Shown here: positions 1 to 64,000 of the stretch, piece after piece
Layout of the letters: every line of letters starts with the position of its first letter
Position numbering within the stretch: position 1 is the stretch's first letter
Sequence record: NC_134264.1
Direction: 5' to 3' (one strand)
Length of the DNA: 64,000 nucleotides
From: Escherichia phage Lindwurm
Program-made: the position numbers and the translations under genes
Notes under the pieces: model-generated
Database searches by the model: none
The model's input: the letters and a program-made list of their open reading frames with translations, nothing else
Told to the model about the DNA's origin: nothing

Positions 1-187
1 CATCTAGTAAATCCAGACGCGTAATAGGAATCCACTTAATCTCTTTGGCAACAACACCACTATTCTTATACATAATAGGGTATTTACTAGTCATTGTCTC
101 TATGTGATAAGTGGTTTGCTTACTACAATAATCCCAAAGTTCATCATCGGGCTTGAAATAGGCTTTATTAGATATAACAACCTTCAT
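1..187 (-). CDS. hypothetical protein, partial (runs off window start)
   Basis: ATG at 187-185 on minus overlaps the TGA stop of the upstream gene (ATGA); open frame to position 1. Confidence 0.4.
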   Translation of the reverse strand, partial: MKVVISNKAYFKPDDELWDYCSKQTTYHIETMTSKYPIMYKNSGVVAKEIKWIPITRLDLLD

Positions 188-681
188 AATTTTATTCTAA
201 GTCTAGGAATTTCAGGCTCCTCTTGATGGACTTGGTAAATAACAGGGCTATTATTTACCAGAATATAGCTTATATAAGCTGGAACATAGGATAATACAAA
301 TGGATATGGAACTTTAGCTACATAGCATTGGTATTTTCCGTTATAAATTCTAGCTGAATGCAAAACTTTAGAGGTGACAACATCATAGAACGTAGTTTTC
401 TTCCAGTTAATAAGATTTCCATCAGAATCTATAAATTGGCTACGTTTTGACCCAACTAGTTGAGACAACATTGATATTCTACCTCTAATAGGATAGAGCT
501 TGTATGGTAATTCTTTCCGTTTCTCAAATAGAATAAGTCTACGTTGAGAAAATGTGCCAGGCAACTTCCTGTTATCTAGCACATATTTATTATATCTTGT
601 TGTAATTACGGAATAATCACCTTCTTGCTCAATTGATACAAACGCCCGTAAAGCATATATGGGCAATTTGAAATCAAGCAC
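184..681 (-). CDS. hypothetical protein
   Basis: 165-aa ORF in track; GTG start; abuts end of polymerase gene. Confidence 0.45.
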   Translation of the reverse strand: MLDFKLPIYALRAFVSIEQEGDYSVITTRYNKYVLDNRKLPGTFSQRRLILFEKRKELPYKLYPIRGRISMLSQLVGSKRSQFIDSDGNLINWKKTTFYDVVTSKVLHSARIYNGKYQCYVAKVPYPFVLSYVPAYISYILVNNSPVIYQVHQEEPEIPRLRIKL

Positions 682-3241
682 CGAGAATCCTTCTCACGTT
701 ATCCAAATCTTTACATACAGCAATAAACTTATCATCCTTGTATTTGCTATGATCTGGATGCTCTTTATCCATTGCAGCTAGTTTCTTATACTCGAACTCT
801 GCATCAAGTAATACACCCTTGACATAACGAGTATATTCATCATCATCAATACAAGCGATTGATGGGTGCTGTTTCTTCATCTTACCACAAGAATAGTCAC
901 GAGAACCTCCAGCTTCAGAATCTGAATCAATACCAATCGGGCAACCAGGAATACTGATACCACGGTCTTTCTGAATATTACGAATCAGGATTTCATTGTA
1001 TTGGTCGATCAAATCCTCACGAACAATAGCAACTACGGAGTCGTGAACCAGCATAACAATCTTCATCTCTTGTTCTAGGCCAAGAGAAATGATCTCATTA
1101 TCTGCATCTACAGCACCTAAAAGGAGACTATCAGAAGAAGCAGACTGAATGATTGCGTTAAATCCAGAGCGGATTTCTTCACCCTGAACACCACGGTCTT
1201 CGGAATGGATATTATGCAGACGACGTTTACGCCCAAAGTGGCTATAGATAAATCCATGATTCTTGATCTGGTCGTGACACTTATCAATCCAACGCTTAAG
1301 CTGCGGGAACTGACCGAAGTAAGTTTCAATGTACTCTTTAGCATCTGCAACAGTACACTCTACAAACGGTTCACCTGTCTTAGCAGCTTGTTCCAGAAGA
1401 GCTTCGTTAACAGAATGAGCTACTTTAGCTGGGCCAGAACCATACAAAATACCGAAGGTAATTGCCTTAGCAGCCTGGCGCAGGGCTGGGAATAATTTTT
1501 TAACATCACGAGGTTCGCATTGTAGCTTAAATACCATATGTGCGATGTTAGAGTGGAAGTCAGGGTATTTATCAGGTTCATTTCTCATGTTGATAAATAC
1601 CTGTTGCATATTTCTATCACCAGATAGAACAGCAGCATAATAAACTTCCGCAGTTGTTAAGTCCCATGCGATTACACGATACCCGGGAGGGGCTACTACA
1701 CAACCCTTGATAATAGATTCATCACGAGGTAACTGTTGCAGGTTCAGTTTACCAGAAGAACTCAGACGACCAGAAGTAGTCATATGTTCATGGAAGCCAG
1801 TACGAATGCAACCATCAGCATCAATGCTCAGAAGAATCTTCTCAACGTAAGTAGAGATCAGCTTAGTCAGCTTACGAATCTCTAGTAGGGTCTTAGCAAT
1901 TGGATGCTGCGTAGACAATTCGTTCAGAGCTTCTGCATCTGTAGAGTCTGCTCCAGTATCCGTCAATTTACCTGTTGGAGTTAAGCCAACATAATCAAAC
2001 AGAAGAACACGGAGTTGTTTAACAGAGTTTGGGTTAAACGCTTCGTTCTGATCTTTCTCTAGCTGAACGACTTCTGGGTAAGTATACAGCTTCTCACGGG
2101 CTTTATTCAGATTATGAGTTAACTGATACTGAGCTTCTTTCAAGCGATCAATAGAAATTGGTACACCACGATCCTCAACACGCTGGAGAAATACACAACC
2201 AGGCATTAGAACATCATAATACAGACTGCAAAGTTTTTCATTCTTCTCAATTTTTGGTAAGAAGAAGTTGTGCAAACGTATGGTTGCATCGGTATCTTTC
2301 GCAGCGTAAGGCCACATAATATCAAACGGAATTAAATCATAGGTGAAATCTTCTTTCTTGATTTTATGTGCTTTGCAGTAATCCTCTTTGAACTTATCTA
2401 GTTCGAAGTCATAGTCACCCATATCGGTATACTTCATTGCTAGAGATTTCAAGCCATGAGTACCACGACGTTCATCTAGAACATAATGCTGCAACATAGT
2501 ATCATGGAGCCTGCGTTCTTTATGTGCTTTATCAAAAGTAAGTCCCAGATGGTACTTATAAAAGTGCATATCAAACTTCAAGTTGTGAAAAACAATAGTG
2601 TGGTTTTCACTATCCAGAATTTTCTGGAGATAATATACTGCAACCTCTGTGAGACAATCAGAATCGATATATACACCCTGATACTCTTGGTGAGACATAG
2701 AAACACCAAGCAGATAACCATCTCGACAGTATAGTGCTGAGGTTTCGGAGTCGAATGCGACAGGTCCGATAACCATATTATACACCATCTTGATATATTC
2801 TTCTGCCTCCTCAGGGTCAGTAATAGGACGATAATCACCAGCTTTTGCAACCTTCTCACGACCATTGATAATATCGTGGATATTTTCTACTGTTGCATCG
2901 AAAACTGGTTTCATTTCAGGTTTAAAGTGTAACTGGGCTGGGCTGATACTCGCAATCCAGTTAGCATATCCATTATACTCTACACGTTTACCAGTATAGT
3001 CACCAATGCCTTTCTTACCTGCGAAATACAGGAAAGGTTCAGCACCTACTAGTATAACAAAATCATAATCATTCGGATCAAATGGGTTTTCTGGTGTTCC
3101 AATAGTAATGTGCTTTTTAAGCAAACGACCAGATAACTTCTCGTTACACATATGGAATACATCAACTTCCTCGCCGTATAGCTGGAAATGTTTATCGTAA
3201 CGAGTGTTGTTTAGGGCTTTATCAACTACTGCGATTTTCAA
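674..3241 (-). CDS. DNA polymerase, family A, with 3'-5' exonuclease domain
   Basis: 855-aa ORF; Pol A motif B RQAAKAITFGILYGSG, motif C VHDSVV, DTGADSTD motif, N-terminal exo region; length matches my recollection of T5 polymerase. Confidence 0.9.
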   Translation of the reverse strand: MKIAVVDKALNNTRYDKHFQLYGEEVDVFHMCNEKLSGRLLKKHITIGTPENPFDPNDYDFVILVGAEPFLYFAGKKGIGDYTGKRVEYNGYANWIASISPAQLHFKPEMKPVFDATVENIHDIINGREKVAKAGDYRPITDPEEAEEYIKMVYNMVIGPVAFDSETSALYCRDGYLLGVSMSHQEYQGVYIDSDCLTEVAVYYLQKILDSENHTIVFHNLKFDMHFYKYHLGLTFDKAHKERRLHDTMLQHYVLDERRGTHGLKSLAMKYTDMGDYDFELDKFKEDYCKAHKIKKEDFTYDLIPFDIMWPYAAKDTDATIRLHNFFLPKIEKNEKLCSLYYDVLMPGCVFLQRVEDRGVPISIDRLKEAQYQLTHNLNKAREKLYTYPEVVQLEKDQNEAFNPNSVKQLRVLLFDYVGLTPTGKLTDTGADSTDAEALNELSTQHPIAKTLLEIRKLTKLISTYVEKILLSIDADGCIRTGFHEHMTTSGRLSSSGKLNLQQLPRDESIIKGCVVAPPGYRVIAWDLTTAEVYYAAVLSGDRNMQQVFINMRNEPDKYPDFHSNIAHMVFKLQCEPRDVKKLFPALRQAAKAITFGILYGSGPAKVAHSVNEALLEQAAKTGEPFVECTVADAKEYIETYFGQFPQLKRWIDKCHDQIKNHGFIYSHFGRKRRLHNIHSEDRGVQGEEIRSGFNAIIQSASSDSLLLGAVDADNEIISLGLEQEMKIVMLVHDSVVAIVREDLIDQYNEILIRNIQKDRGISIPGCPIGIDSDSEAGGSRDYSCGKMKKQHPSIACIDDDEYTRYVKGVLLDAEFEYKKLAAMDKEHPDHSKYKDDKFIAVCKDLDNVRRILGA

Positions 3242-3334
3242 ATTTAATCTCCTCTTGGTAAGTAAGTATAACTTCAGTGTTTCTTCTCTAACTTACCAAT
3301 ATATTATATCAAAATATTGGGATAATAGCAAATA

Positions 3335-3664
3335 CTATTTATAGGTGTGAAGTAATTTACGCATTTCATTGCGATGCTTTTCTAGTACCCGAAATTCTTC
3401 ATCTATACGCAGAAAAGCATCTAGCGCTTTCATAGATTGCTCAGTATTTTCTACAACAGCCCAATCATATGTTAGGTATACCTCTTGACCTGTATCTTTT
3501 ACTTTAAAGTAAATATAAGATGCAGGTAATTTAGGATCACCAAATAAATGGAAATTCTTTCGTTTATTAAGGGACTCCAGTGTTGTAAACCGCTCTAGTT
3601 TAACCTCTTTGTGTGTTACACTATCATACACTGGAACATCCGCATAAATATATACATATTCCAT
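3335..3664 (-). CDS. hypothetical protein
   Basis: 109-aa ORF in operon context. Confidence 0.45.
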   Translation of the reverse strand: MEYVYIYADVPVYDSVTHKEVKLERFTTLESLNKRKNFHLFGDPKLPASYIYFKVKDTGQEVYLTYDWAVVENTEQSMKALDAFLRIDEEFRVLEKHRNEMRKLLHTYK

Positions 3665-3690
3665 AGTAGCTCCTCAGTTATTTAGGACTA

Positions 3691-4581
3691 TTATACCAAA
3701 TCTTTAAGCGATTCAGCAACTAAAATTTCAATACGTTTTGCTAACATATCAATTTCATCTTTGTTTAAATCACCCGGATCTTTGCCTTCGGGCAGAAGAA
3801 AGTTAGCAACTACAGGTGTTAAACGCGTTTTTGTACGAATTAACTTGGCCAATGCTTGTGCAGCTTTATTACCAGAAGCATCATTATCTAGTAAGATAAC
3901 AACAACTTTTACACCAGCAATAATATAAGGACTGAACTTATCTGCAATGTTATCCGAAGTAAACTGATGTGTACCAAAGCAGCAAGAAGCATAGTCTATA
4001 CCATTATCCTCTAGGTTCAGCATATCAAAGATACCTTCAACTAGAATAAGAACTGGAGTATTATATCGTACAGGGAAAATCGGTGGTGAAACTTGTTTTG
4101 GTTTTACTAAGTATTTAGGAGGGGCAGAACTGTTTATAGAACGACCCAAAAATAGGATATTGCGTCCAACAGCATCTGTGATTGGAAATACAATTCTGCC
4201 TTCCCAGTCTGCTTGGTGTTGGAAAGCAAAATATTTCTTCAAGGTCTTAGAACTTATACCTCGGAAATCACCTTCGAAAAGGTAAGCAGATTCAGGAATT
4301 GCAAGATTCGTTGATCCATTCCTAATCTCTGAAATCTTTTTGCGTACTTGCGATAGCCTTGGGGACTGTAGGTACTGAGTCTCATTAAAATAATGGTAAA
4401 TGCTCGGTATACCTTTACCGAAGCCACAACTCAAGCAGTGCATAATACCTGTTTCAGGATCAATACGCAAACTTGGGTGTTTATCGTCATGATCTGGATT
4501 GAGACAACAGATGAGGATGTCCCCACCTGTGTCTTTATATTCAATGCCTTTCAGATCAAGTAGTTCTGTTATTCTACTCAT
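3691..4581 (-). CDS. DNA primase (zinc-binding plus Toprim-like)
   Basis: N-terminal CxxH..HCxSCG zinc motif (CLNPDHDDKHP...HCLSCGFGKG); acidic Toprim-like LVEGIFD / LLDNDASG. Confidence 0.75.
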   Translation of the reverse strand: MSRITELLDLKGIEYKDTGGDILICCLNPDHDDKHPSLRIDPETGIMHCLSCGFGKGIPSIYHYFNETQYLQSPRLSQVRKKISEIRNGSTNLAIPESAYLFEGDFRGISSKTLKKYFAFQHQADWEGRIVFPITDAVGRNILFLGRSINSSAPPKYLVKPKQVSPPIFPVRYNTPVLILVEGIFDMLNLEDNGIDYASCCFGTHQFTSDNIADKFSPYIIAGVKVVVILLDNDASGNKAAQALAKLIRTKTRLTPVVANFLLPEGKDPGDLNKDEIDMLAKRIEILVAESLKDLV

Positions 4582-6101
4582 ATATCGCTGGCCTGTTCAC
4601 CTGTTGAATTTTCAGCTTTGTCTTTCTTAGCACGTTTAGGTTGAGCCGGCTTATCCTTCTCAATAGGGATAACGAACTCAGCTTCCATTTGAGATATATC
4701 TTCCATTGCTAGGTTGGTAGTGTTATCCATTCGCAGAGTTTCCCAGTTCATTTTAGGCATAAACTTCACGCTATCAGAAGAACGAGTCTTAACGAAGTCA
4801 AACATAATAGCACCTTGACCATTATCAGCTTTTGCAGCGTTAAGATTAGCAGCCATGTCTGCGGAATCAAGAATCCCCTTTGACATACGTGTTCTACCAT
4901 CTTGATCGATCTGGTAAGGAGCTACACCAGCCACGTTATGTTTCTGGCAGATAGATTTGAAAGACGAGCTAACAACCATCTGTTCTTTCCAGTCATACAT
5001 ATCAATGGTTTTAGAGTCTGGAAGTCTGGTTTGGTTAATATAGTCCAGTAAAGCTACTGTAACTTTATCTCCATATCTAGCAACTAATTTATTTAATTCT
5101 ACGTCAACTGTTGTAATAGACAGCTCAGGGTCATAAACAATAATCATAGGAGTATGTAGCTCATACCCTTCTATTAGCTTACTTTCCATATCGTAGAAAT
5201 CACTCATCTTAGCCATTGTGTACTGTTTAACGAAGTTATCGAAAAGCTCTTCACCACCATTAAACATTCTAGCTCTAGTTCTGGCTAATCTCAACAGAGC
5301 TGCACCTTCTAGAGTATTATTACGCATTGCTAGTGCTGATACACCAGCTAACATGGCTAGATTACGCCTAAATACTTCATGTTCTTTCATCTCAATTGAG
5401 AAGTATGGAGCAATATCTCCATTCAAATATTGCTGAACCTGTATGTTTGAACAGATAATGGATTTACCAGTACCACGCCAACCACCAAGCAGTAACGTTT
5501 CTGTGCGAGCTAAACCAATTTGAGCGTCGAACTCATTACAAATACCAAGAGCGATTAAGTTCAGTTTGGTATCTTCTTCTCTCTGGAAAATACGCATGTT
5601 ATCTGCGTTGAATACTTTTCCAGTATTCGTTACTTTCTCTTCTAATTTTAAGTGAAGGGAGGCAACTCGGTTGAGAATTTCTCCCTGATCCAGCATTGTT
5701 AAATCTTGAAGCACGTCTGTTTCTAGAAGCTTCAGGAACAAATCCTGCGTATATTCGGCCTCTAGGACTTCAAGTGCCTGTTCCATGCTCACTTCTGGAA
5801 TTTGAGTGTTAGCTAAGACGACTAGAGCTTGAGAAAGGCGGGCGTTCCTATTAGCTTCAAGCATAAGTGCGTCAATGGACGGCATTGTGTTATATTTTTT
5901 ATAATAATTCTGGACGGCTTGGTAAATTGAGGAGAAAGCGTCATTAAAATGATCTTTATGCAGTTTTGAGAATGTTTCCAATGCTATTTGCTTCTGTTCG
6001 GAAGCTAGAAGCATCTTCAACACTACAGCTTGCACGTTAAACAAGGTCATTCTCCTTTGCACGCTTTCGTGCCTTCTAAATGCAAAAAGGGGAAGGAGCA
6101 T
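4578..6101 (-). CDS. replicative DNA helicase, DnaB/RecA-fold
   Basis: Walker A GGWRGTGKS; 507 aa; ATG at 6101 preceded by GGGGAGG RBS; overlaps primase stop. Confidence 0.7.
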   Translation of the reverse strand: MLLPLFAFRRHESVQRRMTLFNVQAVVLKMLLASEQKQIALETFSKLHKDHFNDAFSSIYQAVQNYYKKYNTMPSIDALMLEANRNARLSQALVVLANTQIPEVSMEQALEVLEAEYTQDLFLKLLETDVLQDLTMLDQGEILNRVASLHLKLEEKVTNTGKVFNADNMRIFQREEDTKLNLIALGICNEFDAQIGLARTETLLLGGWRGTGKSIICSNIQVQQYLNGDIAPYFSIEMKEHEVFRRNLAMLAGVSALAMRNNTLEGAALLRLARTRARMFNGGEELFDNFVKQYTMAKMSDFYDMESKLIEGYELHTPMIIVYDPELSITTVDVELNKLVARYGDKVTVALLDYINQTRLPDSKTIDMYDWKEQMVVSSSFKSICQKHNVAGVAPYQIDQDGRTRMSKGILDSADMAANLNAAKADNGQGAIMFDFVKTRSSDSVKFMPKMNWETLRMDNTTNLAMEDISQMEAEFVIPIEKDKPAQPKRAKKDKAENSTGEQASDI

Positions 6102-6132
6102 AGCCCCCTCCCCTTAGGTTTAATTTACCAGA

Positions 6133-6900
6133 TTATTCAGCAGCCGCAGCTTTTGCATCCAGTTTAGCACGCTTAGCGGCACCATCATAGTCCTTAGCAA
6201 CCAGACCACGACGAGACAGCATAGATTTAACACCCCGCTCAGACTTACCAGTTTTCTCAGCAATCTCAGCAACAGTCATGTTAACCAGATCCAGACCTTC
6301 TAACAGATCTTCACGAGTTTTAGCACTTGAAGTTTCCTGTACCGGCATAGCAGCAATACGACCTTCACGAAGCAGACTCAGAGCTTTACCACGGATCTGC
6401 TTAATATTGCGACCGAAGTGAGCAGCGATAGCTTCAATAGTAGCACCAGCAACAACCTGATTAACAAAATCAGTTTCTTCATCCGGAGTGAAGGAACGAA
6501 CAGCAGCAGCTTTTTCAGTTGGCTTAACAGAAGCAGTCATTTCCAGACTCAGAATCTTACCTTGTACCTGCTTAGCACCGAACTGACCACCAGCTACAGC
6601 AGCAGCGATTTCAGCATAGGTATACTGACCAGCATGAGCGTTCAGGAAATCAACCAGTTCAGCTTCCTGCTCAGGAGTCCACGGAGATTTCTGCACTTCG
6701 TTAGCTTTTTGTACTTCAAAACCTTCTTTACGCAGTTTAGAGCCAACAGAGCGAGCAGTAACATCTTTGCCGGTTTCCGCAGCCAGTTCAGCAGCGATAG
6801 CAGCTACTTGTTCTTGAGAGATTACAGCAACACCCAGAGCAGTGGCTTTTGCTTTCAGAGACTCGGTTACACCTTCTACGTTCCAGTTCAGTTTAGACAT
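6133..6900 (-). CDS. hypothetical Ala-rich protein with three internal helix-rich repeats
   Basis: 255-aa ORF; repeats of type TGKxxxxRSVGSKLRKEG; resembles 9626..10036 product. Confidence 0.5.
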   Translation of the reverse strand: MSKLNWNVEGVTESLKAKATALGVAVISQEQVAAIAAELAAETGKDVTARSVGSKLRKEGFEVQKANEVQKSPWTPEQEAELVDFLNAHAGQYTYAEIAAAVAGGQFGAKQVQGKILSLEMTASVKPTEKAAAVRSFTPDEETDFVNQVVAGATIEAIAAHFGRNIKQIRGKALSLLREGRIAAMPVQETSSAKTREDLLEGLDLVNMTVAEIAEKTGKSERGVKSMLSRRGLVAKDYDGAAKRAKLDAKAAAAE

Positions 6901-7675
6901 TATTATTTTTCTCCAATAGTTCTTTAATCGACAGGATTTCTATCCCATTCGTTTCGGCTTTCTTATAAGATGAGGAAGAACGCTTCGATTCATCCTCACA
7001 GATTAGGTATTTGACGTCTTTAGTAACGGATTTCTTAACCGTATATCCTAGACCTTCTAAATAGTTTGTTGCATCCGTTCGATTTGCAAAATCTTGCAAA
7101 GATCCGGTAATACATACCGCGATTCCATTTGGCTGGGCAATTAATTCATCTGTAATGATGACGTCAGCTTTAGTGCCCTTAATACCGGTTGAAAATTTCC
7201 ACGGTAGTTCGATAACATCCTTGCCTTGTGGGGAATTTAGCCAGGCTTTATAATTTTCTCCAGCCTTGCCGTCAGCCTTCACATCGTGGAAGCTAGTGCA
7301 ATTTTGGGATAATTTCTTTGCTGCAACCTCTCCAATTAGAGAGATTCCTAAAGAACCGAGAACTGAACCAAAGTCAATGTCTCCGCGAACTTTAGTATTT
7401 AATTCGCTAATTAGCTTAGCGGCAACCTTGCTACCCACGGCTCTAACCAAATCTTCTTCGGTTAGGTAAAATAGTTCTGAAATCTTCGTCAGCTCCAGCT
7501 TCTCAATAGTTTTTGGGCCAAAGCCCTTTAACTTCATTTTTGTACAGAAGTTCTCAATTAACTTACTTGATTGCGCTGGACAGTTGGACTTATTCCGACA
7601 GAATAATTGTCCGTTGACAAGATCTAGCTTAGAACCACAAGAGGGACATTGTGTTGGAATTTCGATTTTCATCAA
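6893..7675 (-). CDS. NAD-dependent DNA ligase, C-terminal half (Zn finger, HhH, BRCT-like)
   Basis: CPSCGSKLDLVNGQLFCRNKSNC zinc finger at N-terminus; follows ligase adenylation/OB ORF. Confidence 0.7.
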   Translation of the reverse strand: MMKIEIPTQCPSCGSKLDLVNGQLFCRNKSNCPAQSSKLIENFCTKMKLKGFGPKTIEKLELTKISELFYLTEEDLVRAVGSKVAAKLISELNTKVRGDIDFGSVLGSLGISLIGEVAAKKLSQNCTSFHDVKADGKAGENYKAWLNSPQGKDVIELPWKFSTGIKGTKADVIITDELIAQPNGIAVCITGSLQDFANRTDATNYLEGLGYTVKKSVTKDVKYLICEDESKRSSSSYKKAETNGIEILSIKELLEKNNNV

Positions 7676-7702
7676 ATTTCTTCCTTATCAATTTATATAA
7701 AT

Positions 7703-7731
7703 ATTATAGCAAGTATTTAAGCATTTAGCAA
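7703..7731 (-). promoter_or_regulatory. early-type sigma70 promoter (TTGCTA-17-TATAAT) inside the ligase split
   Basis: minus-strand TTGCTA and TATAAT with 17-nt spacer, followed by ATAAATTGATAAGGAAG box. Confidence 0.5.
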
Positions 7732-7874
7732 CTACAATTTTAACTAACTTTGCTTACCCTCGCCATAACTTTCTATCCCTCAACTGAATGATAATAGTAT
7801 ATACCTAAGCGGCGAAAATGTCAATAACCACTTTATAATTCCGATATGGTAGATGGGTAGCAAAGGGTTATGTA

Positions 7875-8846
7875 TTAATCGTATACTCGCTCTACTATGC
7901 ACGGGATTACACCACCAGCACGAATTACTCGAATCTGGCAACCGATCTCTAGATCGAGAGAGTTAATATAATCAACGTTATTAAGGGTCGCTTTAACAAT
8001 TGTAGCATCATCAATAATTACCGGCTCGAAATAACCAACTGGAGTTACTTTACCAGAAGCCCCTACCTGCCACTCAACTTTAGTAAGAGTTGTAATCTCG
8101 CCTTCTTCATCCTCTTTAATAGCGAATGCTCCACGAGGGAATTTATTAGTCCAGCCTTCACGGAAGAATTTGTTGTTGTCATTAATACGAACAACTTTAC
8201 CGTCCGTCGGAATCCATTTAAAGAAGGAACGCACATTAACAACTGTTAAGAAGTCCTCATTCTCTAGCCAAAGCATATCTTTTAAATATGCTTCTGTAAT
8301 ACCTACAGATTCAGCAGAACACTGGATACCGTATGCAACGAAGATTAGACCACCTTCTCCGATACGTTGTACGAAATCATCACTATCTTTGAGGTTAATA
8401 GCACCAGAGGCAAAGTTACGTTTATTTTCTACTTCTTTTGTAATTAGAACTTCACCAGTGATTTGAGTAGGTACTTTTTGGGAAATCTTTTTAGGAATAT
8501 TCAGCAATCTTACGTTGCTTGTGACATCATTCCCTAGAATACCATTACCACGAGTTAGTGCTTGAACAAATTCTCCATTAATATATAACAGAGAAATCGC
8601 ACAACCATCTAACTTATCAGTTTCTACTTGACCTAATGGGTTAAACGGAGGTTTATCCCCACGATTATAATAAACTTTCTGTAAAGAATACATACGATAC
8701 AGATGTGGGATATCTCCTTTAGGCCCAATCTCTTCCTCTATTGGGAATCTTTTAATAAGACGATCATATTCTTCATCAGAGATTAAAGACATTCCCTGGT
8801 AATACGCTTCTTGACAACGTTTAATAAAGTCTTTTACATTAGTCAT
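7875..8846 (-). CDS. NAD-dependent DNA ligase, N-terminal half (adenylation domain plus OB fold)
   Basis: KxDG adenylation motif in KLDGCAISLLY; C-terminus VIRAGGVIPCIVERV resembles OB-fold end of LigA. Confidence 0.75.
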   Translation of the reverse strand: MTNVKDFIKRCQEAYYQGMSLISDEEYDRLIKRFPIEEEIGPKGDIPHLYRMYSLQKVYYNRGDKPPFNPLGQVETDKLDGCAISLLYINGEFVQALTRGNGILGNDVTSNVRLLNIPKKISQKVPTQITGEVLITKEVENKRNFASGAINLKDSDDFVQRIGEGGLIFVAYGIQCSAESVGITEAYLKDMLWLENEDFLTVVNVRSFFKWIPTDGKVVRINDNNKFFREGWTNKFPRGAFAIKEDEEGEITTLTKVEWQVGASGKVTPVGYFEPVIIDDATIVKATLNNVDYINSLDLEIGCQIRVIRAGGVIPCIVERVYD

Positions 8847-8877
8847 TTATTTATATCTCTCATCAATTTATATAAAT

Positions 8878-8906
8878 ATTATATAACAAAACTGAGTTGA
8901 AAGCAA
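8878..8906 (-). promoter_or_regulatory. early-type promoter
   Basis: minus-strand TTGCTT-17-TATAAT followed by ATTTATATAAATTGATGAGAG. Confidence 0.5.
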
Positions 8907-8933
8907 ATACATTTATAAAGAAAAAGCCAAGAA

Positions 8934-9242
8934 CTAGGCATTCTTGGCTTTGAGTTCTTCAGCTCGTTTCTGTACTTCATGTAAAACCTCAGATTCGCTA
9001 AGAATCTGTGTAAACGCATAGAAAAGCTGTGATGTTGTTTCTAGGGTGTAAGGAAAAGAGAAGCCAGATTTCGTTGGAAACCACTCATCATTAATATCAA
9101 GAAGCCAGTAACGAATACCCATGTATAGATTCCCACGAAATTCAGATACTGTTAATCTTACTTGTTCTCCCTCCTTCTCCCAAAGTATGATGGACTGGTC
9201 ATCAACGTGTCCTTCATAGTTTTGATTTACCTGTTCGCTCAT
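8934..9242 (-). CDS. hypothetical protein
   Basis: 102-aa ORF. Confidence 0.5.
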   Translation of the reverse strand: MSEQVNQNYEGHVDDQSIILWEKEGEQVRLTVSEFRGNLYMGIRYWLLDINDEWFPTKSGFSFPYTLETTSQLFYAFTQILSESEVLHEVQKRAEELKAKNA

Positions 9243-9260
9243 TTACATATCCCAAATACA

Positions 9261-9282
9261 CAAAAAGCCCCATATAGGGGCT
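9261..9282 (-). terminator. hairpin terminator
   Basis: GCCCC-ATATA-GGGGC stem followed by U-run on minus strand. Confidence 0.45.
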
Positions 9283-9292
9283 AATTGGTTTC

Positions 9293-9589
9293 TTATCGGC
9301 CTACTGGAGAAGCACGATCTAACTCTGATTGGAGGCTAGTCACACGACGGACTTTCTCGACAGGAATAAAACGGAAGCTATCATTAGTACGAGAGAAGAC
9401 AAGGATTTCATCATCTTTCGCTTTACGAATACGTTCACGTTTAATACGCTCAGCCAGATATTTATCTTGGGCTGGATCAAATTCCATCGTACCCTGAAGG
9501 TACGTGGTTCCTTTCTGACGAAGTTTCTCGTAATGAAGATAAAACTCACCAAATTTTTCACATTGTGCGATAATTTCAGCTTTGGTCAT
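9293..9589 (-). CDS. hypothetical protein
   Basis: 98-aa ORF. Confidence 0.5.
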   Translation of the reverse strand: MTKAEIIAQCEKFGEFYLHYEKLRQKGTTYLQGTMEFDPAQDKYLAERIKRERIRKAKDDEILVFSRTNDSFRFIPVEKVRRVTSLQSELDRASPVGR

Positions 9590-9625
9590 AACTGTGTTCC
9601 TTTTGTTGGTGGATTTATCTAAAAA

Positions 9626-10036
9626 TTACTTAGTGATAGCTCGGATTGCTTCTGCCAGATGAGCGGCTGCTTTACCGGTCAGTTTGTCGATAATTGCATC
9701 ATCCAGAAAATCTGGTGCTAGGCCAGCATCAGAGAATGCTGAACGAAGATCGGCGTGGGCTTGGGCTTTGGAAGTACGAGAACCACCAGAAGCTTTTTCT
9801 CCAGTAGATGCGCTAGATTTAGAAGCGGAGCCCGCAGCTTTCTTGATATACAAACCTGCTTTAGTCAGCTTCATACGAAAACCGTTCGGAGTTACACCAT
9901 TTTCCTGGGCAATTTCGCTAACAATTTCCATGCTAACGCCTGGACGTTCATCCTCTGGAAATTGCTCCATACGAGCAACGTATTCGGAAGACATTTTTTC
10001 GAACAGTTCATCAGTCCACTGAGTTGGAGTAGTCAT
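9626..10036 (-). CDS. hypothetical protein
   Basis: 136-aa ORF; motif VTPNGFRMKLTKAGL similar to repeats in 6133..6900. Confidence 0.5.
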   Translation of the reverse strand: MTTPTQWTDELFEKMSSEYVARMEQFPEDERPGVSMEIVSEIAQENGVTPNGFRMKLTKAGLYIKKAAGSASKSSASTGEKASGGSRTSKAQAHADLRSAFSDAGLAPDFLDDAIIDKLTGKAAAHLAEAIRAITK

Positions 10037-10092
10037 ATTTTATATTTCCTTAATTAAGAATTAAACAGAATAGTTCTTTCAAACTATGAGAA

Positions 10093-10121
10093 TATTATAT
10101 CAAGAATTATAGGATTAAGCA
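10093..10121 (-). promoter_or_regulatory. early-type promoter
   Basis: minus-strand TTGCTT-17-TATAAT. Confidence 0.5.
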
Positions 10122-10139
10122 ACTGAAATTTTTAAGTAG

Positions 10140-10415
10140 TTACTCCACTAGGCCAACAGCGAGCATATCATCGATGCTGGCAACCTCCCAATCGTCCGCA
10201 ATAGCTTCGCATACTGTTAATGCGACAACCTCGCTATACGGATAGTTACCAGCTACCCAAGTATGCTGAGTAACTACATCTGAGTCAGCATCTAGAGTTA
10301 GTAATACTAAGCCATTATTATCATTATCCCAGCTTCTACGATACAGAGTTTTTACTTCCCCATCTTTAAGCAAATCTGTTAGCTTACTCACGGCGTTTTC
10401 CTTTTTCTTTATCAA
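10140..10415 (-). CDS. hypothetical protein
   Basis: 91-aa ORF. Confidence 0.45.
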   Translation of the reverse strand: MIKKKENAVSKLTDLLKDGEVKTLYRRSWDNDNNGLVLLTLDADSDVVTQHTWVAGNYPYSEVVALTVCEAIADDWEVASIDDMLAVGLVE

Positions 10416-11088
10416 GTTTCAGGGCAGCCTTAACAGCTTCGTTAATCAACGTAATAATTTCTTCACGAGTCCACTTATATCCTAGAGATTTTACGTCAAC
10501 CCCTAGCTTTTCCAGATGTTTAACAGAAGCCAGCTCGTAATTCATATAATGAACGTTCTGTTGTTTGCCTTCTGATAGAAGCCATACACGGTAACAACCA
10601 ACAGGATTATCCATTGCTTTTTTGATTTCACCGATACACTGGTATCCAGGAACCCAAACAAGCTCACCAACTGCAAATTCTTCTGCTACAGCATCATCAG
10701 GAATAATTGGAGGATTCAATGGATCTACAATATCGTTCAAACGAAGCAGAGCACCGTATCGTTCCAGAACAGATTTAACCATTGCTACAGAGCGATAATT
10801 ACGATCGGCAATTTCTTCGAAAGAATCACCAGATAAATACTGCTCAATAACGTTAGCTAACTCAATGCCTTCAATAAGTGTGCCGCGTTTCTTTTTCTTC
10901 ATTTCGGCAACTTGAATCTGACGGTCTTGCCATTCTTCAATCATCCTTTCCATAGTTGGATTGGATGATACGCCGAGCATTTCACATGCTGCTTTCTTAG
11001 TACCACCGTTCTCCAGATGCTCTATAACCTTTTTAAAGACTTCATCGGGGATTTCATGGATATGTTTCTTTCTACGAGAACCAGCCAT
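10384..11088 (-). CDS. hypothetical protein (possible DNA-binding N-terminus)
   Basis: 234-aa ORF; basic N-terminus; downstream of promoter. Confidence 0.5.
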   Translation of the reverse strand: MAGSRRKKHIHEIPDEVFKKVIEHLENGGTKKAACEMLGVSSNPTMERMIEEWQDRQIQVAEMKKKKRGTLIEGIELANVIEQYLSGDSFEEIADRNYRSVAMVKSVLERYGALLRLNDIVDPLNPPIIPDDAVAEEFAVGELVWVPGYQCIGEIKKAMDNPVGCYRVWLLSEGKQQNVHYMNYELASVKHLEKLGVDVKSLGYKWTREEIITLINEAVKAALKLDKEKGKRRE

Positions 11089-11119
11089 ATTTAAACTCCT
11101 CTCTCAAATTTATGAATCT

Positions 11120-11148
11120 ATTATACAGAAATTTTTTCCTGAAAGCAA
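11120..11148 (-). promoter_or_regulatory. early-type promoter
   Basis: minus-strand TTGCTT-17-TATAAT then ATAAATTTGAGAGAGGAG. Confidence 0.5.
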
Positions 11149-11156
11149 ATAAATTT

Positions 11157-11615
11157 TTAATTTGGATAGAGTTCGGACTTAAAATTAGCCCTAACTTTTT
11201 TAGCCTCTTCTATAGTATTGCACTGCTGGTACTTACGAATAGATCCTTTCTGCATTAGCACACAATATTTATCGCCCCTCATGTAAATATTAGGCTCGCC
11301 CAACTTATTGTCTTTACGTACATTAATATTGTGCATTTGCTTAGATCTATTGGAGTCTTCTAGATTCTCTATAAAGTTGCAATCTTTAATCCTGTTTTTG
11401 TGATCTATCTCTTCTGGTATATATCCCTTATGGTATAAGAATACCAACTGATGCTCTCCCCAGTGCCTACGCTTAAACCCTATTCTTATATACCCTTTAT
11501 GTTTACCACCGGCAAACTTACCTACTAGACCCTTCTGTCTTGTTTTCTTCCATTTAAGGTGGCCTGTTTCAGGATCATACTCAAAAGCCTCTCTAACCTC
11601 TTCCTGTGTTATCAT
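11157..11615 (-). CDS. HNH homing endonuclease
   Basis: IDHKNRIKDCNFIENLEDSNRSKQMHN HNH motif. Confidence 0.7.
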   Translation of the reverse strand: MITQEEVREAFEYDPETGHLKWKKTRQKGLVGKFAGGKHKGYIRIGFKRRHWGEHQLVFLYHKGYIPEEIDHKNRIKDCNFIENLEDSNRSKQMHNINVRKDNKLGEPNIYMRGDKYCVLMQKGSIRKYQQCNTIEEAKKVRANFKSELYPN

Positions 11616-11853
11616 TTTCTTTAATCAATTCTCCCAATTCTCTATAGATTTGATCTAACTCAAAAGATATACGTAGTGATACACTTTGCTTTCTCTGCTT
11701 TAGCAACCATGCGCCTATGCCATTTATGGATGCTAGTCTAGCAGGAACCACCCTACATAGCTTCTCCGTAGTATCATAAACAGGAACTTTACGTTCTTTT
11801 ACTGGGAACTTCCTTGTTTCCCATTTTTTATTCTTCACTGTCATTTCTAGCAC
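11593..11853 (-). CDS. hypothetical protein
   Basis: 86-aa ORF overlapping neighbours. Confidence 0.35.
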   Translation of the reverse strand: MLEMTVKNKKWETRKFPVKERKVPVYDTTEKLCRVVPARLASINGIGAWLLKQRKQSVSLRISFELDQIYRELGELIKENDNTGRG

Positions 11854-14695
11854 CTAGCTCTGCCATTGCTTCATCATGCATATGTTTTTCCTCATCAGTC
11901 ATAAACTTATACGGGATTGGCATACACTCGATTTTACAATAGGTTCTGTACCAGTCTACAATATTCTCCGTGTTCATATCCTTACCAATACCCATCATAC
12001 CAAGATACATTCTTGCATATTTTGGGTTAGCACTCTGACCTGTTTTAAGGAAGAAATCTTTCTTCTTACCTTTCAGGGCTTCTATGAATGGTTTGATAGT
12101 GACATTTGAACACTTCTTAATATCTTCCCAGAACATCTCGTGCATTTTATGGAAGAATGCCGCTCGATCATTCGGTTTATCCTTGATATATTGTTCGACA
12201 TGCTCAACTGTTACATCTTTAATAGACTCAAGATGATAGTAGCGAACAAGAAGTAGTTTAGCTTCATACGCATCTGCATGGCGTGGAGCACAATAATCAG
12301 GAGTTGAATACAAAATAGCTTTGATTCGCTCTTCCGTATATTCCTTACCAGCACCTTCGATAGTTCCCCAGCTTTCACTGAAAATATCAATAGTTGCACC
12401 CTGATCAAGCAAGTAATAACGTAAAGTACTAGTATAGTTTCTAGATTCCAGCTCTCTACGACGTGCGTATAATTGCTGTGCTAACTCTAGCCAACCTTCA
12501 TCAATGTTATATTGCTCAGAACCTGCGGAGAATCCACTCGTAGATTTATCAATAAAATAATAAATGTTCTGAGCGCCGCGGTCGCGCCTGATTGCTTGAA
12601 AACGCATGTTTGGCGCTTGGTTGCTGGTTCTAGTAATAACGAATACGTTATCAAAGTAGTTGAAGTCAACGCCACTCGTTACGGATGGACTACATAATAA
12701 GCAATCAATTTGTTGGTCAATCAGCTCATTAGTTGTGTAATCCAGAATACGTCGAATATCTACATCGGATGTAGAATTTGAGTGGATTTCCTTAACTAAC
12801 GCACCCGTATTACGACGCAATGCCATGCCCTTCTCATTCAGTTCATCCGGTCCACAGTCAGATACTAGGATAGATTTCTCACCCATCTCTAGAGAGGTCT
12901 GAAGTGCAACCCAAATACTAGATTCATCAGGGAACTCATAAGCATGGGCTTTTGACAGCATTTTACGGTGATGATTATAAAATGCAACCGGTTTATCAAA
13001 CTCAATCAAAGAACCATATGCTTCAATTGTTTCTGCACTAATATCCCCATCAGATAATATAATGATTTTTGCAGTTGCAAGAATATCCCGAAGAACCTGA
13101 ATACATTCACGACGTTGTTTAACAACCGGGGCGAATAATAGGTCATTCATTACAGCATCACATTCATCGATAAAGATTGCATCAATTTGACCAATAAAAC
13201 TCTTGAACTTATGCAAAGAGTGAATAGTTGTGGACATACGGTCAATAGCACCACGCTTAAAATTAAGCATATCTACAGACTTATCATATTGCCCTGCACT
13301 AAATTTCTTAGCATTTGAAGATACCAGTGCTCGAGTATTGGTAATTGCTAAGAAATTACCTTTAATAACTCCTGAATCTAACCAACGCACAACCGCCGTA
13401 GTTTTACCTGTACCTAGACTTGCTTTTACAAAAGTCATATAACCTTCTGGTGGTACAGTATTTAATTTCAAGAAGTTATCAGTTTCTAGAGAATTAGTTT
13501 CTAGCTTTTTAAGTGGAATACCTTTTAAAACATCAGGTATATCGCGTTTAGAATTATTAACAAACGCTTTCAGAGCCTGTTTACGACCGTTATTAAAGTA
13601 ATCTTGAATATTACGACTATTATCTTTAGTTGCAATATATTCTGATAAGGCTGGACGGATTTCTTTTTCTAGCCATGCAAAATCAACACCATCCTCTAAA
13701 GCTCTGTGATAGAGTTTAGGAATAATACGTAGATACACTCCATCCTCAGCTTCTTCTAGTTCGCTGATAGTTTCCTCTACTTTATCAGAGGCAGCTTTTT
13801 TACCTTTAATTTGGTCGAGTAAAGAGTAAAACTCCTCCTTAAACTCACCTCTAGTTGTTTCATAGTCAACCAGATTATTGGGTAAATTTACTTTAGAACC
13901 CTTAACAAATACCAGACGTGAAGCACCCTCCGCTTTAAACGGATCTACTATACCATCGGTAAATAACGGATCTGCAAAATAATGGAGCTGTACGGAAGAG
14001 TAATAAGCTAAGTCGGCAATATCAAAGCCATACTTTTGTCTACTACTTTCGTTGATAGATGTAAATAAGAATTTGATTTGACCCTGAGTTACTTTAACAT
14101 TAGATTCTAGTATTAAGTGCATTCGGATACCTGGTTTTAGCCCAGCCGAAGACGATGCATGAGCGATAAACCCTGCATCAAGGGGAAACATGTCCTCACT
14201 AATACTATTTAACATTCTAATAATATGTCGAGCCATGCCAACAAGATCAAACTTGTTACAACCACCTGTATCTACAATACCATCCACATCCATTGCAATT
14301 ATATGACTTGGGTTAGATACATTAAAGTTGCCCTTCTTACGTCGCACATTATTTTTAGGTGCAAGACATCGACCTCGTACCGCAACGATATGAGGGTCAG
14401 ACGTTAAACGTCTCATAAGAGGAAGCATTTCTACTAGGGTTTGAGGATCAACTTCATCAATTACATCAAACTTGAAGGGCATTGAAGCTGGTTTACCTTC
14501 AGGATGCTTTGAAGAAAATCTTTTAGCAAAAAGATAGTCTTCTGCTTTAACTTCTCGCCAATTGCCTGTGGCTAAATCGCGATGAAATCCTGCATGACCT
14601 TGTAGGATTGAGAACACAACAATACTCCTGTGTTGGAAATGAAATAAGTTTTCTTTAGGACTATTCAGAAAGAATAGAACAACTGTTACTGTCAA
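11828..14695 (-). CDS. P-loop NTPase / helicase-like replication protein; true start uncertain
   Basis: Walker A SLGTGKTT and Walker B-like FIDECDA; N-terminal 70 aa look non-coding, so start may be an internal Met. Confidence 0.6.
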   Translation of the reverse strand: MTVTVVLFFLNSPKENLFHFQHRSIVVFSILQGHAGFHRDLATGNWREVKAEDYLFAKRFSSKHPEGKPASMPFKFDVIDEVDPQTLVEMLPLMRRLTSDPHIVAVRGRCLAPKNNVRRKKGNFNVSNPSHIIAMDVDGIVDTGGCNKFDLVGMARHIIRMLNSISEDMFPLDAGFIAHASSSAGLKPGIRMHLILESNVKVTQGQIKFLFTSINESSRQKYGFDIADLAYYSSVQLHYFADPLFTDGIVDPFKAEGASRLVFVKGSKVNLPNNLVDYETTRGEFKEEFYSLLDQIKGKKAASDKVEETISELEEAEDGVYLRIIPKLYHRALEDGVDFAWLEKEIRPALSEYIATKDNSRNIQDYFNNGRKQALKAFVNNSKRDIPDVLKGIPLKKLETNSLETDNFLKLNTVPPEGYMTFVKASLGTGKTTAVVRWLDSGVIKGNFLAITNTRALVSSNAKKFSAGQYDKSVDMLNFKRGAIDRMSTTIHSLHKFKSFIGQIDAIFIDECDAVMNDLLFAPVVKQRRECIQVLRDILATAKIIILSDGDISAETIEAYGSLIEFDKPVAFYNHHRKMLSKAHAYEFPDESSIWVALQTSLEMGEKSILVSDCGPDELNEKGMALRRNTGALVKEIHSNSTSDVDIRRILDYTTNELIDQQIDCLLCSPSVTSGVDFNYFDNVFVITRTSNQAPNMRFQAIRRDRGAQNIYYFIDKSTSGFSAGSEQYNIDEGWLELAQQLYARRRELESRNYTSTLRYYLLDQGATIDIFSESWGTIEGAGKEYTEERIKAILYSTPDYCAPRHADAYEAKLLLVRYYHLESIKDVTVEHVEQYIKDKPNDRAAFFHKMHEMFWEDIKKCSNVTIKPFIEALKGKKKDFFLKTGQSANPKYARMYLGMMGIGKDMNTENIVDWYRTYCKIECMPIPYKFMTDEEKHMHDEAMAELGARNDSEE

Positions 14696-15116
14696 TTTCT
14701 CAACAAATTAATTGCAAATACTGAAGTGGGGTGGCAACTTCCACTTTCACGCTGCGCTGCTGCTTTGCTATACCGCACAAATCCTTGAGGATGGCCGCTA
14801 AGCCAGATTTGCTCACCTAATGCTTCATATACTAGCTCATACTAGATGCAATATAACTTACAGAATCACGTCTCGGAGTTTTTCACTCCTCCCGTCTCAC
14901 TTCACAACCACCTCTATCTAGGTTGCTTCGAGGCCTTACCAGGGTTCCTACGGGACGCAGATCGCTAAGTATTCTATTAACTATTTGTTTAAAAACTAAC
15001 ACGTAACAGTTAAAACAACCCTTAATGGGGCAGCCTAACTGTTCCGTATCGCGGATTGTAAACAAGAAAAATTAGCAAAATCAATTTTTACTAATGTCTC
15101 TCAATTCAATATAAAT

Positions 15117-15145
15117 ATTATATCAAGATTTTGGGCATCCTGCAA
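15117..15145 (-). promoter_or_regulatory. promoter-like element
   Basis: minus-strand TTGCAG-17-TATAAT followed by ATTTATATTGAATTGAGAGAC. Confidence 0.4.
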
Positions 15146-15236
15146 GTAAAATTTTCCGGATGGTGCTATCATTGGTCTTGAGTACGGATAAAACCGAGCC
15201 AAAATGACTCGGTAATCAGAGTTCAGCTAATAAAAA

Positions 15237-15629
15237 TCATTCATCATTTAATCCCGGAACATAGATCCCAACACGGTTTAATTGTTCTTTAGCTTCTTTG
15301 AGAATATCTGGAGTGTACTCCCAAATATCATCTTCCACCTGTAAAAGATGGGGCGAACAACCATCATCCGGCACACGACATATGGCCAAACCACGTGGAT
15401 GGAACAAAGAGAAGTTTAGGGCAACAATCAAGCCCATAGCAGACAATTCATTCCAATCCAATTCCCATTCCCCCGCGTAGCCGGATAGGAAAACACCAAC
15501 ACAGGGATCATCTGTTTGCTGCTCAGGAAAAGTGAAGGAGGCTTGTCTTACCCCCAACCAACGTTGTAGCAGCTTCTCCGCACGTTTCACCAAACTAGGG
15601 TCAATCTGACGCCAATATACTTGTTCCAT
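15237..15629 (-). CDS. hypothetical protein, paralog A
   Basis: 130 aa; shares W.ELDxMGL.xALN..LF.P and C-terminal G.Y.PGL with the adjacent ORF. Confidence 0.5.
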   Translation of the reverse strand: MEQVYWRQIDPSLVKRAEKLLQRWLGVRQASFTFPEQQTDDPCVGVFLSGYAGEWELDWNELSAMGLIVALNFSLFHPRGLAICRVPDDGCSPHLLQVEDDIWEYTPDILKEAKEQLNRVGIYVPGLNDE

Positions 15630-15638
15630 TATGCCTCC

Positions 15639-16067
15639 TTAGGCAGTTAAACCTGGGATCATATACCCGAAACGTCGAAGTTTCTGAATCCCCTCATTTA
15701 CTTCTTCCGGTGAGTAAGACCAACCATAACGTTCATTAATCTGAAAACCAGGAGATTCACTAGTTTTATAGTTAACAACTAGGCGATGCTTAGCAGGCAT
15801 AAACAGCTTATAGTTTAACGCAAAAACTAAGCCCATTTCGTCTAACTCTTTCCAGCCCACAATCTCTTCAAGATCCTCCTCTACCTGAACAATTAAACCA
15901 ATACAGGGAGCCTCATCAATATCATCTTTAAAAGCAAAGGAGATTTCGTTATTCTCACACCATATTTTCAAAGAGTTAATAGCCTCATTATACAGGCTAG
16001 CCGGGAGAGTACGCCAAAAGTTAACTAAAATTGGGTTAGCTTCTTTAGAGAATACATTATTGAACAT
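15639..16067 (-). CDS. hypothetical protein, paralog B
   Basis: 142 aa; tandem paralog of 15237..15629. Confidence 0.5.
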   Translation of the reverse strand: MFNNVFSKEANPILVNFWRTLPASLYNEAINSLKIWCENNEISFAFKDDIDEAPCIGLIVQVEEDLEEIVGWKELDEMGLVFALNYKLFMPAKHRLVVNYKTSESPGFQINERYGWSYSPEEVNEGIQKLRRFGYMIPGLTA

Positions 16068-16069
16068 AT

Positions 16070-16582
16070 TTACACCTTAAATTGTTGCAAGGATTTACAC
16101 ATTTCAAGATTTGGGCTAAATTCTAGCATATAGCTAACAGCTTTTAAATCTTGAAGATTTATCCCAGTCCTACCGTTGACTATAACCGTTGGATACTGAT
16201 ACATCATAGCACCCGCATCATCAAGCACACACCAATGTTTGAGCTTATGCTTTTCAACGAAGCGAAGAACAGAATTACCCCTAGATAATCCACCCCCAGT
16301 AAAATCCGTTGTACCAAGAAAACGATCGATAAGACCTAATCCGGTCATAATCTGAATGTTCTCCATCTCATTTCTGACAGAGAACCAAGATGATACTCCA
16401 ACAATCATTATTGGAGAAGGACGAATAAAGTCCTGAAAAGCCTTGAGAAGCGGTTTGAAAACCCAATCACTTCCAAAGAAAATCTTTTCATCATCAGGCG
16501 CATGATATTGGGAGATGCTCGAATTGAGCACCCCATCAATGTCTAGAAAAATAATTGGAGTATTACTTATTTCCTGACACAT
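16070..16582 (-). CDS. HAD-like hydrolase/phosphatase
   Basis: N-terminal IFLDIDGVLN (HAD motif I DxDG). Confidence 0.5.
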   Translation of the reverse strand: MCQEISNTPIIFLDIDGVLNSSISQYHAPDDEKIFFGSDWVFKPLLKAFQDFIRPSPIMIVGVSSWFSVRNEMENIQIMTGLGLIDRFLGTTDFTGGGLSRGNSVLRFVEKHKLKHWCVLDDAGAMMYQYPTVIVNGRTGINLQDLKAVSYMLEFSPNLEMCKSLQQFKV

Positions 16583-17378
16583 AAGGTCTACCCTCTAAAT
16601 GAGCTTCTACACGAGCAATAAAATCAGGATCACTGAAAGCATCTACCGCACCTTTACTCCAGTAAGGGATACCGCGTTCTTCCAGCTGGTACATCTCACT
16701 ACGAGTCATACCTTGATAGCTCGGTTCCGCCGCTAGGGCACTATCATAGTAGTTAACAACCATTAGCTTGGCAGCAGTCAAATTAAGAACAGGAAATAAT
16801 TCCCAGTAGAAGTTAATTACTTGGTTAGAGCAACCAACCACAACGATCATATCTTGACTGGTAATACCATCAAAAACATTGTACATTTCTGCGTACGCTG
16901 GAGCATGCTCCCCAAAAAAGATTACATTAGGTTTAACCCATTTATAATCGTCTGGATCAATAGAATTGTACCCTACATCAATAATCCGTTTATTGCTACT
17001 ATTGTAGCTATCAGCTACAACAACCTCTTTTAAATATCCGTGAATGTGCAGAATGTCACTATGTGGAACGCCAGCACGCTCAATAAGGTCATCAACGTTG
17101 GTAGTCAAGTTTACTACTTGGCCTGGATATTGTTTATACCATTCACCAATACGCAAATGCGCAAGATTGGGTTCAACAGTTTTTAGCTCTTCACGACGCT
17201 TGTTGTAAAACATATGGGTTTTATGATAAAAATTACCACGAAAGGCATGAATATTACATACCTCTTCTAGATCATAATCATCCCACAATGCTTTACCGCT
17301 AGCAGTATCAGTACGAAAAGCTCGTACACCACTTTCAACACTCAAACCTGCACCACTAATAATAATTAATCTACGCAT
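16563..17378 (-). CDS. Sir2-family (sirtuin-like) NAD-dependent protein
   Basis: GAGLSVESGVRAFR Rossmann/NAD motif, TTNVDDL, HIHG. Confidence 0.65.
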   Translation of the reverse strand: MRRLIIISGAGLSVESGVRAFRTDTASGKALWDDYDLEEVCNIHAFRGNFYHKTHMFYNKRREELKTVEPNLAHLRIGEWYKQYPGQVVNLTTNVDDLIERAGVPHSDILHIHGYLKEVVVADSYNSSNKRIIDVGYNSIDPDDYKWVKPNVIFFGEHAPAYAEMYNVFDGITSQDMIVVVGCSNQVINFYWELFPVLNLTAAKLMVVNYYDSALAAEPSYQGMTRSEMYQLEERGIPYWSKGAVDAFSDPDFIARVEAHLEGRPYVSGNK

Positions 17379-17592
17379 TTTTCACCTGTTCTCTGAAGTT
17401 TTGCCCAATACTGTCTAATAGCTCAGCTAATTCTTTATTGCCTTTCTCCATTAAGGTATTAGCAATAACTTCTAGCATAGTAGCACAGGATTCAACACCA
17501 TCCTTATAGCCAGTTTCCCACTGCTGCATTAATGCGTTTTCCAAAGCGTCGTTTAAACCCTTATCTGGTAGCATCGGCTTCGAGAATGCCAT
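17371..17592 (-). CDS. hypothetical protein
   Basis: 73-aa ORF. Confidence 0.4.
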   Translation of the reverse strand: MAFSKPMLPDKGLNDALENALMQQWETGYKDGVESCATMLEVIANTLMEKGNKELAELLDSIGQNFREQVKNA

Positions 17593-17785
17593 AAAGTTTC
17601 TCCTCTAGTTCCATAACACGATTTTCATAAGAGGCACGCAACTTTTCAATTGCCAGCGCACGCACTGTAACCTCATTAGAATTAATAGCTAATTGGGCCA
17701 GATCTTCTGTTTCCATACGTCCGTTGTAAATTAAGCGATATTTAAGGTGTTTCACATTCTTAGTCATTATTAAACTCCACTGCAA
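17561..17785 (-). CDS. hypothetical protein
   Basis: 74-aa ORF; start may be internal. Confidence 0.35.
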   Translation of the reverse strand: MQWSLIMTKNVKHLKYRLIYNGRMETEDLAQLAINSNEVTVRALAIEKLRASYENRVMELEEKLYGILEADATR

Positions 17786-18140
17786 CTGTTTCTAGGTCTT
17801 CATCAGAAAAATTAGAGTATACATCTTTAAGGTATTGTTTAATGTCTTCAGTAATATCTTCGTATCCCTCAGGAATACGTTGGTATACTTTTAGTACTCT
17901 ATTATAAACAAATTCAATATCATACTTTATTTCACCCTCATCCTCGTCAAACAAGCAATCTGAGTTATACGGTGATACATCTAGATTTGTTTCTACCCAA
18001 TCACCAATAATTGATGGATATCCAATACCCTCTAGATGGGAATAATCTCCAGTAGATGCAAAAATAGCTTCTCTAAGATCGTCTACGCCAAGATGGAAAC
18101 CACCACATGTAGACTCAACTATATAGGGCTTTAATTCCAT
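17760..18140 (-). CDS. hypothetical acidic protein
   Basis: 126-aa ORF downstream of promoter. Confidence 0.5.
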   Translation of the reverse strand: MELKPYIVESTCGGFHLGVDDLREAIFASTGDYSHLEGIGYPSIIGDWVETNLDVSPYNSDCLFDEDEGEIKYDIEFVYNRVLKVYQRIPEGYEDITEDIKQYLKDVYSNFSDEDLETVAVEFNND

Positions 18141-18169
18141 ACCTTTCTCCTCTCAAATTTATAAATCTA

Positions 18170-18197
18170 TTATATATAAATTTTTGGCTGAAAGCAA
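18170..18197 (-). promoter_or_regulatory. early-type promoter
   Basis: minus-strand TTGCTT-16-TATAAT then ATTTATAAATTTGAGAGGAG. Confidence 0.45.
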
Positions 18198-18199
18198 AT

Positions 18200-18236
18200 A
18201 AAATAAAAGCCAGGTCGACTAGCAACCCGGCTGATT
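18200..18236 (-). terminator. hairpin terminator after nrdD
   Basis: AGCCGGG...CCTGGCT stem followed by TTTTATTTT on minus strand. Confidence 0.45.
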
Positions 18237-18239
18237 AGC

Positions 18240-20114
18240 TTATTTAGCTCGAATATCCTGATGTTTCACTCTGCCCATCACCTCGTGCTGTTTACCGGGG
18301 TTAAATGGACGAGCACCCGGATTTCCAAGATACCCACAAACTCGACGAGTTACTTCAAGAGTTTCGGGGTCATGATTACCACAGATAGGGCACTTAAATC
18401 CATCTTCGGATGCTATTGTTTCACCTAAGAATCCACATTTACCACAAGAATCCACCGGAGTATTAATACCGAAGTAATGAACCTTACTAGCAGCATAATT
18501 AATAACCCATTCCAATGCATCTGGGAATCGTTTCATATCCGGTAATTCTACATAGGAAATACACCCACCAGAAGCAATCGGAGTAAAGTTAGATTCATAA
18601 TCAAATTTGACGTTAGGAGCAACTTTACGTTCCACATCAAGGTGGTGAGAGTTAGTGTAGTATCCTTTGGACAGAATATCTTCATGCTCCGGGAAATATT
18701 CACGGTCTAGACGACAAAAACGGTCACATAGGGATTCTGATGGTGTAGCATACAGGCTATAACCTAACTTAGTCTCTTCCTTCTTTTGATCGACCCTATC
18801 TCGCATGTACTGCAATACACGCTGAACAAACTTGATGCAGGTCTCGGACATTGTATCTACATCTTTGCCAAACATGAACTGTAGCATTTCATGGCAACCA
18901 ATATACCCTAGAGATACAGAAGCACGGTTATAGAAATGATCGAATACATATTCATCAGGCCCCAAGCGTAACCCAAAGGCTCCTGACATATAGAGGATGG
19001 GTGCAGCTTTAGCTTGAATGTATTTTAAGCGATCAACTCTCCACTCCAACGCTTTTAATGCTGTATCCACACGTAGCTCAAGCAAATCAAAGAATAGGTC
19101 AATATTTCCCTCAGCTTCGATAGCAATTCTAGGCAAGTTTACAGAAACAACACCTAAGTTATTACGACCGGCAGTTTCACCATCTTCTGTAGCAGCTAGG
19201 AATGAACGACAGCCCATAGAAACTTTATAGTCTCCAGTAACTTCTACAACCTTGTCATAACTGATATAATCTGGATACATACGTTCAGCAGTACATTTCA
19301 TAGCTAATTTCTTGATGTCATAATTAACATCTCCTGGTTTCATATTTACGCCATCACGAAGTACAAATACCAGTTTCGGGAAGATAGCTGTACGTTTATT
19401 GATACCTAAACCATCCATGCGTACTTTCAGTATTGCCCTCTGTACTAGACGTGCTTCCCAAGAAGTTCCTAGACCAAAACCAAAGGTAATAAATGGACTC
19501 TGACCATTAGAGTTGAACATGGTATTGATTTCATATTCTAAACCCTGACAAGCGTCATAGACTTCTTTTTCAGTCATCTCCGTAGCCATTACGGATGCTT
19601 TGGCTTCATCCTTAGTCCAACGTTTTGCAAACGCATGATTTTTATCATAGGATTTACGAACATAAGGGGCTAATACTTCATCAAGGCGATCTACAGAAGT
19701 ACCACCATACTGATGGGAGCTAACCTGAGTGATAATCTGAGCAGTAATAGCCGCCGCAGTAGTAATAGAGTTTGGAGTGCTAATTTCAGCATTACCAACC
19801 TTCATACCATTCTTCAACATATCTTCCAGAGCTACCAGACAACAGTTAGTCATGCCTAATGCAGCATAATCAGCATCATGGAAATGAATATCCCCAATCA
19901 TATGAGCATTTCGAATCTGAATTGGCATTTCTTCTAGAATCAGATACTTACTCAATTCACCTGCAAGCATATCCCTTTGTGTAGGGAAACGTTCTGAGGG
20001 TTTATTGGCATTATTAAATAGCAGCTCTTCATCTGCTGACCCTTCGATAATCTCTTTGCAGTTTCTAATTAACGCCTGCATTTCTTTATATTTTAGTTCT
20101 TCGTTACGATTCAT
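18240..20114 (-). CDS. nrdD: anaerobic ribonucleoside-triphosphate reductase (class III)
   Basis: 624 aa; C-terminal glycyl radical motif RVCGYLG; Zn ribbon CGKCGF...CPICG; GAAGGAGG RBS. Confidence 0.9.
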   Translation of the reverse strand: MNRNEELKYKEMQALIRNCKEIIEGSADEELLFNNANKPSERFPTQRDMLAGELSKYLILEEMPIQIRNAHMIGDIHFHDADYAALGMTNCCLVALEDMLKNGMKVGNAEISTPNSITTAAAITAQIITQVSSHQYGGTSVDRLDEVLAPYVRKSYDKNHAFAKRWTKDEAKASVMATEMTEKEVYDACQGLEYEINTMFNSNGQSPFITFGFGLGTSWEARLVQRAILKVRMDGLGINKRTAIFPKLVFVLRDGVNMKPGDVNYDIKKLAMKCTAERMYPDYISYDKVVEVTGDYKVSMGCRSFLAATEDGETAGRNNLGVVSVNLPRIAIEAEGNIDLFFDLLELRVDTALKALEWRVDRLKYIQAKAAPILYMSGAFGLRLGPDEYVFDHFYNRASVSLGYIGCHEMLQFMFGKDVDTMSETCIKFVQRVLQYMRDRVDQKKEETKLGYSLYATPSESLCDRFCRLDREYFPEHEDILSKGYYTNSHHLDVERKVAPNVKFDYESNFTPIASGGCISYVELPDMKRFPDALEWVINYAASKVHYFGINTPVDSCGKCGFLGETIASEDGFKCPICGNHDPETLEVTRRVCGYLGNPGARPFNPGKQHEVMGRVKHQDIRAK

Positions 20115-20143
20115 TACACCCTCCTTCTCTAACTAAGACTACT

Positions 20144-20172
20144 ATTATAACTCATTCGAGGGCGGATGTCAA
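20144..20172 (-). promoter_or_regulatory. consensus sigma70 promoter for nrdD
   Basis: minus-strand TTGACA-17-TATAAT. Confidence 0.6.
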
Positions 20173-20223
20173 CAATATTTTACTATAAAGTTCTGTAACA
20201 TGATCTGAGTCAAAAAATTTTAT

Positions 20224-20252
20224 TTGCCAACCTCTATTAAAAATTGTATAAT
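20224..20252 (+). promoter_or_regulatory. early-type promoter
   Basis: TTGCCA-17-TATAAT with TG extended -10 and A/T-rich upstream. Confidence 0.55.
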
Positions 20253-20364
20253 CACGCACTCGTGTATGCGATATAAAATGATTATCTAGTATCACACATC
20301 TCCCGTTAAAAGCAAGCAAATTTTTTATTTAAATGCAATATCATAGGCTTATTTAAAATTGTAG

Positions 20365-20393
20365 TTGCTTTTTACTGTATATATTGGTATAAT
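20365..20393 (+). promoter_or_regulatory. early-type promoter
   Basis: TTGCTT-17-TATAAT. Confidence 0.6.
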
Positions 20394-20466
20394 ATATTTG
20401 TAAGTTGATAAACAAGATCTTTTTGTTGATCCTCTGTTAGCGAAGTACACTATAGGAGTGTTATTT

Positions 20467-21219
20467 ATGGGAAAAGCACGTCAAAAAAGAGAGAACCGCA
20501 ATGGTTCAAGAAAGTGTGGCAACAAATATGAGAATAACGTAATTCAGGCTGATTTTTCTAATGATTACGCTAACCCAGTTGCTAAATCCCTAGTAGGTAA
20601 AAACCGCGAGCAAAAATCATATATCAATATGATCAAGAACAACACAGTGACTGTGGGTATCGGTGAGCCAGGTACTGGTAAAACCTTTATTCCGTCCGTT
20701 CTTGCAGCTCAGGAACTCGTAGACATTCACTCAGATATTGAGCAAGTGATCCTCGTACGTCCTAATGAACCTCTAGGTAAGTCTCTTGGTATGCTTCCTG
20801 GTGATCTAGCGGAAAAGCTAGAGCCTTGGTTGGAGCCAATAGCTGATGGTATGAAATGGGCCATCGGCGATCATGCATATAAGGGATATGTCGAACGTCA
20901 GAAAATTAAATTTTTGGCTATCGAACATGCTCGTGGCAGAACTTTCAACAACTCCTATGTAATTGTCGATGAAGCTCAGAATATTTCCGTTGAGGCAATG
21001 ATTTGTCTCCTAACTCGTGTAGGACAAGACTGCCGTTTAATTATCTGCGGAGATATAGCTCAGAAAGACATTAAAGGTGACTCAGGTCTAGCACTCCTTA
21101 TGGAAGTCTATGAGAAATACGAAAATGCCCCATTCTCAATGATCGAATTGATTGATAACGTTCGTTCTGTTGAGTCTAAAGCATTCTATGATATTTTTAA
21201 AGACATGGGGAAGGTGTAA
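20467..21219 (+). CDS. phoH: PhoH-like ATPase
   Basis: Walker A GEPGTGKTF; VIVDEAQN; ATG 20467 with AGGAG RBS (track ORF begins upstream at GTG). Confidence 0.85.
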   Translation: MGKARQKRENRNGSRKCGNKYENNVIQADFSNDYANPVAKSLVGKNREQKSYINMIKNNTVTVGIGEPGTGKTFIPSVLAAQELVDIHSDIEQVILVRPNEPLGKSLGMLPGDLAEKLEPWLEPIADGMKWAIGDHAYKGYVERQKIKFLAIEHARGRTFNNSYVIVDEAQNISVEAMICLLTRVGQDCRLIICGDIAQKDIKGDSGLALLMEVYEKYENAPFSMIELIDNVRSVESKAFYDIFKDMGKV

Positions 21220-21220
21220 T

Positions 21221-21442
21221 ATGGGAAACGTCGTTCATCTGAGCCGTAAAACTAAAATACATCGTACTTCACTGAGTGCTGCTAATATGATTACACGTAA
21301 GGAAGGGGAAGAAAGTCCTAAGACAACCCTAGCGTGGAAAATTGTAACCTCAAATCCAAATAAACCATTCAATTATAACGAGCTGAGCACCTCCATAGAT
21401 ATTCTATTAAAAGAAGTAGCTAGAGCTAAAGTAATTGAATAA
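21221..21442 (+). CDS. hypothetical protein
   Basis: 73 aa from ATG 21221 overlapping phoH stop. Confidence 0.45.
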   Translation: MGNVVHLSRKTKIHRTSLSAANMITRKEGEESPKTTLAWKIVTSNPNKPFNYNELSTSIDILLKEVARAKVIE

Positions 21443-21470
21443 GCTAAAAAGCTAGACTGGTAGTATACAG

Positions 21471-21500
21471 GGCCTGAGTATGAAAATACTCGGGCCTTTT
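21471..21500 (+). terminator. rho-independent terminator
   Basis: 11-bp stem GGCCTGAGTAT/ATACTCGGGCC, GAAA tetraloop, TTTT. Confidence 0.65.
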
Positions 21501-21517
21501 CTATCAGAAAATTTTAT

Positions 21518-21546
21518 TTGCCTAATGACCGATAATAAAGTAGAAT
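21518..21546 (+). promoter_or_regulatory. promoter upstream of nrdA
   Basis: TTGCCT-17-TAGAAT. Confidence 0.5.
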
Positions 21547-21585
21547 ATTCCTTAAATCCTGATAACTATAAAAAGGAAAGCCAAA

Positions 21586-23915
21586 TGAGCCATCGCATTG
21601 AAAAAGTAATTAAACGTGACGGTACTGTAGAAGACTTTGCTCCTGAAAAACTCAATGGTTGGGCAGAGTATGGTTGCAAAACAGTTGATGTAAGTTGGTC
21701 AGCCATTACTATGGCTGCTCAAAAAACTCTGCCTAAAGGGGTTGTAGATTCCGACACTCTGATGGATGCATTAATTAAAGCTGCTGAAAGTCTTATCAAA
21801 GATAACCCAGCATACGATGTACCAGCAAAGGAATTACGTCTTGCGCAAATGCGTAAACGCCTTTATGACTCTTTCGAACCACCTTCTCTACGCTTCTTCC
21901 ATGACCATATGGTTAGCGTAGGTGCATGGGAAGACATGAGTGCATGGATTACAGATGAGCAATTTGAAGCTCTGAATCAGGTTATCGACCATGATCGTGA
22001 CCGTCTTTTTACTAGTGGTGGACTGAAGCAGTTCTTTGATAAGTATTCCCGTCGTAACATAGCCACTGGTGAAATTTACGAAACTCCGCAGTTTGCCTAC
22101 ATGGGTATGGCAATGGCGATGCTATCTCAACCTAACTGGACAATTCTAGATGCAATCGATCTCTACAACGCAATGTCACTCCACAAAATCAACGTTCCTA
22201 CGCCGCCACTGGTTGGTCTGCGCTCTAGTGACCGTGGATTTGCTAGTTGCTGCCTCGTGGATTCCACTGACACGTTGGATTCAATCGACACCGCCGAGCA
22301 CATCGTCTTCAAAATGGTCGCAGCCAGAGCGGGAATCGGGTATCATCTTGAAAGCCGATCAATTGCTGATCCGGTGCGAAATGGGGCATTCCCGCATTCC
22401 GGAAAACTGCCATATTATCGACACATTGACCGCTCAGTAAAGGCCAATACTCAGCAAACTCGTGGTGGTTCTGCTACAGTGTCTTATCCATACTTCGACC
22501 CTGAAATCATTCAATTGATGCAGGTTAAGCAACAACGTGCTACAGATGAGAATAAAATCGATAAGATGGATTATTCTCTGAGCTTTAACAATCTTTTGTT
22601 AAAACGTTATCTTAAAAACGAAGATATTACGCTAATGTCATACTTCTATGCTCCAGAAGTTCATGAAGCGTTTTATAGTGATGACGAGGCTAAATTTGAA
22701 GAAATCTACGTGGCAGCGGAGAAACGTGTGGCATCTCTTACAAAGATCGACCACGAAGGAAGAACAGTTCCTGCAGCTCCTAAAGTCTCTGCAAAAGAAA
22801 TCCTAGATACTTGGCTACGTATCCGAATGGAAACAGGACGTATGTATGCTCATCACATCGGGGAATCTAACCGTCACGGTAACTTCCTTGATCCGATCCG
22901 TATGACAAACCTTTGTGTTGAAATTACTCAGCCTACACGCCCGTTCCATCATATCACGGAACTGTATAAGACAAAAGAGCAGCTTGATCAAATGAAGCCG
23001 GAGGATATCGGTGAAGTATCTCTGTGTAACTTAGGTGGTGTTGTACTTGGACGCATGGAATCTCTGGCTGAGTGGGAAAAAACTTGCTACATCCTTCTGA
23101 AATTCGTTGATACAATTATTGAAATTCAGGATTATCCATTCCCAACTATGGAGTATACGGCTAAGAAACGTCGTAATGTTGGTATTGGCCTGATGAACGC
23201 AGCAGGTGCAATGGCAGCAGAAGGTCTGGCTTACGAAGGTATTGAAGCTCGTAACTGGATCCACCGTGAGGCTGAAAAACTGTCTTACTTCCTGCATAAA
23301 GCCTCTGTACGCCTAGCTAAAGAACAGGGCGCATGTGAGTGGTTTGATCGTACTAAACCGTCTAAAGGAATTCTGGTAATCGACACGTACAAGAAAACTG
23401 TTGATGAACTGGTATCCGTAGGTCTAGAAATGGATTGGGAGTCTCTGCGTGCAGATATTCTGAAATATGGTATGCGTAACTCTGTTCTGACTGCTCAGAT
23501 GCCAGGAGAAAGTTCTTCTGTTCTGTTAGGTGTTACTAACTCTATCGAACCACCTCGTAAGATTGTATCTATCAAGGGTAGTGCAGTAAATAAAGTAATT
23601 GCAATTGCTCCGGGTGCAACCGATTGGGAAACGTTAATGAGCTATAAACTGGCTTATGATGTAGATCGTATCGAGTGGATCAAGTGGGTAGCAACTATGC
23701 AGAAATTCTTCAGTCAGTCTATCAGTACGAATATGTATTATGACTACACCAAGTTTGAGAATGAAATCATTCCTGGCCCAGTAGTAGTTCGTGATTTCAT
23801 GACTGCTGTTAAGTATGGGTGGAAAACTTGGTATTATGCTAACTTCAATACCGCAAATGGTGGAGGTGCTGGAGAAGAAGCAGCCGGTTGTGCATCCGGT
23901 GGTTGTACTATTTAA
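21586..23915 (+). CDS. nrdA: ribonucleotide reductase class Ia large subunit
   Basis: ATP-cone VIKRDGTVEDF, active-site NLCVEI, C-terminal Cys pair; start ATG 21586 with AAAGGAAAG RBS (track ORF is an upstream extension). Confidence 0.9.
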
Positions 23916-23923
23916 TAAAAACA

Positions 23924-23950
23924 AGGAGATCTTCGGGTCTCCTTTTTCTT
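23924..23950 (+). terminator. rho-independent terminator
   Basis: AGGAGATC-TTCG-GGTCTCCT hairpin followed by TTTTTCTTT. Confidence 0.65.
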
Positions 23951-24021
23951 TGAAATTTTACTTGCTAATCGCTACCAGATTTGCTATAATATTCCTGAAA
24001 TAGTGAGAAAGAGGAAAATCA

Positions 24022-25167
24022 ATGACTACTTTACTAAACCTGAATTGGGATCATACTAACGCTGACCTTTTCCTGGGAGATTCTCTCGGTATCGCAGATT
24101 ATGTACGTGTAGCACATCCAGAACTAGAGCGTCTGGCACTTCTGCAACGCTCTCAATTTTGGACTGAAACTGAAATCAGTCTGGAAGCAGATAAGAAACA
24201 ATGGCCTAATCTCCCACGGGAAATTCAGGAAATTACACTCCTGAACTTAGCCTGGCAGACTCAAACAGATTCCTTTATCAGTCGTGCTCCTGAAGCAGCT
24301 ATTATGCCGCTTGTAAGTCGTCCAGAATTGGAAGGTATGCTCAAGCAGTGGAGCTACTTCGAAGATCTGCATAGTCGTGCTTATAGCAATATTATTCGTA
24401 ATGTGCTAACTGATCCAGCAGAATTTATTGATTCTGTAACCAAAAACCAAGAAGCATTCGCACGCATCGCTGATTCTGTTGAACTATTCGATGAACTGTA
24501 CCAGTTAGGTCAGTATTTCATCGCAGTACGCGATCATCGTGGCGACAATACATATCCAGAAACTGAGTTCCCTGAAGTTAAACGTGAAACTCAGGCTAAG
24601 CTATTAGATGCTTACTTTGCGATCTACGGTCTGGAAGCAATGCAGTTTTACGCATCCTTTGCATGTACCTTTGCACTAGCAGAGAACGATATTCTGCAAG
24701 GTATTGCTAAAAATCTGCAATTAATCGCTAAAGATGAAGCTCTGCACACTCAGATGTCCAAAGCAATCATCCAGATTATGTTCCAGCAGTTTGACAAAGA
24801 TCTGGTGGATGAAGCAGTGGCTAAAGCACCAGCACAGCTCCTGAAAACTCTGAAAACTGAAATTGAATGGGGTCATTTCATTTTCAAAGGTCGTAGTCTG
24901 ATTGGCTTGAATGCAGAACTTCTAGAAGAATATCTGTACTTTGTGGGGCGTAATGCGTTTATGCACATTGGTGTAGAATGGCCTAGTCATTTACCAGTAA
25001 TCACCAAAAACCCTATTCCGTGGATCATGAACTGGTTGGATACCACTTCTTTACAGCCTGCTCCACAAGAAATCCAGATTGGTGCAGCCTACCGTGTAGG
25101 TCAGGTAACTGAGACCTCTACGGATACTCTAAAAGATCTGGGCAATGAATTTGGAGATTTCTTATGA
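24022..25167 (+). CDS. nrdB: ribonucleotide reductase small subunit
   Basis: 381 aa; di-iron ligand region EALHT; follows nrdA. Confidence 0.85.
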   Translation: MTTLLNLNWDHTNADLFLGDSLGIADYVRVAHPELERLALLQRSQFWTETEISLEADKKQWPNLPREIQEITLLNLAWQTQTDSFISRAPEAAIMPLVSRPELEGMLKQWSYFEDLHSRAYSNIIRNVLTDPAEFIDSVTKNQEAFARIADSVELFDELYQLGQYFIAVRDHRGDNTYPETEFPEVKRETQAKLLDAYFAIYGLEAMQFYASFACTFALAENDILQGIAKNLQLIAKDEALHTQMSKAIIQIMFQQFDKDLVDEAVAKAPAQLLKTLKTEIEWGHFIFKGRSLIGLNAELLEEYLYFVGRNAFMHIGVEWPSHLPVITKNPIPWIMNWLDTTSLQPAPQEIQIGAAYRVGQVTETSTDTLKDLGNEFGDFL

Positions 25168-25697
25168 TAACGGCATTATATGCAGTTGGGCCGAATGGGG
25201 AGTTCGGCCTCCGAGGTAAACTCCCCTGGGGTTCCTTCAGAGAAGAACTAGATGCTTTCTACTCTCAACTGGACGTGTTGAACCCAGATAACATCATCAT
25301 TGGTGCGGGTACTTATTTAGCACTTCCAGAAGTTGTTCGGCAACGTATGATTGGAGAATCTGACCTCTTTATTCGTGCGGATCGTCCTCTGCCTGATGAT
25401 ATTAAACATGGTATCTATACCCCAATTTCAAAGATTGGGGATACATTACCTACGTTCTTAAAAGATCAGCAGACAGTGGTTTTAGGTGGTGCAACATTAC
25501 TGTACGAAATGTATATTCATGGACATATTGAAAGTGCTTTTGTATCCACAATCTTTAGTACTCAAAAACTAGAGGCAGATGTATATCTGGATAATACGAT
25601 TCTAGATTACAACTATGAATCTACTCGTTTAGTTTACGCAACTGGCGCAAACAGTGATAACAGCCTGCGATTTGTACAGGAATTGGTTACTTATTAA
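25164..25697 (+). CDS. dihydrofolate reductase
   Basis: N-terminal ITALYAVGPNGEFGLRGKLPW, DHFR-like; sits between nrdB and thyA. Confidence 0.7.
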   Translation: MITALYAVGPNGEFGLRGKLPWGSFREELDAFYSQLDVLNPDNIIIGAGTYLALPEVVRQRMIGESDLFIRADRPLPDDIKHGIYTPISKIGDTLPTFLKDQQTVVLGGATLLYEMYIHGHIESAFVSTIFSTQKLEADVYLDNTILDYNYESTRLVYATGANSDNSLRFVQELVTY

Positions 25698-26536
25698 TGC
25701 AACAATATTTAAAAATTCTAACAGATGTAATTTTACTGGGTGAACCACGTAACGATCGTACAGGGACAGGCACGGTTTCAATTTTTGATTCCTATGCTAA
25801 GTTCGACCTACGTGAAGGATTTCCCGCCGTAACCACTAAACGTCTAGCTTGGAAATCAGTAGTTGGAGAACTCCTATGGTTTTTATCTGGATCTACAAAT
25901 CTCCATGATCTGCGAGTATTCACATTTGGGCGTGACGAAGGACAGTGGACTATCTGGACTCCAAATTATGAAGACCAAGCTATAAGTATGGGCTATGACA
26001 ACGGTAATCTAGGACCAGTATATGGTAAACAGTGGCGTAACTTTGGCGGACGAGATCAGATTCTAGAACTCATTGAGGGTCTCAAGAATAATCCACATGG
26101 TCGTAGACACCTAGTATCTGCATGGAACGTAGCTGAACTGGATAAGATGGCATTACCACCATGTCACTATGGTTTCCAATGTTACGTAAGTAATGATGGA
26201 TACTTAGACCTTAAATGGACACAACGTTCTGTAGACTGTTTTCTAGGCCTACCTTTCAATATTGCTAGTTATGCTTTATTAACACATATCCTAGCAAAAT
26301 TGACTGGATTAAAACCTCGTTATCTCATCTTTAGTGGTGGAGATACACATATCTACAGTGATCATATAGAGCAAGTAGAGGAGCAAATGAAACGTAAACC
26401 ACGTCCTTTGCCAACTCTAGTAATGCCAGAGTTTGTAGATCTCTATGATTTATTAGAGAATAATACTGCGGCTTGGTCTTTCAAGCTGGAAGGGTATGAT
26501 CCGCATCCAGCTCTTAAAGCTAAAATGTCCTCTTAA
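25697..26536 (+). CDS. thyA: thymidylate synthase
   Basis: RNDRTGTGT, active-site LPPCH. Confidence 0.9.
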   Translation: MQQYLKILTDVILLGEPRNDRTGTGTVSIFDSYAKFDLREGFPAVTTKRLAWKSVVGELLWFLSGSTNLHDLRVFTFGRDEGQWTIWTPNYEDQAISMGYDNGNLGPVYGKQWRNFGGRDQILELIEGLKNNPHGRRHLVSAWNVAELDKMALPPCHYGFQCYVSNDGYLDLKWTQRSVDCFLGLPFNIASYALLTHILAKLTGLKPRYLIFSGGDTHIYSDHIEQVEEQMKRKPRPLPTLVMPEFVDLYDLLENNTAAWSFKLEGYDPHPALKAKMSS

Positions 26537-26542
26537 CTTAAG

Positions 26543-26566
26543 TAGCCCTTCGGGGCTATTATATTT
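26543..26566 (+). terminator. rho-independent terminator
   Basis: TAGCCC-TTCG-GGGCTA hairpin followed by U-rich tract. Confidence 0.6.
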
Positions 26567-26687
26567 GAAATTGTACTTGCTTATTAAGTACAATTTCAAA
26601 TATAATATACTCAATAAGTACAAAAGGATAATAAAATGAGTAGAGAAATTGAATTAGAACAAGCCCTTCTGAATTTACTCCAATTAC

Positions 26688-27020
26688 TTGCAGGGTGATA
26701 AAGAAACTATTACTAAGGAACAGGTATTATTAATACTAGACTCTATCACTTCTAAATTCAGGACTTTAGAAGACTACTACTCTGTAGGCAATGGAGATGA
26801 GAAGGTAGAGTTATGTCTAAATCTCCTAGAAGATATGGGTTGGGATGAGGAAGATCAAGTAGGATATTTAGGTATATCTACAGAAATTCTAGAAAATACA
26901 GAGCATGAAAATATACTTGAAGTAAAGAGCAGAAGTGCTATTCGGTATAATACTTATGGTACAGGTATTACAGGAATAAAAGCATTACTTAGTATAGATA
27001 TAGGATGGTTAGATGAATAA
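26688..27020 (+). CDS. hypothetical protein; start unresolved (possible frameshift from the 26636 ATG)
   Basis: track ORF starts at TTG; a 20-codon ORF with good RBS at 26636 ends in TGA at 26696-26698 in the -1 frame. Confidence 0.4.
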   Translation: MQGDKETITKEQVLLILDSITSKFRTLEDYYSVGNGDEKVELCLNLLEDMGWDEEDQVGYLGISTEILENTEHENILEVKSRSAIRYNTYGTGITGIKALLSIDIGWLDE

Positions 27021-27561
27021 AAAGTTACCTAGCCAAGAAAGATTAAAAGAATTATTAATCTATGATCCAGATACCGGTATATTTACTAATAAGGTAAGTC
27101 GTGGTAGGGGAGGAAAAGCAGGTTCACCCGCTGGATACCTAAGAAAAGATGGCTATATAACTATTAAGATAGATAAAATAGATTATTTAGCACATAGACT
27201 AGCCTTTCTATACATGACAGGATCAATACCAGATTTAATAGACCACAAAAATAGGATTAGGTCAGATAATAGGTGGATAAACCTAAGAGAAGCTACAAGC
27301 CAGTCTAATAATAGAAACTGTACCGCATCGAGTAAATCTGGATATCTAGGTGTACACTGGAACAAACAATTACAGAAATGGCAAGTACAGGTGATTGATA
27401 ATAAAGGTAAAAATATTTATGGGGGTGTTTTTGACTACTTAGACCTAGAAAGTGCGGTCATAAAGGCTAATGAACTGAGAAAAACACTTCATGGTAGCGA
27501 AGCAGTTATAGAAGATTTCTATACTAACTATTACCCACCAGTAGAGGAACTTAATAAGTGA
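27013..27561 (+). CDS. HNH homing endonuclease
   Basis: IDHKNRIRSDNRWINLREATSQSNNRN. Confidence 0.75.
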   Translation: MNKKLPSQERLKELLIYDPDTGIFTNKVSRGRGGKAGSPAGYLRKDGYITIKIDKIDYLAHRLAFLYMTGSIPDLIDHKNRIRSDNRWINLREATSQSNNRNCTASSKSGYLGVHWNKQLQKWQVQVIDNKGKNIYGGVFDYLDLESAVIKANELRKTLHGSEAVIEDFYTNYYPPVEELNK

Positions 27562-28034
27562 GCGTTTTCCACATTTACACAGATGGTGCTTGTAAGTCTA
27601 ACCCAGGTCCAGGTGCTTGGGGTTTTATTGTCTATGATGATAACGACGATCGTTTAGGTTCTAAATCTGGTTATAATCCTAAAACTACAAATAATGAGAT
27701 GGAACTCACAGCTATTGTAGAAGCTCTACGTTGGTCTGTTAAAAAAGATAATAGACCAATTGCTATCTATACTGACTCTGCTTATTGCAAAAACGGCATG
27801 GAAAGTTGGATGTTTTCTTGGCAAAGGAAAGGCTGGAAGAAAGCAGATGGTGAAGTTCCTCTTAATCTAGAACTTTGGCAGGAAGCATTTAAATTAACAC
27901 AGCAGTATATCAACTTTCATAATACTAATCCTACCTTTATTAAGGTTAAAGGACATTCTGGTATTAGTGGTAATGAAGCTGTAGATGCATTGTGTAATAC
28001 TGTTATTACTGAGCAAGAACTTGCCGAGATGTGA
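27558..28034 (+). CDS. rnhA: ribonuclease H
   Basis: IYTDGACKSNPGPGAWG ... ELTAI ... YTDSAY RNase H1 motifs. Confidence 0.85.
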   Translation: MSVFHIYTDGACKSNPGPGAWGFIVYDDNDDRLGSKSGYNPKTTNNEMELTAIVEALRWSVKKDNRPIAIYTDSAYCKNGMESWMFSWQRKGWKKADGEVPLNLELWQEAFKLTQQYINFHNTNPTFIKVKGHSGISGNEAVDALCNTVITEQELAEM

Positions 28035-28110
28035 TAAATAAATTAAAAATTTTCTTGCTTAAAGCCCTCTAATTTAGTATAATATTCGTATTGAAAGTGA
28101 GGAGGGCTTT

Positions 28111-28395
28111 ATGCGGATTTATAACTCAAATTCATTAGGATTTAAACCATTGAGAAAACGTGCACAATCACCTCGTCAAATAAGAAAGGCTAATATTGGT
28201 GAGCCAGAGACACGACTTCCACCTCCTCCAGAACAACGTTTAGTTTATCTGGACGAAGAATTAGCGGAACGCGAAAGAAAAGCTCAAGAAGAGATTGAGC
28301 GTAAGAAAATGTGTACTGCTCCAGCCTACTCCAAAGGGGCTTATCAGTATATCTATACAGCCGAGGAGGCTAAAGATGCGGGGCGTAAAAAATGA
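28111..28395 (+). CDS. hypothetical protein
   Basis: 94-aa ORF. Confidence 0.5.
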   Translation: MRIYNSNSLGFKPLRKRAQSPRQIRKANIGEPETRLPPPPEQRLVYLDEELAERERKAQEEIERKKMCTAPAYSKGAYQYIYTAEEAKDAGRKK

Positions 28396-28841
28396 AGATT
28401 ACCGAATTTAAAGGTACTTATAGTTTCTTATCTAACTTTTATTTATCACCAATCACTTTCGAATACCTAAACGAGATATGGCATGCTGATACTGTAGAAC
28501 ATGCTTTTCAGGCTATGAAATCCGACCAAAAAGATGATGTAGCTCATGTACTGCGCTCCCTAAATGCAGGAGTTGCCAAACGTAGAGGACGTAAATTAAC
28601 TCTACGCTCTGACTGGGATAAGGTAAAAGATGATGTAATGCTAGAGCTTTTACGGTTAAAGTTTGCAATACCTGATTTGAGAGACAAACTGTTAGCAACA
28701 AAAAATGCAACTTTGATCGAAGGAAATACCTGGGGAGATACATATTGGGGTGTTTGTCGAGGCATCGGGGATAATACTCTAGGTGTTCTTTTGATGCAGG
28801 TAAGGTCTGAAATTAAAAGAAGCTTACAGTTAATAAATTAA
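28392..28841 (+). CDS. NADAR (YbiA-like) domain protein
   Basis: YSFLSNFYLSPITFE...WHADTVEHAFQAMK...TWGDTYWG typical of NADAR/DUF1768. Confidence 0.65.
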   Translation: MKITEFKGTYSFLSNFYLSPITFEYLNEIWHADTVEHAFQAMKSDQKDDVAHVLRSLNAGVAKRRGRKLTLRSDWDKVKDDVMLELLRLKFAIPDLRDKLLATKNATLIEGNTWGDTYWGVCRGIGDNTLGVLLMQVRSEIKRSLQLIN

Positions 28842-28849
28842 AAATTCAT

Positions 28850-28878
28850 TTGCTAAACGCTTCAAATTCTCGTATAAT
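28850..28878 (+). promoter_or_regulatory. early-type promoter
   Basis: TTGCTA-17-TATAAT then CATAAATTGATAAACAAAAAGGAAAA. Confidence 0.6.
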
Positions 28879-28916
28879 ATACTTCATAAATTGATAAACA
28901 AAAAGGAAAACAAATA

Positions 28917-29432
28917 ATGGCTAAGCAGAAAAACGCAAAAACTCAAGCAGCTCCGGCAGTTAAAACTTTCCCGCAGACCGAGGCTAATCGCAAAGCTCGC
29001 CTGGAACGTCACCTGCGTAAGCATCCTACCGATACCCAGGCTGCGCAAGCACTGAATAATCCGGCTCCGATTCGTAAGAAGCCTAAAGCTAAAAATGCCG
29101 CCCGTAAATCCTACAAAATGGTTATGTATGTAGAAAATTACGGACACAAATCTGTCCCAGTTTCCCTGAGCTTCAACGCTGGGGCTGAATTGTTCTCTCG
29201 TAATGGTATGTCTATGAAAGACTATGAGAAGGCAGTTAACCAGAAGCGTAAACCAACAGCAGATGTATTGCGTGATACTCGTGGACAGTTTGGTTCTGTT
29301 AAGCCAAATATCCTTGGCGTAGAGTATAGTAAAGATAATGTTCGTGCTCTGTGTTACGGTGTAGGCATTAAATTCACTGGTGATTCTGCTCGTAAATCTG
29401 CTAAACCAGCTCGCAAGCGTAAAGCGAAGTAA
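28917..29432 (+). CDS. hypothetical basic protein
   Basis: 171 aa, Lys/Arg-rich ends. Confidence 0.55.
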   Translation: MAKQKNAKTQAAPAVKTFPQTEANRKARLERHLRKHPTDTQAAQALNNPAPIRKKPKAKNAARKSYKMVMYVENYGHKSVPVSLSFNAGAELFSRNGMSMKDYEKAVNQKRKPTADVLRDTRGQFGSVKPNILGVEYSKDNVRALCYGVGIKFTGDSARKSAKPARKRKAK

Positions 29433-29495
29433 CAGGTAAATAGGGGCGAAAGCCCCTACAATCGACTAATTCTCTAACTAATCAAGGATATTTTT

Positions 29496-29711
29496 ATGTT
29501 CTCTAAGAAACCACGTTCTGTTACTGAAATCGTTGCTTCCTTTACCACTATCACTGATGAGCTTCAAGCTCGTATTGAGGCTGATCAAAAAATCGCTGCT
29601 GATATTCAGAAACAGCAGGAAGAACTCGCTTTAAAGTTGGCTGAAACCAACAAGAGTGAAAAATCTGCCCAAACTATTAAGGAAAATATCCTTAAACTGC
29701 TGGGCAAGTGA
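29496..29711 (+). CDS. hypothetical protein
   Basis: 71 aa, coiled-coil-like. Confidence 0.5.
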   Translation: MFSKKPRSVTEIVASFTTITDELQARIEADQKIAADIQKQQEELALKLAETNKSEKSAQTIKENILKLLGK

Positions 29712-29752
29712 TTTAGATCAGGGGGCGAAAGCCTCTCTTATTTGGAGAAACT

Positions 29753-29974
29753 ATGCGTAATTTTGTAGCAAAGAATGATTTTAACCGTGCTAGCACCCAT
29801 AAGTCAGCTAGGGATTATACACGACTTTCTAGTCATGAGGTAATGGATCTAGCAGTGGATGAGTTAGACTTAGATGACCTCTATATGGAAGAAAACTGGG
29901 ATGTCAGTGAGGATATGCTTCCTGGTTTTAAAGACCCCAAGAAGTGGGAGTCTATTAAAGAGACAGCTCTTTAA
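29753..29974 (+). CDS. hypothetical protein
   Basis: 73 aa. Confidence 0.5.
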   Translation: MRNFVAKNDFNRASTHKSARDYTRLSSHEVMDLAVDELDLDDLYMEENWDVSEDMLPGFKDPKKWESIKETAL

Positions 29975-30002
29975 TAGTTTTCTACACAATAAAGGATAAG
30001 TT

Positions 30003-30704
30003 ATGAAAGTAAAACCATTTGGTATGCTAGATATTGAATCTCTAGGAACTCCAGGAGATTGTGGTACTACTCATATCGCAATGCCTTCTTTCGCTTTTGT
30101 GGCTATGCATGGAATTGATAAAGACCCTGACTTAGTATTTGTTACTTTGGATGTGCAGGATCAGCTTAATTCTGGTGCCAAAGTTACAGCATCTACTCTA
30201 GCATTCTGGATGGATCAGGCTAAACATAGCCCGTCTGCTATCCACATTATGGAAGCTATGAATGAGCGTAATCCAAAACTGATTGCCTTCCAAAATGGTA
30301 AACATCATTGCACTAATAAACTTGGCTCTAACCATGCTGCCTTCTCTATGGCTCAAAATATTATGGAGTTGGCTCTAGGCGAAAATGCTTTGTATTATGG
30401 CAATGGCCCAGAGTTTGATATGACTATCTACTCTGCAAACACTTTCCATGCTGGAACCAATGAAGAAATAGTTCCGTGGAAATTCTGGAACTTGGGTAAT
30501 GTTAGATCTCTTCGTAATCTCTGGATGCAAACTGGCTATAGTTATAAAGCTCTAGAAACCGAAGGTATTAGCTGGGCAATAGCTAAAATGGAGAAGATGG
30601 ACACCATTCGTTATGGGATCTATCCGGTTAAGCACGATCCAGCATTCGATGCCCTAGTTGAGAGCTATTGTGTTGCAGCTATGATCGAAAAAGTGAAAAT
30701 TTGA
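30003..30704 (+). CDS. putative DEDD-type 3'-5' exonuclease
   Basis: LDIESLG (Exo I D-x-E), YGNGPEFD, HDPAFD (H-x4-D). Confidence 0.55.
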   Translation: MKVKPFGMLDIESLGTPGDCGTTHIAMPSFAFVAMHGIDKDPDLVFVTLDVQDQLNSGAKVTASTLAFWMDQAKHSPSAIHIMEAMNERNPKLIAFQNGKHHCTNKLGSNHAAFSMAQNIMELALGENALYYGNGPEFDMTIYSANTFHAGTNEEIVPWKFWNLGNVRSLRNLWMQTGYSYKALETEGISWAIAKMEKMDTIRYGIYPVKHDPAFDALVESYCVAAMIEKVKI

Positions 30705-30733
30705 TTTGCTTCCGGCTCCAAAATTCTGTATAA
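30705..30733 (+). promoter_or_regulatory. early-type promoter
   Basis: TTGCTT-17-TATAAT. Confidence 0.6.
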
Positions 30734-30774
30734 TATATTCATAAATTTGAGAAAACAATAAAAGGAAAACAAAT

Positions 30775-30957
30775 ATGCCAGTATCTAAAAATGTTCGTAA
30801 AAATGGTAAGAAAGCTACTCGTAATCTGGGTATCCGTCGTATGGCTGAACGTCAATCAGGTATCCAGAAAATCTTTGATCTGCTAAATCGTGCTAATCCT
30901 AAAATTGATAACAGTAACGATACTGTTCTGCGCACTCTGCTGGCAATTGGTCTGTAA
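30775..30957 (+). CDS. hypothetical protein
   Basis: 60 aa, basic. Confidence 0.5.
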   Translation: MPVSKNVRKNGKKATRNLGIRRMAERQSGIQKIFDLLNRANPKIDNSNDTVLRTLLAIGL

Positions 30958-31010
30958 TAGACCAAATTTAAACAAATTCAAATCTCAAACTTCATATAAG
31001 GAAGCAAATA

Positions 31011-31649
31011 ATGACTACTCGTATCTCTAAAACTCGCGCTCTGGCAACTATCAAATCTCTGGAAGCTAAAATCCGTAAAGCTACTGAACAGCAGCTTCTG
31101 ATTGCTGTTGGTGAAGGTAAGGATAAAAACCAGGTTGTAGTTGGCGCTGCAATCGAAGTAGCTGATCTGTCTACCCGTATTAAGACTGATTTCCAATCTC
31201 TACTGGATATGATGTCTCAGCGTGATCGTATCAAATCTGCTCTGATTAAGAGCAATGCAGAAACAATCGTTAAGATTGGTTCTCGTAAAATGACTGTTGC
31301 GGAAGCAATTGAAGCTAAGCGTTCTATGGAGCTTAAAGCTCAACTGCTGGCTAACATGCGTAAGCAGTTCCATGCCGCTACGGTTAAATTTAATACGCAG
31401 AAAGCACAGTTTGATGCTAAATATGAGCGTTTACAGGATAGCATGGCTACCCGCGATAAGAAAACTTCCGAAGATGAAGTTAAAATGCAGCTCAACCTGC
31501 TGGAACTCAAGAATACTCCATTCTTGATTGATCCGCTGGAACTGGAGAAGCTGATTAAGCAGCATGACGAGGAATACCAGGACTTTGCAACAAATGTTGA
31601 CTTTGTTCTGTCCGAGTCTAACGCTTCTACCTTCATTGAAGTAGAGTAA
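31011..31649 (+). CDS. hypothetical protein
   Basis: 212 aa. Confidence 0.55.
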   Translation: MTTRISKTRALATIKSLEAKIRKATEQQLLIAVGEGKDKNQVVVGAAIEVADLSTRIKTDFQSLLDMMSQRDRIKSALIKSNAETIVKIGSRKMTVAEAIEAKRSMELKAQLLANMRKQFHAATVKFNTQKAQFDAKYERLQDSMATRDKKTSEDEVKMQLNLLELKNTPFLIDPLELEKLIKQHDEEYQDFATNVDFVLSESNASTFIEVE

Positions 31650-32032
31650 TAATTTAAAAGCTAGTAAATCGGTAGACGAAAGCCCAAGCATCTTACCTCG
31701 CACCAGTGGTTGAAATACGAGGTTAAATAAGACCGCTGACCATACTATAAAGTATAATCTATTGGAGATTATGTTTATTACACCAGCCTTTTAAGCTGAC
31801 ACGTAAAAACAAAGCGTCGTTGATATTACCGACACAACTTCAAAGATCAACATTTAAGTATGAAAGCTGAAAAGTTTAAAGAACTCAAACTTCTAAACTT
31901 CTAAAGCTAAAAGATGCAAAGTATTCGTTGATGATTCAAACCCTAGATCAAAGGTACATGGCTCATAAGATATGGCCTGTGGCGCCTCTAGGCTGTTTAT
32001 CGGTTTACTAGTTTCACAATTTAAAAATGTAT

Positions 32033-32061
32033 TTGCTAATCTACTAAATTATATGTATAAT
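32033..32061 (+). promoter_or_regulatory. early-type promoter
   Basis: TTGCTA-17-TATAAT. Confidence 0.6.
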
Positions 32062-32091
32062 ATATTTTTAAATTGATGAAACGAGGCTATT

Positions 32092-32409
32092 ATGACTTTT
32101 CATATTTTGATTGATGATGTGCGTAATCTTCATGGAATGGACATTATCATTCGAACCCCAGAAGCCGCTGTAGAGTTTCTGAATAAAACTGATACCACAG
32201 GCCATTTCGTTTATATGGATAATGACTTGGCTGTAGATGGTATGGAAGGTTATCAAATTCTTCGTTTACTCTTAGAATTTGGGCAGAGACCAAAGAAAGT
32301 GGTACTAGTAACCTCGAACCCAGTAGCTAAGCAAAATATGCGTAATGATTTGCTTGACTTAGGGTATAAAGAAAATCCCAATCGTGTTGAATATGATTGG
32401 CAGGAGTAA
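32092..32409 (+). CDS. hypothetical protein
   Basis: 105 aa. Confidence 0.5.
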   Translation: MTFHILIDDVRNLHGMDIIIRTPEAAVEFLNKTDTTGHFVYMDNDLAVDGMEGYQILRLLLEFGQRPKKVVLVTSNPVAKQNMRNDLLDLGYKENPNRVEYDWQE

Positions 32410-32414
32410 AAAGA

Positions 32415-32864
32415 ATGAAGGCAGCTTTGCTTTTAGTAGCTGCCCTTACCTTCAGCTTTAGTAGTCAGGCATCGCACGATGCAAAAGAAATAGATTGCAT
32501 TGCTAAAAATATCTATTTCGAGAGTCGTGGTGAGGGCATAAAGGGAATGACGGCGATTGCACATGTTACTAAAAACCGTGTAAACTCCGGTAAATTCCCA
32601 GATTCCTACTGTAAAGTAGTATATCAGTCTAACCAGTTCTCTTGGGTATCTAAGAGACCAAAAGTTGATAAAACTGATGAGGCTTGGCAAACCGCTAAGA
32701 ATTTAGCTAGAGTGATATACTACGTTGATTTACCACAAGATCCTACATATGGAGCACTATACTTCCATAGTGGTAAAGATAAACCTTACTGGACAAAGAA
32801 GTTTAAGAAAACAACTAAGATTAAGGGACATACGTTTTATAAACCTGTTGTCACTAAAACTTAA
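32415..32864 (+). CDS. secreted SleB/CwlJ-like cell wall hydrolase
   Basis: signal peptide MKAALLLVAALTFSFSSQA; NIYFESRGEG...AHVTKNRV hydrolase_2-like motif; ATG 32415 with GGAG RBS. Confidence 0.65.
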   Translation: MKAALLLVAALTFSFSSQASHDAKEIDCIAKNIYFESRGEGIKGMTAIAHVTKNRVNSGKFPDSYCKVVYQSNQFSWVSKRPKVDKTDEAWQTAKNLARVIYYVDLPQDPTYGALYFHSGKDKPYWTKKFKKTTKIKGHTFYKPVVTKT

Positions 32865-32872
32865 AAATTTAC

Positions 32873-32901
32873 TTGCTTAAATACTTAAATTTCCGTATAA
32901 T
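32873..32901 (+). promoter_or_regulatory. early-type promoter
   Basis: TTGCTT-17-TATAAT. Confidence 0.6.
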
Positions 32902-33102
32902 ACTTCCATAAATTAATGAGAGGAAGCGAAATATGAAATCAGTTGTAATTATTGGTGTTAACACTCGCGGTATTCGTACTACGAAAACTGTTAAAACTTC
33001 TAACGTTGCTGAAATCACTACGAACCCTAAAAAGTTTGATTTCGCCAAAGTCTCAGCAGTTATGACAGAACAATCTTTTAACCAAGCGTTAGGAATGAAA
33101 TA

Positions 33103-33657
33103 ATGGAAGAGAATATTTTAGATGTTTTGCGTAGAGCTTTGCAGGATTCTAAGTTTAATGGTTCTGATAAAGAAGTCGCTAAAAGCTATCAGACCATAGT
33201 TGGGGATCTTCAGCGTATTGATAAAGACTTCATCACTTCAGAACAATTTGTGTCTTATCTCAAAGCTCAACTAAAAAGCATTAACCAGATGAAAGCTAAA
33301 CTTCATGGTCAAGATCTTGATAGTTATAGCTTGCAGTCTGCTCAGTATGAATACATTCTAAATAAGTGGTTGCAGGAGTATCTGCCCCCTCAGTTGTCTG
33401 ATACTGAGATTCGTAAATACTTTGCAGAATTAGTTAAGCTAAACCCCGGAATTACAAAGGGTATGCTGATGAAAGCGATTAAGGAAGAATTTCCTGGGCG
33501 TTATGATGGTGGTACTGCTGCTCAGATTGCTGGCGAATTTAACCAAGCAGATAGTTTAGTAAACTTAATAAAAGTTGCTAAACAGGATATTTCAGAAGGT
33601 AAATCATATACGCAAGAAGAAGCACTTGCTAAATTAAAGTCCGATAGATTAAACTAA
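33103..33657 (+). CDS. GatB/YqeY-domain protein
   Basis: EYLPPQLSDTEIRKYFAELV...MLMKAIKEEFPGRYDGGTAAQIAGEF closely resembles YqeY C-terminal domain (from memory). Confidence 0.6.
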   Translation: MEENILDVLRRALQDSKFNGSDKEVAKSYQTIVGDLQRIDKDFITSEQFVSYLKAQLKSINQMKAKLHGQDLDSYSLQSAQYEYILNKWLQEYLPPQLSDTEIRKYFAELVKLNPGITKGMLMKAIKEEFPGRYDGGTAAQIAGEFNQADSLVNLIKVAKQDISEGKSYTQEEALAKLKSDRLN

Positions 33658-33665
33658 AAATTTAT

Positions 33666-33694
33666 TTGCTAAATGCCTTTAAATTCTGTATAAT
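33666..33694 (+). promoter_or_regulatory. early-type promoter
   Basis: TTGCTA-17-TATAAT. Confidence 0.6.
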
Positions 33695-33719
33695 ATATTC
33701 ATAAATTAGAGAACAGCGA

Positions 33720-34490
33720 GCCGATTACGCTGAGTGCAGAATCCCAACCGGAGCGCATTGAATAGAGTCGGTGGGTTAGTTGTAAAACTAGTACACAGGG
33801 GGCGGCAATCCCGGTTAGTGGCTAGAACGTGTAAAATGAGGCGTCTGAAACCTCTCCCCTAAACTCTTCTCTAATTTATAAATAGTGGGGTGTGGAAATC
33901 ACTTATGTAGTAACACTGCCGTACTAGTATAATTGGTATTATCAAGCCGTAACTGGTGGAAGATGTAGGTTCGAATCCTACGGTCGGTAAGAACTGGATA
34001 ACTGGTGCTTTTAATGTAAAAGCTTCCGAGGTTAGTTGCGCACTGCCTAAACCACGCGGTAGTTGGTTCCAGACTAACCAACCAGTCTGCTGAATAGTTT
34101 TATTACGATTTAACTATGTCCAGGCTAAAGAAGAACTTTAGAAGGTATTCTAGGATAGTGAAGTTCTTTCTCCATATCGGAGTAGTTTTTCAAGCTATCC
34201 CCAAAGTGGGAAATGCTGACATGAGAGATGTCACTAATGGTGCACAATAGCACAGGTAATTCGCGATAACTCCTGTTGAGTAGCAGCAAAAGGCGGGAAG
34301 TCATGACCCCAAGCCTAACCGAGTCCTCAATATACCGCAGGACATAACCACTAAGTCACCCTGACTTAAACTGGAAAATAATAGACGTTACCGTATTTTG
34401 TCTTGAAATACTTAATGAGTGAGACTTATGACTCTCCCGGTATCGTCTGTATTTTTAAGAGTTTTTACAAGAGTTCTTAAAAATACTTAA
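33720..34490 (+). ncRNA. structured non-coding leader/RNA region of unknown function
   Basis: about 770 nt without credible ORF, downstream of a promoter; orphan T-arm GTAGG-TTCGAAT-CCTAC at 33965-33981; mutually exclusive hairpins at 34050-34090. Confidence 0.35.
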
Positions 34491-34491
34491 A

Positions 34492-34566
34492 CGGGGTGTA
34501 GTCTAAGGGAGAGGCAGGAGTCTTCTAAATTCCTTTATGCAGGTTCGAATCCTGTCACCTCGGCCA
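34492..34566 (+). tRNA. tRNA-Arg (anticodon UCU)
   Basis: acceptor CGGGGTG/CACCTCG, D-stem GTCT/AGGC, anticodon loop CTTCTAA, T-arm GCAGG-TTCGAAT-CCTGT, encoded CCA. Confidence 0.7.
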
Positions 34567-34600
34567 ATTTTATTAACTGTAACTAAAACAAAGGAAACAT

Positions 34601-35548
34601 ATGTTTAATACTAAAAATATGAAAGAACTGACTTCTGAGCAGAAAGTAATTCGTACTATTAAACGTTGGGGTATTGGTGCTGTAGTTGGTTTAGCAGGCT
34701 TGATTCTAGCTTTTAATTCGTATACCATTGTTTCTGATGGTACGGTTAAAACCCAGACTTTCCTGGGTAAAGTAGACCCTAATCCAGTATTACCTGGTTT
34801 CCATCTTGTAAACCCGTTTGCATCTTTCGATACTTTTAGTACAAAAGATATTGCTGTAAAATTAGATAAACTTCAGGTTCCTAGTCAGGATAAGTTTAAA
34901 TCCACTGTTGACCTGACTGTTATGTTGCAGTTTGATGGTTCTAAGGCACCGATTAACCGTATTAACGCAGGTACTCAGGATCAGGCACTAGACAAGTATG
35001 TAACTGAAAAATTACTGTCTACTATTCGTGAGTTTGGTAAGTCTGTACCTAAAGCACAAGATTTGTTTGATGCTAAAATTCAGGCTCAATTGCAAACTGC
35101 AATTCAACAAGAAGTTGAAGAGTATGCACGCCCATATGGTTATACAGTTAAGCAGGTATTCCTTCAGGATATTACTTTGCCACCGGTAATCATGGAACAG
35201 GTACAGAATACCAAAGTTCGTGAAGAGCAAGTTAATGCTGCGAAAGCTGAACTGGCTCGTGTTGAACAAGAAGCACAGCAGAAGGTTAAACAAGCAGAAG
35301 CAGATCGTGAAGCTCGCAACAACCAAGCTATTGCTAATGAACGTGACGCAGATGCTAAACTGTACGCAGCTAAGAAAGAAGCTGAAGCTAACGCCGCATT
35401 GCAACGTACCATTACTCCTGAGATGATTCGTTGGAAACAACTGGAAGTTGAGATGATTCGTGCTCAGAAATATCAAGGTGGTGTACCTCAGACTGTGGTA
35501 GGTACTGGCTACGATGGTCAAATGATCATGGATATGCGTAACAAATAA
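34601..35548 (+). CDS. SPFH/band-7 (prohibitin-like) membrane protein
   Basis: N-terminal TM GIGAVVGLAGLILAF; SPFH-like core; Ala/Gln/Glu-rich coiled-coil C-terminus. Confidence 0.6.
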   Translation: MFNTKNMKELTSEQKVIRTIKRWGIGAVVGLAGLILAFNSYTIVSDGTVKTQTFLGKVDPNPVLPGFHLVNPFASFDTFSTKDIAVKLDKLQVPSQDKFKSTVDLTVMLQFDGSKAPINRINAGTQDQALDKYVTEKLLSTIREFGKSVPKAQDLFDAKIQAQLQTAIQQEVEEYARPYGYTVKQVFLQDITLPPVIMEQVQNTKVREEQVNAAKAELARVEQEAQQKVKQAEADREARNNQAIANERDADAKLYAAKKEAEANAALQRTITPEMIRWKQLEVEMIRAQKYQGGVPQTVVGTGYDGQMIMDMRNK

Positions 35549-35571
35549 TAGTTACACGTAATCTTCGAACC

Positions 35572-35610
35572 AAGCCCGCGTTTCCTCCGAGAGCGCAGGC
35601 TTTTCTGTAT
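35572..35610 (+). terminator. hairpin terminator
   Basis: AAGCCCGCG...GCGCAGGCTT stem followed by TTTTCTGTATTT. Confidence 0.5.
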
Positions 35611-35620
35611 TTAAGGCAAA

Positions 35621-35660
35621 ATAAAAAGCCCCTAAGTCTTTCGACTAGGGGCTTTATTGT
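35621..35660. terminator. bidirectional terminator between convergent genes
   Basis: AGCCCCTA...TAGGGGCT stem flanked by A-run upstream and T-run downstream. Confidence 0.6.
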
Positions 35661-35872
35661 TTGGTTCCTTAGAACCATATACTCTTGTTACAGCAACCAC
35701 CCATACGGGAGGCCAATCTTGACTGAAAATCTACTCTAGGGGGCAGGATAAGAGTAGGCTTAAAGGCAAACGGATTGAACGCCGGTATTTGCGTAAACAT
35801 TGCTGGAGAGCAACAACGTGCTACAGGCATTGGGCAGCACGAAACAGGTTTTCTGCAACACATAATTTCTCC

Positions 35873-36289
35873 TTAGGAGTTATTACCACCATTTTGAGCT
35901 TTTGCAATTTGGCTTTGGCAGAAGCTATTAAACTTACCCATAAGTGATACAAGCTGTTTCCCATCCTCTGTCTTTGCGAAGTCTTCGAAAAGGGCTAGTA
36001 CTGCCTGTCCTTCCGCGGAAACCTGTGGTTGTTGGGTTTGTTGCTGAACTTGCTGCTGAGGCACCTGTTGCTGCATTTGTTGGGGCATTTGCGACTGCCC
36101 GCTCATTTGCTGCATCATTTGCATAGGACTCACACTTCCAGGGTTTTGCTGGAGTTGTTGCTGCATCTGTTGCGCTTCTGCTAAACGCTGTTGCAATTGT
36201 TGTAAGTAGGGGTTATCCAGACCCGGAATGGGCTGCTGGGAGCCCATACTTTGATTAAGTCCGTTATTTACAAAACCATATTTACTCAT
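35873..36289 (-). CDS. Gln-rich hypothetical protein
   Basis: 138 aa; low-complexity Q/P-rich core. Confidence 0.5.
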   Translation of the reverse strand: MSKYGFVNNGLNQSMGSQQPIPGLDNPYLQQLQQRLAEAQQMQQQLQQNPGSVSPMQMMQQMSGQSQMPQQMQQQVPQQQVQQQTQQPQVSAEGQAVLALFEDFAKTEDGKQLVSLMGKFNSFCQSQIAKAQNGGNNS

Positions 36290-36310
36290 AATGGGCTCCT
36301 CCCCTTAATA

Positions 36311-37297
36311 TTAAGCCGGCAGTTTAGCCTGCAGACCAGCCAGAGTCTGAGTGATAGTACCAAGACTTAAAGCGATTTGATTAATTACCTGACCGTTAGC
36401 ACCGCTACCCGCAGCGATTGCTTCACGTAGGCGACACGCATCTAACTCATCCTGGATACGCGCAGTAGTTACACCGGCGATCGCAGTCTGAAGTTCACAG
36501 CAACATTCAGCAATCTGACGTTCCAGAGAGTTCTGGTTAGCACACATCTGAGCCTGAACAGCGGCAAACTGGTTATTAGTTTGTAAAGTCTGCTGGAAAG
36601 CGATCTGTGCAGAATCAAACTTATCTTGTGCACGAGCTATCTGATTAGCTGCGAAAGATTGATCAATCTGGCGAGAAAGATCGAACTGGCCCTGAATAAC
36701 GTTGCGAGTTTCCTGGCAGATCTGATTAGACAGATTAGCACCTGTACCATAGATCGTAGTTAGTACAGACTGAGTATCACGGCTCTGGTTTTGGGATGTC
36801 TGGCTAAAACCATTGTTAACTGCGCTTAAAACAGCTCCAGTGCCCTGGTTAGCTTCTGTACGAGTAGTGTTAATAGCTGCTAGAATACTAGCGGTATCTT
36901 GGTTCTGAAGTACTGCATCAACTGCGGTACCTTCACCAACTACACCACGCCCACCGAATCCACCGAAACCACCGAATCCGCCTGTTAATAGAGCACCGAT
37001 TAGGATAGCTCCGAATAGTCCCATACCTTCACCACCGAAAGCACCTGCGTTTGCTGGGTAACCACCCAGTAGGCCAGGAAAGCCACTAGTGAATACGTTT
37101 ACTGGTTCTTGCATTTTATGTTTTCCATATTTATGACAATGTTCATCATCGTCATCTTCTTCATCGTCGTGTTCGCGATGTTTCTCTTCGTAGGCTCTGA
37201 CCTTCTCCCACTTTTTCTTATCTGATTCCTCGTGACGGTGCAGTTCTGCTGCAACGCTAGCGACGGTCTCAGGACTCTTAGCTACTTCTTCTGTCAT
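36311..37297 (-). CDS. glycine-zipper membrane-like protein with acidic N-terminus and Q/N/A-rich C-terminus
   Basis: AGGAGG RBS 9 nt before ATG at 37297; GGFGGFGGFGG repeats; CCC cluster. Confidence 0.5.
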   Translation of the reverse strand: MTEEVAKSPETVASVAAELHRHEESDKKKWEKVRAYEEKHREHDDEEDDDDEHCHKYGKHKMQEPVNVFTSGFPGLLGGYPANAGAFGGEGMGLFGAILIGALLTGGFGGFGGFGGRGVVGEGTAVDAVLQNQDTASILAAINTTRTEANQGTGAVLSAVNNGFSQTSQNQSRDTQSVLTTIYGTGANLSNQICQETRNVIQGQFDLSRQIDQSFAANQIARAQDKFDSAQIAFQQTLQTNNQFAAVQAQMCANQNSLERQIAECCCELQTAIAGVTTARIQDELDACRLREAIAAGSGANGQVINQIALSLGTITQTLAGLQAKLPA

Positions 37298-37503
37298 TTT
37301 TTGACACCTCCTAGTATATAGAAAATGTGTGTCTCTTTGATCACTCATCCATAACATATACTTTACACTACCCCAGCGAAAATGTCAAGGGGTCTTTAAA
37401 AATTGCCCCCGGATTTTTAGTGGGGTCACAAATTTTGGTCCTCACTACTTATCTGCTACCCTTAAATGCCCTATGATTTTCCTCTAAAAAGTTAAAAAAT
37501 TTA

Positions 37504-37532
37504 ATTGCTTGAATGCTATATTCTCTGTATAA
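37504..37532 (+). promoter_or_regulatory. early-type promoter
   Basis: TTGCTT-17-TATAAT then CTATAAATTTGAGAGAGG. Confidence 0.6.
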
Positions 37533-37562
37533 TATATCTATAAATTTGAGAGAGGAACCAAA

Positions 37563-38082
37563 TATGAATGTTGATGAGCTAACACAGCACCTCTTATCTA
37601 GAGGATTTGATACAGATAAATATCATTGCTGGTTAAGTACGGAAGGATGGCTAACAGTCCCGTTGTATGACTTCTCTGGGATGTTGAGGGGCTATCAAAC
37701 TTATAATCCTTCTGCTCCAAAAGGTCATGGTAAGTGCCCCTTTGAAGCTAAATACTTTACTTATTCTACTACCCAGTGTGTATGGGGACTAGAAACTCTC
37801 AATGGAGATGAAAAAGTAGTATTGATTGCTGAATCTGTATTTAAGGCAGTTGCGTTACATAACGCTGGTTATCCAGCCCTAGCAATGTTGGGTTCTTCTC
37901 CAGGAAAAGCGTTATTAAAGCAACTGAAATTACTACCTTTTAAATTGATAGCTGTCGGGGACAATGATCCTGCGGGTGAAAAATTTGCTAGAAAATTAAA
38001 CGGCTTTGTTTCTCCTGTAGATGTAGATGAGATGTCTACCGAAAACTTGAAAAATTTTCTTGCTATGAAGCTAAATTTCTAA
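37563..38082 (+). CDS. Toprim-domain protein
   Basis: VVLIAESVFKA ... KLIAVGDNDPAGEKFARKL (conserved Glu plus DxD); ATG 37563. Confidence 0.55.
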
Positions 38083-38088
38083 TATAAT
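38060..38088 (+). promoter_or_regulatory. early-type promoter embedded in 3' end of preceding CDS
   Basis: TTGCTA-17-TATAAT immediately upstream of tRNA-Ser. Confidence 0.5.
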
Positions 38089-38103
38089 ATATCTTATAAA
38101 TTC

Positions 38104-38192
38104 GGAAGAATAGCATAACGGTATTGCAGCAGATTGCTAATCTGTCGGTTTGAAATATAGCCTTGTGGGTTCGATTCCCACTTCTTCCGCCA
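38104..38192 (+). tRNA. tRNA-Ser (anticodon GCU), class II
   Basis: acceptor GGAAGAA/TTCTTCC, anticodon loop TTGCTAA, long variable arm, T-arm GTGGG-TTCGATT-CCCAC, CCA. Confidence 0.75.
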
Positions 38193-38198
38193 GATTTT

Positions 38199-38276
38199 GG
38201 TTCTCAAGCTCATATGGTATGAGCACCCAGCTCATAACTGGAAGGTACGTAGGTTCGAATCCTCGGGGAGCCACCA
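38199..38276 (+). tRNA. tRNA with CAU anticodon (Met/fMet/Ile2)
   Basis: acceptor GGTTCTC/GGGAGCC with G-U pairs, D-arm GCTC-ATATGGTAT-GAGC, anticodon loop CTCATAA; T-stem poorly paired. Confidence 0.55.
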
Positions 38277-38294
38277 ATTAAATAGAGGTCACAA

Positions 38295-38483
38295 ATGGAT
38301 CTATATATAGTTTATGTTGTGTTTATTCAAGATAGAGAATACCCGGATGAATATAAAAAAGGATATAGGTTAGCCAGAGCTACCTCTGAAGCCCAAGCTA
38401 TGGATAAAGTGGCAGATTATATGATTACGGTAGAAAACGTACACTATATCGACTACCTTGAAGCCTCAAAAGTAATTGACTAA
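38295..38483 (+). CDS. hypothetical protein
   Basis: 62 aa. Confidence 0.45.
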   Translation: MDLYIVYVVFIQDREYPDEYKKGYRLARATSEAQAMDKVADYMITVENVHYIDYLEASKVID

Positions 38484-38492
38484 GGAGACTAT

Positions 38493-38678
38493 ATGTCCAA
38501 GTTTCAAGAACTCAAGCAAGAGCTAGAAGAGTGTGCCTGCCCTGAGTGTAGGGGAATTGGTGAAAGTTCTGATGCAGAAGCAGGAGATACTTTTTGCAAT
38601 ATCTGGGTTTGCCCAAATTGCAATGGTACAGGTATTAATCCTAACTGTGGTATTTCCCTAGATATTGAACGAGGATAA
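38493..38678 (+). CDS. hypothetical Cys-rich zinc-ribbon protein
   Basis: CACPECRG...CNIWVCPNCNGTG. Confidence 0.5.
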   Translation: MSKFQELKQELEECACPECRGIGESSDAEAGDTFCNIWVCPNCNGTGINPNCGISLDIERG

Positions 38679-38779
38679 TACCTGTGAAACTAAAAGATTA
38701 CTATATTGGTTGGTTTGTGGGACTAGTAGTAGGATTTTCACTAGGCTATAATATGTATCAACTAATAAACTGATTACAT

Positions 38780-38856
38780 GGGGGTGTAATCGAATTGGCA
38801 TAGGTACTGGACTTAAAATTCAGGTTTTGTGGGTTCGAATCCCACCACCCCTACCA
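38780..38856 (+). tRNA. class I tRNA with UAA anticodon (Leu-decoding by anticodon)
   Basis: acceptor GGGGGTG/CACCCCT, D-stem ATC/GGT, anticodon stem CTGGA/TTCAG loop CTTAAAA, 5-nt variable loop, T-arm GTGGG-TTCGAAT-CCCAC, A73, CCA. Confidence 0.6.
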
Positions 38857-39031
38857 AATTAAGGAAATAAGATGTATAGACATCCACCTCCGCCAACACG
38901 TCGTTCTAGAGAAGTTATTCTCATGGAGTTGACTAAAAACTTCAAGGCAACTCTTGAAGATAGAGATCTAGGCACGGATGAAGACATTGATTTTATTTGT
39001 AGACTATTAAAGATGAAACTGGAGAAACAAC

Positions 39032-39238
39032 ATGGCTAATCCTGAAATTACCGCACAACGTTTCATGCTTAAAGGTATGATTGCTGAGGCGGGTTTAACT
39101 CAAGAGGTTGCAGATTTTCATAAGCAATTTCTTGATATTATAACTCTAGCTAAAGAAACTGGAGAAAAAGAACATGGAGCGGCAATTATGGCTATATCTC
39201 TTATTAGTCTAGACTTGGCTGAAGAATCTGGAGTTTAG
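39032..39238 (+). CDS. hypothetical protein
   Basis: 68 aa. Confidence 0.45.
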   Translation: MANPEITAQRFMLKGMIAEAGLTQEVADFHKQFLDIITLAKETGEKEHGAAIMAISLISLDLAEESGV

Positions 39239-39268
39239 ATCCTCCAAACAGAATTTTTAAAAATGTAC

Positions 39269-39298
39269 TTGCCTTTTGCTTTAAATTTCTGGTATAAT
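39269..39298 (+). promoter_or_regulatory. early-type promoter
   Basis: TTGCCT-18-TATAAT. Confidence 0.5.
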
Positions 39299-39328
39299 AG
39301 TTATATAAATTGATGAAGGAGTTAACGA

Positions 39329-39604
39329 ATGCAAAATCGTGTTATAGCAGCTGGTATTGAAAGTGCAATCTGTAAATCCTGGGAAGGCTGGGAAGGTGAG
39401 ATTGAATGGCTTTATTTCTACGATGTAGAGCTTCTGCCGGAAATTAAAGCTAAATGTGTTGAAGCTGGCATGTCTCCAGATGCAAGAGCTGATATTGATA
39501 TTTCAATGTCTGAACTTAAAGGTCGTGTAATCACTGTTAGTGATGAGGGCGAAGAAGTTTTTGAACTTCCGTTCTCCTTAACTGTCACTCCTAAGTTCGA
39601 CTAA
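39329..39604 (+). CDS. hypothetical protein
   Basis: 91 aa. Confidence 0.5.
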   Translation: MQNRVIAAGIESAICKSWEGWEGEIEWLYFYDVELLPEIKAKCVEAGMSPDARADIDISMSELKGRVITVSDEGEEVFELPFSLTVTPKFD

Positions 39605-39640
39605 CTAATACAGCATTGGGCAAGTTCTTTAAAATTTGAC

Positions 39641-39669
39641 TTGCCCAATACTATAAAACTTGGTATAAT
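39641..39669 (+). promoter_or_regulatory. early-type promoter
   Basis: TTGCCC-17-TATAAT. Confidence 0.55.
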
Positions 39670-39802
39670 ATTTATCTAATTTGGAAAGTTCTTTTTAAGG
39701 TAGTTCTTACTTTAGCAGAGTAAATTTTTGGCAGATGGCCCCCACCATTTTACCGATAACTCCTAGTCAGTGCGGTAACACTGGCTACCTTAAAGAGAAT
39801 TT

Positions 39803-39890
39803 GGGCGTTTATTCCGTAAGTGGTAGCGGAGGGGACTGTAAATCCCTGGTCATTGCGACTCGAGTGGTTCGACTCCATTAACGCCCACCA
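39803..39890 (+). tRNA. tRNA-Tyr (anticodon GUA), class II
   Basis: acceptor GGGCGTT/AACGCCC, anticodon loop CTGTAAA, long variable arm, T-loop TTCGACT, CCA. Confidence 0.7.
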
Positions 39891-39897
39891 ATTTAAT

Positions 39898-39972
39898 GCA
39901 CCTATCGTCTAGCGGTTAGGACACCACTCTTTCACAGTGGGAACACGAGTTCGATCCTCGTTGGGTGTGCCA
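39898..39972 (+). tRNA. tRNA-Glu (anticodon UUC)
   Basis: acceptor GCACCTA/TGGGTGT, anticodon stem CCACT/AGTGG loop CTTTCAC, T-arm ACGAG-TTCGATC-CTCGT, CCA. Confidence 0.7.
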
Positions 39973-39981
39973 ATTAATAAT

Positions 39982-40052
39982 TGGGGTACGCATAGGTTGC
40001 AAATGGGCCTCCAAAACCCATGAAAAGGTTTCGAATACCTTTACCCCTGCCA
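39982..40052 (+). tRNA. tRNA-Trp (anticodon CCA), tentative
   Basis: T-arm AAGGT-TTCGAAT-ACCTT, acceptor 3' TACCCCT + G + CCA, anticodon loop CTCCAAA; 1-72 mismatch and weak D-stem. Confidence 0.5.
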
Positions 40053-40058
40053 AAATTT

Positions 40059-40133
40059 GCACCTTTAGCTGAGATGGATTAGCGCTTGCCTGAAGAGCTT
40101 GAGAGGTTCGTTCGATTCGAACAGGGTGCACCA
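40059..40133 (+). tRNA. tRNA-Phe (anticodon GAA)
   Basis: acceptor GCACCTT/AGGGTGC, D-arm GCTG...TAGC, anticodon loop CTGAAGA, T-arm GTTCG-TTCGATT-CGAAC, CCA; anticodon stem has two U-U mismatches. Confidence 0.6.
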
Positions 40134-40150
40134 ATTTGAGGGAGCTGCTG

Positions 40151-40423
40151 ATGCATCCTGAAAACTTCTTTATTTACTGCGCTGATAAGTCGCTGAAACG
40201 TAGAATTAACAAAGTCTATCATTATCGTGCTAGTCAACAGCCTTATGTATATGCTTTTGATGATGATCACATTCCACTAGAACAATTATCTTGTGATTAC
40301 ATGATATTGAAGAACTTTGACGAGACAAAGATCTCAAGCGTTCATAATCGACAGAATCCATTAACGTGGAAATATAAGAAGAAAAAGAAAGGCATCAAAT
40401 TTTTAAAAAATGTAGTTGCTTAG
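40151..40423 (+). CDS. hypothetical protein
   Basis: ATG 40151 with GAGGGAG RBS (track ORF begins inside tRNA-Phe). Confidence 0.45.
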   Translation: MHPENFFIYCADKSLKRRINKVYHYRASQQPYVYAFDDDHIPLEQLSCDYMILKNFDETKISSVHNRQNPLTWKYKKKKKGIKFLKNVVA

Positions 40424-40444
40424 TTTCCAAAAGTTCTGTATAAT
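40416..40444 (+). promoter_or_regulatory. early-type promoter
   Basis: TTGCTT-17-TATAAT. Confidence 0.6.
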
Positions 40445-40492
40445 AATTACATAAATTGAACTGGAGAAGCAACATGATAGAATAAGATAAAT

Positions 40493-40568
40493 CGACCGTT
40501 GGCTGAATGGCTTAGGCGAAGGATTGCAAATCCTTTTTATGTGAGTTCAAATCTCATGCGGTCGTCCA
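40493..40568 (+). tRNA. tRNA-Cys (anticodon GCA)
   Basis: acceptor CGACCGT/GCGGTCG, anticodon stem AAGGA/TCCTT loop TTGCAAA, T-arm GTGAG-TTCAAAT-CTCAT, CCA. Confidence 0.7.
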
Positions 40569-40576
40569 AATTTTTA

Positions 40577-40659
40577 GGGTCGTTAGCCAAGTGGTTTGGC
40601 GGCGGATTGTTAATCCGTGTCGAAAGACAACGTAGGTTCGAATCCTACACGGCCCGCCA
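40577..40659 (+). tRNA. tRNA-Asn (anticodon GUU) with 13-nt extra arm
   Basis: acceptor GGGTCGT/ACGGCCC, D-arm GCCA-AGTGGTT-TGGC, anticodon stem GCGGA/TCCGT loop TTGTTAA, variable region GTCGAAAGACAAC, T-arm GTAGG-TTCGAAT-CCTAC, CCA. Confidence 0.65.
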
Positions 40660-40761
40660 AATTCTGTGTAGAGTTAAGTAAACCGGTAGCCAACCAGCTA
40701 TCATTGCTGATATCGAATTCAGCCACAGATACCGTTTTCATTAATAACTGAGGAAACAAGC

Positions 40762-40947
40762 ATGTCCAAGAATGTAATTGCGCAGCTAGAAGTTCATCGT
40801 GATAGCACTATCAACAATATTGAAGTTGAGAAGAAATACATCGAAGAACTTAAACATGATATACTGGTAAGTCTCAACCGTCTTAACGTACGAAAAGAGT
40901 TTCTTAAGGAACTTAATGCAGCTATTGAAAAACTCAAAGCTGAGTAA
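40762..40947 (+). CDS. hypothetical protein
   Basis: 61 aa. Confidence 0.45.
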   Translation: MSKNVIAQLEVHRDSTINNIEVEKKYIEELKHDILVSLNRLNVRKEFLKELNAAIEKLKAE

Positions 40948-40956
40948 ATGAATTAT

Positions 40957-41033
40957 GCGACCGGGGCTGGCTTGGTAATGGTACTCCCCTGTCACGGGAG
41001 GGAATGTGGGTTCAAATCCCATCGGTCGCGCCA
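40957..41033 (+). tRNA. tRNA-Asp (anticodon GUC)
   Basis: acceptor GCGACCG/CGGTCGC, anticodon stem CTCCC/GGGAG loop CTGTCAC, T-arm GTGGG-TTCAAAT-CCCAT, CCA. Confidence 0.75.
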
Positions 41034-41059
41034 AACTAAACTAGCACGAGAAATATGCT

Positions 41060-41407
41060 ATGATTAATGCTAAAGAAGAATTGTTACTTGCCCTAAAGAA
41101 TACTAATTCTGAAGTTAAGTGTATTAAGATAGAATTCGGTTATTATGGTGACAAAGAAGTTTGGGTATTGCCCGTAGGTTATACAGAAAAAGATATTGAA
41201 GATTTTCTAAATAATCTAGACTTTAAATATGATTCTGGTTATGGTGGGCAATTGCTTTATGGTAACGTGTGGTTTACTGATGGAACTTGGTTAGAACGTG
41301 GTGAATACGACGGTTCTGAGTGGTGGGAATATAAGGCTACGCCAGCAATCCCAGAAGAATGCCGAACAATTAATGGTGAAGTAGATCGTACTTTACTATT
41401 AAATTAA
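41060..41407 (+). CDS. hypothetical protein
   Basis: 115 aa. Confidence 0.5.
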   Translation: MINAKEELLLALKNTNSEVKCIKIEFGYYGDKEVWVLPVGYTEKDIEDFLNNLDFKYDSGYGGQLLYGNVWFTDGTWLERGEYDGSEWWEYKATPAIPEECRTINGEVDRTLLLN

Positions 41408-41527
41408 CAAAATTTCAGTGCAGAACACGGAGCTAGCAATTCGGAAGTGCTGACTCATGATAAGCTGCCTATGTACTTGCGAAGCGGTCGTGTCCAAGAC
41501 TCGGACTCTTGCACTGAAAACAATCAA

Positions 41528-41650
41528 ACATTCTAGCGTGGTTGATGGGGAAACCAGCTTGGCGAGGGCAGAAGCTCGTTCGATTCGAGTGAAAGAATGG
41601 TTCTCGTAAGTCCGCACAAGTGATAACAGGTTCGAGTCCTGTCTAGAATG
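41528..41650 (+). ncRNA. tRNA-like element with large internal insertion (non-canonical)
   Basis: 7-bp acceptor ATTCTAG(41529-35)/CTAGAAT(41642-48), D-arm GGTT-GATGGGGA-AACC, two T-arm-like hairpins (GCTCG-TTCGATT-CGAGT and ACAGG-TTCGAGT-CCTGT), about 121 nt, no CCA. Confidence 0.4.
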
Positions 41651-41798
41651 ACACTATAAAGTTTACTTATTATGTAGGTTCCGGTAGACCGGCGGGTCTA
41701 TTCTGGCATTTAAGAGAGGTCTCGCAAGCCTCTTTGTCAGCAGTGGGGTTGGTAGCCTCCAGGTGGCCTACACAATAAGTAAATTTATTAAAAATTCA

Positions 41799-41827
41799 TT
41801 TGCTATTCTGCTTAATTCTCTGTATAA
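41799..41827 (+). promoter_or_regulatory. early-type promoter
   Basis: TTGCTA-17-TATAAT. Confidence 0.6.
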
Positions 41828-41860
41828 TATATCTTATAAAGTGAAGAGAAGGAAAGCTAA

Positions 41861-42058
41861 ATGAAGAAAGTTTTATTACTATCCGTATTCCTACTTACTG
41901 GTTGTTTTAAATTTGACTCAACCATTAATAAAGAGTATGAATTTGCTAAAAATTTCTGTGGCGGAGAGAGTAATATAAAGAATTTCTACATATATAGTAC
42001 GATTCCTAGTACCGTTTATTGTGTAGACGGACGAATTATTAATATTCCTCCACAATAA
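41861..42058 (+). CDS. putative small lipoprotein
   Basis: signal peptide with lipobox LLTGC. Confidence 0.5.
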   Translation: MKKVLLLSVFLLTGCFKFDSTINKEYEFAKNFCGGESNIKNFYIYSTIPSTVYCVDGRIINIPPQ

Positions 42059-42067
42059 AAGAATTAA

Positions 42068-42143
42068 CAGTGCGTAGCGCAGTTGGTAGCGTGGGAGCCT
42101 TGGATGCTTCGGGTCGCAGGTTCGAGTCCTGCCGCACTGACCA
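42068..42143 (+). tRNA. tRNA-Pro (anticodon UGG)
   Basis: acceptor CAGTGCG/CGCACTG, D-arm GCGC-AGTTGGTA-GCGT, anticodon loop CTTGGAT, T-arm GCAGG-TTCGAGT-CCTGC, CCA. Confidence 0.75.
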
Positions 42144-42149
42144 AACAAT

Positions 42150-42227
42150 TGCGGGTTAGATCTCTGGTAGAGATCACTAGTCTCATAAGCTAGAAAGAGG
42201 TAGGTTCGATTCCTGCACCCGCTTCCA
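42150..42227 (+). tRNA. tRNA with CAU anticodon (1-72 mismatch, initiator-like?)
   Basis: acceptor TGCGGGT/ACCCGCT with T1-T72 mismatch, D-arm GATC...GATC, anticodon stem CTAGT/GCTAG loop CTCATAA, T-loop TTCGATT, CCA. Confidence 0.6.
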
Positions 42228-42247
42228 TTTTAATAGAGGATTTCGAA

Positions 42248-42415
42248 ATGAAAGTATTTCGATTAGTAGTAAGTGACAAACGTTCAGGTAAGAATACATC
42301 AAAATCCTTACTTGCTCATTACGGTAAAAATTGGGATGAAGTAATGGTAGAGTTTAGTACTAATCACCCTTACTTAAAAGTCCACTCTATTAAAGAAGTG
42401 TATAATGGTTACTAA
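42248..42415 (+). CDS. hypothetical small protein (55 aa)
   Basis: ATG 42248 with AGAGGA RBS; fits exactly between two tRNAs; below 60-aa track cutoff. Confidence 0.45.
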   Translation: MKVFRLVVSDKRSGKNTSKSLLAHYGKNWDEVMVEFSTNHPYLKVHSIKEVYNGY

Positions 42416-42416
42416 T

Positions 42417-42495
42417 AGATCGCTAGCTCAATAGGTTTAGTAGCATCCGACTTTTAATCGGAAGGTTCTGGGTTCGAGTCCCAGGCGATCTACCA
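42417..42495 (+). tRNA. tRNA-Lys (anticodon UUU)
   Basis: acceptor AGATCGC/GCGATCT, anticodon stem TCCGA/TCGGA loop CTTTTAA, T-arm CTGGG-TTCGAGT-CCCAG, CCA. Confidence 0.7.
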
Positions 42496-42513
42496 ATTTC
42501 AAGAAAAATGCAG

Positions 42514-42542
42514 TTGCTTAATGCTTAATTTCTTGTTATAAT
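42514..42542 (+). promoter_or_regulatory. early-type promoter
   Basis: TTGCTT-17-TATAAT. Confidence 0.6.
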
Positions 42543-42559
42543 ATTTATATAAATTGATG

Positions 42560-42870
42560 CGAAAATAGCTGCCTAGATATCAGGTGTATGACGTCTACAC
42601 TAGCAGAGCTACCGAAAAAGAGATCCTCAGGATAAACGTCGTAGCAAAATTAGTCTGATATCCATCAATTTAGTTCACTAAGGTATTAGCTTGACCTAGG
42701 ACTGGCTGCCAAAAAGCACGATCCCTACGATTCGGGAGAAGTTCTAGATTAGTCCACTAGATTCAGCGGCAACTGAATAGTGTATCGGGTTTGCGAGATG
42801 ACGCGGTTCCTTCCGCTCGAAGCGAAGGTGCTGTAGTTACGCCGAGCTAATAGCCTTAGTAAACTAAAGA
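42560..42870 (+). ncRNA. structured non-coding region of unknown function
   Basis: about 310 nt, promoter-proximal, no credible ORF; hairpins e.g. CCTTCCGCT-CGA-AGCGAAGG at 42808-42830. Confidence 0.3.
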
Positions 42871-42874
42871 ATTT

Positions 42875-42948
42875 GGGGATATAGTTTAATGGTAGAACAT
42901 CTGCTTTGCACGCAGAAGACGAGGGTTCAACTCCCTCTTTCTCCACCA
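42875..42948 (+). tRNA. tRNA-Ala (anticodon UGC)
   Basis: acceptor GGGGATA/TTTCTCC, D-arm GTTT-AATGGTA-GAAC, anticodon stem TCTGC/GCAGA loop TTTGCAC, T-arm GAGGG-TTCAACT-CCCTC, CCA. Confidence 0.7.
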
Positions 42949-42953
42949 AATTT

Positions 42954-43038
42954 GGGGCTATGCTGGAACTGGTAGACAATACGGCCTTAGATTCCGTAGC
43001 TTAAATGCGTGGGAGTTCGAGTCTCCCTAGCCCCACCA
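42954..43038 (+). tRNA. tRNA-Leu (anticodon UAG), class II
   Basis: acceptor GGGGCTA/TAGCCCC, anticodon loop CTTAGAT, 13-nt variable arm, T-arm GGGAG-TTCGAGT-CTCCC, A73, CCA. Confidence 0.7.
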
Positions 43039-43054
43039 ACTTATAGGGTAATGT

Positions 43055-43639
43055 ATGCAGTTTGTACCAATAAAAGATGCACCAGGGTATTTAGTAAATG
43101 AAACAGGGGATGTGTTATCTACATTTACTAATAAAATTTTATCAAGATATATAGTTGATGGATACCCTGCTGTAAAATTACAGATAAATGGTAAGCAAAC
43201 TTCGGTACTTATACACCGAATTATTTCTCATGTATTTGGGGACTTATATAATCTATTTGACCCTGAATTAGAAGTAGATCACAAGGATAGAGATAGGCTG
43301 AATCTATCTAAAGATAATCTTCAAGTTTTGTCAAAAATAGAACATCAGAAGAAAACTAATAAAGATAATGGATGGTCTGATAGTAGAGTACCTTGCCCCT
43401 TATGTGGAAATCTAATGCTTCAGAGATCAGTAACATGTACAAATTGTAAGCCAAAACCTACAGGAAAGTTAATAAAACCAGAATTGTCCTTAGAAGACAT
43501 AACTGAAAAGGTTTTATTAATGGGGTGGGTTAAGGCAGCTAAAGATCTAGAAGTATCAGAGTCCACTTTACGTAGACGATATACTAAACTAACCGGATTA
43601 AGCCCAAAAGTATTAACAGAACAACGGAAAAGCAAATAG
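43055..43639 (+). CDS. HNH homing endonuclease
   Basis: EVDHKDRDRLNLSKDNLQVLSKIEHQKK HNH motif; C-terminal Cys cluster and HTH-like tail; sits inside tRNA island. Confidence 0.75.
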   Translation: MQFVPIKDAPGYLVNETGDVLSTFTNKILSRYIVDGYPAVKLQINGKQTSVLIHRIISHVFGDLYNLFDPELEVDHKDRDRLNLSKDNLQVLSKIEHQKKTNKDNGWSDSRVPCPLCGNLMLQRSVTCTNCKPKPTGKLIKPELSLEDITEKVLLMGWVKAAKDLEVSESTLRRRYTKLTGLSPKVLTEQRKSK

Positions 43640-43719
43640 ACTGGTGACTAAACCCGATTGGAAATCGGTTGAGTGGTAGCAATACCGCCTTATGGGTTCA
43701 ACTCCCATCTTTTCCGCCA
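43626..43719 (+). tRNA. tRNA-Ser (anticodon GGA), class II
   Basis: acceptor GGAAAAG/CTTTTCC, anticodon stem CCGA/TCGG loop TTGGAAA, long variable arm, T-arm ATGGG-TTCAACT-CCCAT, CCA; 5' end overlaps HNH stop by about 14 nt. Confidence 0.55.
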
Positions 43720-43731
43720 AACAATTTATAC

Positions 43732-43826
43732 GGTAGGTCAATCCAACGGCTGGCGCTGGACTCCGACTTGAAATCGGTTGATCGTAGTGATACGGTGTAA
43801 GGGTTCGATCCCCTTACCTACCTCCA
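43732..43826 (+). tRNA. tRNA-Ser (anticodon UGA), class II
   Basis: acceptor GGTAGGT/ACCTACC, anticodon stem CCGA/TCGG loop CTTGAAA, long variable arm, T-arm AAGGG-TTCGATC-CCCTT, CCA. Confidence 0.6.
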
Positions 43827-44192
43827 AATCTTGAAGTATGCCGGAATCGGTAGACGGGGCTGCCTAAAAGGTTTATAGAGAACATCCACTCTCTACAACA
43901 TACCTCATAAAGCGGCTGAGATAAATGGTCTATCTCGTGAAGGTTCAAGTCCTTCTGCTTCTTGATACACCTATGGCTCAAAGTGTAACGGTGCTATTTG
44001 ATACTCTTAGTAAGACTTTCCCGACATGCGTTCGGGAGTAAGCTGCTAAGGCTAGAGTAGAAGAGTTTCGGAGAGCCGCCACAATTGAAAATTCGTACTC
44101 GTCTTGAGCTGCGTGCAATAGGAGATAACTTGATTAGTATTCTAGAACATGCTAATTGAGGAAGGTTTCGCTAACCCTGCGAGTTTTCAATT
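43827..44192 (+). ncRNA. structured non-coding region with orphan T-arm and 14-bp inverted repeat
   Basis: T-arm-like GAAGG-TTCAAGT-CCTTC at 43939-43955 with no matching acceptor; stem-loop CCCGA-CATGCGT-TCGGG; IR GCCACAATTGAAAA (44078-44091) / TTTTCAATTGTGGC (44184-44197). Confidence 0.35.
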
Positions 44193-44269
44193 GTGGCTAT
44201 ATCATAATTGGTTAATGATCCTGATTGTGAATCAGGCCTATGTGGATTCGAATTCCACTAGCCACCCCA
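44193..44269 (+). tRNA. tRNA-His (anticodon GUG)
   Basis: acceptor GTGGCTA/TAGCCAC, D-arm TCAT...ATGA, anticodon stem CCTGA/TCAGG loop TTGTGAA, T-arm GTGGA-TTCGAAT-TCCAC, C73, CCA. Confidence 0.75.
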
Positions 44270-44484
44270 AATTAACTTAAATAGGGAATAAAATATAGCT
44301 GATTTCTGCAAACAATGCTCCGTTGATATGTGGGGTAGAGATACTGGTGATCTTTCTGGTTTGATTACAGAAGCTGAGGTCAAAGAAGGTTATGGTGCAG
44401 TTGTGATTTGCGAAGGATGCGGAGTTATTCGAGTAGATCATGAAGGCAAACGTTTAGAAGAACAGGAAAACTTAGGAGAAACAA

Positions 44485-44721
44485 ATGAGTAATGCTTTAA
44501 TTAGTGAAATTATGTTAACACGTCTTGCAGAACTGCAAACTCTTCGAGATGAATCTCAGAATAACTTAGCGTACCATAAACAAATGGTAGATACTCTTAC
44601 TACTCGTATTGATACTTACGAGCGTGATATTGCAGCATTACAAGCTCTATTCTCTGTACCAGCACCAGATACGTTAGAACAGCCTGCTGTTTCTCAGCCA
44701 GTAGAAACAGCATCTAGTTAA
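44485..44721 (+). CDS. hypothetical protein
   Basis: 78 aa with GGAG RBS. Confidence 0.5.
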   Translation: MSNALISEIMLTRLAELQTLRDESQNNLAYHKQMVDTLTTRIDTYERDIAALQALFSVPAPDTLEQPAVSQPVETASS

Positions 44722-44730
44722 TAGCATTCT

Positions 44731-44806
44731 TGGGATGTAGATCAATTGGCAGATCGTCGGCCTCTGACTCCGAAGGTTCCACGTTCGATCCGTGGCATCC
44801 CAGCCA
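44731..44806 (+). tRNA. tRNA-Gln (anticodon CUG)
   Basis: acceptor TGGGATG/CATCCCA, D-arm GATC-AATTGGCA-GATC, anticodon loop CTCTGAC, T-arm CCACG-TTCGATC-CGTGG, CCA. Confidence 0.7.
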
Positions 44807-44812
44807 AACAAT

Positions 44813-44888
44813 TGGAGAGTAGTGTAACGGTTAGCACAACGGCCTTTGACTCCGTTAATGGTAGGTTCGATTCCTCCTTCTCCAGCCA
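44813..44888 (+). tRNA. tRNA-Gln (anticodon UUG)
   Basis: acceptor TGGAGAG/TTCTCCA, D-arm GTGT-AACGGTTA-GCAC, anticodon loop CTTTGAC, T-loop TTCGATT, CCA. Confidence 0.7.
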
Positions 44889-44896
44889 AGTAATAA

Positions 44897-44972
44897 GCGG
44901 TTAAGCACACGGGTTGTGTCGCAGGCCTTCCAAGCCTAGCTGAGTAGGGTTCGATTCCCTCTAGCCGCTCCA
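44897..44972 (+). tRNA. tRNA-Gly (anticodon UCC)
   Basis: acceptor GCGGTTA/TAGCCGC, anticodon stem AGGC/GCCT loop CTTCCAA, T-loop TTCGATT, CCA. Confidence 0.65.
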
Positions 44973-44988
44973 ACTTTAAGGAAACATT

Positions 44989-45240
44989 ATGCACGTTTTT
45001 GAGTTTCGTAATAAAAGTACCGATAAACGAGTTATTGTTATTGGAGAAACATACCGAGCATACGAACAAACTGACGGATCTGTTATACTGAATGATGAGA
45101 AAGGGGGTTTTAGCTTTTATCCAGAAGAACCTTATGAAGAGTTTCGAAAACAATTTAACCTAGACTGGAGAAAGCATTTAAACACTGTTGCTTCATCTGT
45201 AGTATTGCCAACTACCAGTACTGTGCTCTCTAATGGCTGA
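44989..45240 (+). CDS. hypothetical protein
   Basis: 83 aa. Confidence 0.5.
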   Translation: MHVFEFRNKSTDKRVIVIGETYRAYEQTDGSVILNDEKGGFSFYPEEPYEEFRKQFNLDWRKHLNTVASSVVLPTTSTVLSNG

Positions 45241-45397
45241 TAACCTAAAAGTCAAGATCGATAAACAAAAGAAACGTGTAGAAGTAGAGATTGGTGAAGA
45301 ACGTGTAGCCTTCACCTTTGAATTTCTACAACAAATGGCAATGACAGTTATGACTGATAAGTCTCCTGTTATTGAAAAAGAAATCCCGTTGAAATAA
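45233..45397 (+). CDS. hypothetical small protein (54 aa)
   Basis: ATG 45233 overlaps upstream stop (ATGGCTGA); lysine-rich; below track cutoff. Confidence 0.4.
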   Translation: MADNLKVKIDKQKKRVEVEIGEERVAFTFEFLQQMAMTVMTDKSPVIEKEIPLK

Positions 45398-45405
45398 CGG
45401 GTTCT

Positions 45406-45492
45406 GCTGGGTTGGCAGAATGGTTGAATGCACCTGATTTGTAATCAGGAGGAGTAATCCCACTGCAGGTTCGAATCCTGTGCCCAGCACCA
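45406..45492 (+). tRNA. tRNA-Thr (anticodon UGU) with 15-nt extra arm
   Basis: acceptor GCTGGGT/GCCCAGC, D-stem GCA/TGC, anticodon stem CCTGA/TCAGG loop TTTGTAA, variable region AGGAGTAATCCCACT (GGA-GTAA-TCC hairpin), T-arm GCAGG-TTCGAAT-CCTGT, CCA. Confidence 0.65.
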
Positions 45493-45674
45493 ATTTAAGG
45501 ACTAGTATGTTTAAACTACTAGTAGTTATCTGGTATAGTCAATCAAACAGAGCTAATACCTCCCACGTTATAGACTTTAATACTAAAAACGAAGCTGAAA
45601 AAGCATACGCTAATTTAATAGAACGTAATAAAGAATCTCGTAGTATAGTTTATGAAGTGACTAAACTCTATTAA
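45480..45674 (+). CDS. hypothetical protein
   Basis: 64 aa; 5' end overlaps tRNA-Thr 3' end. Confidence 0.4.
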   Translation: MPSTNLRTSMFKLLVVIWYSQSNRANTSHVIDFNTKNEAEKAYANLIERNKESRSIVYEVTKLY

Positions 45675-45682
45675 AAATTCAT

Positions 45683-45711
45683 TTGCTTTCTCTCTTATTT
45701 CTTGTTATAAT
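45683..45711 (+). promoter_or_regulatory. early-type promoter
   Basis: TTGCTT-17-TATAAT. Confidence 0.6.
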
Positions 45712-45741
45712 ATTTATATAAATTAATGAGAGGGAAACCAA

Positions 45742-46035
45742 ATGAAACGTTATCTTTCTGTTGTGTTCCAAACTGGTGGTCAACGCTATACCTATGAATT
45801 TCCTAGCTCTTGGAAGATCAAAGAAGGTGATCAAGTAGTAGTGTTAACACCGCGTGAGGGTTTCAAGGTAGTAACGGTTAAGCAAGTATTTCCAAAAGAG
45901 CATGAACCAGCTAAAGGCATTCGCTATAAGATGATTCATGGTGTAGTTCGTCAAGTACCACGAGCGGAAGTCGAAATCAAAGTAGATAAAGATGGTAAAC
46001 TTAAATATACCTCTTGCTTAGACGAGTTGCTATAA
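45742..46035 (+). CDS. hypothetical protein
   Basis: 97 aa. Confidence 0.55.
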   Translation: MKRYLSVVFQTGGQRYTYEFPSSWKIKEGDQVVVLTPREGFKVVTVKQVFPKEHEPAKGIRYKMIHGVVRQVPRAEVEIKVDKDGKLKYTSCLDELL

Positions 46036-46241
46036 TGAGGATTACTTTCACAGAAAAGATCATGAGTAATGGTGTTATGATCATTACCGCATGGGATGGT
46101 AGTCAGTGGTGTAGTGTTTCAGGTATTAAGCCTGAAAAACAAACACTAGAAAATATCTCAAAGATTAAGCGAATAATGGCAGAACGTGCACGACTTCCAG
46201 GTGCGCCTAGAAATGGCAAACGTTCTGCTGTAAAATGTTAA
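46014..46241 (+). CDS. hypothetical protein
   Basis: 75 aa. Confidence 0.45.
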   Translation: MLRRVAIMRITFTEKIMSNGVMIITAWDGSQWCSVSGIKPEKQTLENISKIKRIMAERARLPGAPRNGKRSAVKC

Positions 46242-46242
46242 T

Positions 46243-46319
46243 ACTTCGGTAGCTTAGCGATCTAAAGCACTCGGCTGATAACCGAGAGATCGGGGGTTTA
46301 AATCCCTCCCGGAGTACCA
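46243..46319 (+). tRNA. tRNA-Ile (anticodon GAU)
   Basis: acceptor ACTTCGG/CCGGAGT, D-arm GCTT-AGCGATCT-AAGC, anticodon stem CTCGG/CCGAG loop CTGATAA, T-arm GGGGG-TTTAAAT-CCCTC, CCA. Confidence 0.7.
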
Positions 46320-46415
46320 AATTTAGGAATTAAGACTATGCGTCCAGGAAAGTTTAAAAAAGCTAATTGGACTAAAGAGTATAAAGAATACTTACTTAGT
46401 CTAGTAAAACATAAT

Positions 46416-46491
46416 AGTTAGTTGGCAGAGCGGTTATGCACCTCCTTCATACGGAGCGATTACAGTGGTTCAAATCCACTACTAACTACCA
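46416..46491 (+). tRNA. tRNA with CAU anticodon (third copy)
   Basis: acceptor AGTTAGT/ACTAACT, anticodon stem CCTCC/GGAGC loop TTCATAC, T-arm AGTGG-TTCAAAT-CCACT, CCA. Confidence 0.65.
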
Positions 46492-46528
46492 TTAAAATAG
46501 CTAGAGATAGCTAAATTTAGGAGCAGCT

Positions 46529-46723
46529 ATGTTAACAATTAAAATAATGTCAGCCAAGAATGGGGAACAGATTCATACAGGCAAAAGTGTAAGCTTTAAT
46601 CCTAGAAATAAAAGATTGGCTATAGTTGGAGTAGACCAAGCCATCTTTTTAAAAGAAGATGAAGTAGCATATGTCATGAACCAAACTGGTAAGACAGTTT
46701 CCGTATACTATGGAAAAGTATAA
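46529..46723 (+). CDS. hypothetical protein
   Basis: 64 aa with AGGAG RBS. Confidence 0.5.
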   Translation: MLTIKIMSAKNGEQIHTGKSVSFNPRNKRLAIVGVDQAIFLKEDEVAYVMNQTGKTVSVYYGKV

Positions 46724-46765
46724 AGAATAAAAAGCTGAGCCAAATTCTAACATCGGGGAGATCTA

Positions 46766-47134
46766 ATGAAAGCATATCAAAATCTTAAATCTGGCGTAAT
46801 TAACCTTGTTCATGAAAATCAGATTATTCAGCTATACTCCGACAACGGTGAACTTAAACAGAAAGTTCTAGTTGAAGATCTAGAAGGTATCACACCGCAA
46901 TTCGATCCTGAATCCTTCCGTGAAGTTAAGGTGGAAGTCGTCCCTCAAATCGAAGGTGGTCAGCACCTAAATGTCAATGTGTTAAGCCGTGATCAGCTTT
47001 TGGATGCGCAGAAACATCCTGAAAAATATCCTCAGTTGACCATCCGTGTCTCTGGCTACGCTGTTCGATTTAATGCACTGACTCGTGAACAACAGAACGA
47101 CGTTATTAGTCGTACATTTACTCAGGCAATGTAA
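46766..47134 (+). CDS. grcA: autonomous glycyl radical cofactor (GrcA/YfiD-like)
   Basis: C-terminal half [56 protein letters not shown] nearly matches E. coli GrcA (from memory), including glycyl radical motif RVSGY. Confidence 0.8.
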
Positions 47135-47215
47135 TGGGGTTTGGATACGATTTCTCCCAGCTACGCAAGGTAGTCGAGCAAACTCCGTTTATCTCCCAAG
47201 TTTTAGGAGAAATGT

Positions 47216-47521
47216 GTGGATCGAGCATTAAGACGCCATCACCGGCAACGTGTGAAGAACAACCGTAAGAAGTATTGGACAGTCTTTCCACATGAAGAAA
47301 GCCCTAAGCGGTTAGGTATTATCACTACTACTCCTTGCATCTGTTCTTGTTGGATGTGTGGGAACCCTCGCAAATATTATAAGAATAGTAAAGCAGGTAT
47401 GAAAACCTCGGAGATCAGGAAAATGGAAGCGATGATTGCGGACATCACCTATACTGGTGGTATTTCAAATGATGAATTTGATGGCTTCGTAGCGTTCGAA
47501 GATGAACGCCCCGATCTGTAA
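47216..47521 (+). CDS. hypothetical protein
   Basis: 101 aa; GTG start with AGGAG RBS; Cys cluster CICSCWMC. Confidence 0.45.
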   Translation: MDRALRRHHRQRVKNNRKKYWTVFPHEESPKRLGIITTTPCICSCWMCGNPRKYYKNSKAGMKTSEIRKMEAMIADITYTGGISNDEFDGFVAFEDERPDL

Positions 47522-47529
47522 TTAATAAC

Positions 47530-47566
47530 AAACCCCAGCTATTGAATAAGTAGTCTGGGGTTTTTC
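47530..47566 (+). terminator. rho-independent terminator
   Basis: ACCCCAG...CTGGGGT stem followed by TTTTT. Confidence 0.65.
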
Positions 47567-47642
47567 TGTATAAAGGTACATAATATATGTATAATAAAAT
47601 TCATCCACATTAGGTTAATTTAAAAGACTTAATGGAGGTAAT

Positions 47643-47990
47643 ATGAGCCGTACTTATCGTAAACAATCTGGTGATCAGTGGTGGAAGTCTAAAGAACAAT
47701 TCTCTCAAGAATATTCTTTCCTCAAAGAAAATGGCTACTGGATTCGTGTTATTTATGCCAAATCCTGGGACGACATCAAAAAAGAAATGAAGGAAGCAAC
47801 CATTCGTAATGAGAAAAAGGATGGTTATAACTGGAATTCTATTAGTAAGAATGTTAAGTGGCATTCTAATAAAATGGTTCGTCAAGGGAATCGTCAAGAA
47901 CTCCACCGCGTGATGAAAGATCCAGAAAATTATGATTATAATCGCGATCATGACATGCGTAAACGTGGGTTATGGTGGTGCTATGACTAA
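47643..47990 (+). CDS. hypothetical protein
   Basis: 115 aa, Trp-rich. Confidence 0.5.
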   Translation: MSRTYRKQSGDQWWKSKEQFSQEYSFLKENGYWIRVIYAKSWDDIKKEMKEATIRNEKKDGYNWNSISKNVKWHSNKMVRQGNRQELHRVMKDPENYDYNRDHDMRKRGLWWCYD

Positions 47991-48007
47991 ATTCTGAAAT
48001 AATTCAT

Positions 48008-48036
48008 TTGCTAAACCTCTCTTTTCTTGCTATAAT
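48008..48036 (+). promoter_or_regulatory. early-type promoter
   Basis: TTGCTA-17-TATAAT. Confidence 0.6.
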
Positions 48037-48066
48037 ATGTTTATAAATTGATGAGAGAGGTTTGAA

Positions 48067-48348
48067 ATGAAAACTCGTCTAGACTGTGCTGTTCATGTTC
48101 TTGAACATGATGTTGCGGGAACCTGTATGTCTTACCACGAAGCAGGTCGTTTAATTAAAGAACGTGTGGCAGATGTGTGCGGATTGAAGATTACTGCTGA
48201 GGAAGCTGATGATCTTTTAGGTCAAGCACTGGAGAAAACCGAAATGTTTCTCTGTGATTCTTGTTCTTGGTGGTGTGAAGCCCACGAACGTTCTTTCAAC
48301 GATTATGATGTATGTCGTGATTGTAGTGGGGAGGATGAAGATGAATAA
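48067..48348 (+). CDS. hypothetical Cys-rich acidic protein
   Basis: 93 aa; CDSCSWWC...CRDCSGEDEDE. Confidence 0.5.
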   Translation: MKTRLDCAVHVLEHDVAGTCMSYHEAGRLIKERVADVCGLKITAEEADDLLGQALEKTEMFLCDSCSWWCEAHERSFNDYDVCRDCSGEDEDE

Positions 48349-48640
48349 GTTTATTATTGCACTGATGATATCCGCAGTTAGTTTCGGTTCTCTGGCGTCT
48401 ACCAAAGTTTCTATGAAAAATGGTAATGTTAAAGTCCAACAGAACGGCATTATTACCGAGTATGGTAAAGTTCGTGATGTTAAGGAACGTAATGGTAAAG
48501 TAGAAATATATACTAATAAAAACTTCTCTACTCCAGCCGTTACTATTAGCAAACGCGGTGAAATAACCACTCAACGTACTAATAGTTCTGATTCTTTTAC
48601 TTGTCGTTATGATTGCGACTTTGAAGGTGAAGATGAATAA
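48341..48640 (+). CDS. hypothetical secreted protein
   Basis: ATG 48341 overlaps upstream stop; signal peptide MNKFIIALMISAVSFGSLAS; ends CRYDCDFEGEDE. Confidence 0.5.
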   Translation: MNKFIIALMISAVSFGSLASTKVSMKNGNVKVQQNGIITEYGKVRDVKERNGKVEIYTNKNFSTPAVTISKRGEITTQRTNSSDSFTCRYDCDFEGEDE

Positions 48641-49052
48641 TTTAGACCCTAGAATTAAATTTGCAATTACAGAAATCCAAGATCAAATTGATGAGGACTT
48701 CACTGTTTGGTCAAGGTCTGGTAATGGAGAATATTGCCAGCTTTATAGCATGAAAATGGGTATTTCAATTGAGCTTAACATCAACTCTGAAGGTAGAGTA
48801 GAAGCCCAACCCATGTTCAGTATTCCAGGCTTCTCAGGATTTGTTGCAGGTATAAAATTGTGTCTACCAAATAACCATCTTCATCGAGTTATTTGTCAGT
48901 TAGAGACTATTAAGCATTTCTTGCCAGAAGGTAACATTAATGACTACTACCATGAAGTTGTAGCAGCTCATATGATGAAAGAAAGTAAACGTCGGAGAGA
49001 AGAACGTGAAAAGACTAAACATCAACAGCACAGTGCAGATCCCAGCAACTAA
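48633..49052 (+). CDS. hypothetical protein
   Basis: ATG 48633 overlaps upstream stop (GATGAATAA), same junction as previous gene. Confidence 0.5.
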   Translation: MNNLDPRIKFAITEIQDQIDEDFTVWSRSGNGEYCQLYSMKMGISIELNINSEGRVEAQPMFSIPGFSGFVAGIKLCLPNNHLHRVICQLETIKHFLPEGNINDYYHEVVAAHMMKESKRRREEREKTKHQQHSADPSN

Positions 49053-49398
49053 GGATGTTTTAACATTCCTACGTAGTGAGAATACTCAGTTTTGGCATGA
49101 CTATATTCAGGAAAATAAAAATAACCCAGATGTAGTTGCCTTTGCCAAAAAACGTATTGGTGAATATAAAGATCCAGAGATTAAAGATGGGATGATTACC
49201 ATGCAGTTATGGGTAGCTATGAAAACCTTTGGACCCACTATGAGTCTAGGATTTACTCCACTGTTTACTAATATTCTAATTAATGAAAAGGATCTGAAAT
49301 TATTATCTCTCCATTTGCTCTTTGGTTCGTCATTGGATCTGTGGTTGCTATTTACAGCTTGGTTGATGATCTGTATATTTCTAAGAATAAAGATGTAA
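49006..49398 (+). CDS. hypothetical protein
   Basis: 130 aa. Confidence 0.45.
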   Translation: MKRLNINSTVQIPATKDVLTFLRSENTQFWHDYIQENKNNPDVVAFAKKRIGEYKDPEIKDGMITMQLWVAMKTFGPTMSLGFTPLFTNILINEKDLKLLSLHLLFGSSLDLWLLFTAWLMICIFLRIKM

Positions 49399-49693
49399 TA
49401 TTATACGTTATACATAAAACTCGACCGTTAGATCTGCCCCCTCTTGATGATAAAACATTACTCAGATGTGCTAGATCTATGATATTTATTGTGGATATTC
49501 TTCTAGGCCCAACATCTGTGTTTTTCTTTTATAGAAAGACTCGTAATATGAAAAAATTTAAAGCTGAAATGCAGAATACCTAAAGAACTCGCGTAGGACC
49601 GAGTTGCGTCACCTGCAACTGTTACGGATAAGGGAGTCGTGCCCCTTAGTGCGGTAAGTGGTGAGTTGGTCGCTGACCTTAACTGGAGATTAT

Positions 49694-50038
49694 ATGACTA
49701 TAGTACTAATTCTTGTTACCACCTGGTTTTTAATCGGCGCTGTGTATGCAGTAGCTATACTTAGACACTTAGATGAATATTCTGCTGAATGGTTCATTAA
49801 ACACCTTCGTATAGACAACAAAGAGCACGAGTTTGAAAACGAAAAACAAAGAAAAGCAGTTGAAGAAATGACAGGCGAAGAATGTTTATTCTACATGCGT
49901 GCAATAGGATTCTTAGGATTATTTGGTGCTGGCCCACTAGGTTTTACCATAGCCCCTTATAAAGAAACAGTAGACGATATTAAGTTATGGAGAAATGCAG
50001 GGGTACTACGCAAAGCTAGAGAAACCAATATTACATAA
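49694..50038 (+). CDS. hypothetical membrane protein
   Basis: ATG 49694 with GGAG RBS; N-terminal TM IVLILVTTWFLIGAVYAVAIL. Confidence 0.5.
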   Translation: MTIVLILVTTWFLIGAVYAVAILRHLDEYSAEWFIKHLRIDNKEHEFENEKQRKAVEEMTGEECLFYMRAIGFLGLFGAGPLGFTIAPYKETVDDIKLWRNAGVLRKARETNIT

Positions 50039-50082
50039 GATTGATACTAAATCAACTTACTAGCAAAAGCAAATAATGACAA

Positions 50083-50118
50083 AGCCCAGCCTGCACTTTT
50101 GCGACTGGGCTATTTTTA
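50083..50118 (+). terminator. rho-independent terminator
   Basis: AGCCCAG...CTGGGCT stem followed by ATTTTTAT. Confidence 0.65.
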
Positions 50119-50132
50119 TAATAAAATTTTAG

Positions 50133-50161
50133 TTGCTTAGATGCCCAAACTTTTGTATAAT
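50133..50161 (+). promoter_or_regulatory. early-type promoter
   Basis: TTGCTT-17-TATAAT. Confidence 0.6.
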
Positions 50162-50192
50162 ATGTTTATAGATTGAGGCAAGAGGATTAAAT

Positions 50193-50891
50193 ATGAGGAT
50201 TATTTCTAAGTTCGCCGATGTGTATGATTTGCAGAACAGTTTGTTCGACCCAGATCGTGTGTGGGAACGTAAAACTGAGGAGTTACTGGTTAAAGTAACT
50301 GATGATGCAGAAAAGAACATTGTGCATACTCGCCAGGTATTTCGTGATGGTTCGCTATCTTTTCGTGGTGATTTCGAATATTTTGTAAACCCACTATTTG
50401 TTGCAGGTGAAGTTTACTGGTTACACGAGCTGTACTGCTGGCATCCAGCGTTTAGCTTCAAAACGTTCAACCTCGACACTATGTTCGATAAAATGGAAGA
50501 GATGGGATTGCATGCTCGCTCTTACTTAATGGATAAGAGTCGTGGAGATGTTCGTGAAACAATGCGTGATTTGCTCGCTGAAGCAAAACCTAAAGCAGAA
50601 CGTATCTTATCCGAACTGCGTGTACCGATTGCATATGTGAAAGGTATTAAAAAGAACGATAACGATGATGTTCGTAACTTCGTGATTCAGACTAACATTC
50701 GTTTCCATCAGTCAGGTATTCCGTGGCAGGAAATTGAAAGTAACTTATACCGTTTACACCAAGTTCTCGAACAGTATATCTTCGGTGTACTAGGAACTGG
50801 TGAGCCTGATATGATTAAAGTATCAGATAAAGACAGGTTAGCAGCGCATGGATTTGATACAAAAACTTCTTTCAGGAATATGGCACGGTAA
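50193..50891 (+). CDS. hypothetical protein
   Basis: 232 aa. Confidence 0.55.
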   Translation: MRIISKFADVYDLQNSLFDPDRVWERKTEELLVKVTDDAEKNIVHTRQVFRDGSLSFRGDFEYFVNPLFVAGEVYWLHELYCWHPAFSFKTFNLDTMFDKMEEMGLHARSYLMDKSRGDVRETMRDLLAEAKPKAERILSELRVPIAYVKGIKKNDNDDVRNFVIQTNIRFHQSGIPWQEIESNLYRLHQVLEQYIFGVLGTGEPDMIKVSDKDRLAAHGFDTKTSFRNMAR

Positions 50892-51297
50892 GTGGTATAT
50901 CCTGGGAGCAGGTCTAGCGATAGGCATCGGGTTCGGTGCTTATCACTTAGTAGATAAAGTGGAGACTTTAGCGGGAGATCTTGCAGTAGCTACTAAAAAG
51001 ATTTCTTCTCTAGAGACTTCCCTTAATAATGTGAAAGCTGAAAGCGAACTTCGTGAGACTAGAATGAATCAGTATTTCACGATGAATAATATTTCTCAAG
51101 CAGACTTAGATAAGAAAATTGGTCAGCTTGATAAAGCACTTAACCGCCAAGATATTATAGCTGCAAAGCCTGGATTGGTAACATTAATTGCTAAAAAGCA
51201 GAGTAAGGAGTTCGAGGAAAGATTAGCATGTTTAACTGGAAACTTGGAATACTGCTCGCAGCCGCAATCACAATCACAGGCTGTGCACAAGAAATAG
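50848..51297 (+). CDS. putative inner-membrane spanin-like protein (TM plus coiled coil)
   Basis: N-terminal TM YILGAGLAIGIGFGAY then coiled-coil; overlaps upstream gene. Confidence 0.4.
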   Translation: MDLIQKLLSGIWHGKWYILGAGLAIGIGFGAYHLVDKVETLAGDLAVATKKISSLETSLNNVKAESELRETRMNQYFTMNNISQADLDKKIGQLDKALNRQDIIAAKPGLVTLIAKKQSKEFEERLACLTGNLEYCSQPQSQSQAVHKK

Positions 51298-51581
51298 AGC
51301 CAGAACCCACACACGAGTTACCAACAGCTCATGTAGATTGGCCTAAAGGACTTCAACCTTGTAGCTTTGACTTTAAGTTTGAAAAGAAATTAGCTACAAA
51401 TGGAGAAGATGGCGTAGTAGTTGTTGTACCATATAAAGATTGGAATATGTTGGCAAAATGCCGTGAGGCAGAATATTCATATATTTCACGACTGACAAGT
51501 ATGGTTTGCTTCTATCGTCAAGATTTGCAAGAAAAACGTTGTTTAGTATATTATCCACCAATTAACAATAGGAAAGATTAA
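51228..51581 (+). CDS. putative lipoprotein (outer-membrane spanin-like?)
   Basis: lipobox AITITGC; start embedded in 3' end of preceding gene. Confidence 0.4.
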   Translation: MFNWKLGILLAAAITITGCAQEIEPEPTHELPTAHVDWPKGLQPCSFDFKFEKKLATNGEDGVVVVVPYKDWNMLAKCREAEYSYISRLTSMVCFYRQDLQEKRCLVYYPPINNRKD

Positions 51582-52333
51582 TGTCAGTATTAGTCGGTTT
51601 ACATGGTGAAGCTGGTTCGGGAAAAGATACAGTTGCAAAATTAATTATCGATTGGTGTAATGACACGTATCCAACGTGTTTATCCCGTCGTTATAGTTTT
51701 GCTAAGCCCGTTTATGAACTTGCATCCGTAATCCTCGGTGTAACTCCAGAGTTTCTAGGAGAGCGCAGAGGAAAAGAGATTGACCAATGGTTTACGGTCA
51801 CACAATCTCAATTGGAGCGAGCCAGAGATGTGTGGTTTAAGTACGGTATCGATAAGTTTGAAGACTTCTCGTACGTTTGGCCTATTTTTGAGGAAAAATA
51901 TCTTAATCCTCAACAACTTATCTCAGAGAGTAAAGAAGATGGACTTTATAGTTTATTTATTTCTCCGAGAAAAATGTTACAGCTCGTAGGAACAGAGCTA
52001 GGAAGGCAGCTGGTGCATGAACGCATTTGGCTCATAATTCTGGAGCAATCCATCGCTAAAGACGACCCAGACGTCGCCGTAATAACAGATGTTAGATTCC
52101 CCAATGAAGGAGAGTTACTCAGAGAAACAAACCATTTAGATATGGATTCTTTGATAGTAAATGTAGTACCCGCTGAGCAGAAGTTCACTATTAAATCAGA
52201 TCATCCATCTGAAAGTGGTATTCCTGCAAAATATATTACTCACGAATTAGTTAATAAATTCGATGGTATCAATAACCTTAAACTAGAAGTTTATAACTTC
52301 TGTGACTTAGAGCTAGAACCACTAGTTGGATAA
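51581..52333 (+). CDS. deoxynucleoside monophosphate kinase-like P-loop kinase
   Basis: Walker A GLHGEAGSGKDTVAKLI. Confidence 0.6.
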   Translation: MSVLVGLHGEAGSGKDTVAKLIIDWCNDTYPTCLSRRYSFAKPVYELASVILGVTPEFLGERRGKEIDQWFTVTQSQLERARDVWFKYGIDKFEDFSYVWPIFEEKYLNPQQLISESKEDGLYSLFISPRKMLQLVGTELGRQLVHERIWLIILEQSIAKDDPDVAVITDVRFPNEGELLRETNHLDMDSLIVNVVPAEQKFTIKSDHPSESGIPAKYITHELVNKFDGINNLKLEVYNFCDLELEPLVG

Positions 52334-52345
52334 TCAAGGATCGCT

Positions 52346-52945
52346 ATGACTAATAAAAAAGAAGAAAAGACTAACCTGTTTCACTCCATTCGCCAATCTA
52401 ACGAGTATACCTTTTTCTTTGATGAAGAATTAGGCCCGCCGGATGAATACCGTGATTTATCAATGGTACTTATGCAGGCACATGAGGATGACGAAATTAA
52501 TCTGATGATTAATGGCCCGGGTGGTTATGTTGATACTGCTGCACAGTTATCTAACTTAATTGCTAATTGCCGTGGAACAGTTATAGGACATCTGGTTGGT
52601 CCTAGTGCTTCTGCTTACTGCACAATTTTCCTATCCTGCCATGGGTGGGTAGTACATCCACATGCTACGCTAATGGGACACACGTTCTCTGGCGGATTCT
52701 GTGAGAAGGGTCAAGAAATCAAGAAAGCCTATGAATCTTACAACAAGTTCGTAGAAGATATGATGCTAGATGTCTACTATCCGTTCTTCTCAATAGACGA
52801 AATCGACGAGATGGTAAAAGACAACAAAAATATCTATCTAGATAGCAAAGAAATTCATAAGCGTATTGAAATCTTGGCAAAATATCGATCTGAGCAATAT
52901 AATAAAGCCCAGTTACCTCAATCAGAAGAGCATAACGAAGAGTAA
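52346..52945 (+). CDS. ClpP-like serine peptidase (S14 family-like)
   Basis: MINGPGGYVDTAAQLSNLI ... GPSASAY ... H resembles ClpP catalytic core. Confidence 0.5.
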   Translation: MTNKKEEKTNLFHSIRQSNEYTFFFDEELGPPDEYRDLSMVLMQAHEDDEINLMINGPGGYVDTAAQLSNLIANCRGTVIGHLVGPSASAYCTIFLSCHGWVVHPHATLMGHTFSGGFCEKGQEIKKAYESYNKFVEDMMLDVYYPFFSIDEIDEMVKDNKNIYLDSKEIHKRIEILAKYRSEQYNKAQLPQSEEHNEE

Positions 52946-52953
52946 GTAATTTT

Positions 52954-52987
52954 AAGCCAGGGTTTAACGACCCTGGCTTTTCTTTTA
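52954..52987 (+). terminator. rho-independent terminator
   Basis: AAGCCAGGG...CCCTGGCTT stem followed by TTTTCTTTTAT. Confidence 0.7.
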
Positions 52988-53048
52988 TCTAAAATTCTTC
53001 TTGACAACGACAAAATTTTATGCTCCAGAAGTGATCTTTAAAAACACA

Positions 53049-53077
53049 TTGTAATTTTCCTCCAAAATTAGTATAAT
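53049..53077 (+). promoter_or_regulatory. sigma70 promoter
   Basis: TTGTAA-17-TATAAT; upstream TCTTCTTGACAAC box at 52996-53008. Confidence 0.5.
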
Positions 53078-53101
53078 GGTACTGGTTAGAGGAGGTTACA
53101 A

Positions 53102-53758
53102 TTGGAAAAGTTCTTACAATTATTAACGGTACTGCTCCAAGAAGCGAAAGATCCAGCATCGCTTCTTAAACGTCTGCTAACTATCTTAGTTGCTGTCATT
53201 ATTTTCTTATTTGTTAGTAATACTAGCGAGGTGATGTCATTCTTAAAGACTTTCTCCACGTCTGCGGTTCTACAGGATGTTCAAACTCAAAGGATAGATA
53301 ACTTTCCTAATGTAGCTAGAGAGAAGAGCATGGTACTCTTTTCTCAAACGGGTGCGGATGCTGTTTTTGTCGTCAAGTATAAACCCGATGCCATTAATGA
53401 TTATTCTAACATTATTGCATGGGAAAGCAATGCGCAATTAGATAGGGCTGACTTGGCCGATAAAGCGGTAAATAAAACGTCTGAGCTATATAGACGTCAC
53501 TTGGAAGGCTTTAACTACGCATCGGATTTAAGTGTAAAAGTAAATAAATACATGGGGTTAAATATACCTGCGTTTAAGAACGTTACTTTTAATTACATAT
53601 ACACTTGTCCGTATTTCAATCTAAACAATATCTATGCTGGATATATTGGTATTGCTTGGAAAGATAATCCTGTAGATGCAGCCGATTCTGAGAAATTTAA
53701 CGAGTATTTAACAAAGCTCTGTTCCCCACAACAGAGATCTTTAGGTAGATCAATATGA
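53102..53758 (+). CDS. holin-like membrane protein
   Basis: TTG start with GAGGAGG RBS; N-terminal TM LTILVAVIIFLFV; directly upstream of endolysin; 218 aa. Confidence 0.55.
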   Translation: MEKFLQLLTVLLQEAKDPASLLKRLLTILVAVIIFLFVSNTSEVMSFLKTFSTSAVLQDVQTQRIDNFPNVAREKSMVLFSQTGADAVFVVKYKPDAINDYSNIIAWESNAQLDRADLADKAVNKTSELYRRHLEGFNYASDLSVKVNKYMGLNIPAFKNVTFNYIYTCPYFNLNNIYAGYIGIAWKDNPVDAADSEKFNEYLTKLCSPQQRSLGRSI

Positions 53759-54168
53759 GTTTTAAATTTGGTAAAAATAGCGAAAAACAATTAGCTACTG
53801 TTAAGCCAGAGCTACAAAAAGTAGCTCGTAGAGCTTTAGAATTATCTCCATATGATTTCACGATCGTACAGGGTATTCGTACAGTAGCACAAAGTGCCCA
53901 GAATATTGCTAATGGTACTTCATTTTTAAAAGATCCTAGTAAAAGCAAGCATATTACTGGGGATGCCCTTGATTTTGCTCCATACATTAATGGCAAAATT
54001 GATTGGAATGATTTAGAAGCATTTTGGGCAGTTAAAAAGGCTTTTGAACAAGCTGGTAAAGAACTGGGCATTAAACTTCGCTTTGGTGCTGATTGGAATG
54101 CTTCGGGAGATTATCACGATGAAATAAAACGTGGTACCTATGATGGCGGTCATGTCGAACTAGTTTAA
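53755..54168 (+). CDS. endolysin, M15-family peptidoglycan peptidase (L-alanyl-D-glutamate peptidase-like)
   Basis: 137 aa; KHITGDALDF and DGGHVE zinc-ligand motifs. Confidence 0.7.
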   Translation: MSFKFGKNSEKQLATVKPELQKVARRALELSPYDFTIVQGIRTVAQSAQNIANGTSFLKDPSKSKHITGDALDFAPYINGKIDWNDLEAFWAVKKAFEQAGKELGIKLRFGADWNASGDYHDEIKRGTYDGGHVELV

Positions 54169-54179
54169 TTAATAACTGA

Positions 54180-54202
54180 GGCGGGAATATTCCCGCCTTT
54201 TT
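54180..54202 (+). terminator. rho-independent terminator
   Basis: GGCGGGAA-TA-TTCCCGCC followed by TTTTT. Confidence 0.7.
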
Positions 54203-54245
54203 AGGCAAAGGGGGCTTTAATAATTTTTGAAGATAGGAGAAAGCC

Positions 54246-54662
54246 ATGTTTGCAGAACTATTCACTATGATGCTGCTAGGTATCTGGAAAATAAGTCTAG
54301 TAGTATTCGTTTTAATGATAGTCTTTACTATCCTTGCATTAACTACCCGAAATAGCTTATTAATAAAGGTTATTCACGGACTAGAGTATATAATTATGGG
54401 TTCATTCGGCGTTTGTAAATGCAATTGCCATAGAGATACGAAATATTGTTGGTTATGGATGGAACTAGAGAATCCTATATCCATAGCTTTGGCTGTTTCA
54501 TTCGGTATGATTCTTATGGCCCTTACTCTAGCATTAATACCTTTGATGTTAGCTGGGGGAGTTACAGCGTATTTCACCCTTTTCTCCCCGATACTTATGT
54601 ACTCAATTTACCCAATAACTATGTATCTAGTTAGGAAAAGATTTATACATGTAGTAGATTAA
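54246..54662 (+). CDS. hypothetical multi-pass membrane protein
   Basis: 138 aa, several hydrophobic segments. Confidence 0.5.
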   Translation: MFAELFTMMLLGIWKISLVVFVLMIVFTILALTTRNSLLIKVIHGLEYIIMGSFGVCKCNCHRDTKYCWLWMELENPISIALAVSFGMILMALTLALIPLMLAGGVTAYFTLFSPILMYSIYPITMYLVRKRFIHVVD

Positions 54663-54675
54663 GATAAAAAAGTAG

Positions 54676-54704
54676 TTGACTTTTAGCCCTAGTTATTATA
54701 TAAT
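54676..54704 (+). promoter_or_regulatory. sigma70 promoter
   Basis: TTGACT-17-TATAAT. Confidence 0.55.
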
Positions 54705-54737
54705 ATATACATAAATTAGTTAAGAGAGGTATATATT

Positions 54738-55169
54738 ATGTCTGATCGCTTCTATACTCAAATGGCGGAACATTTTCGTATACCACATTACGAGCTAAAC
54801 ATTGCACTCCGTGATCATGACTCTCCTGAGTACAAAAAGCTCGAAAAGAAAGCGGAAAAATCTATTGATACAAAGGTAGGTGCATCTATGTCTAAGGGCA
54901 AAAAGTTAACTCGTCTTGATCTTAATAAAATTTTAACTGAACTTTTGGGTACTGATATTGAAGGTGCTAAATTACCACTTCTTGTACTAGAGACTATGAT
55001 TAAAAAGGTCAAAAATAAAGAATATAAGAAGGTAGAAGTCCCGGAAGGCAGATTAAAGGCTCCTTATCAGGAAGCATTAACCGAGTGTTTGGGTGTAAAT
55101 CTTGATCTGAGCACCGCAACCGTAAAAACTATGAAAAACTTCTTAGAGGCCATTAATAACTATGAGTAA
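54738..55169 (+). CDS. hypothetical protein
   Basis: 143 aa. Confidence 0.55.
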   Translation: MSDRFYTQMAEHFRIPHYELNIALRDHDSPEYKKLEKKAEKSIDTKVGASMSKGKKLTRLDLNKILTELLGTDIEGAKLPLLVLETMIKKVKNKEYKKVEVPEGRLKAPYQEALTECLGVNLDLSTATVKTMKNFLEAINNYE

Positions 55170-55452
55170 ATTAGTATATCTATTGAAAGGTTCCACTTGC
55201 AATCCTTGCAAAATGTTTGAGCCAGTATTTGATAAAGTAGTCAATGACTATAATTTGGAAATCCATAAAGAGACTGATAATACAGAATTAATGCAGAAAT
55301 TTGGTGTGCGCCAAGTTCCTGTAGTAGTTCTGGCGGATCGCTTACCTAATGGTCGAGTAGAAGCCAATCATATTCTGATTGGACGTCAGCTTCGTAAAGA
55401 AACTATGCACGAAGCTATTAAAAATTTCCTGGATGATAATCCAGAGGACTAA
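55162..55452 (+). CDS. thioredoxin/glutaredoxin-like protein
   Basis: CxxC redox motif CNPC near N-terminus. Confidence 0.5.
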   Translation: MSKLVYLLKGSTCNPCKMFEPVFDKVVNDYNLEIHKETDNTELMQKFGVRQVPVVVLADRLPNGRVEANHILIGRQLRKETMHEAIKNFLDDNPED

Positions 55453-55459
55453 TAAACAA

Positions 55460-55490
55460 AGCCTGATCTTAGCTGATCAGGCTTTTATTT
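55460..55490 (+). terminator. rho-independent terminator
   Basis: AGCCTGATC...GATCAGGCT followed by TTTATTTT. Confidence 0.7.
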
Positions 55491-55493
55491 TAC

Positions 55494-55522
55494 TTGCTTT
55501 TTGCTAAAAATTTTGGTATAAT
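55494..55522 (+). promoter_or_regulatory. early-type promoter
   Basis: TTGCTT-17-TATAAT. Confidence 0.6.
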
Positions 55523-55549
55523 ACTTATATAAATTGATCGGAGGATTAA

Positions 55550-55795
55550 ATGTTAGCGGAACAAGCAAAGCGTTTAGCCAGGATAAATAGAGCTGCACTT
55601 CTTAAGAGCAGAAAGAAACCATATAAGTATGTTAAAAAGAGAATAGTTTCTTCTGTGGAGATTGGAGGTTCTTTTGTACAGTTTAATCGTGATGAAATTA
55701 GTTATGAAGCTATAAAAGCCCTCTATAAGGAGGGTTATACTCTCCAACTATCTAATGATTATGGCACAACTATTTTAACTGTTATTTGGGAATAA
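55550..55795 (+). CDS. hypothetical protein
   Basis: 81 aa. Confidence 0.5.
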   Translation: MLAEQAKRLARINRAALLKSRKKPYKYVKKRIVSSVEIGGSFVQFNRDEISYEAIKALYKEGYTLQLSNDYGTTILTVIWE

Positions 55796-55797
55796 TT

Positions 55798-56661
55798 ATG
55801 AAAAAAGAATTTAATGTACATAAAACTCTAGTAGTGCCTGATGATGCCAACCTGTTTTTCGTTGGTGATATTCATGGATGCAATGATTTGCTAGAAGATG
55901 CGTTGAAATTAGCAGGGTATAATGGCAAAAAAGATTGCTTAGTATGTGTTGGTGACTTAATTGACCGAGGCACACAAAACCTACAAGTTTTAGCCAAATT
56001 CCTGTATAATCCACATTTTATCAGTGTCCGTGGTAATCATGACCAATTTATGATTGCAGGAGATTGGGCTAATTGGATGTATAATGGTGGTCTGTGGGCC
56101 ATGAATGAGCTGGATGCAGACACCATTAAAAATATTGCCGAAGATATGGCTGAAAAAATGCCAGTATTCCTAACTGTTAGACATCGTGGTAAGAAGTATG
56201 GTGTTGTTCACGGTGGCGTACCTTTTACGTACAAAGAATGTGGTAATGAAGTAGAAACCCCAGTATGGGATAATCTTATTGCACAAGTAGAAGCAGCTAA
56301 GGAAGACCCACATGACCACCCTGGATACCATGTTGAACCATATTTATGGGATCGAGATGTAATCCAAGAAATAGGCTTCCACTTGTCCAAAAATGGCGAG
56401 GAACACCCATATTTCCAGCGTTACGCAGGATTTAAAGAAAAATACACGGTAGAAGTACCAGAAGTTAAGGGGGTAGATTTCGTATTTCACGGACATACTG
56501 GAGTTCCTTACCCACTTCTTTATAAAAACCGTGTCTATCTTGATACCGGCGGTGTTTTCAACGGGCAGTTGACGGTTGCGCAAGTTAATGATGAAACGGG
56601 CAAAATCACCACATTTACTACACTCCGGGAAGATAGCTGTGGTGTACAGAGGATTCTATAA
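55798..56661 (+). CDS. Ser/Thr protein phosphatase (calcineurin-like metallophosphoesterase)
   Basis: GDIHGC, GDLIDRG, GNHD motifs; ATG 55798. Confidence 0.75.
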   Translation: MKKEFNVHKTLVVPDDANLFFVGDIHGCNDLLEDALKLAGYNGKKDCLVCVGDLIDRGTQNLQVLAKFLYNPHFISVRGNHDQFMIAGDWANWMYNGGLWAMNELDADTIKNIAEDMAEKMPVFLTVRHRGKKYGVVHGGVPFTYKECGNEVETPVWDNLIAQVEAAKEDPHDHPGYHVEPYLWDRDVIQEIGFHLSKNGEEHPYFQRYAGFKEKYTVEVPEVKGVDFVFHGHTGVPYPLLYKNRVYLDTGGVFNGQLTVAQVNDETGKITTFTTLREDSCGVQRIL

Positions 56662-56903
56662 TGGAACGTGAAGAACGTTATGTAGTTATAAAGCTGTCTG
56701 ATATTGAGAAAGCCATAGAATTAGGGCATATCACTCAAAGCAACTTTACCACTTTGGAACATATCCTATCTAAACTACAGTATAGTCGAGCGCAACGTGG
56801 TAAGGAGGATCTCAAAACCGTCGTGGTAGAGCATGATTGGCCAGAGTACGAAGAAGTCTGGAAGATGCTGGAGAATCGTGTTGAATTTGAACAAGCACGA
56901 TAG
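56661..56903 (+). CDS. hypothetical protein
   Basis: 80 aa. Confidence 0.5.
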   Translation: MEREERYVVIKLSDIEKAIELGHITQSNFTTLEHILSKLQYSRAQRGKEDLKTVVVEHDWPEYEEVWKMLENRVEFEQAR

Positions 56904-57136
56904 GAAGAGATTAACAAAGGCTACCAAGAAGCGAAAGAGCACTATGAGGTTTATGATGAAATATTCAAACTTCGTGGTATTAGTAGTTATTGTCAGGGTT
57001 GGAATAAATATGCGGAGGAAGTTCTGTAATGAGAAGGACACGCTAAGAAATTGATGCCGAAGTTCTTCATGGCATTGCAGTTTGTGTTGGGCTAGCTTTG
57101 TTGATGGCCTTACCGTTTATTTTATAAGGATTAAAT

Positions 57137-57727
57137 ATGAAAGTTAAATTCTGGTCAGACTTGCATCTAGACCACCCTGGAGCGTTACGTTTCCGTCCGT
57201 GGTTTAAGAACATGAAAGAGCACGATGAGTATATTCTAGACACTTTGTCCAAGCATATTGGTAAACGAACAAAACTTATTTTGCTAGGAGATATTGCAGT
57301 AGGCCGTGAGGGACTGGCTAAATTAAAGTCAGTTATCCACAATGTTCCTAATCAACTCATTATGGGTAATCATGATGCGGAACGTCAAGGACTGAGCATT
57401 AGGGACTTAGCAGAAGTTTATGATGATATTCAGGCTCTAGGTAAACAGACTGGAGGTGGCAAAAAGTTTTGGCTATCTCACTGCCCTTTGCATCCTAATG
57501 AACTTCGTGGCAAACTAAATATCCACGGACACGTACATACTACTTCTTTACGTGATCCACGTTATATCAATGTCTCATTTGAAATGAGTAAAACTCCAAT
57601 TCCACTAGAGGATATTGTGTCTGGTAAGTTTACTAGCTATGATAGAGTAGTTAATTGTACTACCGGCGAAGTATTACAAATAGGGGAAGATGTAGCTGCT
57701 GTATTACGTGGTGATATAAATGTCTGA
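57137..57727 (+). CDS. metallophosphoesterase
   Basis: GDIAVGRE, GNHD, GHVH motifs. Confidence 0.6.
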   Translation: MKVKFWSDLHLDHPGALRFRPWFKNMKEHDEYILDTLSKHIGKRTKLILLGDIAVGREGLAKLKSVIHNVPNQLIMGNHDAERQGLSIRDLAEVYDDIQALGKQTGGGKKFWLSHCPLHPNELRGKLNIHGHVHTTSLRDPRYINVSFEMSKTPIPLEDIVSGKFTSYDRVVNCTTGEVLQIGEDVAAVLRGDINV

Positions 57728-57835
57728 GTATATAGCTGAGGCTATTATTAAACGAATCATACAAGCGATAGCAATACTTATAATCATTTGTATTGCTGTT
57801 GGCGCAGGATTAGGCATTTTAATTAAAAGTTTTAT

Positions 57836-57864
57836 TTGCTAAAATGCTTAAGTTTCTGTATAAT
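57836..57864 (+). promoter_or_regulatory. early-type promoter
   Basis: TTGCTA-17-TATAAT. Confidence 0.6.
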
Positions 57865-57894
57865 TACTTTATAAATTGATGAGAAGGAATCAAA

Positions 57895-58326
57895 ATGAAC
57901 AAAGTTGATAAAGCTCTAGTTTTCGCAGCAGCAGATAAGTTTGAACAAGTTAAGGCAACTTTCCGAACCTTGTTCCAGTCTTACGTTCAGGATAAGTCTA
58001 ATCCTATCTCTGAACGTTTGATGGTCTGGGAATGTCATGCTTGCAATGCCCTATTAATTGCGGATTATCGTAGCGATATAGATAAAGATCTGTGCGAAAT
58101 CCTTATCGCTGAGGAGGCAGAACGTTATCAGTTAATATCTTTCCAAGATTTGGCGGACCATATCATTCCTGATGATCTTTGGGATAAATACTACGGTGAT
58201 CCTGAAGATGAAGGAATGACTCCAGAAGCCTGTATTGAGCTGATCTGCAAAGATCATCCTGAAATTGCAGAGAAATTTGAAAAAGTTTTTGCTTCTGAGT
58301 TCTCCGGCGTTGTTAACGATTGGTAA
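57895..58326 (+). CDS. hypothetical protein
   Basis: 143 aa. Confidence 0.55.
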   Translation: MNKVDKALVFAAADKFEQVKATFRTLFQSYVQDKSNPISERLMVWECHACNALLIADYRSDIDKDLCEILIAEEAERYQLISFQDLADHIIPDDLWDKYYGDPEDEGMTPEACIELICKDHPEIAEKFEKVFASEFSGVVNDW

Positions 58327-58343
58327 GTAATTAAAAAATTCAG

Positions 58344-58372
58344 TTGCTTTAAGCCTTAAAATTCTGTATAAT
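58344..58372 (+). promoter_or_regulatory. early-type promoter
   Basis: TTGCTT-17-TATAAT. Confidence 0.6.
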
Positions 58373-58404
58373 AAGTTTATAAATTAATGAGAGAGGAAAT
58401 TCTA

Positions 58405-58656
58405 ATGGAAAACATGACTAAAAATGAAATGGCTAACGTTCTGGCAATTCTCCTCGACATGCAGGGTTTTGAGGGTCAGCTCATGAAGATGTCTATTCCG
58501 GCAATGAAAAAGATGTATGATTCTCTGAATAAGAATGCTATGGCGTTCAACCTTGCAAAACAGGAAGCACGTTTTGCGAAAGAACATCAGGCAACTGCTG
58601 AACGTCGTGCAGCATCTTTTGAGCGTGAAGTTAAGCAACTGAAAGGTAAGAAATAA
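58405..58656 (+). CDS. hypothetical protein
   Basis: ATG 58405 (track start lies inside the promoter-associated box). Confidence 0.5.
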   Translation: MENMTKNEMANVLAILLDMQGFEGQLMKMSIPAMKKMYDSLNKNAMAFNLAKQEARFAKEHQATAERRAASFEREVKQLKGKK

Positions 58657-58817
58657 TGGAGAATAAACTAGCATTAGTAGCAATAATGGTAGTTTTTCAG
58701 GCGATATTTTTGGGACTTATTCACAATAAAGTTTCTAAACTAGAAAACTCAGCAAAAGAACTGAAAGTAGAAATGTGTAAATTAGTCCCGGATAACGAAA
58801 AATGTAGGGGTATTTAA
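58656..58817 (+). CDS. hypothetical small membrane protein (53 aa)
   Basis: ATG 58656 overlapping upstream stop; hydrophobic core; below track cutoff. Confidence 0.4.
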   Translation: MENKLALVAIMVVFQAIFLGLIHNKVSKLENSAKELKVEMCKLVPDNEKCRGI

Positions 58818-59098
58818 TGTTAACTGAAATTCTCATTGGACTACTAGTTCTTATGACACTAGTAGCGATTGGTGGGGTTATTGGTATTGTAAGCATACGA
58901 AAAAACATGGAGAGTATGCTTACTACTAATAGTGGACTTCACTGCCGCTTAATAGAACAAGAACAGGATATTGAACTAGCACAAAGACGCTCAGATATTC
59001 TAAAAGAAAAACTAAACAATATTGAAGCAATAGCTGGGAATACAAAATTACCTAATAAAGTAATGCGTGCACAGATAATTACGGAGATTAAAAAATGA
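58817..59098 (+). CDS. hypothetical membrane protein
   Basis: 93 aa, N-terminal TM. Confidence 0.5.
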   Translation: MLTEILIGLLVLMTLVAIGGVIGIVSIRKNMESMLTTNSGLHCRLIEQEQDIELAQRRSDILKEKLNNIEAIAGNTKLPNKVMRAQIITEIKK

Positions 59099-59340
59099 TG
59101 ATGTTTATTCTAGCGTTTTATCTAATTGTGGTTGGCGTACTGGTTACTAAATACCACACATGGACGCCAAAGAATGTTGTTAAGGTAGCTTTATTTGTTA
59201 TTCCAGTTCCACTTATTATCTTTTCTATGTTACTGGTGATGTTAGTTGGTAAAGTAACAAAAACCGATATTAAACGTATTGCCGATGAATTGCAACAGTC
59301 TTGTGACATGGTAGAGGACATTCTTAAAGATGAAGCTTAA
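59095..59340 (+). CDS. hypothetical membrane protein
   Basis: 81 aa, two hydrophobic segments. Confidence 0.5.
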   Translation: MMMFILAFYLIVVGVLVTKYHTWTPKNVVKVALFVIPVPLIIFSMLLVMLVGKVTKTDIKRIADELQQSCDMVEDILKDEA

Positions 59341-59656
59341 TTTTAATGAATTAAATACCTTACATGAGATATTACAGTTTGTGAATAATAATATTAGTAT
59401 TCCAGATGATACACTAGAAGTTCTCATGTTAATCGAGAAAAAGGTAGGGATTGAAATTGAGGACTCTTGGAAACCACTTTCTGTATTAACACCTCTTAAT
59501 ATGAAAGTGATAGTTAAAAATATTGATACTGGTGAAGAGTGTGAAATGATTCGTAAAGAACTAGCTGATAGCTATTCACCAAAGTCTGTAGTAATGTATC
59601 ATAATGACATACCTAAGATCCTACAGACAGCTAATTACGTATGGCGTCTCCCATGA
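59330..59656 (+). CDS. hypothetical protein
   Basis: 108 aa. Confidence 0.5.
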   Translation: MKLNFNELNTLHEILQFVNNNISIPDDTLEVLMLIEKKVGIEIEDSWKPLSVLTPLNMKVIVKNIDTGEECEMIRKELADSYSPKSVVMYHNDIPKILQTANYVWRLP

Positions 59657-59755
59657 TTGATTTAGTACCAATTACTGCAGGGCTAATAGCACTATTAGTG
59701 CTTGCAGTTTTTATTATTGTGGAGCAGGCCAAAGTAATAAGGAGACTTAAAAACA

Positions 59756-59956
59756 ATGATAAAACGTCTTGTTTATCAGGCACCAAAGATTGTAACTGAG
59801 TATTTTGTATTACTGCCTCAGATTGTATTTCTAACAGCATTATTTAATATACTTTTTCGACATCTAGGAATAACGGAAAATATCTTCTACACTTCTGAAC
59901 TACTTCCTTTTATGTACGAAGGCATTATCGTGGCAATTAACGGAGTTCGTAAATGA
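59756..59956 (+). CDS. hypothetical membrane protein
   Basis: 66 aa with AAGGAGA RBS. Confidence 0.45.
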   Translation: MIKRLVYQAPKIVTEYFVLLPQIVFLTALFNILFRHLGITENIFYTSELLPFMYEGIIVAINGVRK

Positions 59957-60414
59957 CAGCATTACAACAACTACAGAATTACTGGTTTGATAATCAATTT
60001 AACGATCTCTTCATCCAGTTGTTTGTCGAAACGAACGGACGCTTCAACTACCGATTCTTTAATAAGTTTCACGAAACAAAATTCTCGCATACAGAAATTA
60101 ATGCAGCAATCCAAGACCTAACTGGTTCTAAAGTAATTCAATATCGTGAAGTAGACTTCACACCAGATTGTTTTGGATTTGAATTGTTTAAGAAAGCATA
60201 TAAATTTGGTAAGTTTGAGGATGCTCGTCAATGGGTTCATGATTTCTGGTACAACACTGATATTGTTCCTAGTCGTGTACTGATTCTTAACTGGATTGCT
60301 AAACAACATCCACCTAAAGCTCAATCGTCCTTCTTACCAACTGACACAGGAAACCTCTACCATGACAGAAAAGAAAAATCCATTGCTGGAGCAGATGAAG
60401 GAATGGGAGAGTAA
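59953..60414 (+). CDS. hypothetical protein
   Basis: 153 aa. Confidence 0.5.
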   Translation: MTALQQLQNYWFDNQFNDLFIQLFVETNGRFNYRFFNKFHETKFSHTEINAAIQDLTGSKVIQYREVDFTPDCFGFELFKKAYKFGKFEDARQWVHDFWYNTDIVPSRVLILNWIAKQHPPKAQSSFLPTDTGNLYHDRKEKSIAGADEGMGE

Positions 60415-60733
60415 TATTGAATCTGGTCTAGTAGACGGTGAAGATATTGTTAACTCCATGTTAGAAGTAACAATAGATAATGTTAACCCTATTTTGGCTG
60501 GGGAAGCTTCTGATCTTATAGGACTTTCTAGTACTTTCGATTCTTTGGCTAGATTAGCTTTAGATGATGAAGAGATAACCAAAGAAGATCTCGCCTCAGC
60601 TATGAATATGGCTATTAACGCTTACATTGGCAAACGTACCGATGAACTCGACAAACAAATCAAAAAGCGTGATACAACATTAAATCTTATGGAAACGGCC
60701 ACTATTTTAAGAAGTGGTAAACAACTTCATTAA
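60362..60733 (+). CDS. hypothetical protein
   Basis: ATG 60362 (track ORF extended upstream into previous gene). Confidence 0.45.
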   Translation: MTEKKNPLLEQMKEWESNIESGLVDGEDIVNSMLEVTIDNVNPILAGEASDLIGLSSTFDSLARLALDDEEITKEDLASAMNMAINAYIGKRTDELDKQIKKRDTTLNLMETATILRSGKQLH

Positions 60734-60740
60734 TTCTAGG

Positions 60741-60768
60741 GGCCAGGACTTAATTGTTCTGGCCTTTT
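60741..60768 (+). terminator. rho-independent terminator
   Basis: GGCCAGGAC...GTTCTGGCC followed by TTTT. Confidence 0.65.
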
Positions 60769-60787
60769 GTGTATCAAGGAATATAAT

Positions 60788-60985
60788 ATGAAAGCACTAG
60801 ATAATTACTTAAAGGCTAAATATAGTCCTATAGAAGATCAATCTGCTGTAACTTGTGAAATAAGTCGAGATAATACAGTACGATTAGCTCAAAAAGGCGG
60901 AGGAACATCTGCCAGTATTATTTGGCTATCCGAAGAACAAGCAAAAGACTTGTACCATAAACTAGACAAGTTATTTAACAAGTAG
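60788..60985 (+). CDS. hypothetical protein
   Basis: ATG 60788 with AAGGA RBS. Confidence 0.5.
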   Translation: MKALDNYLKAKYSPIEDQSAVTCEISRDNTVRLAQKGGGTSASIIWLSEEQAKDLYHKLDKLFNK

Positions 60986-60986
60986 T

Positions 60987-61433
60987 ATGAGAGAAAAAGT
61001 AAATGAATTACTAATCGAGGAAGCTAACAACTTCCCAATAAATAGGTTCATCAAATCTGATGGATCTATTAATAGAACTAAGATTAAGCAGCTACATCCC
61101 GACTTTCAGCAAGAAGCACTAAACCTTATATTTATCAAGAAAGCTGTTGCAGTTCATGGAGCTTTCTTTGGGTATGAGCGTGTAAATTATAAAACAATGC
61201 AACAGCAAGTCGAGATCTACTGTCCAGATCATGAAGGGTATTATTGGCAAACTGCTAGATCTCATTTAGAAGGGCATGGTTGTAGACTGTGTGCACACAA
61301 GGTTGTGCAGCGTGTCACGGATTATGGAACTTATACCGTGCCAGCATGTTATCATAAATTTGTAATTGACGATAATCATATAGTTTGGTATAATAAGTTT
61401 TCAAAGTTAAGAATGGAGATAAATAGTGAGTAG
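60987..61433 (+). CDS. hypothetical protein
   Basis: 148 aa. Confidence 0.5.
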   Translation: MREKVNELLIEEANNFPINRFIKSDGSINRTKIKQLHPDFQQEALNLIFIKKAVAVHGAFFGYERVNYKTMQQQVEIYCPDHEGYYWQTARSHLEGHGCRLCAHKVVQRVTDYGTYTVPACYHKFVIDDNHIVWYNKFSKLRMEINSE

Positions 61434-61707
61434 CTATATTATATGGTCAAATCCATTGGCAGCACTTAGTAACAAACTATTTAAAACAACGTGGGGCTAT
61501 AATGAAATAGAATTAAGCAGTCGCCCAATACCAAATACATGCTCTCTAGTCCCAGATCTGTATAAAGTAGTAATAAATAACGTAGAATATTTGGTTGACG
61601 AATTTGATAGAAGGTATATACTAGAGAGTATTTATGATAACAATACATCAATGAATGAACTGATAGATCATGCCCAAATGTGTGATAAAAGCTGGATGTT
61701 AATATGA
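61426..61707 (+). CDS. hypothetical protein
   Basis: 93 aa. Confidence 0.5.
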   Translation: MSSYIIWSNPLAALSNKLFKTTWGYNEIELSSRPIPNTCSLVPDLYKVVINNVEYLVDEFDRRYILESIYDNNTSMNELIDHAQMCDKSWMLI

Positions 61708-61937
61708 AAATCATAGCAATTATTTTAGTAGTTATGTTATTCATCGTAGTACTTGTATCTTTTGCTATTATGCGTAGAGCTAGAGAACTAGCAGAAGATC
61801 TAATAAAATTACGTGGTGAGTTAGCTGCTCTTAAACTACAACGAGAGAGCTTAAAAGTATTCGTAGCTCAAGGTAGCGTAGAGCATACAGCGGAAGACTT
61901 CATCGTATATCTTAAACGTTACATTGGAATTAAATAA
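61704..61937 (+). CDS. hypothetical membrane protein
   Basis: 77 aa, N-terminal TM. Confidence 0.5.
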   Translation: MKIIAIILVVMLFIVVLVSFAIMRRARELAEDLIKLRGELAALKLQRESLKVFVAQGSVEHTAEDFIVYLKRYIGIK

Positions 61938-62122
61938 TGGAAACTCTTTTTCTTTTAATGCTCGTAGGTTCCTTGCTGGTTATACTAGCACTTCTACTAA
62001 TCTGCAATATCCTTAATAATAAGAATCTAGAGCTAAAGTGTGAGAACCAAATCCTTAATCGTGAACTTAAACAATATAATCTAGCAGCCCATAAACTGTT
62101 AGACAAACTGGAGAATATATAA
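61937..62122 (+). CDS. hypothetical membrane protein
   Basis: 61 aa, N-terminal TM. Confidence 0.45.
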   Translation: METLFLLMLVGSLLVILALLLICNILNNKNLELKCENQILNRELKQYNLAAHKLLDKLENI

Positions 62123-62736
62123 TGTTTACACAACAACCTATTCAAGTAGTACTAGACCATGAACTGAACACATGGGATTATAGCTTTAAAGATTTAACTG
62201 CTACTGTACAATTCAAATCTATGAAGCTAACATTTGCGCACACTGACCTTAGAGCCTGTAAAGATCTTGAGGATAAGCTCGAAGATGCTCGTAAGATTTT
62301 TGGTAAGGCTCGCATCCCAGCTGATAATCTAATTAACGCATTAATCGATGCAGGGTACAAACTTGTGAAGACTGAGGTGAACCGCCCTAGTACTCCAGTA
62401 ACTATTAGAGATCCGTGGCAGTCAGGGACAATCTCAATGCTGAATAACTCGGATAAAAGATTAATGTCGGATATGCACAATGTTCCCTGTGGGGGTGTGG
62501 TAAGTAGTACGCAGTCATATAAGTTTGTGGAAGATTACGGCCCTTCTGTGCAGTTGAAACATACTCAAGAAGCCTTTGAATCTGATATGCGGAGCGTAGC
62601 ACCTGTGGATGCTGGAGTTTCTAGAAGTTCTGTTTGTACTATTCATTTTAATAATCCTAGTAAACATGGAAGTCTAGAAGATGCTATTATGGAGGCGTTG
62701 GGAGCTGCTATTAATGAAGATAAGAGGGATAATTAA
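62122..62736 (+). CDS. hypothetical protein
   Basis: 204 aa. Confidence 0.55.
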   Translation: MFTQQPIQVVLDHELNTWDYSFKDLTATVQFKSMKLTFAHTDLRACKDLEDKLEDARKIFGKARIPADNLINALIDAGYKLVKTEVNRPSTPVTIRDPWQSGTISMLNNSDKRLMSDMHNVPCGGVVSSTQSYKFVEDYGPSVQLKHTQEAFESDMRSVAPVDAGVSRSSVCTIHFNNPSKHGSLEDAIMEALGAAINEDKRDN

Positions 62737-63467
62737 TGAAAGATTTGGCTGTAAAGTTTAAGAATATTCTAGCCCTCGCTAAGGGGGCTGATCATCGCTG
62801 TTTCTCTGATTTAACCACTGAAGAGAAACATGCAGTAATGTTTGTTTGCGAAATGTTCCCAGCTAGATGGGAGGGTGGTAAGATTAAGTATGATAACAAA
62901 GCAGCAAAAGCTGACCTTGCTTATTCTTACGTTGATATGAATAAACTCCTCAAGTCTTTAGACCCCACTGCTAAAGGTCACATGGGAAACTATATTCATG
63001 TTATCATTGATGAACCTCTCCCGGCTTATAGAGAAACATCCGCTAGAGAAGCATTAGAAGCATATCCAGAACAATTATACATCCCACCTAAGAAATGTAA
63101 GTTCGATTATCTTCCGGCGTTAGCATTTGAAACTAGTATCACGTTTGAAGATATTTATAGAACGATTGGAGCTGTAGTAGCACGGATTGCAGTGGCACAT
63201 CATCGTGGCATAGAACTTACTACAGCGGAAGATTATATCCTATACGCTATCCATGATGAAAAGGACTCCTTCAAACGTCTAATGGATGCTCTAGGATTAG
63301 GCAGTCTCACTGCGCTTGTGCTTAACCAGGCTCCTAGAACCAAGCGTTATGCAAAGGGATCTATTACTCTTGAAGAAACAGGATCTACATCTTCATTCCT
63401 TGCTACATATATTTATTTAGCATCTAAAGGAATCTATCTAAAGGCTAGAAAGAATGTCACTATATAA
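62736..63467 (+). CDS. hypothetical protein
   Basis: 243 aa. Confidence 0.55.
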   Translation: MKDLAVKFKNILALAKGADHRCFSDLTTEEKHAVMFVCEMFPARWEGGKIKYDNKAAKADLAYSYVDMNKLLKSLDPTAKGHMGNYIHVIIDEPLPAYRETSAREALEAYPEQLYIPPKKCKFDYLPALAFETSITFEDIYRTIGAVVARIAVAHHRGIELTTAEDYILYAIHDEKDSFKRLMDALGLGSLTALVLNQAPRTKRYAKGSITLEETGSTSSFLATYIYLASKGIYLKARKNVTI

Positions 63468-63810
63468 AGTATATATTCTTGCGAACAGGGATCTGACAAA
63501 GATCCCTAAGAGAACAAAGATCGGTATTAGCATGAATCCACATAATAGGATTCAAACTCTAAACTTAGATAAGATAGTCTATCGAGGTTTTGACGATTTA
63601 TACGTATATGGGATCTATGAAACCCATAACCCTAGAGATCTAGAAGCCGCTGCTCATATCTACTTTAAGAAATACCGCTGTAATTTAAAGGGATTCGAAG
63701 GATGTACAGAGTTCTTTGATATTCACCCACAACTTGCAGAACGATTCCTATTAAATACAGGAGCCAAAAAGATTTACGATCCCAATACCAATCTCGAAGG
63801 AGATGTATAA
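63454..63810 (+). CDS. hypothetical protein
   Basis: 118 aa. Confidence 0.5.
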   Translation: MSLYKVYILANRDLTKIPKRTKIGISMNPHNRIQTLNLDKIVYRGFDDLYVYGIYETHNPRDLEAAAHIYFKKYRCNLKGFEGCTEFFDIHPQLAERFLLNTGAKKIYDPNTNLEGDV

Positions 63811-63827
63811 ACATTAACAAAATCTTC

Positions 63828-63857
63828 TTGACAACTCATTGCGGCACATGTTATAAT
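63828..63857 (+). promoter_or_regulatory. consensus sigma70 promoter
   Basis: TTGACA-18-TATAAT inside TCTTCTTGACAAC box. Confidence 0.5.
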
Positions 63858-64000
63858 AATCTCATAGATTAAAAACAACTCTTGTTTTGAACTCTAGGGG
63901 CGATGATTATTACACTTAGTATTACGTCTATACGTTGCGACAGCATGAGTATAGATCTAATTACTAAGTCTTCAGTAATACTCACGCGCCCCACGAGTAA

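What the first reader, a model, noticed from the sequence alone, without database searches (positions are those of the whole stretch)
43827..44197. Structured spacer between tRNA-Ser and tRNA-His with orphan T-arm and a perfect 14-bp inverted repeat
A T-arm (GAAGG-TTCAAGT-CCTTC) at 43939-43955 has no complementary 5' acceptor strand. Further downstream, GCCACAATTGAAAA (44078-44091) is the exact reverse complement of TTTTCAATTGTGGC (44184-44197), enclosing 92 nt. The right arm overlaps the first five nucleotides of tRNA-His. This may be a precursor-processing structure, a miniature inverted-repeat insertion, or remnants of tRNA genes.
Basis: seen in the sequence. Interest (0 to 1): 0.5.

Follow-up and report, generated by a model that had tools for sequence, protein, structure and literature searches.

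The report
Known T5 stable-RNA genes, processing helix
The supposed spacer between two tRNA genes of this T5-like phage holds three small RNA genes already annotated in phage T5, with function still unknown, and the inverted repeat is the outer part of a conserved 20-base-pair RNA helix that most likely guides cutting of the precursor next to tRNA-His.

Summary
The window is a T5-like phage (Tequintavirus). Both observations are real. The T-arm lies at 43939-43955. The perfect 14-bp inverted repeat lies at 44078-44091 / 44184-44197, where simulations expect 0.03 per window.

The region is not a spacer. It is orthologous (87-99% identity) to three misc_RNA genes annotated in the T5 RefSeq record:
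- rna1, "tRNA-like stable RNA with unknown functions" (43830-43974)
- rnaI (43975-44081)
- rnaIII (44086-44191)

The "orphan" T-arm does have a 5' acceptor partner. RNA1 is a Leu-like class II cloverleaf whose anticodon loop is replaced by a ~45-nt arm, and covariation strongly supports this fold.

The repeat is the outer 14 bp of a 20-bp helix. It pairs the RNAI 3' CCA and trailer with the tRNA-His leader and nucleotides 1-5, and it closes RNAIII. Six different cassettes occupy this slot in related phages. All keep a 19-20-bp helix, with compensatory changes and G·U pairs on the + strand only. The RNAIII ends annotated in T5 lie on it with a 2-nt 3' overhang, so I infer an RNase III processing site; this is not shown.

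The RNA genes are already known. The cassette slot may be new.

The parts
43626..43719 (+). tRNA-Ser(GGA), the upstream neighbour
   Evidence: ARAGORN. Orthologue of T5 tRNAS2.
   Evidence: ARAGORN -ps. Matches the tRNA-Sec model at 38.3 bits. Missed by default ARAGORN and by Rfam at the gathering score.
43830..43974 (+). RNA1: tRNA-like stable RNA, a class II cloverleaf with an expanded anticodon arm plus a 3' trailer
   Evidence: 87% identical to T5 rna1. T5 RefSeq note: "tRNA-like stable RNA with unknown functions". Rfam tRNA model 25.0 bits. Covariation: 97.9% of cells paired against 42-52% when partners are slid, 11 pairs with changes on both sides, 0/500 shuffles as high.
43833..43838 (+). 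RNA1 acceptor stem, 5' strand (pairs with 43956-43961)
   Evidence: Helix 1: 4 of 6 pairs change on both sides and 97.6% of cells are paired.
43859..43916 (+). RNA1 anticodon stem (43859-63 : 43912-16) with the ~45-nt arm that replaces the anticodon loop. The apical hairpin is 43876-43895, and its 8-nt loop ACAUCCAC (43882-43889) is identical in all but one of the 32 distinct RNA1 sequences.
   Evidence: Pairs 30:87, 33:84, 40:76, 48:65, 49:64 and 50:63 covary.
43918..43936 (+). RNA1 long variable-arm hairpin
   Evidence: Helix 6 (100% paired, one A-U to U-A swap).
43939..43955 (+).
43975..44081 (+). RNAI: 107-nt RNA with a tRNA-like terminal stem, GGCUC...GAGCC followed by G and CCA
   Evidence: 91% identical to T5 rnaI. 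The closing stem and the apical hairpin covary, and Sugarlandvirus has GGCCC/GGGCC. Its 5' end abuts the RNA1 3' end.
44082..44085 (+). CAAU linker between the RNAI CCA end and the RNAIII 5' end
   Evidence: Gap between the annotated T5 features.
44086..44191 (+). RNAIII: 106-nt multi-hairpin RNA
   Evidence: 99% identical to T5 rnaIII. Folding z-score -2.9 alone and -6.0 with the full helix.
44078..44097 (+). Left arm of the 20-bp precursor helix. It covers the RNAI discriminator G and CCA, the CAAU linker, and the first 12 nt of RNAIII.
44178..44197 (+). Right arm of the 20-bp helix. It covers the last 14 nt of RNAIII, U(-1), and tRNA-His nt 1-5.
44193..44269 (+). tRNA-His(GUG). T5 annotates 78 nt including U(-1), which corresponds to 44192.
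   Evidence: ARAGORN and Rfam at 59.9 bits. T5 annotation.

Best explanation
The interval 43827-44192 is not a spacer. It carries three small non-coding RNA genes on the + strand, with no promoter of their own detected, so presumably co-transcribed with the flanking tRNAs. They are orthologues of phage T5 rna1, rnaI and rnaIII.

RNA1 (43830-43974) is a tRNA-derived RNA of class II, Leu-like type. It keeps the acceptor stem, D-arm, long variable arm and T-arm. Its anticodon loop is replaced by a ~45-nt helical arm that ends in a near-invariant loop, ACAUCCAC.

RNAI (43975-44081) is a rod-like RNA closed by a tRNA-like stem that ends in G-CCA.

RNAIII (44086-44191) is a multi-hairpin RNA.

The 14-bp inverted repeat is the outer part of a 20-bp helix in the precursor transcript. 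That helix pairs the RNAI 3' end and trailer with the tRNA-His leader and its first five nucleotides, and it closes RNAIII.

Inferred mechanism, in order:
1. The helix forms first and sequesters the tRNA-His acceptor strand.
2. Host RNase III cuts it with a 2-nt stagger, between 44085|44086 and between 44191|44192.
3. The cut releases RNAIII with a 12-bp terminal stem.
4. RNAI is left with CCA plus CAAU, which 3' exonucleases can trim.
5. tRNA-His is left with a monophosphorylated U(-1) 5' end and is free to fold.

What is shown: orthology, the structures, and conservation of the helix. What is inferred: that RNase III is the enzyme, and the order of events. What the three RNAs do is unknown.

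Sub-confidences: identity as the T5 RNA genes about 0.95; the helix as a selected RNA-level structure about 0.85; RNase III as the enzyme about 0.5.
For: Identity:
- 431-498 T5-like phage records match the region.
- AY692264 and NC_005859 annotate rna1, rnaI and rnaIII exactly here, with the notes "(tRNA-like) stable RNA with unknown functions".
- The alignment and BLAST map them to the window base for base.

RNA1 fold:
- Rfam tRNA model at 25 bits.
- 34 pairs are 97.9% paired against 42-52% when partners are slid, 11 pairs change on both sides, and 0/500 shuffles reach the observed values.
- Its D-arm resembles the window's own tRNA-Leu(UAG).

RNAI: the closing stem and apical hairpin covary, including GGCUC/GAGCC changing to GGCCC/GGGCC in Sugarlandvirus.

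Helix:
- It is 20 bp in the window, and it is the minimum-free-energy feature of the 443-nt precursor, where it displaces the tRNA-His acceptor stem.
- Six different cassettes (33, 68, 106, 126, 138 and 148 nt; some share a hairpin motif and may be related) occupy the slot in 38 loci. All are closed by 18-22 bp.
- On the arms-only alignment, pairs 1-20 are 91% paired against 33-45% when slid, 9 pairs change on both sides, 0/500 shuffles reach the observed values, and pairs 21-22 are unpaired.
- There is a compensatory G-C to A-U change inside the repeat in L028 and two compensatory changes in the outer part in Sugarlandvirus, whose tRNA-His 5' sequence differs.
- Across the helices there are 14 G·U cells and 1 A·C cell, so the pairing is in the + strand RNA.

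RNase III geometry: the T5-annotated RNAIII 5' end (44086) pairs with 44189, and the annotated 3' end is 44191. That is a 2-nt 3' overhang, and the tRNA-His feature starts at the next base.

Established knowledge (my own): RNase III is the E. coli endonuclease specific for double-stranded RNA of about 20 bp. Its role in T4 tRNA maturation is cited in PMC4810235.
Against: - There are no expression or end-mapping data for this phage. The ends come from the T5 GenBank annotation, and I could not check their experimental basis because the 1980s papers are not in the library.
- The analogous helix around RNAIV gives a 1-nt overhang, not 2 nt, and the cut lies at a different depth in that helix. RNase III placement is therefore not uniform.
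- In Sugarlandvirus the helix overlaps only G1-G2 of tRNA-His. A cut that creates exactly position -1 is not general.
- The single-sequence folding z-scores of RNA1 (-1.6) and RNAI (-1.3) are unremarkable.
- The middle part of RNAI is not resolved.
- RNAIII is too conserved to test its inner hairpins by covariation.
Confidence: 0.72

Rival explanations
1. The helix is real, but its job is only to give RNAIII and the alternative cassettes a closed, exonuclease-resistant end. The ends would be made by RNase P at tRNA-His, by RNase E, and by 3' exonucleases. RNase III would not be involved.
For: - The RNAIII 3' end coincides with the 5' end of the tRNA-His feature, as a single RNase P-type cut would give.
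- RNAIV ends do not show a clean 2-nt stagger.
- The position of the tRNA-His junction within the helix differs between T5-likes and Sugarlandvirus.
Against: - The helix extends 8 bp beyond the mature RNAIII ends into RNAI and tRNA-His. That outer part is kept by compensatory changes, which a role confined to mature RNAIII does not explain.
- Helix length is held at about 20 bp across different cassettes.
- While the helix stands, the tRNA-His acceptor stem cannot form, so RNase P would lack its substrate.
Confidence: 0.2
2. The inverted repeats are the terminal repeats of a DNA-level mobile or recombining cassette, either MITE-like or tied to a homing endonuclease. RNA pairing would be incidental.
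For: - Different cassettes sit in exactly the same site between the same repeats in different phages.
- The core CAATTG is itself a palindrome, so both arms also share a direct repeat.
- HNH homing endonuclease genes lie in the tRNA array.
Against: - The motif and the spacer are single-copy in the 64-kb window.
- There are no homologues in E. coli genomes or plasmids.
- There is no target-site duplication.
- The cassette-specific inner half of each helix also pairs.
- There are 14 G·U cells against 1 A·C cell, which shows selection on the + strand RNA and not on duplex DNA.
- Cassette exchange by ordinary recombination in the conserved RNAI and tRNA-His flanks needs no transposition.
Confidence: 0.06
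3. The region is decayed tRNA pseudogenes and non-functional filler between tRNA genes.
For: - RNA1 scores below the Rfam tRNA gathering threshold and has no usable anticodon loop or encoded CCA.
- Gostya9 lacks RNA1, and many phages lack RNAIII.
Against: - Compensatory substitutions maintain every helix of RNA1, the closing stem and apical hairpin of RNAI, and the slot helix across Tequintavirus, Epseptimavirus and Sugarlandvirus.
- The RNA1 apical loop is nearly invariant.
- T5 RefSeq lists all three as stable RNAs.
Confidence: 0.03
4. RNA1 is an intron-containing tRNA, as in the ARAGORN -i call of tRNA-Phe(AAA) with a 41-nt intron, and it is spliced to a working tRNA.
For: The ARAGORN -i call and the full-length alignment to the Rfam tRNA model.
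Against: - The insert is 41-45 nt, far too short for a group I intron. Group I introns are the only tRNA intron type known in bacteria and their phages (my own knowledge).
- The would-be anticodon loop is not conserved: CUAAAA in the window, CUAAAG in Epseptimavirus, CGAAUA in T5, with U33 lost in T5.
- Position 1:72 is U·U and no CCA is encoded.
- T5 annotates the 144-nt form as the RNA.
Confidence: 0.02
5. The interval encodes small proteins, as several GenBank records annotate.
For: - ORFs of 38-55 aa exist in the window.
- Hypothetical-protein CDSs are annotated here in phages N5, Stitch and rutana.
Against: - The ORFs change strand, frame and length between lineages.
- The substitutions are of the compensatory RNA-pair type.
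- The T5 curators annotate RNAs here, not CDSs.
Confidence: 0.02

Closest known systems
Phage T5 rna1, rnaI and rnaIII (misc_RNA T5s03, T5s02 and T5s01 in NC_005859; also in AY692264)
   Same: Same position between tRNA-Ser(UGA) and tRNA-His, same order and same lengths. Identity is 87%, 91% and 99%. These are the same genes in a sister phage.
   Different: The window lacks the small CDS (T5.063 / T5p061) that T5 has between tRNA-Ser and rna1. RNA1 carries several compensatory substitutions relative to T5.
Phage T4 rnaC (species 1 RNA) and rnaD (species 2 RNA) in the T4 tRNA cluster
   Same: They are small stable RNAs co-located with phage tRNA genes, and their biological role is unknown (PMC3014915; annotation). 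T4 rnaC folds with an acceptor-like stem, a T-arm, a variable-arm-like hairpin and a long arm in place of the anticodon arm, which is the same layout as RNA1. rnaD ends in ACC followed by A.
   Different: There is no detectable sequence similarity apart from the T-loop. T4 has two RNAs at the end of the cluster, not three ahead of tRNA-His. I did not examine T4 for an equivalent cassette slot.
RNase III processing stems in polycistronic precursors (rRNA operons, T7 early RNA, T4 tRNA precursor)
   Same: A helix of about 20 bp formed by sequences that flank a released RNA. The annotated ends are staggered by 2 nt. RNase III involvement in T4 tRNA maturation is cited in PMC4810235.
   Different: Cleavage here is inferred only. 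The helix overlaps the mature 5' end of a tRNA and the CCA end of another RNA, which I do not know from the classical examples.
Class II tRNA (tRNA-Leu)
   Same: RNA1 has the D-arm UGCCGGAAUCGGUAGAC, which is like the window's tRNA-Leu(UAG) and like E. coli tRNA-Leu as I recall it. It also has a long variable arm, a GGUUCAAGUCC T-arm and a 6-7-bp acceptor stem.
   Different: There is no 7-nt anticodon loop, no encoded CCA, a U·U at position 1:72 and a retained 3' trailer. The Rfam score is below the family threshold.

Membership tests
T5 stable RNA genes rna1 / rnaI / rnaIII (orthology) | Full-length sequence similarity to the annotated T5 features | tested here: met
   87% (137-138 of 144 nt aligned), 91% (107/107) and 99% (106/106) identity. 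The alignment has one 1-nt indel.
T5 stable RNA genes rna1 / rnaI / rnaIII (orthology) | Synteny: tRNA-Ser, tRNA-Ser, rna1, rnaI, rnaIII, tRNA-His on one strand | tested here: met
T5 stable RNA genes rna1 / rnaI / rnaIII (orthology) | Accumulation as discrete stable RNAs in infected cells | not testable with these tools
   Only the RefSeq note "stable RNA" is available. There are no expression data for this phage.
Canonical tRNA (for RNA1) | Score at or above the Rfam RF00005 gathering threshold | tested here: not met
   25.0 bits against a gathering score of 29. Not called by default ARAGORN.
Canonical tRNA (for RNA1) | Acceptor stem, D-arm, T-arm and variable arm forming a cloverleaf | tested here: met
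   Full-length alignment to the model. Covariation supports the acceptor, anticodon-stem and variable-arm helices; the D and T stems are fully paired but nearly invariant.
Canonical tRNA (for RNA1) | 7-nt anticodon loop with conserved U33 and a conserved anticodon | tested here: not met
   The loop is replaced by a ~45-nt arm. The would-be loop differs between lineages, and U33 is G in T5.
Canonical tRNA (for RNA1) | 3' CCA end, encoded or added, directly after the discriminator | tested here: not met
   The sequence after the acceptor stem is UUGAUACACCUAU, and T5 annotates the trailer as part of the RNA. Post-transcriptional addition cannot be excluded.
Group I intron-containing tRNA | Intron of at least ~200 nt with a P1-P9 core in the anticodon loop | tested here: not met
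   The insert is 41-45 nt. There is no Rfam intron hit at an E-value up to 10.
RNase III processing site | Continuous double-stranded RNA of about two helical turns (about 20 bp) | tested here: met
   20 bp (18 Watson-Crick, 2 G·U) in the window. 18-22 bp in all cassette types.
RNase III processing site | Product ends staggered with a 2-nt 3' overhang | tested here: inconclusive
   The T5-annotated RNAIII ends fit exactly: 44086 pairs with 44189 and the 3' end is 44191. I could not verify the experimental basis of those ends. RNAIV gives a 1-nt overhang.
RNase III processing site | Cleavage dependent on host rnc, or cleavage by purified RNase III | not testable with these tools
   Needs an experiment.
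MITE / transposable cassette | Multiple dispersed copies with the same terminal inverted repeats | tested here: not met
   CACAATTGA and TCAATTGTG each occur once in the window, and the spacer has no second copy. There are no hits in E. coli genomes or plasmids.
MITE / transposable cassette | Target-site duplication flanking the repeats | tested here: not met
   The flanks are GAGAGCC on the left and TATATCA on the right, with no direct repeat.
Intrinsic terminator | Short GC-rich hairpin followed directly by a U-run | tested here: not met
   The arms are 92 nt apart and no U-tract follows the right arm. The two scan hits in the spacer are the RNA1 T-arm and a small RNAIII hairpin.
T4 rnaC / rnaD family | Sequence homology to T4 rnaC or rnaD | tested here: not met
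   BLASTN finds only the 11-13-nt T-loop match and nhmmer finds nothing. The resemblance is architectural only.

The most novel reading that the evidence does not exclude
The site in front of tRNA-His may be a conserved RNase III-gated cassette slot in Demerecviridae. A helix of about 20 bp of fixed length bridges the CCA end of RNAI and the 5' end of tRNA-His, so tRNA-His can mature only after the helix is cut. At least three unrelated families of structured RNAs (RNAIII, a 68/33-nt type, and a 126/148-nt type, with a 138-nt type that may belong to the last) have been swapped into the same helix frame in different lineages.

The cut would also create the extra 5' nucleotide, U(-1) with a 5' phosphate, on a tRNA-His that has no encoded G(-1).

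The payload RNAs, and the anticodon-less Leu-like RNA1 with its near-invariant ACAUCCAC loop, could be decoys or inhibitors aimed at host factors that target tRNA. That last point is speculation.

I found no description of the slot, of the cassette exchange, or of the helix covariation in the searchable literature.
Probability: 0.3. Interest if true: 0.55.

Novelty: already known. Interest (0 to 1): 0.33.

Why it matters
For annotation, the result is practical. Most of the ~500 T5-like genomes leave this interval blank or place spurious "hypothetical protein" CDSs on it. No Rfam family covers RNA1, RNAI or RNAIII. ARAGORN in intron mode can miscall RNA1 as an intron-bearing tRNA-Phe.

For biology, small stable RNAs inside phage tRNA clusters (T4 species 1 and 2, T5 RNAI, RNAIII and RNAIV) have lacked a function for decades. 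The comparative data here give covariation-backed structures for RNA1 and for parts of RNAI. They also show that the helix in front of tRNA-His is selected in its own right while its contents are exchangeable. Both points can be tested directly with rnc mutants and helix mutants.

T5 tRNA genes are now linked to evasion of host defences that target tRNA (my own recollection, not checked here). The tRNA-like RNAs next to them are therefore reasonable candidates for the same arms race, but nothing here shows that.

Tried and rejected
1. Rfam at the gathering score and at an E-value up to 10 over 43550-44350. Only tRNA-type hits appeared, with nothing credible for RNAI or RNAIII.
2. ARAGORN variants. 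The intron-mode call of tRNA-Phe(AAA) is rejected as a functional tRNA, and tmRNA mode found nothing.
3. Literature searches for T5 stable RNAs, RNase III, and T5 transcriptomics. Nothing specific is in the open library, and the T5 genome paper is not held.
4. BLASTN of the spacer against E. coli genomes and plasmids. No match, so there is no host homologue or prophage copy.
5. IMG/VR scans with RNAI and RNA1 patterns. These returned only the same T5-like contigs and no wider family.
6. Promoter and terminator scan. No promoter was found inside the spacer, and the terminator-like hits are the RNA1 T-arm and a small RNAIII hairpin.
7. T4 rnaC and rnaD homology test. Negative.
8. ORF check across lineages. 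No conserved reading frame.
9. A full consensus structure for RNAI. Only the closing stem and the apical hairpin are secure, and the middle part stays unresolved.
10. A fixed RNase III ruler. The idea that the cut lies at the same depth in every helix of the array is not supported, because RNAIV and Sugarlandvirus differ.
Full report
**Check of the observation.**
The sequence is as described.
- GAAGGTTCAAGTCCTTC lies at 43939-43955.
- GCCACAATTGAAAA (44078-44091) is the exact reverse complement of TTTTCAATTGTGGC (44184-44197), with 92 nt between the arms.
- tRNA-His is called at 44193-44269, so the right arm overlaps its first five bases.
- In 100 first-order Markov simulations of the window, the mean number of perfect 14-bp inverted repeats with a loop of 150 nt or less was 0.03. 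The repeat is therefore not a chance event.
- With G·U pairs the helix runs for 20 bp, 44078-44097 with 44178-44197.

The T-arm does have a 5' acceptor partner (see RNA1 below).

**What the region is.**
The window is a T5-like phage. 431 phage records match 43600-44300 at high identity, nearly all of them Tequintavirus or Epseptimavirus.

In most of these records the Ser-to-His interval is unannotated or carries small "hypothetical protein" CDSs. The curated T5 records differ. AY692264 and RefSeq NC_005859 place three misc_RNA genes there:
- rna1, 144 nt, "tRNA-like stable RNA with unknown functions"
- rnaI, 107 nt, "stable RNA with unknown functions"
- rnaIII, 106 nt, "stable RNA with unknown functions"

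rnaIII abuts a 78-nt tRNA-His feature.

Alignment and BLAST map these onto the window almost base for base:
- RNA1 at 43830-43974 (87% identity)
- RNAI at 43975-44081 (91%)
- a 4-nt linker, CAAU, at 44082-44085
- RNAIII at 44086-44191 (99%)

So the "spacer" is fully occupied by known, if obscure, RNA genes. None of them has an Rfam family.

**RNA1 and the "orphan" T-arm.**
The Rfam tRNA model aligns 43832-43963 from model position 1 to 71 at 25.0 bits, below the gathering score of 29. The alignment has a 45-nt insertion in the anticodon loop and a long variable arm. ARAGORN in intron mode calls the same stretch.

I collected 32 distinct RNA1 sequences from GenBank and IMG/VR loci. On 14 representatives, a cloverleaf with an extended anticodon arm gave the following:
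- 97.9% of cells paired, against 42-52% when partners are slid by 1-3 columns
- 11 pairs with changes on both sides
- 0 of 500 shuffles reaching the observed values

The acceptor stem, 43833-43838 with 43956-43961, has four covarying pairs out of six. The stem of the apical hairpin changes freely (UAGAGA/UCUCUA in the window, CUAGGA/UCCUAG in T5). Its 8-nt loop, ACAUCCAC (43882-43889), is unchanged in 31 of the 32 sequences; L026 has ACAUCCGC.

The D-arm, UGCCGGAAUCGGUAGAC, resembles the phage's own tRNA-Leu(UAG).

RNA1 is not a working tRNA:
- It has no 7-nt anticodon loop.
- The would-be loop differs between lineages, and U33 is lost in T5.
- Position 1:72 is U·U.
- No CCA is encoded.

The insert is also far too short for a group I intron.

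**RNAI and RNAIII.**
RNAI starts GGCUC and ends GAGCC-G-CCA, which is a tRNA-like terminal stem with a discriminator and CCA. Its 5' end abuts the RNA1 3' end.

Two core variants of RNAI exist. Their termini are conserved, and the apical hairpin covaries (UCCCGA/UCGGGA against UCCUGG/CCAGGA). In a Klebsiella Sugarlandvirus the closing stem is GGCCC/GGGCC. The middle of the molecule is not resolved.

RNAIII is 95-100% identical wherever it is present, so its inner hairpins cannot be tested by covariation. Its folding z-score is -2.9 alone and -6.0 with the full helix.

**The inverted repeat.**
In the 443-nt precursor, the minimum-free-energy structure contains the 20-bp helix, and the tRNA-His acceptor stem is not formed.

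I anchored on the tRNA-His 5' half to avoid bias and compared 38 distinct loci. The interval between the RNAI CCA end and tRNA-His holds six different inserts:

| Insert length | Found in |
|---|---|
| 106 nt (RNAIII) | most loci |
| 126 nt | SE24 |
| 68 nt | three Epseptimaviruses |
| 33 nt | L028 |
| 148 nt | L015 |
| 138 nt | L024 |

The 126-nt and 148-nt types and the ~150-nt Sugarlandvirus insert share a hairpin motif (GGAGGNCTGATCANCCC), so they may be one family.

All six begin ...GCCGCCACAATTGA and end TCAATT|GTGGC. In each one, the cassette-specific sequence continues the helix to 18-22 bp.

On an arms-only alignment:
- Pairs 1-20 are 91% paired, against 33-45% when slid.
- 9 pairs change on both sides.
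- 0 of 500 shuffles reach the observed values.
- Pairs 21-22 are unpaired, so the length is held at about 20 bp.

In Sugarlandvirus the arms are CCAAATTTGAGTATCATTG and CGATGGTACTCAAATTTGG. That is 19 bp, with two compensatory changes in the outer part relative to T5. The helix still spans the RNAI CCA end and the first bases of a tRNA-His that has a different acceptor sequence.

Across the helices there are 14 G·U cells and 1 A·C cell. The pairing is therefore selected in the + strand RNA, not in duplex DNA.

The motif and the spacer are single-copy in the window, with no homologue in E. coli genomes or plasmids. There is no target-site duplication. This argues against a MITE.

**Mechanism.**
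What is shown: a conserved helix of about 20 bp in the precursor pairs the 3' end and trailer of RNAI with the leader and 5' end of tRNA-His, and it encloses an exchangeable structured RNA.

What is inferred: it is an RNase III site. The reasons are these:
- The length is about two helical turns and is held constant.
- The T5-annotated RNAIII ends sit on the helix with exactly a 2-nt 3' overhang. The 5' end at 44086 pairs with 44189, and the 3' end is at 44191.
- The complementary cut products would be RNAI ending in CCA plus CAAU, which is a normal substrate for 3' trimming, and tRNA-His beginning at U(-1) = 44192. That is where T5 annotates its 78-nt tRNA-His.
- RNase III is known to take part in T4 tRNA precursor processing (PMC4810235).

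The caveats are these:
- I could not verify how the T5 ends were determined.
- The analogous helix around RNAIV gives a 1-nt stagger at a different depth.
- In Sugarlandvirus the tRNA junction lies elsewhere in the helix.

I put RNase III at about 0.5 and the helix as a functional RNA structure at about 0.85.

The scan found no promoter inside the interval. A homologue of T5 promoter P13b lies upstream at 42495-42559, which is consistent with co-transcription with the tRNAs.

The biological role of the three RNAs remains unknown. A decoy role for the anticodon-less, Leu-like RNA1 is only an idea.

**Comparison with what is known.**
- The genes are orthologues of T5 rna1, rnaI and rnaIII.
- The nearest analogues elsewhere are T4 rnaC and rnaD (species 1 and 2 RNAs). 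They also lie in a tRNA cluster and also have an unknown role (PMC3014915).
- T4 rnaC folds into the same layout as RNA1: an acceptor-like stem, a T-arm, a variable-arm hairpin, and a long arm in place of the anticodon arm. There is no sequence similarity beyond the T-loop.
- The window contains the other T5 stable-RNA orthologues too: rna2, RNAIV and RNA2H.
- It also has an unannotated RNA with a 19-bp closing helix at 39686-39802, directly before tRNA-Tyr. Helix-closed RNAs are therefore a recurring design in this array.

**Verdict.**
The RNA genes are already known from T5, so novelty is low. The conserved, covarying helix of fixed length, and the exchange of different cassettes inside it, may not have been described and can be tested cheaply.

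Noticed in passing
window 26557-26607: A perfect 22-bp inverted repeat (26557-26578 / 26586-26607) with a 7-nt loop. It is the only other perfect inverted repeat of 14 bp or more with a short loop in the window.
   Followed up: no
window 43732-43826: tRNA-Ser(UGA) is missed by default ARAGORN and by Rfam tRNA at the gathering score. It is found only with the ARAGORN -ps option and as a sub-threshold tRNA-Sec-model hit.
   Followed up: partly
window 38199-38273 and 33918-33989: Rfam tRNA hits (38.2 and 29.9 bits) with no ARAGORN call. They may be further atypical tRNAs or tRNA-like RNAs.
   Followed up: no
window 43055-43639: The HNH endonuclease ORF (194 aa) ends 14 nt inside tRNA-Ser(GGA) (43626-43719). 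This is the same overlap as hegC and tRNAS2 in T5.
   Followed up: no
window 41529-41653, 41672-41774, 42684-42855: Orthologues of the other annotated T5 stable RNAs:
- rna2 is tRNA-like, with a T-arm and an 8-bp acceptor-like stem.
- RNAIV lies inside a 20-bp helix, 41659-78 / 41767-86, with folding z-score -6.1.
- RNA2H has a 15-bp closing helix.

   Followed up: partly
window 39686-39802: An unannotated multi-hairpin RNA closed by a 19-bp helix (z-score -3.2). It ends one base before tRNA-Tyr (39803) and follows a promoter-like TTGACT...TATAAT at about 39637-39672. This is the same design as RNAIII ahead of tRNA-His.
   Followed up: partly
window 44192-44199 and 44259-44269; L048 1095-1172: The phage tRNA-His has U, not G, at position -1 in every locus where I read the junction. 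The discriminator is C73 in T5-likes and U73 in Sugarlandvirus. It is unclear how this tRNA obtains or dispenses with the G(-1) that HisRS normally needs.
   Followed up: partly
L014 460-600, L015 420-562, L024 431-572 (coordinates in the oriented 877-nt extracts made, not locus coordinates): Some Epseptimaviruses carry an extra ~120-nt module between RNA1 and RNAI. RNAI itself exists in two core variants with conserved termini. Gostya9 and L045 lack RNA1 altogether. The RNA genes behave as modules.
   Followed up: partly
L009 about 790-940 (Klebsiella phage vB_Kpn_3): The 5' two-thirds of a tRNA-Ser(GCU) is joined at the T-arm to the 3' acceptor strand and trailer of RNA1, so the acceptor strands no longer match. 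The cause is either recombination through the shared T-arm GAAGGTTCAAGTCCTTC or an assembly artefact, since the record has gaps.
   Followed up: partly
GenBank records for N5, Stitch and rutana (L016, L005, L007): "Hypothetical protein" CDSs are annotated on top of RNA1, RNAI and RNAIII. ORFs in this interval change frame, strand and length between lineages, so these are probably mis-annotations.
   Followed up: partly

What the first reader, a model, noticed from the sequence alone, without database searches (positions are those of the whole stretch)
45406..45492. tRNA-Thr (UGU) carrying a 15-nt extra arm with GNRA-type hairpin
Acceptor, D-arm, anticodon arm (loop TTTGTAA) and T-arm are canonical. 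The variable region is 15 nt (AGGAGTAATCCCACT) with a GGA-GTAA-TCC hairpin. This is the same architectural oddity as the Asn tRNA at 40577, which suggests a shared feature rather than a misfold.
Basis: seen in the sequence. Interest (0 to 1): 0.65.

Follow-up and report, generated by a model that had tools for sequence, protein, structure and literature searches.

The report
Phage threonine tRNA with extra arm
This T5-like phage carries a real threonine tRNA built on the "long extra arm" body plan that textbooks reserve for leucine, serine and tyrosine tRNAs; the same design turns out to be common in phages and in some bacteria, and may let the tRNA escape bacterial defence enzymes that cut the host's version.

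Summary
Window 45406-45492 (+) is a tRNA-Thr(UGU) gene of 87 nt including CCA (ARAGORN; Rfam 58.6 bits). Its 15-nt variable region is A-GGA-GUAA-UCC-CACU. This is not a misfold or a lone insertion: the D-loop also has the class II (Ser/Tyr-type) layout.

The gene belongs to a large family. I collected 123 further distinct sequences from viral contigs and from chromosomes of several bacterial phyla. About 18% of sampled viral Thr(UGU) genes have the arm. All three arm base pairs covary, and 70% of the tetraloops are GNRA. Thr identity marks (G1-C72, C2-G71, UGU) are kept; Ser marks are absent. I found no description of a class II tRNA-Thr in the literature searched.

In T5-like phages this is one of two alleles at one slot. 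T5 itself has an unrelated 75-nt class I gene with a mutated anticodon stem. PARIS AriB and P2 OLD both cut host tRNA-Thr(UGU) after C40, and the window allele keeps the host-like site. Phage Bas33 carries a near-identical allele as its only Thr(UGU) gene and escaped PARIS once given tRNA-Lys alone.

I infer, but have not shown, that the class II core shields the tRNA from these nucleases (about 0.4). The plain codon-supply reading remains a serious rival.

The parts
45406..45492 (+). tRNA-Thr(UGU) gene, 87 nt including the encoded CCA; class II architecture
   Evidence: ARAGORN; Rfam RF00005 58.6 bits, model 1-71/71
45415..45431 (+). D-arm: 3-bp stem GCA/UGC with G13-A22 unpaired, loop AAUGGUUGA with two extra nucleotides after G18G19 (U20a, G20b); Ser/Tyr-type class II layout
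   Evidence: Rfam alignment shows a 2-nt D-loop insertion. Family statistics: alpha=3, beta=4, 13:22 paired in only 8% of 124 long-arm Thr genes against about 80% in class I tRNAs
45433..45449 (+). Anticodon arm CCUGA-UUUGUAA-UCAGG, anticodon UGU at 45440-45442. It keeps C28U29G30 / C40A41G42 and U36AAUC|A41, the host-like cleavage site of AriB and P2-OLD
   Evidence: Sequence; nuclease rules from PMC12409363 and PMC12445682
45450..45464 (+). Variable region of 15 nt: lead A, stem GGA (45451-45453), tetraloop GUAA (45454-45457), stem UCC (45458-45460), tail CACU (45461-45464)
   Evidence: Covariation of all three pairs. The layout lead1+stem3+loop4+tail3-4 is the dominant one, 59 of 123
45465..45481 (+). 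T-arm GCAGG-UUCGAAU-CCUGU (G49-U65 wobble)
40577..40659 (+). Companion tRNA-Asn(GUU), 83 nt, with the same type of extra arm (GUC-GAAA-GAC-AAC at 40619-40631), G73, and host-like U36AAUC|C41
   Evidence: 524 phage records hold homologues over at least 80% of its length

Best explanation
This is a functional phage tRNA-Thr(UGU) built on a class II body. A compact extra arm (3-bp stem, GNRA tetraloop, 3-4-nt tail) leaves the core between the anticodon and T arms, and the D-loop has the matching Ser/Tyr-type layout. SHOWN: the gene and its fold; the conservation and covariation of the arm in a large family of phage and bacterial tRNA-Thr(UGU) genes; the retention of threonine identity marks (G1-C72, C2-G71, G35, U36) and the absence of serine marks; its status as one of two alternative alleles at a fixed slot in T5-like phages; and the fact that its anticodon stem differs from the host's only at the 27:43 pair (C-G instead of A-U). 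It therefore keeps every sequence feature that two Toprim defence nucleases, PARIS AriB and P2 OLD, are reported to need. INFERRED: during infection it is charged by host ThrRS and reads ACA (and ACG), which make up 25% (and 11%) of the Thr codons in the window's long ORFs. It takes over when the host tRNA-Thr(UGU) is cut after C40. It resists cutting because the extra arm and remodelled D-loop change the surface between the anticodon-stem 3' strand and the D-loop, which is where the AriB dimer is modelled to dock and where P2-OLD is sensitive to the 27:43 pair. Resistance does not come from stem mutations, which is the T5-type solution. This route would let the tRNA keep a host-like anticodon stem-loop. 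My estimates are about 0.9 that it is a working class II tRNA-Thr and about 0.4 that the arm and core are what confer nuclease resistance.
For: Gene and fold. Family: all 111 pattern matches in viral contigs are tRNA-Thr(UGU) of 81-93 nt; about 65 more lie in bacterial genomes; 21 of 114 (18%) of a length-agnostic viral sample are class II. Arm helix: 3 of 3 pairs covary, 88-100% of cells paired, against 25-50% for the whole structure when partners are slid; shuffle test and GNRA enrichment. Class II D-loop. Identity: G1C2 in 119 of 123, discriminator U or A; identity rules from PMC9976931. Allelism: T5 has a 75-nt class I gene with U39G and a U28-U42 mismatch at the same slot; allele counts. 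Nuclease link: AriB cleaves E. coli Lys(UUU), Thr(UGU) and Asn(GUU) at 40|41, and restoring the UAAUCA site in T5 tRNA-Lys did not restore cleavage, so determinants outside the stem exist; the AF3 model has the second monomer on D-loop 16-17. P2-OLD cuts after C28 and C40 of paired CNG motifs, and resistance needs an altered CNG plus loss of the 27:43 pair. In the window, the only tRNAs other than Leu, Ser and Tyr with extra arms are Thr(UGU) and Asn(GUU), two of the three main AriB targets. Both show the same contrast with T5: arm plus host-like 36-41, against short loop plus mutated 39-41. Bas33 is HildyBeyeler. Its only tRNA-Thr is this allele, differing at 2 tail nucleotides, and it has no Lys(UUU). 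It was rescued from PARIS by T5 tRNA-Lys alone, whereas T7, which has no tRNAs, needed Lys plus Thr. No E. coli genome among 5,426 holds a homologue.
Against: No direct test shows that the arm affects cleavage, and no RNA-protein model could be run here. The Bas33 evidence is indirect; the same paper notes unexplained differences between phages in sensitivity to tRNA depletion. The class II form is also the chromosomal tRNA-Thr(UGU) in cellular contexts in Eremiobacterota, Kiritimatiellia, Spirosoma and Acetobacteraceae, so it can exist without any phage-defence rationale. In a broad viral sample, class I and class II Thr(UGU) genes in tRNA arrays keep the paired CNG motif equally often, 58% against 64%, so the either/or pattern is documented only in T5-like coliphages, where it reduces to two alleles per locus. 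By the published sequence rules alone, the window tRNA would be predicted sensitive to both nucleases.
Confidence: 0.45

Rival explanations
1. It is an ordinary codon-supply tRNA. It simply boosts ACA decoding for an AT-rich phage. The class II body is an inherited lineage trait kept by folding constraints and has no role in defence evasion.
For: ACA is 25% of Thr codons (12.9 per 1000) in the window's long ORFs, and GC is 38.9%. The same architecture is the chromosomal tRNA-Thr(UGU) in several bacterial phyla, in cellular gene contexts. There is no enrichment of CNG retention in class II over class I genes in the broad sample. The anticodon stem carries none of the published resistance mutations.
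Against: It does not explain why the arm is concentrated in Thr(UGU) and Asn(GUU), with Lys(UUU) at 12%, while it is absent from Thr(GGU), Gln, Pro, Asp and Arg(UCU). It does not explain why T5-like phages keep two radically different Thr alleles at one slot. It does not explain why Bas33 needed only tRNA-Lys to escape PARIS, which depletes host Thr(UGU).
Confidence: 0.35
2. It is a decoy. The tRNA keeps the nuclease recognition site so that it binds AriB or OLD non-productively and sequesters it, protecting host tRNAs.
For: The host-like site is kept. The PARIS authors raise non-productive complexes as a possibility.
Against: For P2-OLD, a rescuing phage tRNA-Thr did not protect the endogenous tRNA. 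The decoy idea needs stoichiometric excess. Full conservation of the aminoacylation marks argues for a translating tRNA.
Confidence: 0.07
3. It is a mischarging or recoding tRNA. The long arm recruits SerRS, so ACA would be read as serine.
For: SerRS recognises class II shape and arm size rather than the anticodon. The D-loop layout resembles tRNA-Ser.
Against: C2-G71 replaces the G2-C71 that is absolutely conserved in bacterial tRNA-Ser, and the discriminator is A73 or U73 rather than G73. The arm has only a 3-bp stem. G1-C72/C2-G71 plus G35U36 are conserved in 119 of 123 members. The form is the chromosomal copy in some bacteria.
Confidence: 0.03
4. The explanation lies at the DNA level. The extra bases interrupt the target site of one of the homing endonucleases that populate the T5 tRNA region, and the RNA hairpin is incidental.
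For: HNH homing endonucleases sit among the tRNA genes in T5 and its relatives. The Thr slot is allelic.
Against: This cannot explain compensatory base changes, GNRA enrichment or the co-varying D-loop in over 120 diverse sequences, including bacterial chromosomes.
Confidence: 0.03
5. It is a pseudogene or a mis-drawn tRNA whose real fold has a standard 4-5-nt variable loop.
For: The RNAfold MFE structure is not a clean cloverleaf, and the z-score is only -2.0.
Against: ARAGORN and Rfam agree on the fold. The flanking anticodon and T stems are fixed by covariation, which leaves 15 nt between them. The gene is 92-100% conserved in about 98 T5-like genomes. It has intact stems and an encoded CCA.
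Confidence: 0.02

Closest known systems
Class II (long extra arm) bacterial tRNAs: tRNA-Ser, tRNA-Tyr, tRNA-Leu
   Same: A stem-loop emerges between the anticodon and T arms. The D-stem has 3 bp with 13:22 unpaired, and there are extra D-loop nucleotides after G18G19 (alpha 3 / beta 4, as in Ser and Tyr). The acceptor/T branch is the standard 7/5.
   Different: The anticodon and acceptor identity are those of threonine, not Ser, Tyr or Leu. The arm is at the short end (3 bp plus tetraloop) and strongly GNRA-biased. The standard account limits extra arms to Leu, Ser and Tyr (PMC9976931).
[quoted passage not shown]
   Same: Same phage group, same genomic slot, same anticodon, and the same presumed job of replacing host tRNAs cut by AriB at 40|41.
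   Different: Unrelated in sequence. The T5 versions are class I, with 5-nt variable loops and substitutions or mismatches at 39-41 (UAAGCA, UAAGUU, UAAACC). The window versions keep the host-like UAAUCA (Thr) and UAAUCC (Asn) and add the arm instead.
Phage tRNA-Thr(UGU) genes that rescue P2-OLD toxicity (tRNA-Thr6, tRNA-Thr21; PMC12445682)
   Same: Phage-encoded UGU isoacceptors that replace degraded host tRNA-Thr(UGU).
   Different: Those resist through an altered CNG motif plus loss of the 27:43 pair. The window gene has both CNG motifs and a full 5-bp stem with a stronger C27-G43 pair.
Allo-tRNAs and other tRNAs with non-canonical cloverleaves (PMC5389517, PMC7609411)
   Same: A long variable arm on tRNAs whose anticodons are not Ser, Leu or Tyr; found in bacteria and phages by metagenome mining.
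   Different: Allo-tRNAs have 8/4 or 9/3 acceptor/T branches, Sec-like D-arms and serine or alanine identity. This family is a canonical 7/5 tRNA with threonine identity.

Membership tests
tRNA (Rfam RF00005) | Full-length match to the covariance model above the gathering score; cloverleaf with 7-bp acceptor, D, anticodon and T arms | tested here: met
   58.6 bits against 29, model positions 1-71 of 71; ARAGORN call; 18 of 19 consensus pairs covary in the family
tRNA-Thr (ThrRS substrate) | Identity elements: acceptor-stem pairs and anticodon nucleotides, with N73 unimportant (PMC9976931). From my own knowledge of the E. coli system, these are specifically G1-C72, C2-G71, G35 and U36 | tested here: met
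   Window: G1-C72, C2-G71, UGU, A73. Family: G1C2 in 119 of 123
tRNA-Thr (ThrRS substrate) | Actual aminoacylation with threonine and use in translation | not testable with these tools
   Indirect only: Bas33, whose sole tRNA-Thr is this allele, escapes PARIS when given tRNA-Lys alone
Class II tRNA | Variable region of more than 10 nt that forms a base-paired extra arm | tested here: met
   15 nt; 3-bp helix with compensatory changes at all three pairs
Class II tRNA | Matching core: 3-bp D-stem with 13:22 unpaired and an enlarged beta region of the D-loop (20a/20b) | tested here: met
   Alpha 3 / beta 4 and 13:22 paired in 8% of 124 members, the same modal layout as Ser and Tyr; class I tRNAs have beta 2-3 and about 80% paired. 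Rfam shows a 2-nt D-loop insertion
tRNA-Ser (SerRS substrate) | G1-C72 and G2-C71 absolutely conserved in bacterial tRNA-Ser; G73; long arm whose size is the main determinant (PMC9976931) | tested here: not met
   C2-G71 and A73 in the window; arm stem of only 3 bp
Allo-tRNA | 8/4 or 9/3 acceptor/T-stem configuration | tested here: not met
   7-bp acceptor and 5-bp T stem, both supported by covariation
Nuclease-resistant phage tRNAs (AriB / P2-OLD evasion by stem mutation) | Substitutions at U39 or A41 (AriB), or an altered CNG motif plus a lost 27:43 pair (P2-OLD) | tested here: not met
   Window: U39 C40 A41, C28U29G30 / C40A41G42, C27-G43 paired; rules
Nuclease-resistant phage tRNAs (functional definition) | Not cleaved by the nuclease, and rescues growth or infection | not testable with these tools
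   Only the indirect Bas33 observation. Supplements listing the tested tRNAs are not held

The most novel reading that the evidence does not exclude
[quoted passage not shown] The tRNA keeps a host-like anticodon stem-loop. Class II tRNA-Thr would then be a fourth natural class II isoacceptor family in bacteria and phages, shaped by an arms race over tRNA.
Probability: 0.3. Interest if true: 0.8.

Novelty: new variant of a known kind. Interest (0 to 1): 0.63.

Why it matters
Textbook tRNA biology restricts the long extra arm to Leu, Ser and (in bacteria) Tyr, plus Sec. Here a canonical threonine tRNA, and alongside it an asparagine tRNA, uses that body plan. It is not a curiosity: roughly a fifth of the sampled phage tRNA-Thr(UGU) genes and the chromosomal copy in several bacterial phyla have it. 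That raises questions about how ThrRS and AsnRS, both class II synthetases, accommodate an extra arm.

It also gives a sharp, cheap test in the field of tRNA-targeting antiphage defence. The tRNAs that carry the arm in this phage are two of the three main targets of PARIS AriB, and Thr(UGU) is the preferred target of P2 OLD. Yet these alleles lack every published resistance mutation. If the arm is the shield, that is a new structural mode of immune evasion. It would also explain the published finding that AriB reads determinants outside the anticodon stem.

Tried and rejected
1. RNAalifold on a plain MAFFT alignment of 124 family members recovered the cloverleaf but not the extra arm, because the variable hairpins were out of register. 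I replaced it with an alignment-free hairpin test and with gapless alignments chosen by variable-region length only.

2. A blastn search of the 87-nt gene against 5,426 E. coli genomes found nothing, so there is no host or prophage source. The host anticodon arm was reconstructed from the two nuclease papers instead.

3. I looked for the long-arm tRNA in the supplements of both nuclease papers. No supplements are held.

4. Seven literature searches for a class II or extra-arm tRNA-Thr or tRNA-Asn gave no description.

5. I suspected that Bas34's need for T5 tRNA-Asn argued against the arm. Its Asn gene turned out to be a long-arm gene with a chimeric 3' end and a broken acceptor stem that ARAGORN does not call, so it is uninformative.

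6. I tested whether class II genes keep the CNG cleavage motif more often than class I genes in phage tRNA arrays. They do not, 64% against 58%. The test is weak because the search pattern forced U39-C40 and the hosts are unknown.

7. I considered and rejected the intron, pseudogene, SerRS-mischarging and homing-endonuclease-target readings (see rivals).

8. Two accession guesses (MZ501075, MZ501073) hit other BASEL phages before SelmaRatti was found.

Full report
WHAT IS THERE

ARAGORN finds 21 tRNA genes between 34.4 and 46.5 kb of the window, including tRNA-Thr(tgt) at exactly 45406..45492 on the + strand. Rfam's tRNA model matches 45406..45489 over its full length at 58.6 bits, against a gathering score of 29.

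Read directly, the gene is GCUGGGU-UG-GCAG-AAUGGUUGA-AUGC-A-CCUGA-UUUGUAA-UCAGG-[AGGAGUAAUCCCACU]-GCAGG-UUCGAAU-CCUGU-GCCCAGC-A-CCA. The bracketed 15 nt (45450-45464) are the variable region: one lead base, GGA, GUAA, UCC, and the tail CACU.

The Rfam alignment treats 11 of these nucleotides as an insertion in the variable region. It also shows a 2-nt insertion in the D-loop. RNAfold keeps the GGA/UCC hairpin even though its minimum-energy structure is not a clean cloverleaf. Among the window's tRNAs other than Leu, Ser and Tyr, these two are the only ones with an extended variable region.

WHERE THE WINDOW COMES FROM, AND THE ALLELE STRUCTURE

The window is a T5-like phage (Demerecviridae). 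The best match is Escherichia phage phiP4 at 99.7%. About 98 phage records carry this 87-nt gene at 92-100% identity.

T5 itself does not carry it. At the same slot, directly after the homologue of ORF T5.059, T5 has an unrelated 75-nt class I tRNA-Thr(UGU) with a 5-nt variable loop. That short allele is the commoner one, with about 310 records at 90% identity or more.

T5's Asn is likewise a 78-nt class I gene. The long-arm Asn is widespread: 524 records, including T4-like phages of Klebsiella, Enterobacter and Erwinia. The two loci assort independently. Phages S132 and Bas32 have a short Thr with a long-arm Asn. No E. coli genome among 5,426 holds a homologue of the long-arm Thr.

THE ARM IS A CONSERVED, STRUCTURED MODULE IN A LARGE FAMILY

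All 111 matches that lay inside ARAGORN-called tRNAs were tRNA-Thr(UGU) genes of 81-93 nt, with very diverse sequences. The same scan of one genome per bacterial species also hit its limit. About 65 of those hits were real long-arm Thr(UGU) genes.

In total there are 123 distinct sequences besides the window's. The variable region is 11-20 nt, most often 14-15. The commonest layout is one lead base, a 3-bp stem, a tetraloop and a 3-4-nt tail (59 of 123), which is the window's layout.

A stem of at least 3 bp flanks a 4-nt loop in 65% of members, against 16% in shuffles of the same variable regions (maximum 26% in 1000 shuffles). There are 50 different stem sequences. GNRA makes up 73 of 105 tetraloops, against about 3% expected.

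For a formal count I chose sequences by variable-region length alone and aligned them without gaps. With 15-nt regions (n=30, window included), the arm helix is 88% paired. With 14-nt regions (n=33), it is 100% paired. In both sets all three pairs show compensatory changes (7 to 18 sequences per pair) and four to six pair types each. When the 3' partners are slid, 25-50% of cells across the whole structure pair. The arm helix is as well supported as the anticodon and T stems. GNRA is preferred but not obligatory: phage SE11 has AUAA.

IT IS A CLASS II CORE, NOT AN INSERTION

In 124 long-arm Thr(UGU) genes the D-region has three nucleotides before G18G19 and four after, and 13:22 is paired in only 8%. 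That is the modal layout of the Ser and Tyr tRNAs in the same loci. Short Thr(UGU) genes and 657 other class I tRNAs have two or three nucleotides after G19 and pair 13:22 in about 80%. So the extra arm comes with the matching D-loop.

The identity marks are those of threonine. G1-C2 is present in 119 of 123, the anticodon is UGU, and the discriminator is U or A. The identity rules come from the 2023 review. Serine's G2-C71 and G73 are absent. That review assigns extra arms to Leu, Ser and Tyr only. Two papers on non-canonical tRNAs (a review and the allo-tRNA paper) and seven full-text searches gave no description of a class II tRNA-Thr or tRNA-Asn. I cannot exclude a description outside that library.

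HOW COMMON IT IS, AND WHERE

A length-agnostic version of the viral scan returned 21 class II genes, 93 class I genes and 6 non-tRNA hits in its first 120 rows, so about 18% are class II. Of the class II genes, 97 of 113 lie in loci with three or more tRNAs.

In bacteria the gene recurs in Eremiobacterota, Kiritimatiellia, Spirosoma and Acetobacteraceae. In Eremiobacterota it sits next to the Tyr-Gly-Thr(GGU) cluster in many MAGs. The flanking genes in two loci I checked are ordinary cellular ones. So the body plan works as a chromosomal tRNA. I could not determine whether it is the only Thr(UGU) copy in those genomes.

The same module also occurs in diverse viral Asn(GUU) genes. One of them has CGGAGUAAUCCCAUC, nearly the window's Thr arm. 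It occurs sporadically in Lys(UUU), Met/Ile2(CAU), His and Cys, but never in Gln, Pro, Asp, Arg(UCU), Ile(GAU) or Thr(GGU) in my sample. That sample was selected for Thr and Asn, so only the ranking among the other isoacceptors is meaningful.

THE DEFENCE CONNECTION

Two recent papers bear directly on this tRNA.

[quoted passage not shown] The T5 versions of these three tRNAs together neutralise PARIS. U39A abolishes cleavage and A41C inhibits it. Restoring the host site in T5 tRNA-Lys does not restore cleavage, so determinants outside the stem exist. An AlphaFold 3 model puts the second AriB monomer on D-loop residues 16-17 (PMC12409363).

P2 OLD: this second Toprim nuclease kills by cutting tRNA-Thr(UGU) after C28 and C40 of paired CNG motifs. 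Phage tRNA-Thr(UGU) genes rescue. Resistance requires both an altered CNG motif and loss of the 27:43 pair at the top of the anticodon stem (PMC12445682).

From these papers the host anticodon stem is A27-C-U-G-A31 / U39-C-A-G-U43. The window's is C27-C-U-G-A31 / U39-C-A-G-G43, so only the 27:43 pair differs, and it is stronger. The window's Asn keeps the host's UAAUCC.

T5's class I alleles carry UAAGCA (Thr, with a U28-U42 mismatch) and UAAGUU (Asn). So at two independent loci the T5-like phages show the same contrast: either a normal variable loop with a mutated cleavage site, or a host-like cleavage site with an extra arm.

Neither paper uses the word "variable" in its main text.

One published experiment bears on function. 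Bas33 is phage HildyBeyeler. Its only tRNA-Thr is this allele, identical except for two tail bases. It has a long-arm Asn and no Lys(UUU). Bas33 was rescued from PARIS by T5 tRNA-Lys alone, whereas T7, which has no tRNAs, needed Lys plus Thr. This suggests that the long-arm Thr works in E. coli and survives AriB, but it is indirect.

The apparently contrary case, Bas34 needing T5 tRNA-Asn despite having an Asn gene, is uninformative. That gene is a long-arm Asn with a chimeric 3' end and three mismatches in its acceptor stem, and ARAGORN does not call it.

MECHANISM, WITH SHOWN AND INFERRED STEPS

Shown: a well-formed class II tRNA-Thr(UGU); a conserved arm and matching D-loop; threonine identity marks; a host-like nuclease site; allelism with a mutated-stem class I gene.

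Inferred: it is charged by host ThrRS, and it reads ACA, which is 25% of the Thr codons in the window's long ORFs. It substitutes for the host tRNA when that is cut. The arm and D-loop, which lie between the two sites the AriB dimer is modelled to contact and next to the 27:43 pair that matters for OLD, are what prevent cutting.

I put about 0.9 on the first block of inference and about 0.4 on the shielding step.

The main rival (0.35) is that this is simply a codon-supply tRNA whose body plan is an inherited trait. In its favour, the form exists on bacterial chromosomes. Also, in a broad viral sample class II genes keep the CNG motifs no more often than class I genes, 64% against 58%. That test is weak because the search pattern forced U39-C40.

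The decoy, SerRS-mischarging, homing-endonuclease-target and pseudogene readings are each unlikely, for the reasons given under rivals.

VERDICT

The gene is already annotated as tRNA-Thr in GenBank relatives. What appears to be undescribed is the architecture, how common it is, and its coincidence with the targets of two Toprim defence nucleases. I rate it a new variant of a known kind, with an interest of about 0.63. The decisive cleavage, rescue and charging experiments are simple and are listed under next steps.

Noticed in passing
window 38780..38856: tRNA-Leu(UAA) of only 77 nt with a 5-nt variable loop, so a class I-shaped leucine tRNA, the reverse of the Thr case. In the viral loci 5 of 24 Leu(UAA), 9 of 24 Leu(UAG) and 5 of 15 Leu(CAA) genes are also short-armed. 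The window's other Leu (UAG, 42954..43038) has a normal 13-nt arm.
   Followed up: partly
window 42417..42495: tRNA-Lys(UUU), the third main AriB target, is 79 nt with an enlarged D-loop (D region of 22 nt) and U36AAUC|G41 (A41 changed to G). It has a normal 5-nt variable loop.
   Followed up: partly
window 38199..38273: Rfam finds an additional tRNA (38.2 bits) directly after tRNA-Ser(GCU) that ARAGORN does not list. In T5 and Bas33 that position holds a CAU-anticodon tRNA, annotated Ile2 or Met.
   Followed up: no
L303:14598-14681 (Escherichia phage SelmaRatti / Bas34, MZ501103): The annotated 77-nt tRNA-Asn is a 5'-truncated annotation of a long-arm Asn gene whose 3' end is chimeric. The acceptor strands GGGUCGU / ACCCGCU have three mismatches, and ARAGORN does not call it. 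It is probably a pseudogene, which would explain the published finding that Bas34 needs T5 tRNA-Asn to escape PARIS.
   Followed up: yes
L126, L130, L142, L165, L169, L172, L192, L198, L202, L207, L240 (Eremiobacterota); also Kiritimatiellia, Spirosoma and Acetobacteraceae loci: Class II tRNA-Thr(UGU) is a chromosomal gene in these bacteria. In Eremiobacterota it lies next to the Tyr-Gly-Thr(GGU) cluster, and the flanks are cellular genes. Whether it is the only Thr(UGU) copy was not determined.
   Followed up: partly
viral loci L247, L045, L092, L248, L256, L076, L083 and others: The same compact extra-arm module turns up sporadically in phage Lys(UUU) (6 of 48, e.g. GGACGAAAGUCAUU), Met/Ile2(CAU) (9 of 86), His, Cys, Lys(CUU) and Trp. 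It never appears in Gln, Pro, Asp, Arg(UCU), Ile(GAU) or Thr(GGU). Ile(UAU) genes often show inserts of about 17-27 nt that may be something else.
   Followed up: partly
window 45385..45402: An inverted repeat, CCCGTT ... AACGGG, spans the stop codon of the upstream small ORF and ends 4 nt before the tRNA. It is conserved in T5 even though the tRNA that follows is a different gene. It may be a processing or terminator hairpin that marks the boundary of the allelic cassette.
   Followed up: no
L299:16302-16379 (Escherichia phage IrisVonRoten / Bas32): The tRNA annotated as Lys (AAA) has the anticodon loop CCUUUAA, so C rather than the near-universal U at position 33.
   Followed up: no
L246:7080-7598 (T5 ORF T5.076): A T5 ORF next to the tRNA region is annotated as matching the Toprim sub-domain conserved in primases, topoisomerases and OLD-family proteins. 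This is curious given that Toprim nucleases are what attack these tRNAs.
   Followed up: no

What the first reader, a model, noticed from the sequence alone, without database searches (positions are those of the whole stretch)
46766..47134. Phage-encoded GrcA/YfiD-like glycyl radical cofactor, alongside NrdD and no NrdG
The 122-aa product has a C-terminal half nearly matching the E. coli autonomous glycyl radical cofactor (HLNVNVL...[32 protein letters not shown]). The window also encodes a class III anaerobic RNR NrdD (18240-20114) with its own glycyl radical motif, but no radical-SAM activase. A spare glycyl radical module could repair oxygen-damaged host pyruvate formate-lyase, or conceivably NrdD, during infection.
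Basis: partly seen in the sequence, partly recalled or inferred. Interest (0 to 1): 0.7.

Follow-up and report, generated by a model that had tools for sequence, protein, structure and literature searches.

The report
T5-like phage GrcA spare-part protein
This is a real, well conserved phage copy of the small bacterial "spare part" protein GrcA/YfiD, which repairs oxygen-damaged pyruvate formate-lyase; the same kind of gene was characterised in phage T4 in 2001 and is already annotated in T5-like genomes, so the finding is correct but ordinary.

Summary
Window 46766..47134 (+) is an intact 122-aa ORF with a Shine-Dalgarno site. Its C-terminal 62 residues form a PFL-type glycyl-radical domain (Pfam Gly_radical E 4e-18; PDB YfiD 6OWR E 1.6e-30; 49/62 identical to E. 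coli PflB, 48/62 to GrcA). The motif RVSGYAV, with Gly97, is exact.

The window is a T5-like phage, 99.9% identical to Escherichia phage phiP4, where this gene is already named "autonomous glycyl radical cofactor". T5 itself carries it as T5.056. The protein is a full-length homologue (53% identity) of T4 vs.6/Y06I. Papers read here cite Wagner et al. 2001 for showing that Y06I is activated by host PFL-activase and restores oxygen-cleaved PFL.

In 31 T5-like copies the ORF is intact, with dN/dS 0.07. NrdD is at the stated coordinates but on the minus strand. No NrdG or PflA homologue exists in the window or in the whole phiP4 genome, a gene arrangement already reported for T5.

A role in repairing NrdD has no sequence support.

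The one fresher point is that in several other phage lineages the grcA-like gene sits inside nrdD/nrdG clusters. This fits an indirect link, in which PFL supplies the formate that class III reductase consumes. Novelty: already known. Interest: low.

The parts
46766..47134 (+). grcA-like gene (T5.056 orthologue; homologue of T4 vs.6/Y06I), 122 aa plus stop codon
   Evidence: ORF; Gly_radical, GrcA and phrog_1209 matches; 100% identical to phiP4 gp076 'autonomous glycyl radical cofactor'; dN/dS 0.068 across 31 orthologues
46766..46945 (+). N-terminal half (aa 1-60): divergent GrcA N-terminal region. By analogy with YfiD it is probably the part that recognises cleaved PFL.
   Evidence: Homologous to the T4 vs.6 N-half (shuffle z 6.4) and weakly to the E. 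coli GrcA N-half (z 3.0); Q5 and R52 nearly invariant in a 43-sequence alignment; dN/dS 0.11; AlphaFold2 predicts beta strands at pLDDT about 70; role of YfiD residues 1-60 from PMC8683613
46946..47131 (+). C-terminal glycyl-radical domain (aa 61-122): beta strand, Gly loop, C-terminal helix
   Evidence: 49/62 identical to PflB, 48/62 to GrcA; Foldseek best matches are YfiD 6owr and PFL 1cm5/2pfl; dN/dS 0.017
47045..47065 (+). RVSGYAV motif (aa 94-100). Gly97 (codon 47054-47056) is the predicted radical site, equivalent to GrcA G102 and PFL G734.
   Evidence: Sequence. RVSGYAV is the peptide substrate crystallised with PFL-activating enzyme, PDB 3CB8 (PMC10665898).
46755..46760 (+). Shine-Dalgarno sequence GGGGAG, 5 nt before the ATG
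   Evidence: Read directly from the sequence
45683..45711 (+). Sigma-70 promoter (TTGCTT, 17 nt spacer, TATAAT) matching T5 promoter P11; probable start of the transcription unit that contains the gene
   Evidence: Near-identical alignment to the promoter P11 annotated in T5 NC_005859
47531..47565 (+). Rho-independent terminator (AACCCCAG ... CTGGGGTT followed by a T run) that ends the unit
   Evidence: Identical to the terminator annotated in T5 downstream of T5.055
47216..47521 (+). Co-transcribed downstream ORF (T5.055 orthologue, 101 aa) with a Cys cluster, PCICSCWMCGNPRKYY; function unknown; context only
   Evidence: phrog_4499 E 9e-40, no Pfam hit; the only CxxxCxxC motif in the window
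18240..20114 (-). nrdD, class III anaerobic ribonucleotide reductase (624 aa, no ATP cone); context, and a possible consumer of PFL-derived formate
   Evidence: Pfam NRDD E 5e-172; 54% identical to E. coli NrdD; C91, M300, C302, four Zn cysteines and G594 conserved

Best explanation
[quoted passage not shown] It belongs to an early transcription unit with tRNA genes, running from a P11-type promoter to a rho-independent terminator.

Inferred mechanism: in an oxygen-limited host cell, host pyruvate formate-lyase (PflB) that has been hit by O2 is cleaved at Gly734 and loses its radical-bearing C-terminus. The phage protein binds this cleaved PflB, with the N-terminal half helping recognition, and supplies a replacement strand-loop-helix domain. 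Host PflA (a radical-SAM activase, not encoded by the phage) abstracts a hydrogen from Gly97 in the RVSGYAV loop. The radical then passes to PflB Cys419 and PFL activity returns.

The phage thereby keeps host fermentative production of acetyl-CoA/ATP and formate running during infection in microaerobic habitats such as the gut.

Shown here: the gene, its domain, its conservation, its homology to T4 Y06I, and the absence of a phage activase. Inferred: activation by PflA, binding to cleaved PflB, and the benefit to the phage.
For: Domain and family matches. Full-length homology to T4 vs.6/Y06I, 52.7% over 122 aa, E 4e-37, and to phrog_1209, E 1e-47. Y06I and YfiD are described in PMC8683613 as activated by PFL-AE and as restoring oxygen-cleaved PFL, citing Wagner et al. 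2001. The PFL-AE peptide substrate RVSGYAV is present exactly. 37 columns are invariant across 43 phage and bacterial GrcA sequences. The predicted fold of the C-half matches YfiD and the PFL C-terminus. Purifying selection is strong: dN/dS 0.068, with 31 of 31 ORFs intact. About 435 T5-like records carry it at 80% identity or more. No phage PflA or NrdG exists, so host activases are required. Promoter and terminator are conserved with T5.
Against: No experiment exists for the T5-like protein. It scores below NCBIfam's GrcA equivalog cutoff (121 against 170 bits) because its N-terminal half is divergent. It differs from host GrcA and PflB at 13-14 of 62 domain positions. The N-half is predicted to be folded (pLDDT about 70), whereas the YfiD N-half is disordered in solution. 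The benefit to a virulent phage with a short latent period has not been demonstrated.
Confidence: 0.75

Rival explanations
1. Same biochemistry, but the selected benefit is dNTP supply. By keeping host PFL active, the phage protein secures formate, the reductant of formate-type class III ribonucleotide reductase, for the phage NrdD. GrcA, NrdD and the host activases would then form one anaerobic nucleotide-synthesis module.
For: grcA-like genes lie within 1.3 kb of both nrdD and nrdG in 5 of about 21 stand-alone clusters from viral contigs. Specific cases: nrdD-grcA-nrdG in jumbo phages, nrdD-nrdG-vs.6-nrdC-nrdH in an Aeromonas phage, nrdA-nrdB-grcA in Vibrio phage D479, and 3.8 kb from nrdD in a 330-kb contig. 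T5-likes carry both genes in similar numbers of records. Formate supplies the reducing equivalents in most class III RNRs characterised, including those of E. coli and T4 (PMC4493059). The window NrdD is 54% identical to E. coli NrdD and keeps the residues aligning with C175, M382 and C384.
Against: In this window the two genes are about 27 kb apart, on opposite strands and in different transcription units. T4 also keeps them apart. The five linked clusters come from only two or three related lineages. Formate is normally abundant in fermenting cells. No experiment links the two.
Confidence: 0.35
2. The protein is a spare part for the phage's own NrdD (or is activated by NrdG), replacing the NrdD C-terminal glycyl-radical segment after oxygen cleavage.
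For: NrdD is a glycyl radical enzyme cleaved by O2 in the same way. The gene sits between nrdD and nrdG in jumbo phages. PMC8683613 speculates that spare parts may exist for other glycyl radical enzymes. Glycyl-radical loops of different enzymes superpose at about 1 A over 41-45 residues.
Against: There is no similarity to the window NrdD (blastp E 22). The motif is RVSGYAV rather than RVCGYLG, and there is no Zn-ribbon. Even in phages where the gene lies between nrdD and nrdG, the domain stays PFL-like, with 37 columns invariant with bacterial GrcA. This points to PFL and PflA as the constraining partners. T5-likes have no NrdG at all.
Confidence: 0.04
3. The protein is a decoy or modulator. 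It titrates host PflA, or occupies PflB, to redirect host pyruvate metabolism rather than to repair the enzyme.
For: The phage-type N-terminal half differs from host GrcA and is predicted to be folded. The gene lies in the early, host-takeover part of the T5 genome.
Against: The radical glycine and the whole activase-binding loop are invariant, which a simple blocker would not need. The T4 homologue restores PFL activity in vitro. The C-half dN/dS of 0.017 points to full catalytic constraint.
Confidence: 0.06
4. It is a non-functional remnant of a captured host pflB or grcA 3' end.
For: Many GenBank records label it 'pyruvate formate-lyase' or 'acetyltransferase-related'.
Against: All 31 orthologues are intact with dN/dS 0.068. 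The gene has its own RBS. DNA identity to host grcA and pflB is only 70-76%. The gene is conserved in T4-like, T5-like and jumbo phages.
Confidence: 0.01

Closest known systems
Bacteriophage T4 Y06I (gene vs.6), autonomous glycyl radical cofactor (Wagner et al. 2001, as cited in PMC8683613)
   Same: Stand-alone phage protein of about 120 aa, alignable over its full length (52.7% identity, same MKAYQ start, same REV-x-VE linker, same C-terminal domain). Same PHROG family (phrog_1209). Carried by a virulent coliphage that also has NrdD.
   Different: 49/62 identity in the radical domain. The T4 domain is almost identical to E. coli GrcA (60/62 aa; 95% DNA identity), whereas the T5-like domain is equidistant from GrcA, PflB and T4. 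T4 encodes its own NrdG and T5-likes do not. The T5-like protein has not been tested.
E. coli GrcA/YfiD (PDB 6OWR; TIGR04365)
   Same: Same size class and two-part architecture. 74% identity over residues 51-122. Identical RVSGYAV loop. The fold of the C-half matches.
   Different: The N-terminal 50 residues are only weakly similar (z 3.0), and the protein falls below the equivalog cutoff (121 against 170 bits). It is encoded by a phage and transcribed from a phage early promoter instead of the host's own stress-regulated grcA expression (own knowledge).
E. coli pyruvate formate-lyase PflB, C-terminal residues 698-759
   Same: 80% identity over 61 residues. The predicted structure superposes at 2.5 A.
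   Different: It lacks the roughly 700-residue barrel with the catalytic Cys418/Cys419, so it is not a formate acetyltransferase. GenBank labels such as 'pyruvate formate-lyase' for this gene are misnomers.
Short GrcA2/GrcA3-type cofactors (about 80 aa; NF008341, NF038360)
   Same: The radical domain matches these models (E 3e-34 and 5e-26). Comparable ORFs of 80-87 aa occur on other viral contigs.
   Different: Those proteins lack the 60-residue N-terminal half present here.

Membership tests
Autonomous glycyl radical cofactor GrcA/YfiD (IPR011140, TIGR04365) | Small stand-alone protein, not fused to a glycyl-radical-enzyme barrel | tested here: met
   122-aa ORF bounded by stop codons; the upstream neighbour is an unrelated 64-aa ORF
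Autonomous glycyl radical cofactor GrcA/YfiD (IPR011140, TIGR04365) | C-terminal PFL-type glycyl-radical domain with the RVSGYAV loop | tested here: met
   Pfam Gly_radical E 4e-18; 48/62 identical to GrcA and 49/62 to PflB; motif exact, with Gly97
Autonomous glycyl radical cofactor GrcA/YfiD (IPR011140, TIGR04365) | Score at or above the NCBIfam equivalog cutoff (170 bits) | tested here: not met
   121.1 bits; only residues 50-122 align. It is therefore a divergent family member, not an equivalog by NCBI's rule.
Autonomous glycyl radical cofactor GrcA/YfiD (IPR011140, TIGR04365) | N-terminal half homologous to the GrcA N-terminal region | tested here: inconclusive
   Direct comparison is weak (z 3.0; 2 of 300 shuffles reach the score). 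Homology is linked through T4 vs.6 (z 6.4 and 5.9). Q5 and R52 are nearly invariant across 43 sequences that include Vibrio, Aeromonas and E. coli GrcA.
Autonomous glycyl radical cofactor GrcA/YfiD (IPR011140, TIGR04365) | Glycyl radical installed by PFL-activating enzyme PflA | not testable with these tools
   Only the exact peptide substrate RVSGYAV can be shown
Autonomous glycyl radical cofactor GrcA/YfiD (IPR011140, TIGR04365) | Restores activity to oxygen-cleaved PFL | not testable with these tools
   Reported for YfiD and T4 Y06I only (PMC8683613)
Phage vs.6/Y06I family (phrog_1209) | Full-length match to the phage family profile and to T4 vs.6 | tested here: met
   phrog_1209 E 1.2e-47, residues 1-122 on profile positions 1-121; T4 vs.6 52.7% identity at 100% coverage
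Pyruvate formate-lyase / 2-ketobutyrate formate-lyase (as labelled in many GenBank records) | Barrel of about 760 aa with catalytic Cys418/Cys419 | tested here: not met
   Only PflB residues 700-760 align; TIGR01255 scores 85 bits against a cutoff of 994
Class III RNR component (spare part for NrdD, or the 'ribonucleotide reductase subunit' label) | Similarity to the NrdD C-terminal Zn-ribbon and RVCGYLG segment | tested here: not met
   blastp against the window NrdD gives E 22; no Cys4 site is present
Radical-SAM glycyl-radical activase (NrdG/PflA) encoded by the phage | A homologue in the window or the genome | tested here: not met
   tblastn best E 0.5-1 in the window and in all of phiP4. 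None of the 60 NrdG-bearing phage records sampled carries a name or annotation of a T5-like phage; two are of similar size (114 and 121 kb) but their NrdG is as similar to E. coli NrdG as that of T4-type phages, 47%. Agrees with PMC3653736.

The most novel reading that the evidence does not exclude
Phage GrcA-like cofactors are part of an anaerobic dNTP-supply module. Their selected role would be to keep host PFL producing formate, the stoichiometric reductant of the phage class III reductase NrdD, when oxygen intrudes. This would explain why the gene is repeatedly embedded in nrdD/nrdG (and nrdAB) clusters in jumbo, Aeromonas and Vibrio phages, and why it co-occurs with an activase-less NrdD in T5-like phages, which would then depend on two host activases (PflA and NrdG).
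Probability: 0.35. Interest if true: 0.45.

Novelty: already known. Interest (0 to 1): 0.2.

Why it matters
It matters little as a discovery. The gene class was described in T4 in 2001, the T5 copy has carried a glycine-radical annotation in the T5 reference genome record (NC_005859), and the nearest relative of this window already names it GrcA.

Its practical value is threefold:
- It corrects widespread mislabels such as 'pyruvate formate-lyase', 'acetyltransferase-related protein' and 'ribonucleotide reductase subunit'.
- It records that T5-like phages carry two glycyl-radical proteins (GrcA-like and NrdD) but no activase, so both must rely on host radical-SAM enzymes.
- It flags a recurrent gene linkage between phage grcA-like genes and ribonucleotide reductase clusters. 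This suggests a testable metabolic coupling through formate during infection in low-oxygen habitats such as the gut.

Tried and rejected
1. I searched for a phage activase. tblastn with three activases against the window and the full phiP4 genome found nothing. A CxxxCxxC scan found one motif, in a 101-aa ORF with no radical-SAM similarity, which is too short to be an activase.
2. I tested direct similarity to NrdD; there is none.
3. I asked whether the gene is a recent capture of host grcA or pflB. This is rejected for the T5-like gene (70-76% DNA identity), though it looks true for the 3' half of T4 vs.6 (95%).
4. Literature searches for T5-like phages together with formate-lyase, and for NrdD/NrdG together with 'bacteriophage T5', returned nothing. 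I found no paper that proposes the formate link for phages.
5. The structure prediction gave only a moderate model (pLDDT 68.8). The N-terminal half has no structural match, so nothing can be concluded about its fold.
6. The generic promoter/terminator scan missed both the real promoter and the terminator. Both were recovered by alignment to annotated T5 features.
7. Exact co-occurrence of grcA-like and nrdD genes per genome could not be computed, because whole-genome sets cannot be intersected with these tools. Only record counts were compared.

Full report
**Observation.** GGGGAG lies 5 nt upstream of the ATG. Every search identifies the C-terminal half as a PFL-type glycyl-radical domain:
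- Pfam Gly_radical, E 4e-18.
- NCBIfam GrcA (TIGR04365), E 3e-35, and the GrcA3, GrcA2 and PFL models.
- PDB: YfiD NMR structure 6OWR, E 1.6e-30, and E. coli PFL, E 6e-27.

The last 62 residues are 49/62 identical to E. coli PflB and 48/62 to E. coli GrcA. The loop RVSGYAV is exact and places the radical glycine at Gly97. [quoted passage not shown]

**What genome this is.** The region is 99.9% identical to Escherichia phage phiP4 (Demerecviridae, Tequintavirus), and 444 phage records match it at the DNA level. In phiP4 the gene is gp076, annotated 'autonomous glycyl radical cofactor'. Phage T5 itself carries it as T5.056, 'putative acetyltransferase-related protein, match to IPR001150'. The identical protein sequence is in NCBI from Escherichia phage Lindwurm. 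Other records label it 'pyruvate formate-lyase', '2-ketobutyrate formate-lyase' or 'ribonucleotide reductase subunit'. These are misnomers for a 122-aa protein that lacks the catalytic barrel.

**Relation to the known phage example.** tblastn finds homologues in 1583 phage records. About 435 are T5-like, at 80% identity or more. Most of the rest are full-length matches at roughly 50-56% identity in T4-like phages, including T4 vs.6. T4 vs.6 is Y06I. PMC8683613 summarises Wagner et al. 2001: YfiD of E. coli and Y06I of T4 receive a glycyl radical from PFL-AE, bind oxygen-cleaved PFL and restore its activity. These two remain the only validated spare-part proteins. The window protein aligns with T4 vs.6 from the first residue (MKAYQ) to the last, at 52.7% identity and E 4e-37. 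It matches the phage family phrog_1209 over its whole length, E 1e-47.

**The N-terminal half.** NCBIfam's GrcA model aligns only residues 50-122, and the score (121 bits) is below the equivalog cutoff of 170. Shuffle-controlled global alignments show that the N-half is clearly homologous to the T4 vs.6 N-half (z 6.4) and only weakly to the E. coli GrcA N-half (z 3.0). T4 vs.6 and GrcA are themselves related (z 5.9). In a 43-sequence alignment of phage and bacterial GrcA proteins, Q5 and R52 are nearly invariant. For YfiD, residues 1-60 are disordered in solution but are needed for binding cleaved PFL and for efficient radical installation (PMC8683613). By analogy, the phage N-half is the recognition element. 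AlphaFold2 predicts beta strands there at pLDDT about 70, but no structure matches that half, so I draw no conclusion about its fold. The C-half of the model matches YfiD, and matches PFL at 2.5 A rmsd.

**Is it a working gene?** All 31 T5-like copies retrieved from viral contigs are intact. Pairwise Nei-Gojobori dN/dS is 0.068 overall, 0.11 for codons 1-60 and 0.017 for codons 61-122. The gene lies in a transcription unit conserved with T5:
- A promoter matching T5 P11 at 45683-45711.
- Two small ORFs, then tRNA-Ile and tRNA-Met.
- A 64-aa ORF, then the grcA-like gene.
- A 101-aa Cys-cluster ORF.
- A rho-independent terminator at 47531-47565, identical to the one annotated in T5.

**NrdD and the missing activase.** ORF 18240..20114 is NrdD, but on the minus strand. 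It matches Pfam NRDD at E 5e-172 and is 54% identical to E. coli NrdD, without the N-terminal ATP cone. It retains the residues that align with E. coli C175, M382, C384, the four Zn cysteines and G681. No NrdG or PflA homologue is detectable in the window or in the complete phiP4 genome. None of 60 NrdG-bearing phage records sampled carries a name or annotation of a T5-like phage; two are of similar size, but their NrdG is as similar to E. coli NrdG as that of T4-type phages. [quoted passage not shown] The C-terminal 86 residues of the window NrdD are 60% identical to E. coli NrdD, including VTRRVCGYLG, against 49% for T4 NrdD. T4 needs its own NrdG (own knowledge: Young et al. 1994). This is consistent with use of host NrdG but does not prove it.

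**Mechanism.** The best-supported reading is the established GrcA mechanism applied to the host enzyme. Host PflA installs the radical on Gly97. The protein replaces the C-terminal radical domain of oxygen-cleaved host PflB. The radical passes to Cys419 and PFL activity resumes (mechanism as in PMC8683613 and PMC12338860). What is shown here is homology, motif identity, selection and the absence of a phage activase. Activation, binding and benefit to the phage are inferred.

The protein shows no similarity to the window NrdD (E 22) and lacks the Zn-ribbon. Its domain is held close to the PFL sequence in every phage lineage examined, with 37 invariant columns shared with bacterial GrcA. That points to PFL and PflA as the partners constraining it.

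**A link to ribonucleotide reduction after all, but indirect.** Looking beyond T5-likes, the grcA-like gene is often embedded in RNR clusters:
- nrdD-nrdG-vs.6-nrdC-nrdH in Aeromonas phage AsFcp_4.
- nrdD-grcA-(DUF4326)-nrdG in 350-kb Klebsiella and Salmonella jumbo phages.
- nrdA-nrdB-grcA in Vibrio phage D479.
- 3.8 kb from nrdD in a 330-kb contig.

In a scan of viral contigs, 5 of about 21 stand-alone grcA-like clusters (grouped at 80% identity) lie within 1.3 kb of both nrdD and nrdG. Three more have nrdA or nrdB within 10 kb. The five tightly linked clusters come from two or three related lineages, so the number of independent events is small. Formate supplies the reducing equivalents of most characterised class III RNRs, including those of E. 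coli and T4 (PMC4493059), and PFL is the cell's main formate source (established knowledge). A plausible selected benefit is therefore that the phage cofactor protects the formate supply for its own NrdD when oxygen intrudes. In this window the two genes are 27 kb apart and on opposite strands, so the window offers only co-occurrence as evidence. I rate this reading at about 0.35.

**Comparison and novelty.** The feature is a divergent member of the GrcA family and an orthologue-level relative of T4 Y06I. It fails one formal membership criterion (the NCBIfam equivalog cutoff) because of its N-terminal half, and it has not been tested biochemically. As a kind of thing it is already known and already annotated, and the NrdD-without-NrdG arrangement is also published. 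Interest is low (0.2). The residual interest lies in the RNR linkage and in the dependence of two phage glycyl-radical proteins on host activases.

Noticed in passing
window 47216-47521 (+): A 101-aa ORF lies 80 nt downstream of the grcA-like gene and in the same transcription unit. It has a basic N-terminus and the Cys cluster PCICSCWMCGNPRKYY, the only CxxxCxxC motif in the window. It matches phrog_4499 (E 9e-40, unknown function) and has no Pfam hit. phiP4 annotates only its last 32 aa (gp075); T5 annotates it in full as T5.055. It is too short to be a radical-SAM activase.
   Followed up: partly
L005:4001-4363 (T4 vs.6) compared with L008:2067-2450 (E. coli grcA): The last 186 nt of T4 vs.6 are 95.2% identical in DNA to E. 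coli K-12 grcA (90% at third codon positions; 60/62 aa), while the N-terminal half is diverged. This looks like recent recombination or gene conversion with the host gene. The T5-like gene shows no such signal (70-76%).
   Followed up: partly
L004:1365-4953; L045 and L051:6183-8830; L047:4656-8372; L054:2008-8366; L083-L085, L106, L130: In other phages the grcA-like gene is embedded in ribonucleotide reductase clusters. It lies between nrdD and nrdG in 350-kb jumbo phages, after nrdD-nrdG in Aeromonas T4-like phages, and after nrdA-nrdB in Vibrio phage D479.
   Followed up: partly
L039:1-243; L041:5920-6183; L042:5929-6186: Other viral contigs encode short (80-87 aa) stand-alone glycyl-radical proteins of the GrcA2/GrcA3 type. 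They lack the N-terminal half and carry variant loops (RVSGYAVNF, RVSGYCVAF).
   Followed up: no
window 18240-20114 (-): The phage NrdD lacks the N-terminal ATP-cone region of about 85 residues found in E. coli and Aeromonas-phage NrdD. It keeps all catalytic and Zn-site residues.
   Followed up: partly
window 46529-46723 (+) and 45507-45674 (+): Two small ORFs are present here and in phiP4 but absent from the corresponding positions in T5. One is a 64-aa ORF (phrog_3909) between tRNA-Met and the grcA-like gene. The other is a roughly 55-aa ORF between tRNA-Thr and the P11-like promoter.
   Followed up: no
L109, L111, L115, L117 (IMG/VR contigs): Some 'viral' contigs carry genuine pflB sequence, with PFL N-terminal similarity directly upstream of the glycyl-radical match. 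This is probably host DNA flanking prophages or mis-binned fragments, not phage grcA.
   Followed up: no
phiP4 PP993145.1 annotation (L001): Many small early-region ORFs in the closest GenBank record carry implausible product names, for example a 140-aa 'tail tape measure protein', a 94-aa 'tail sheath monomer' and a 62-aa 'antitermination protein Q'. These names should not be relied on.
   Followed up: no
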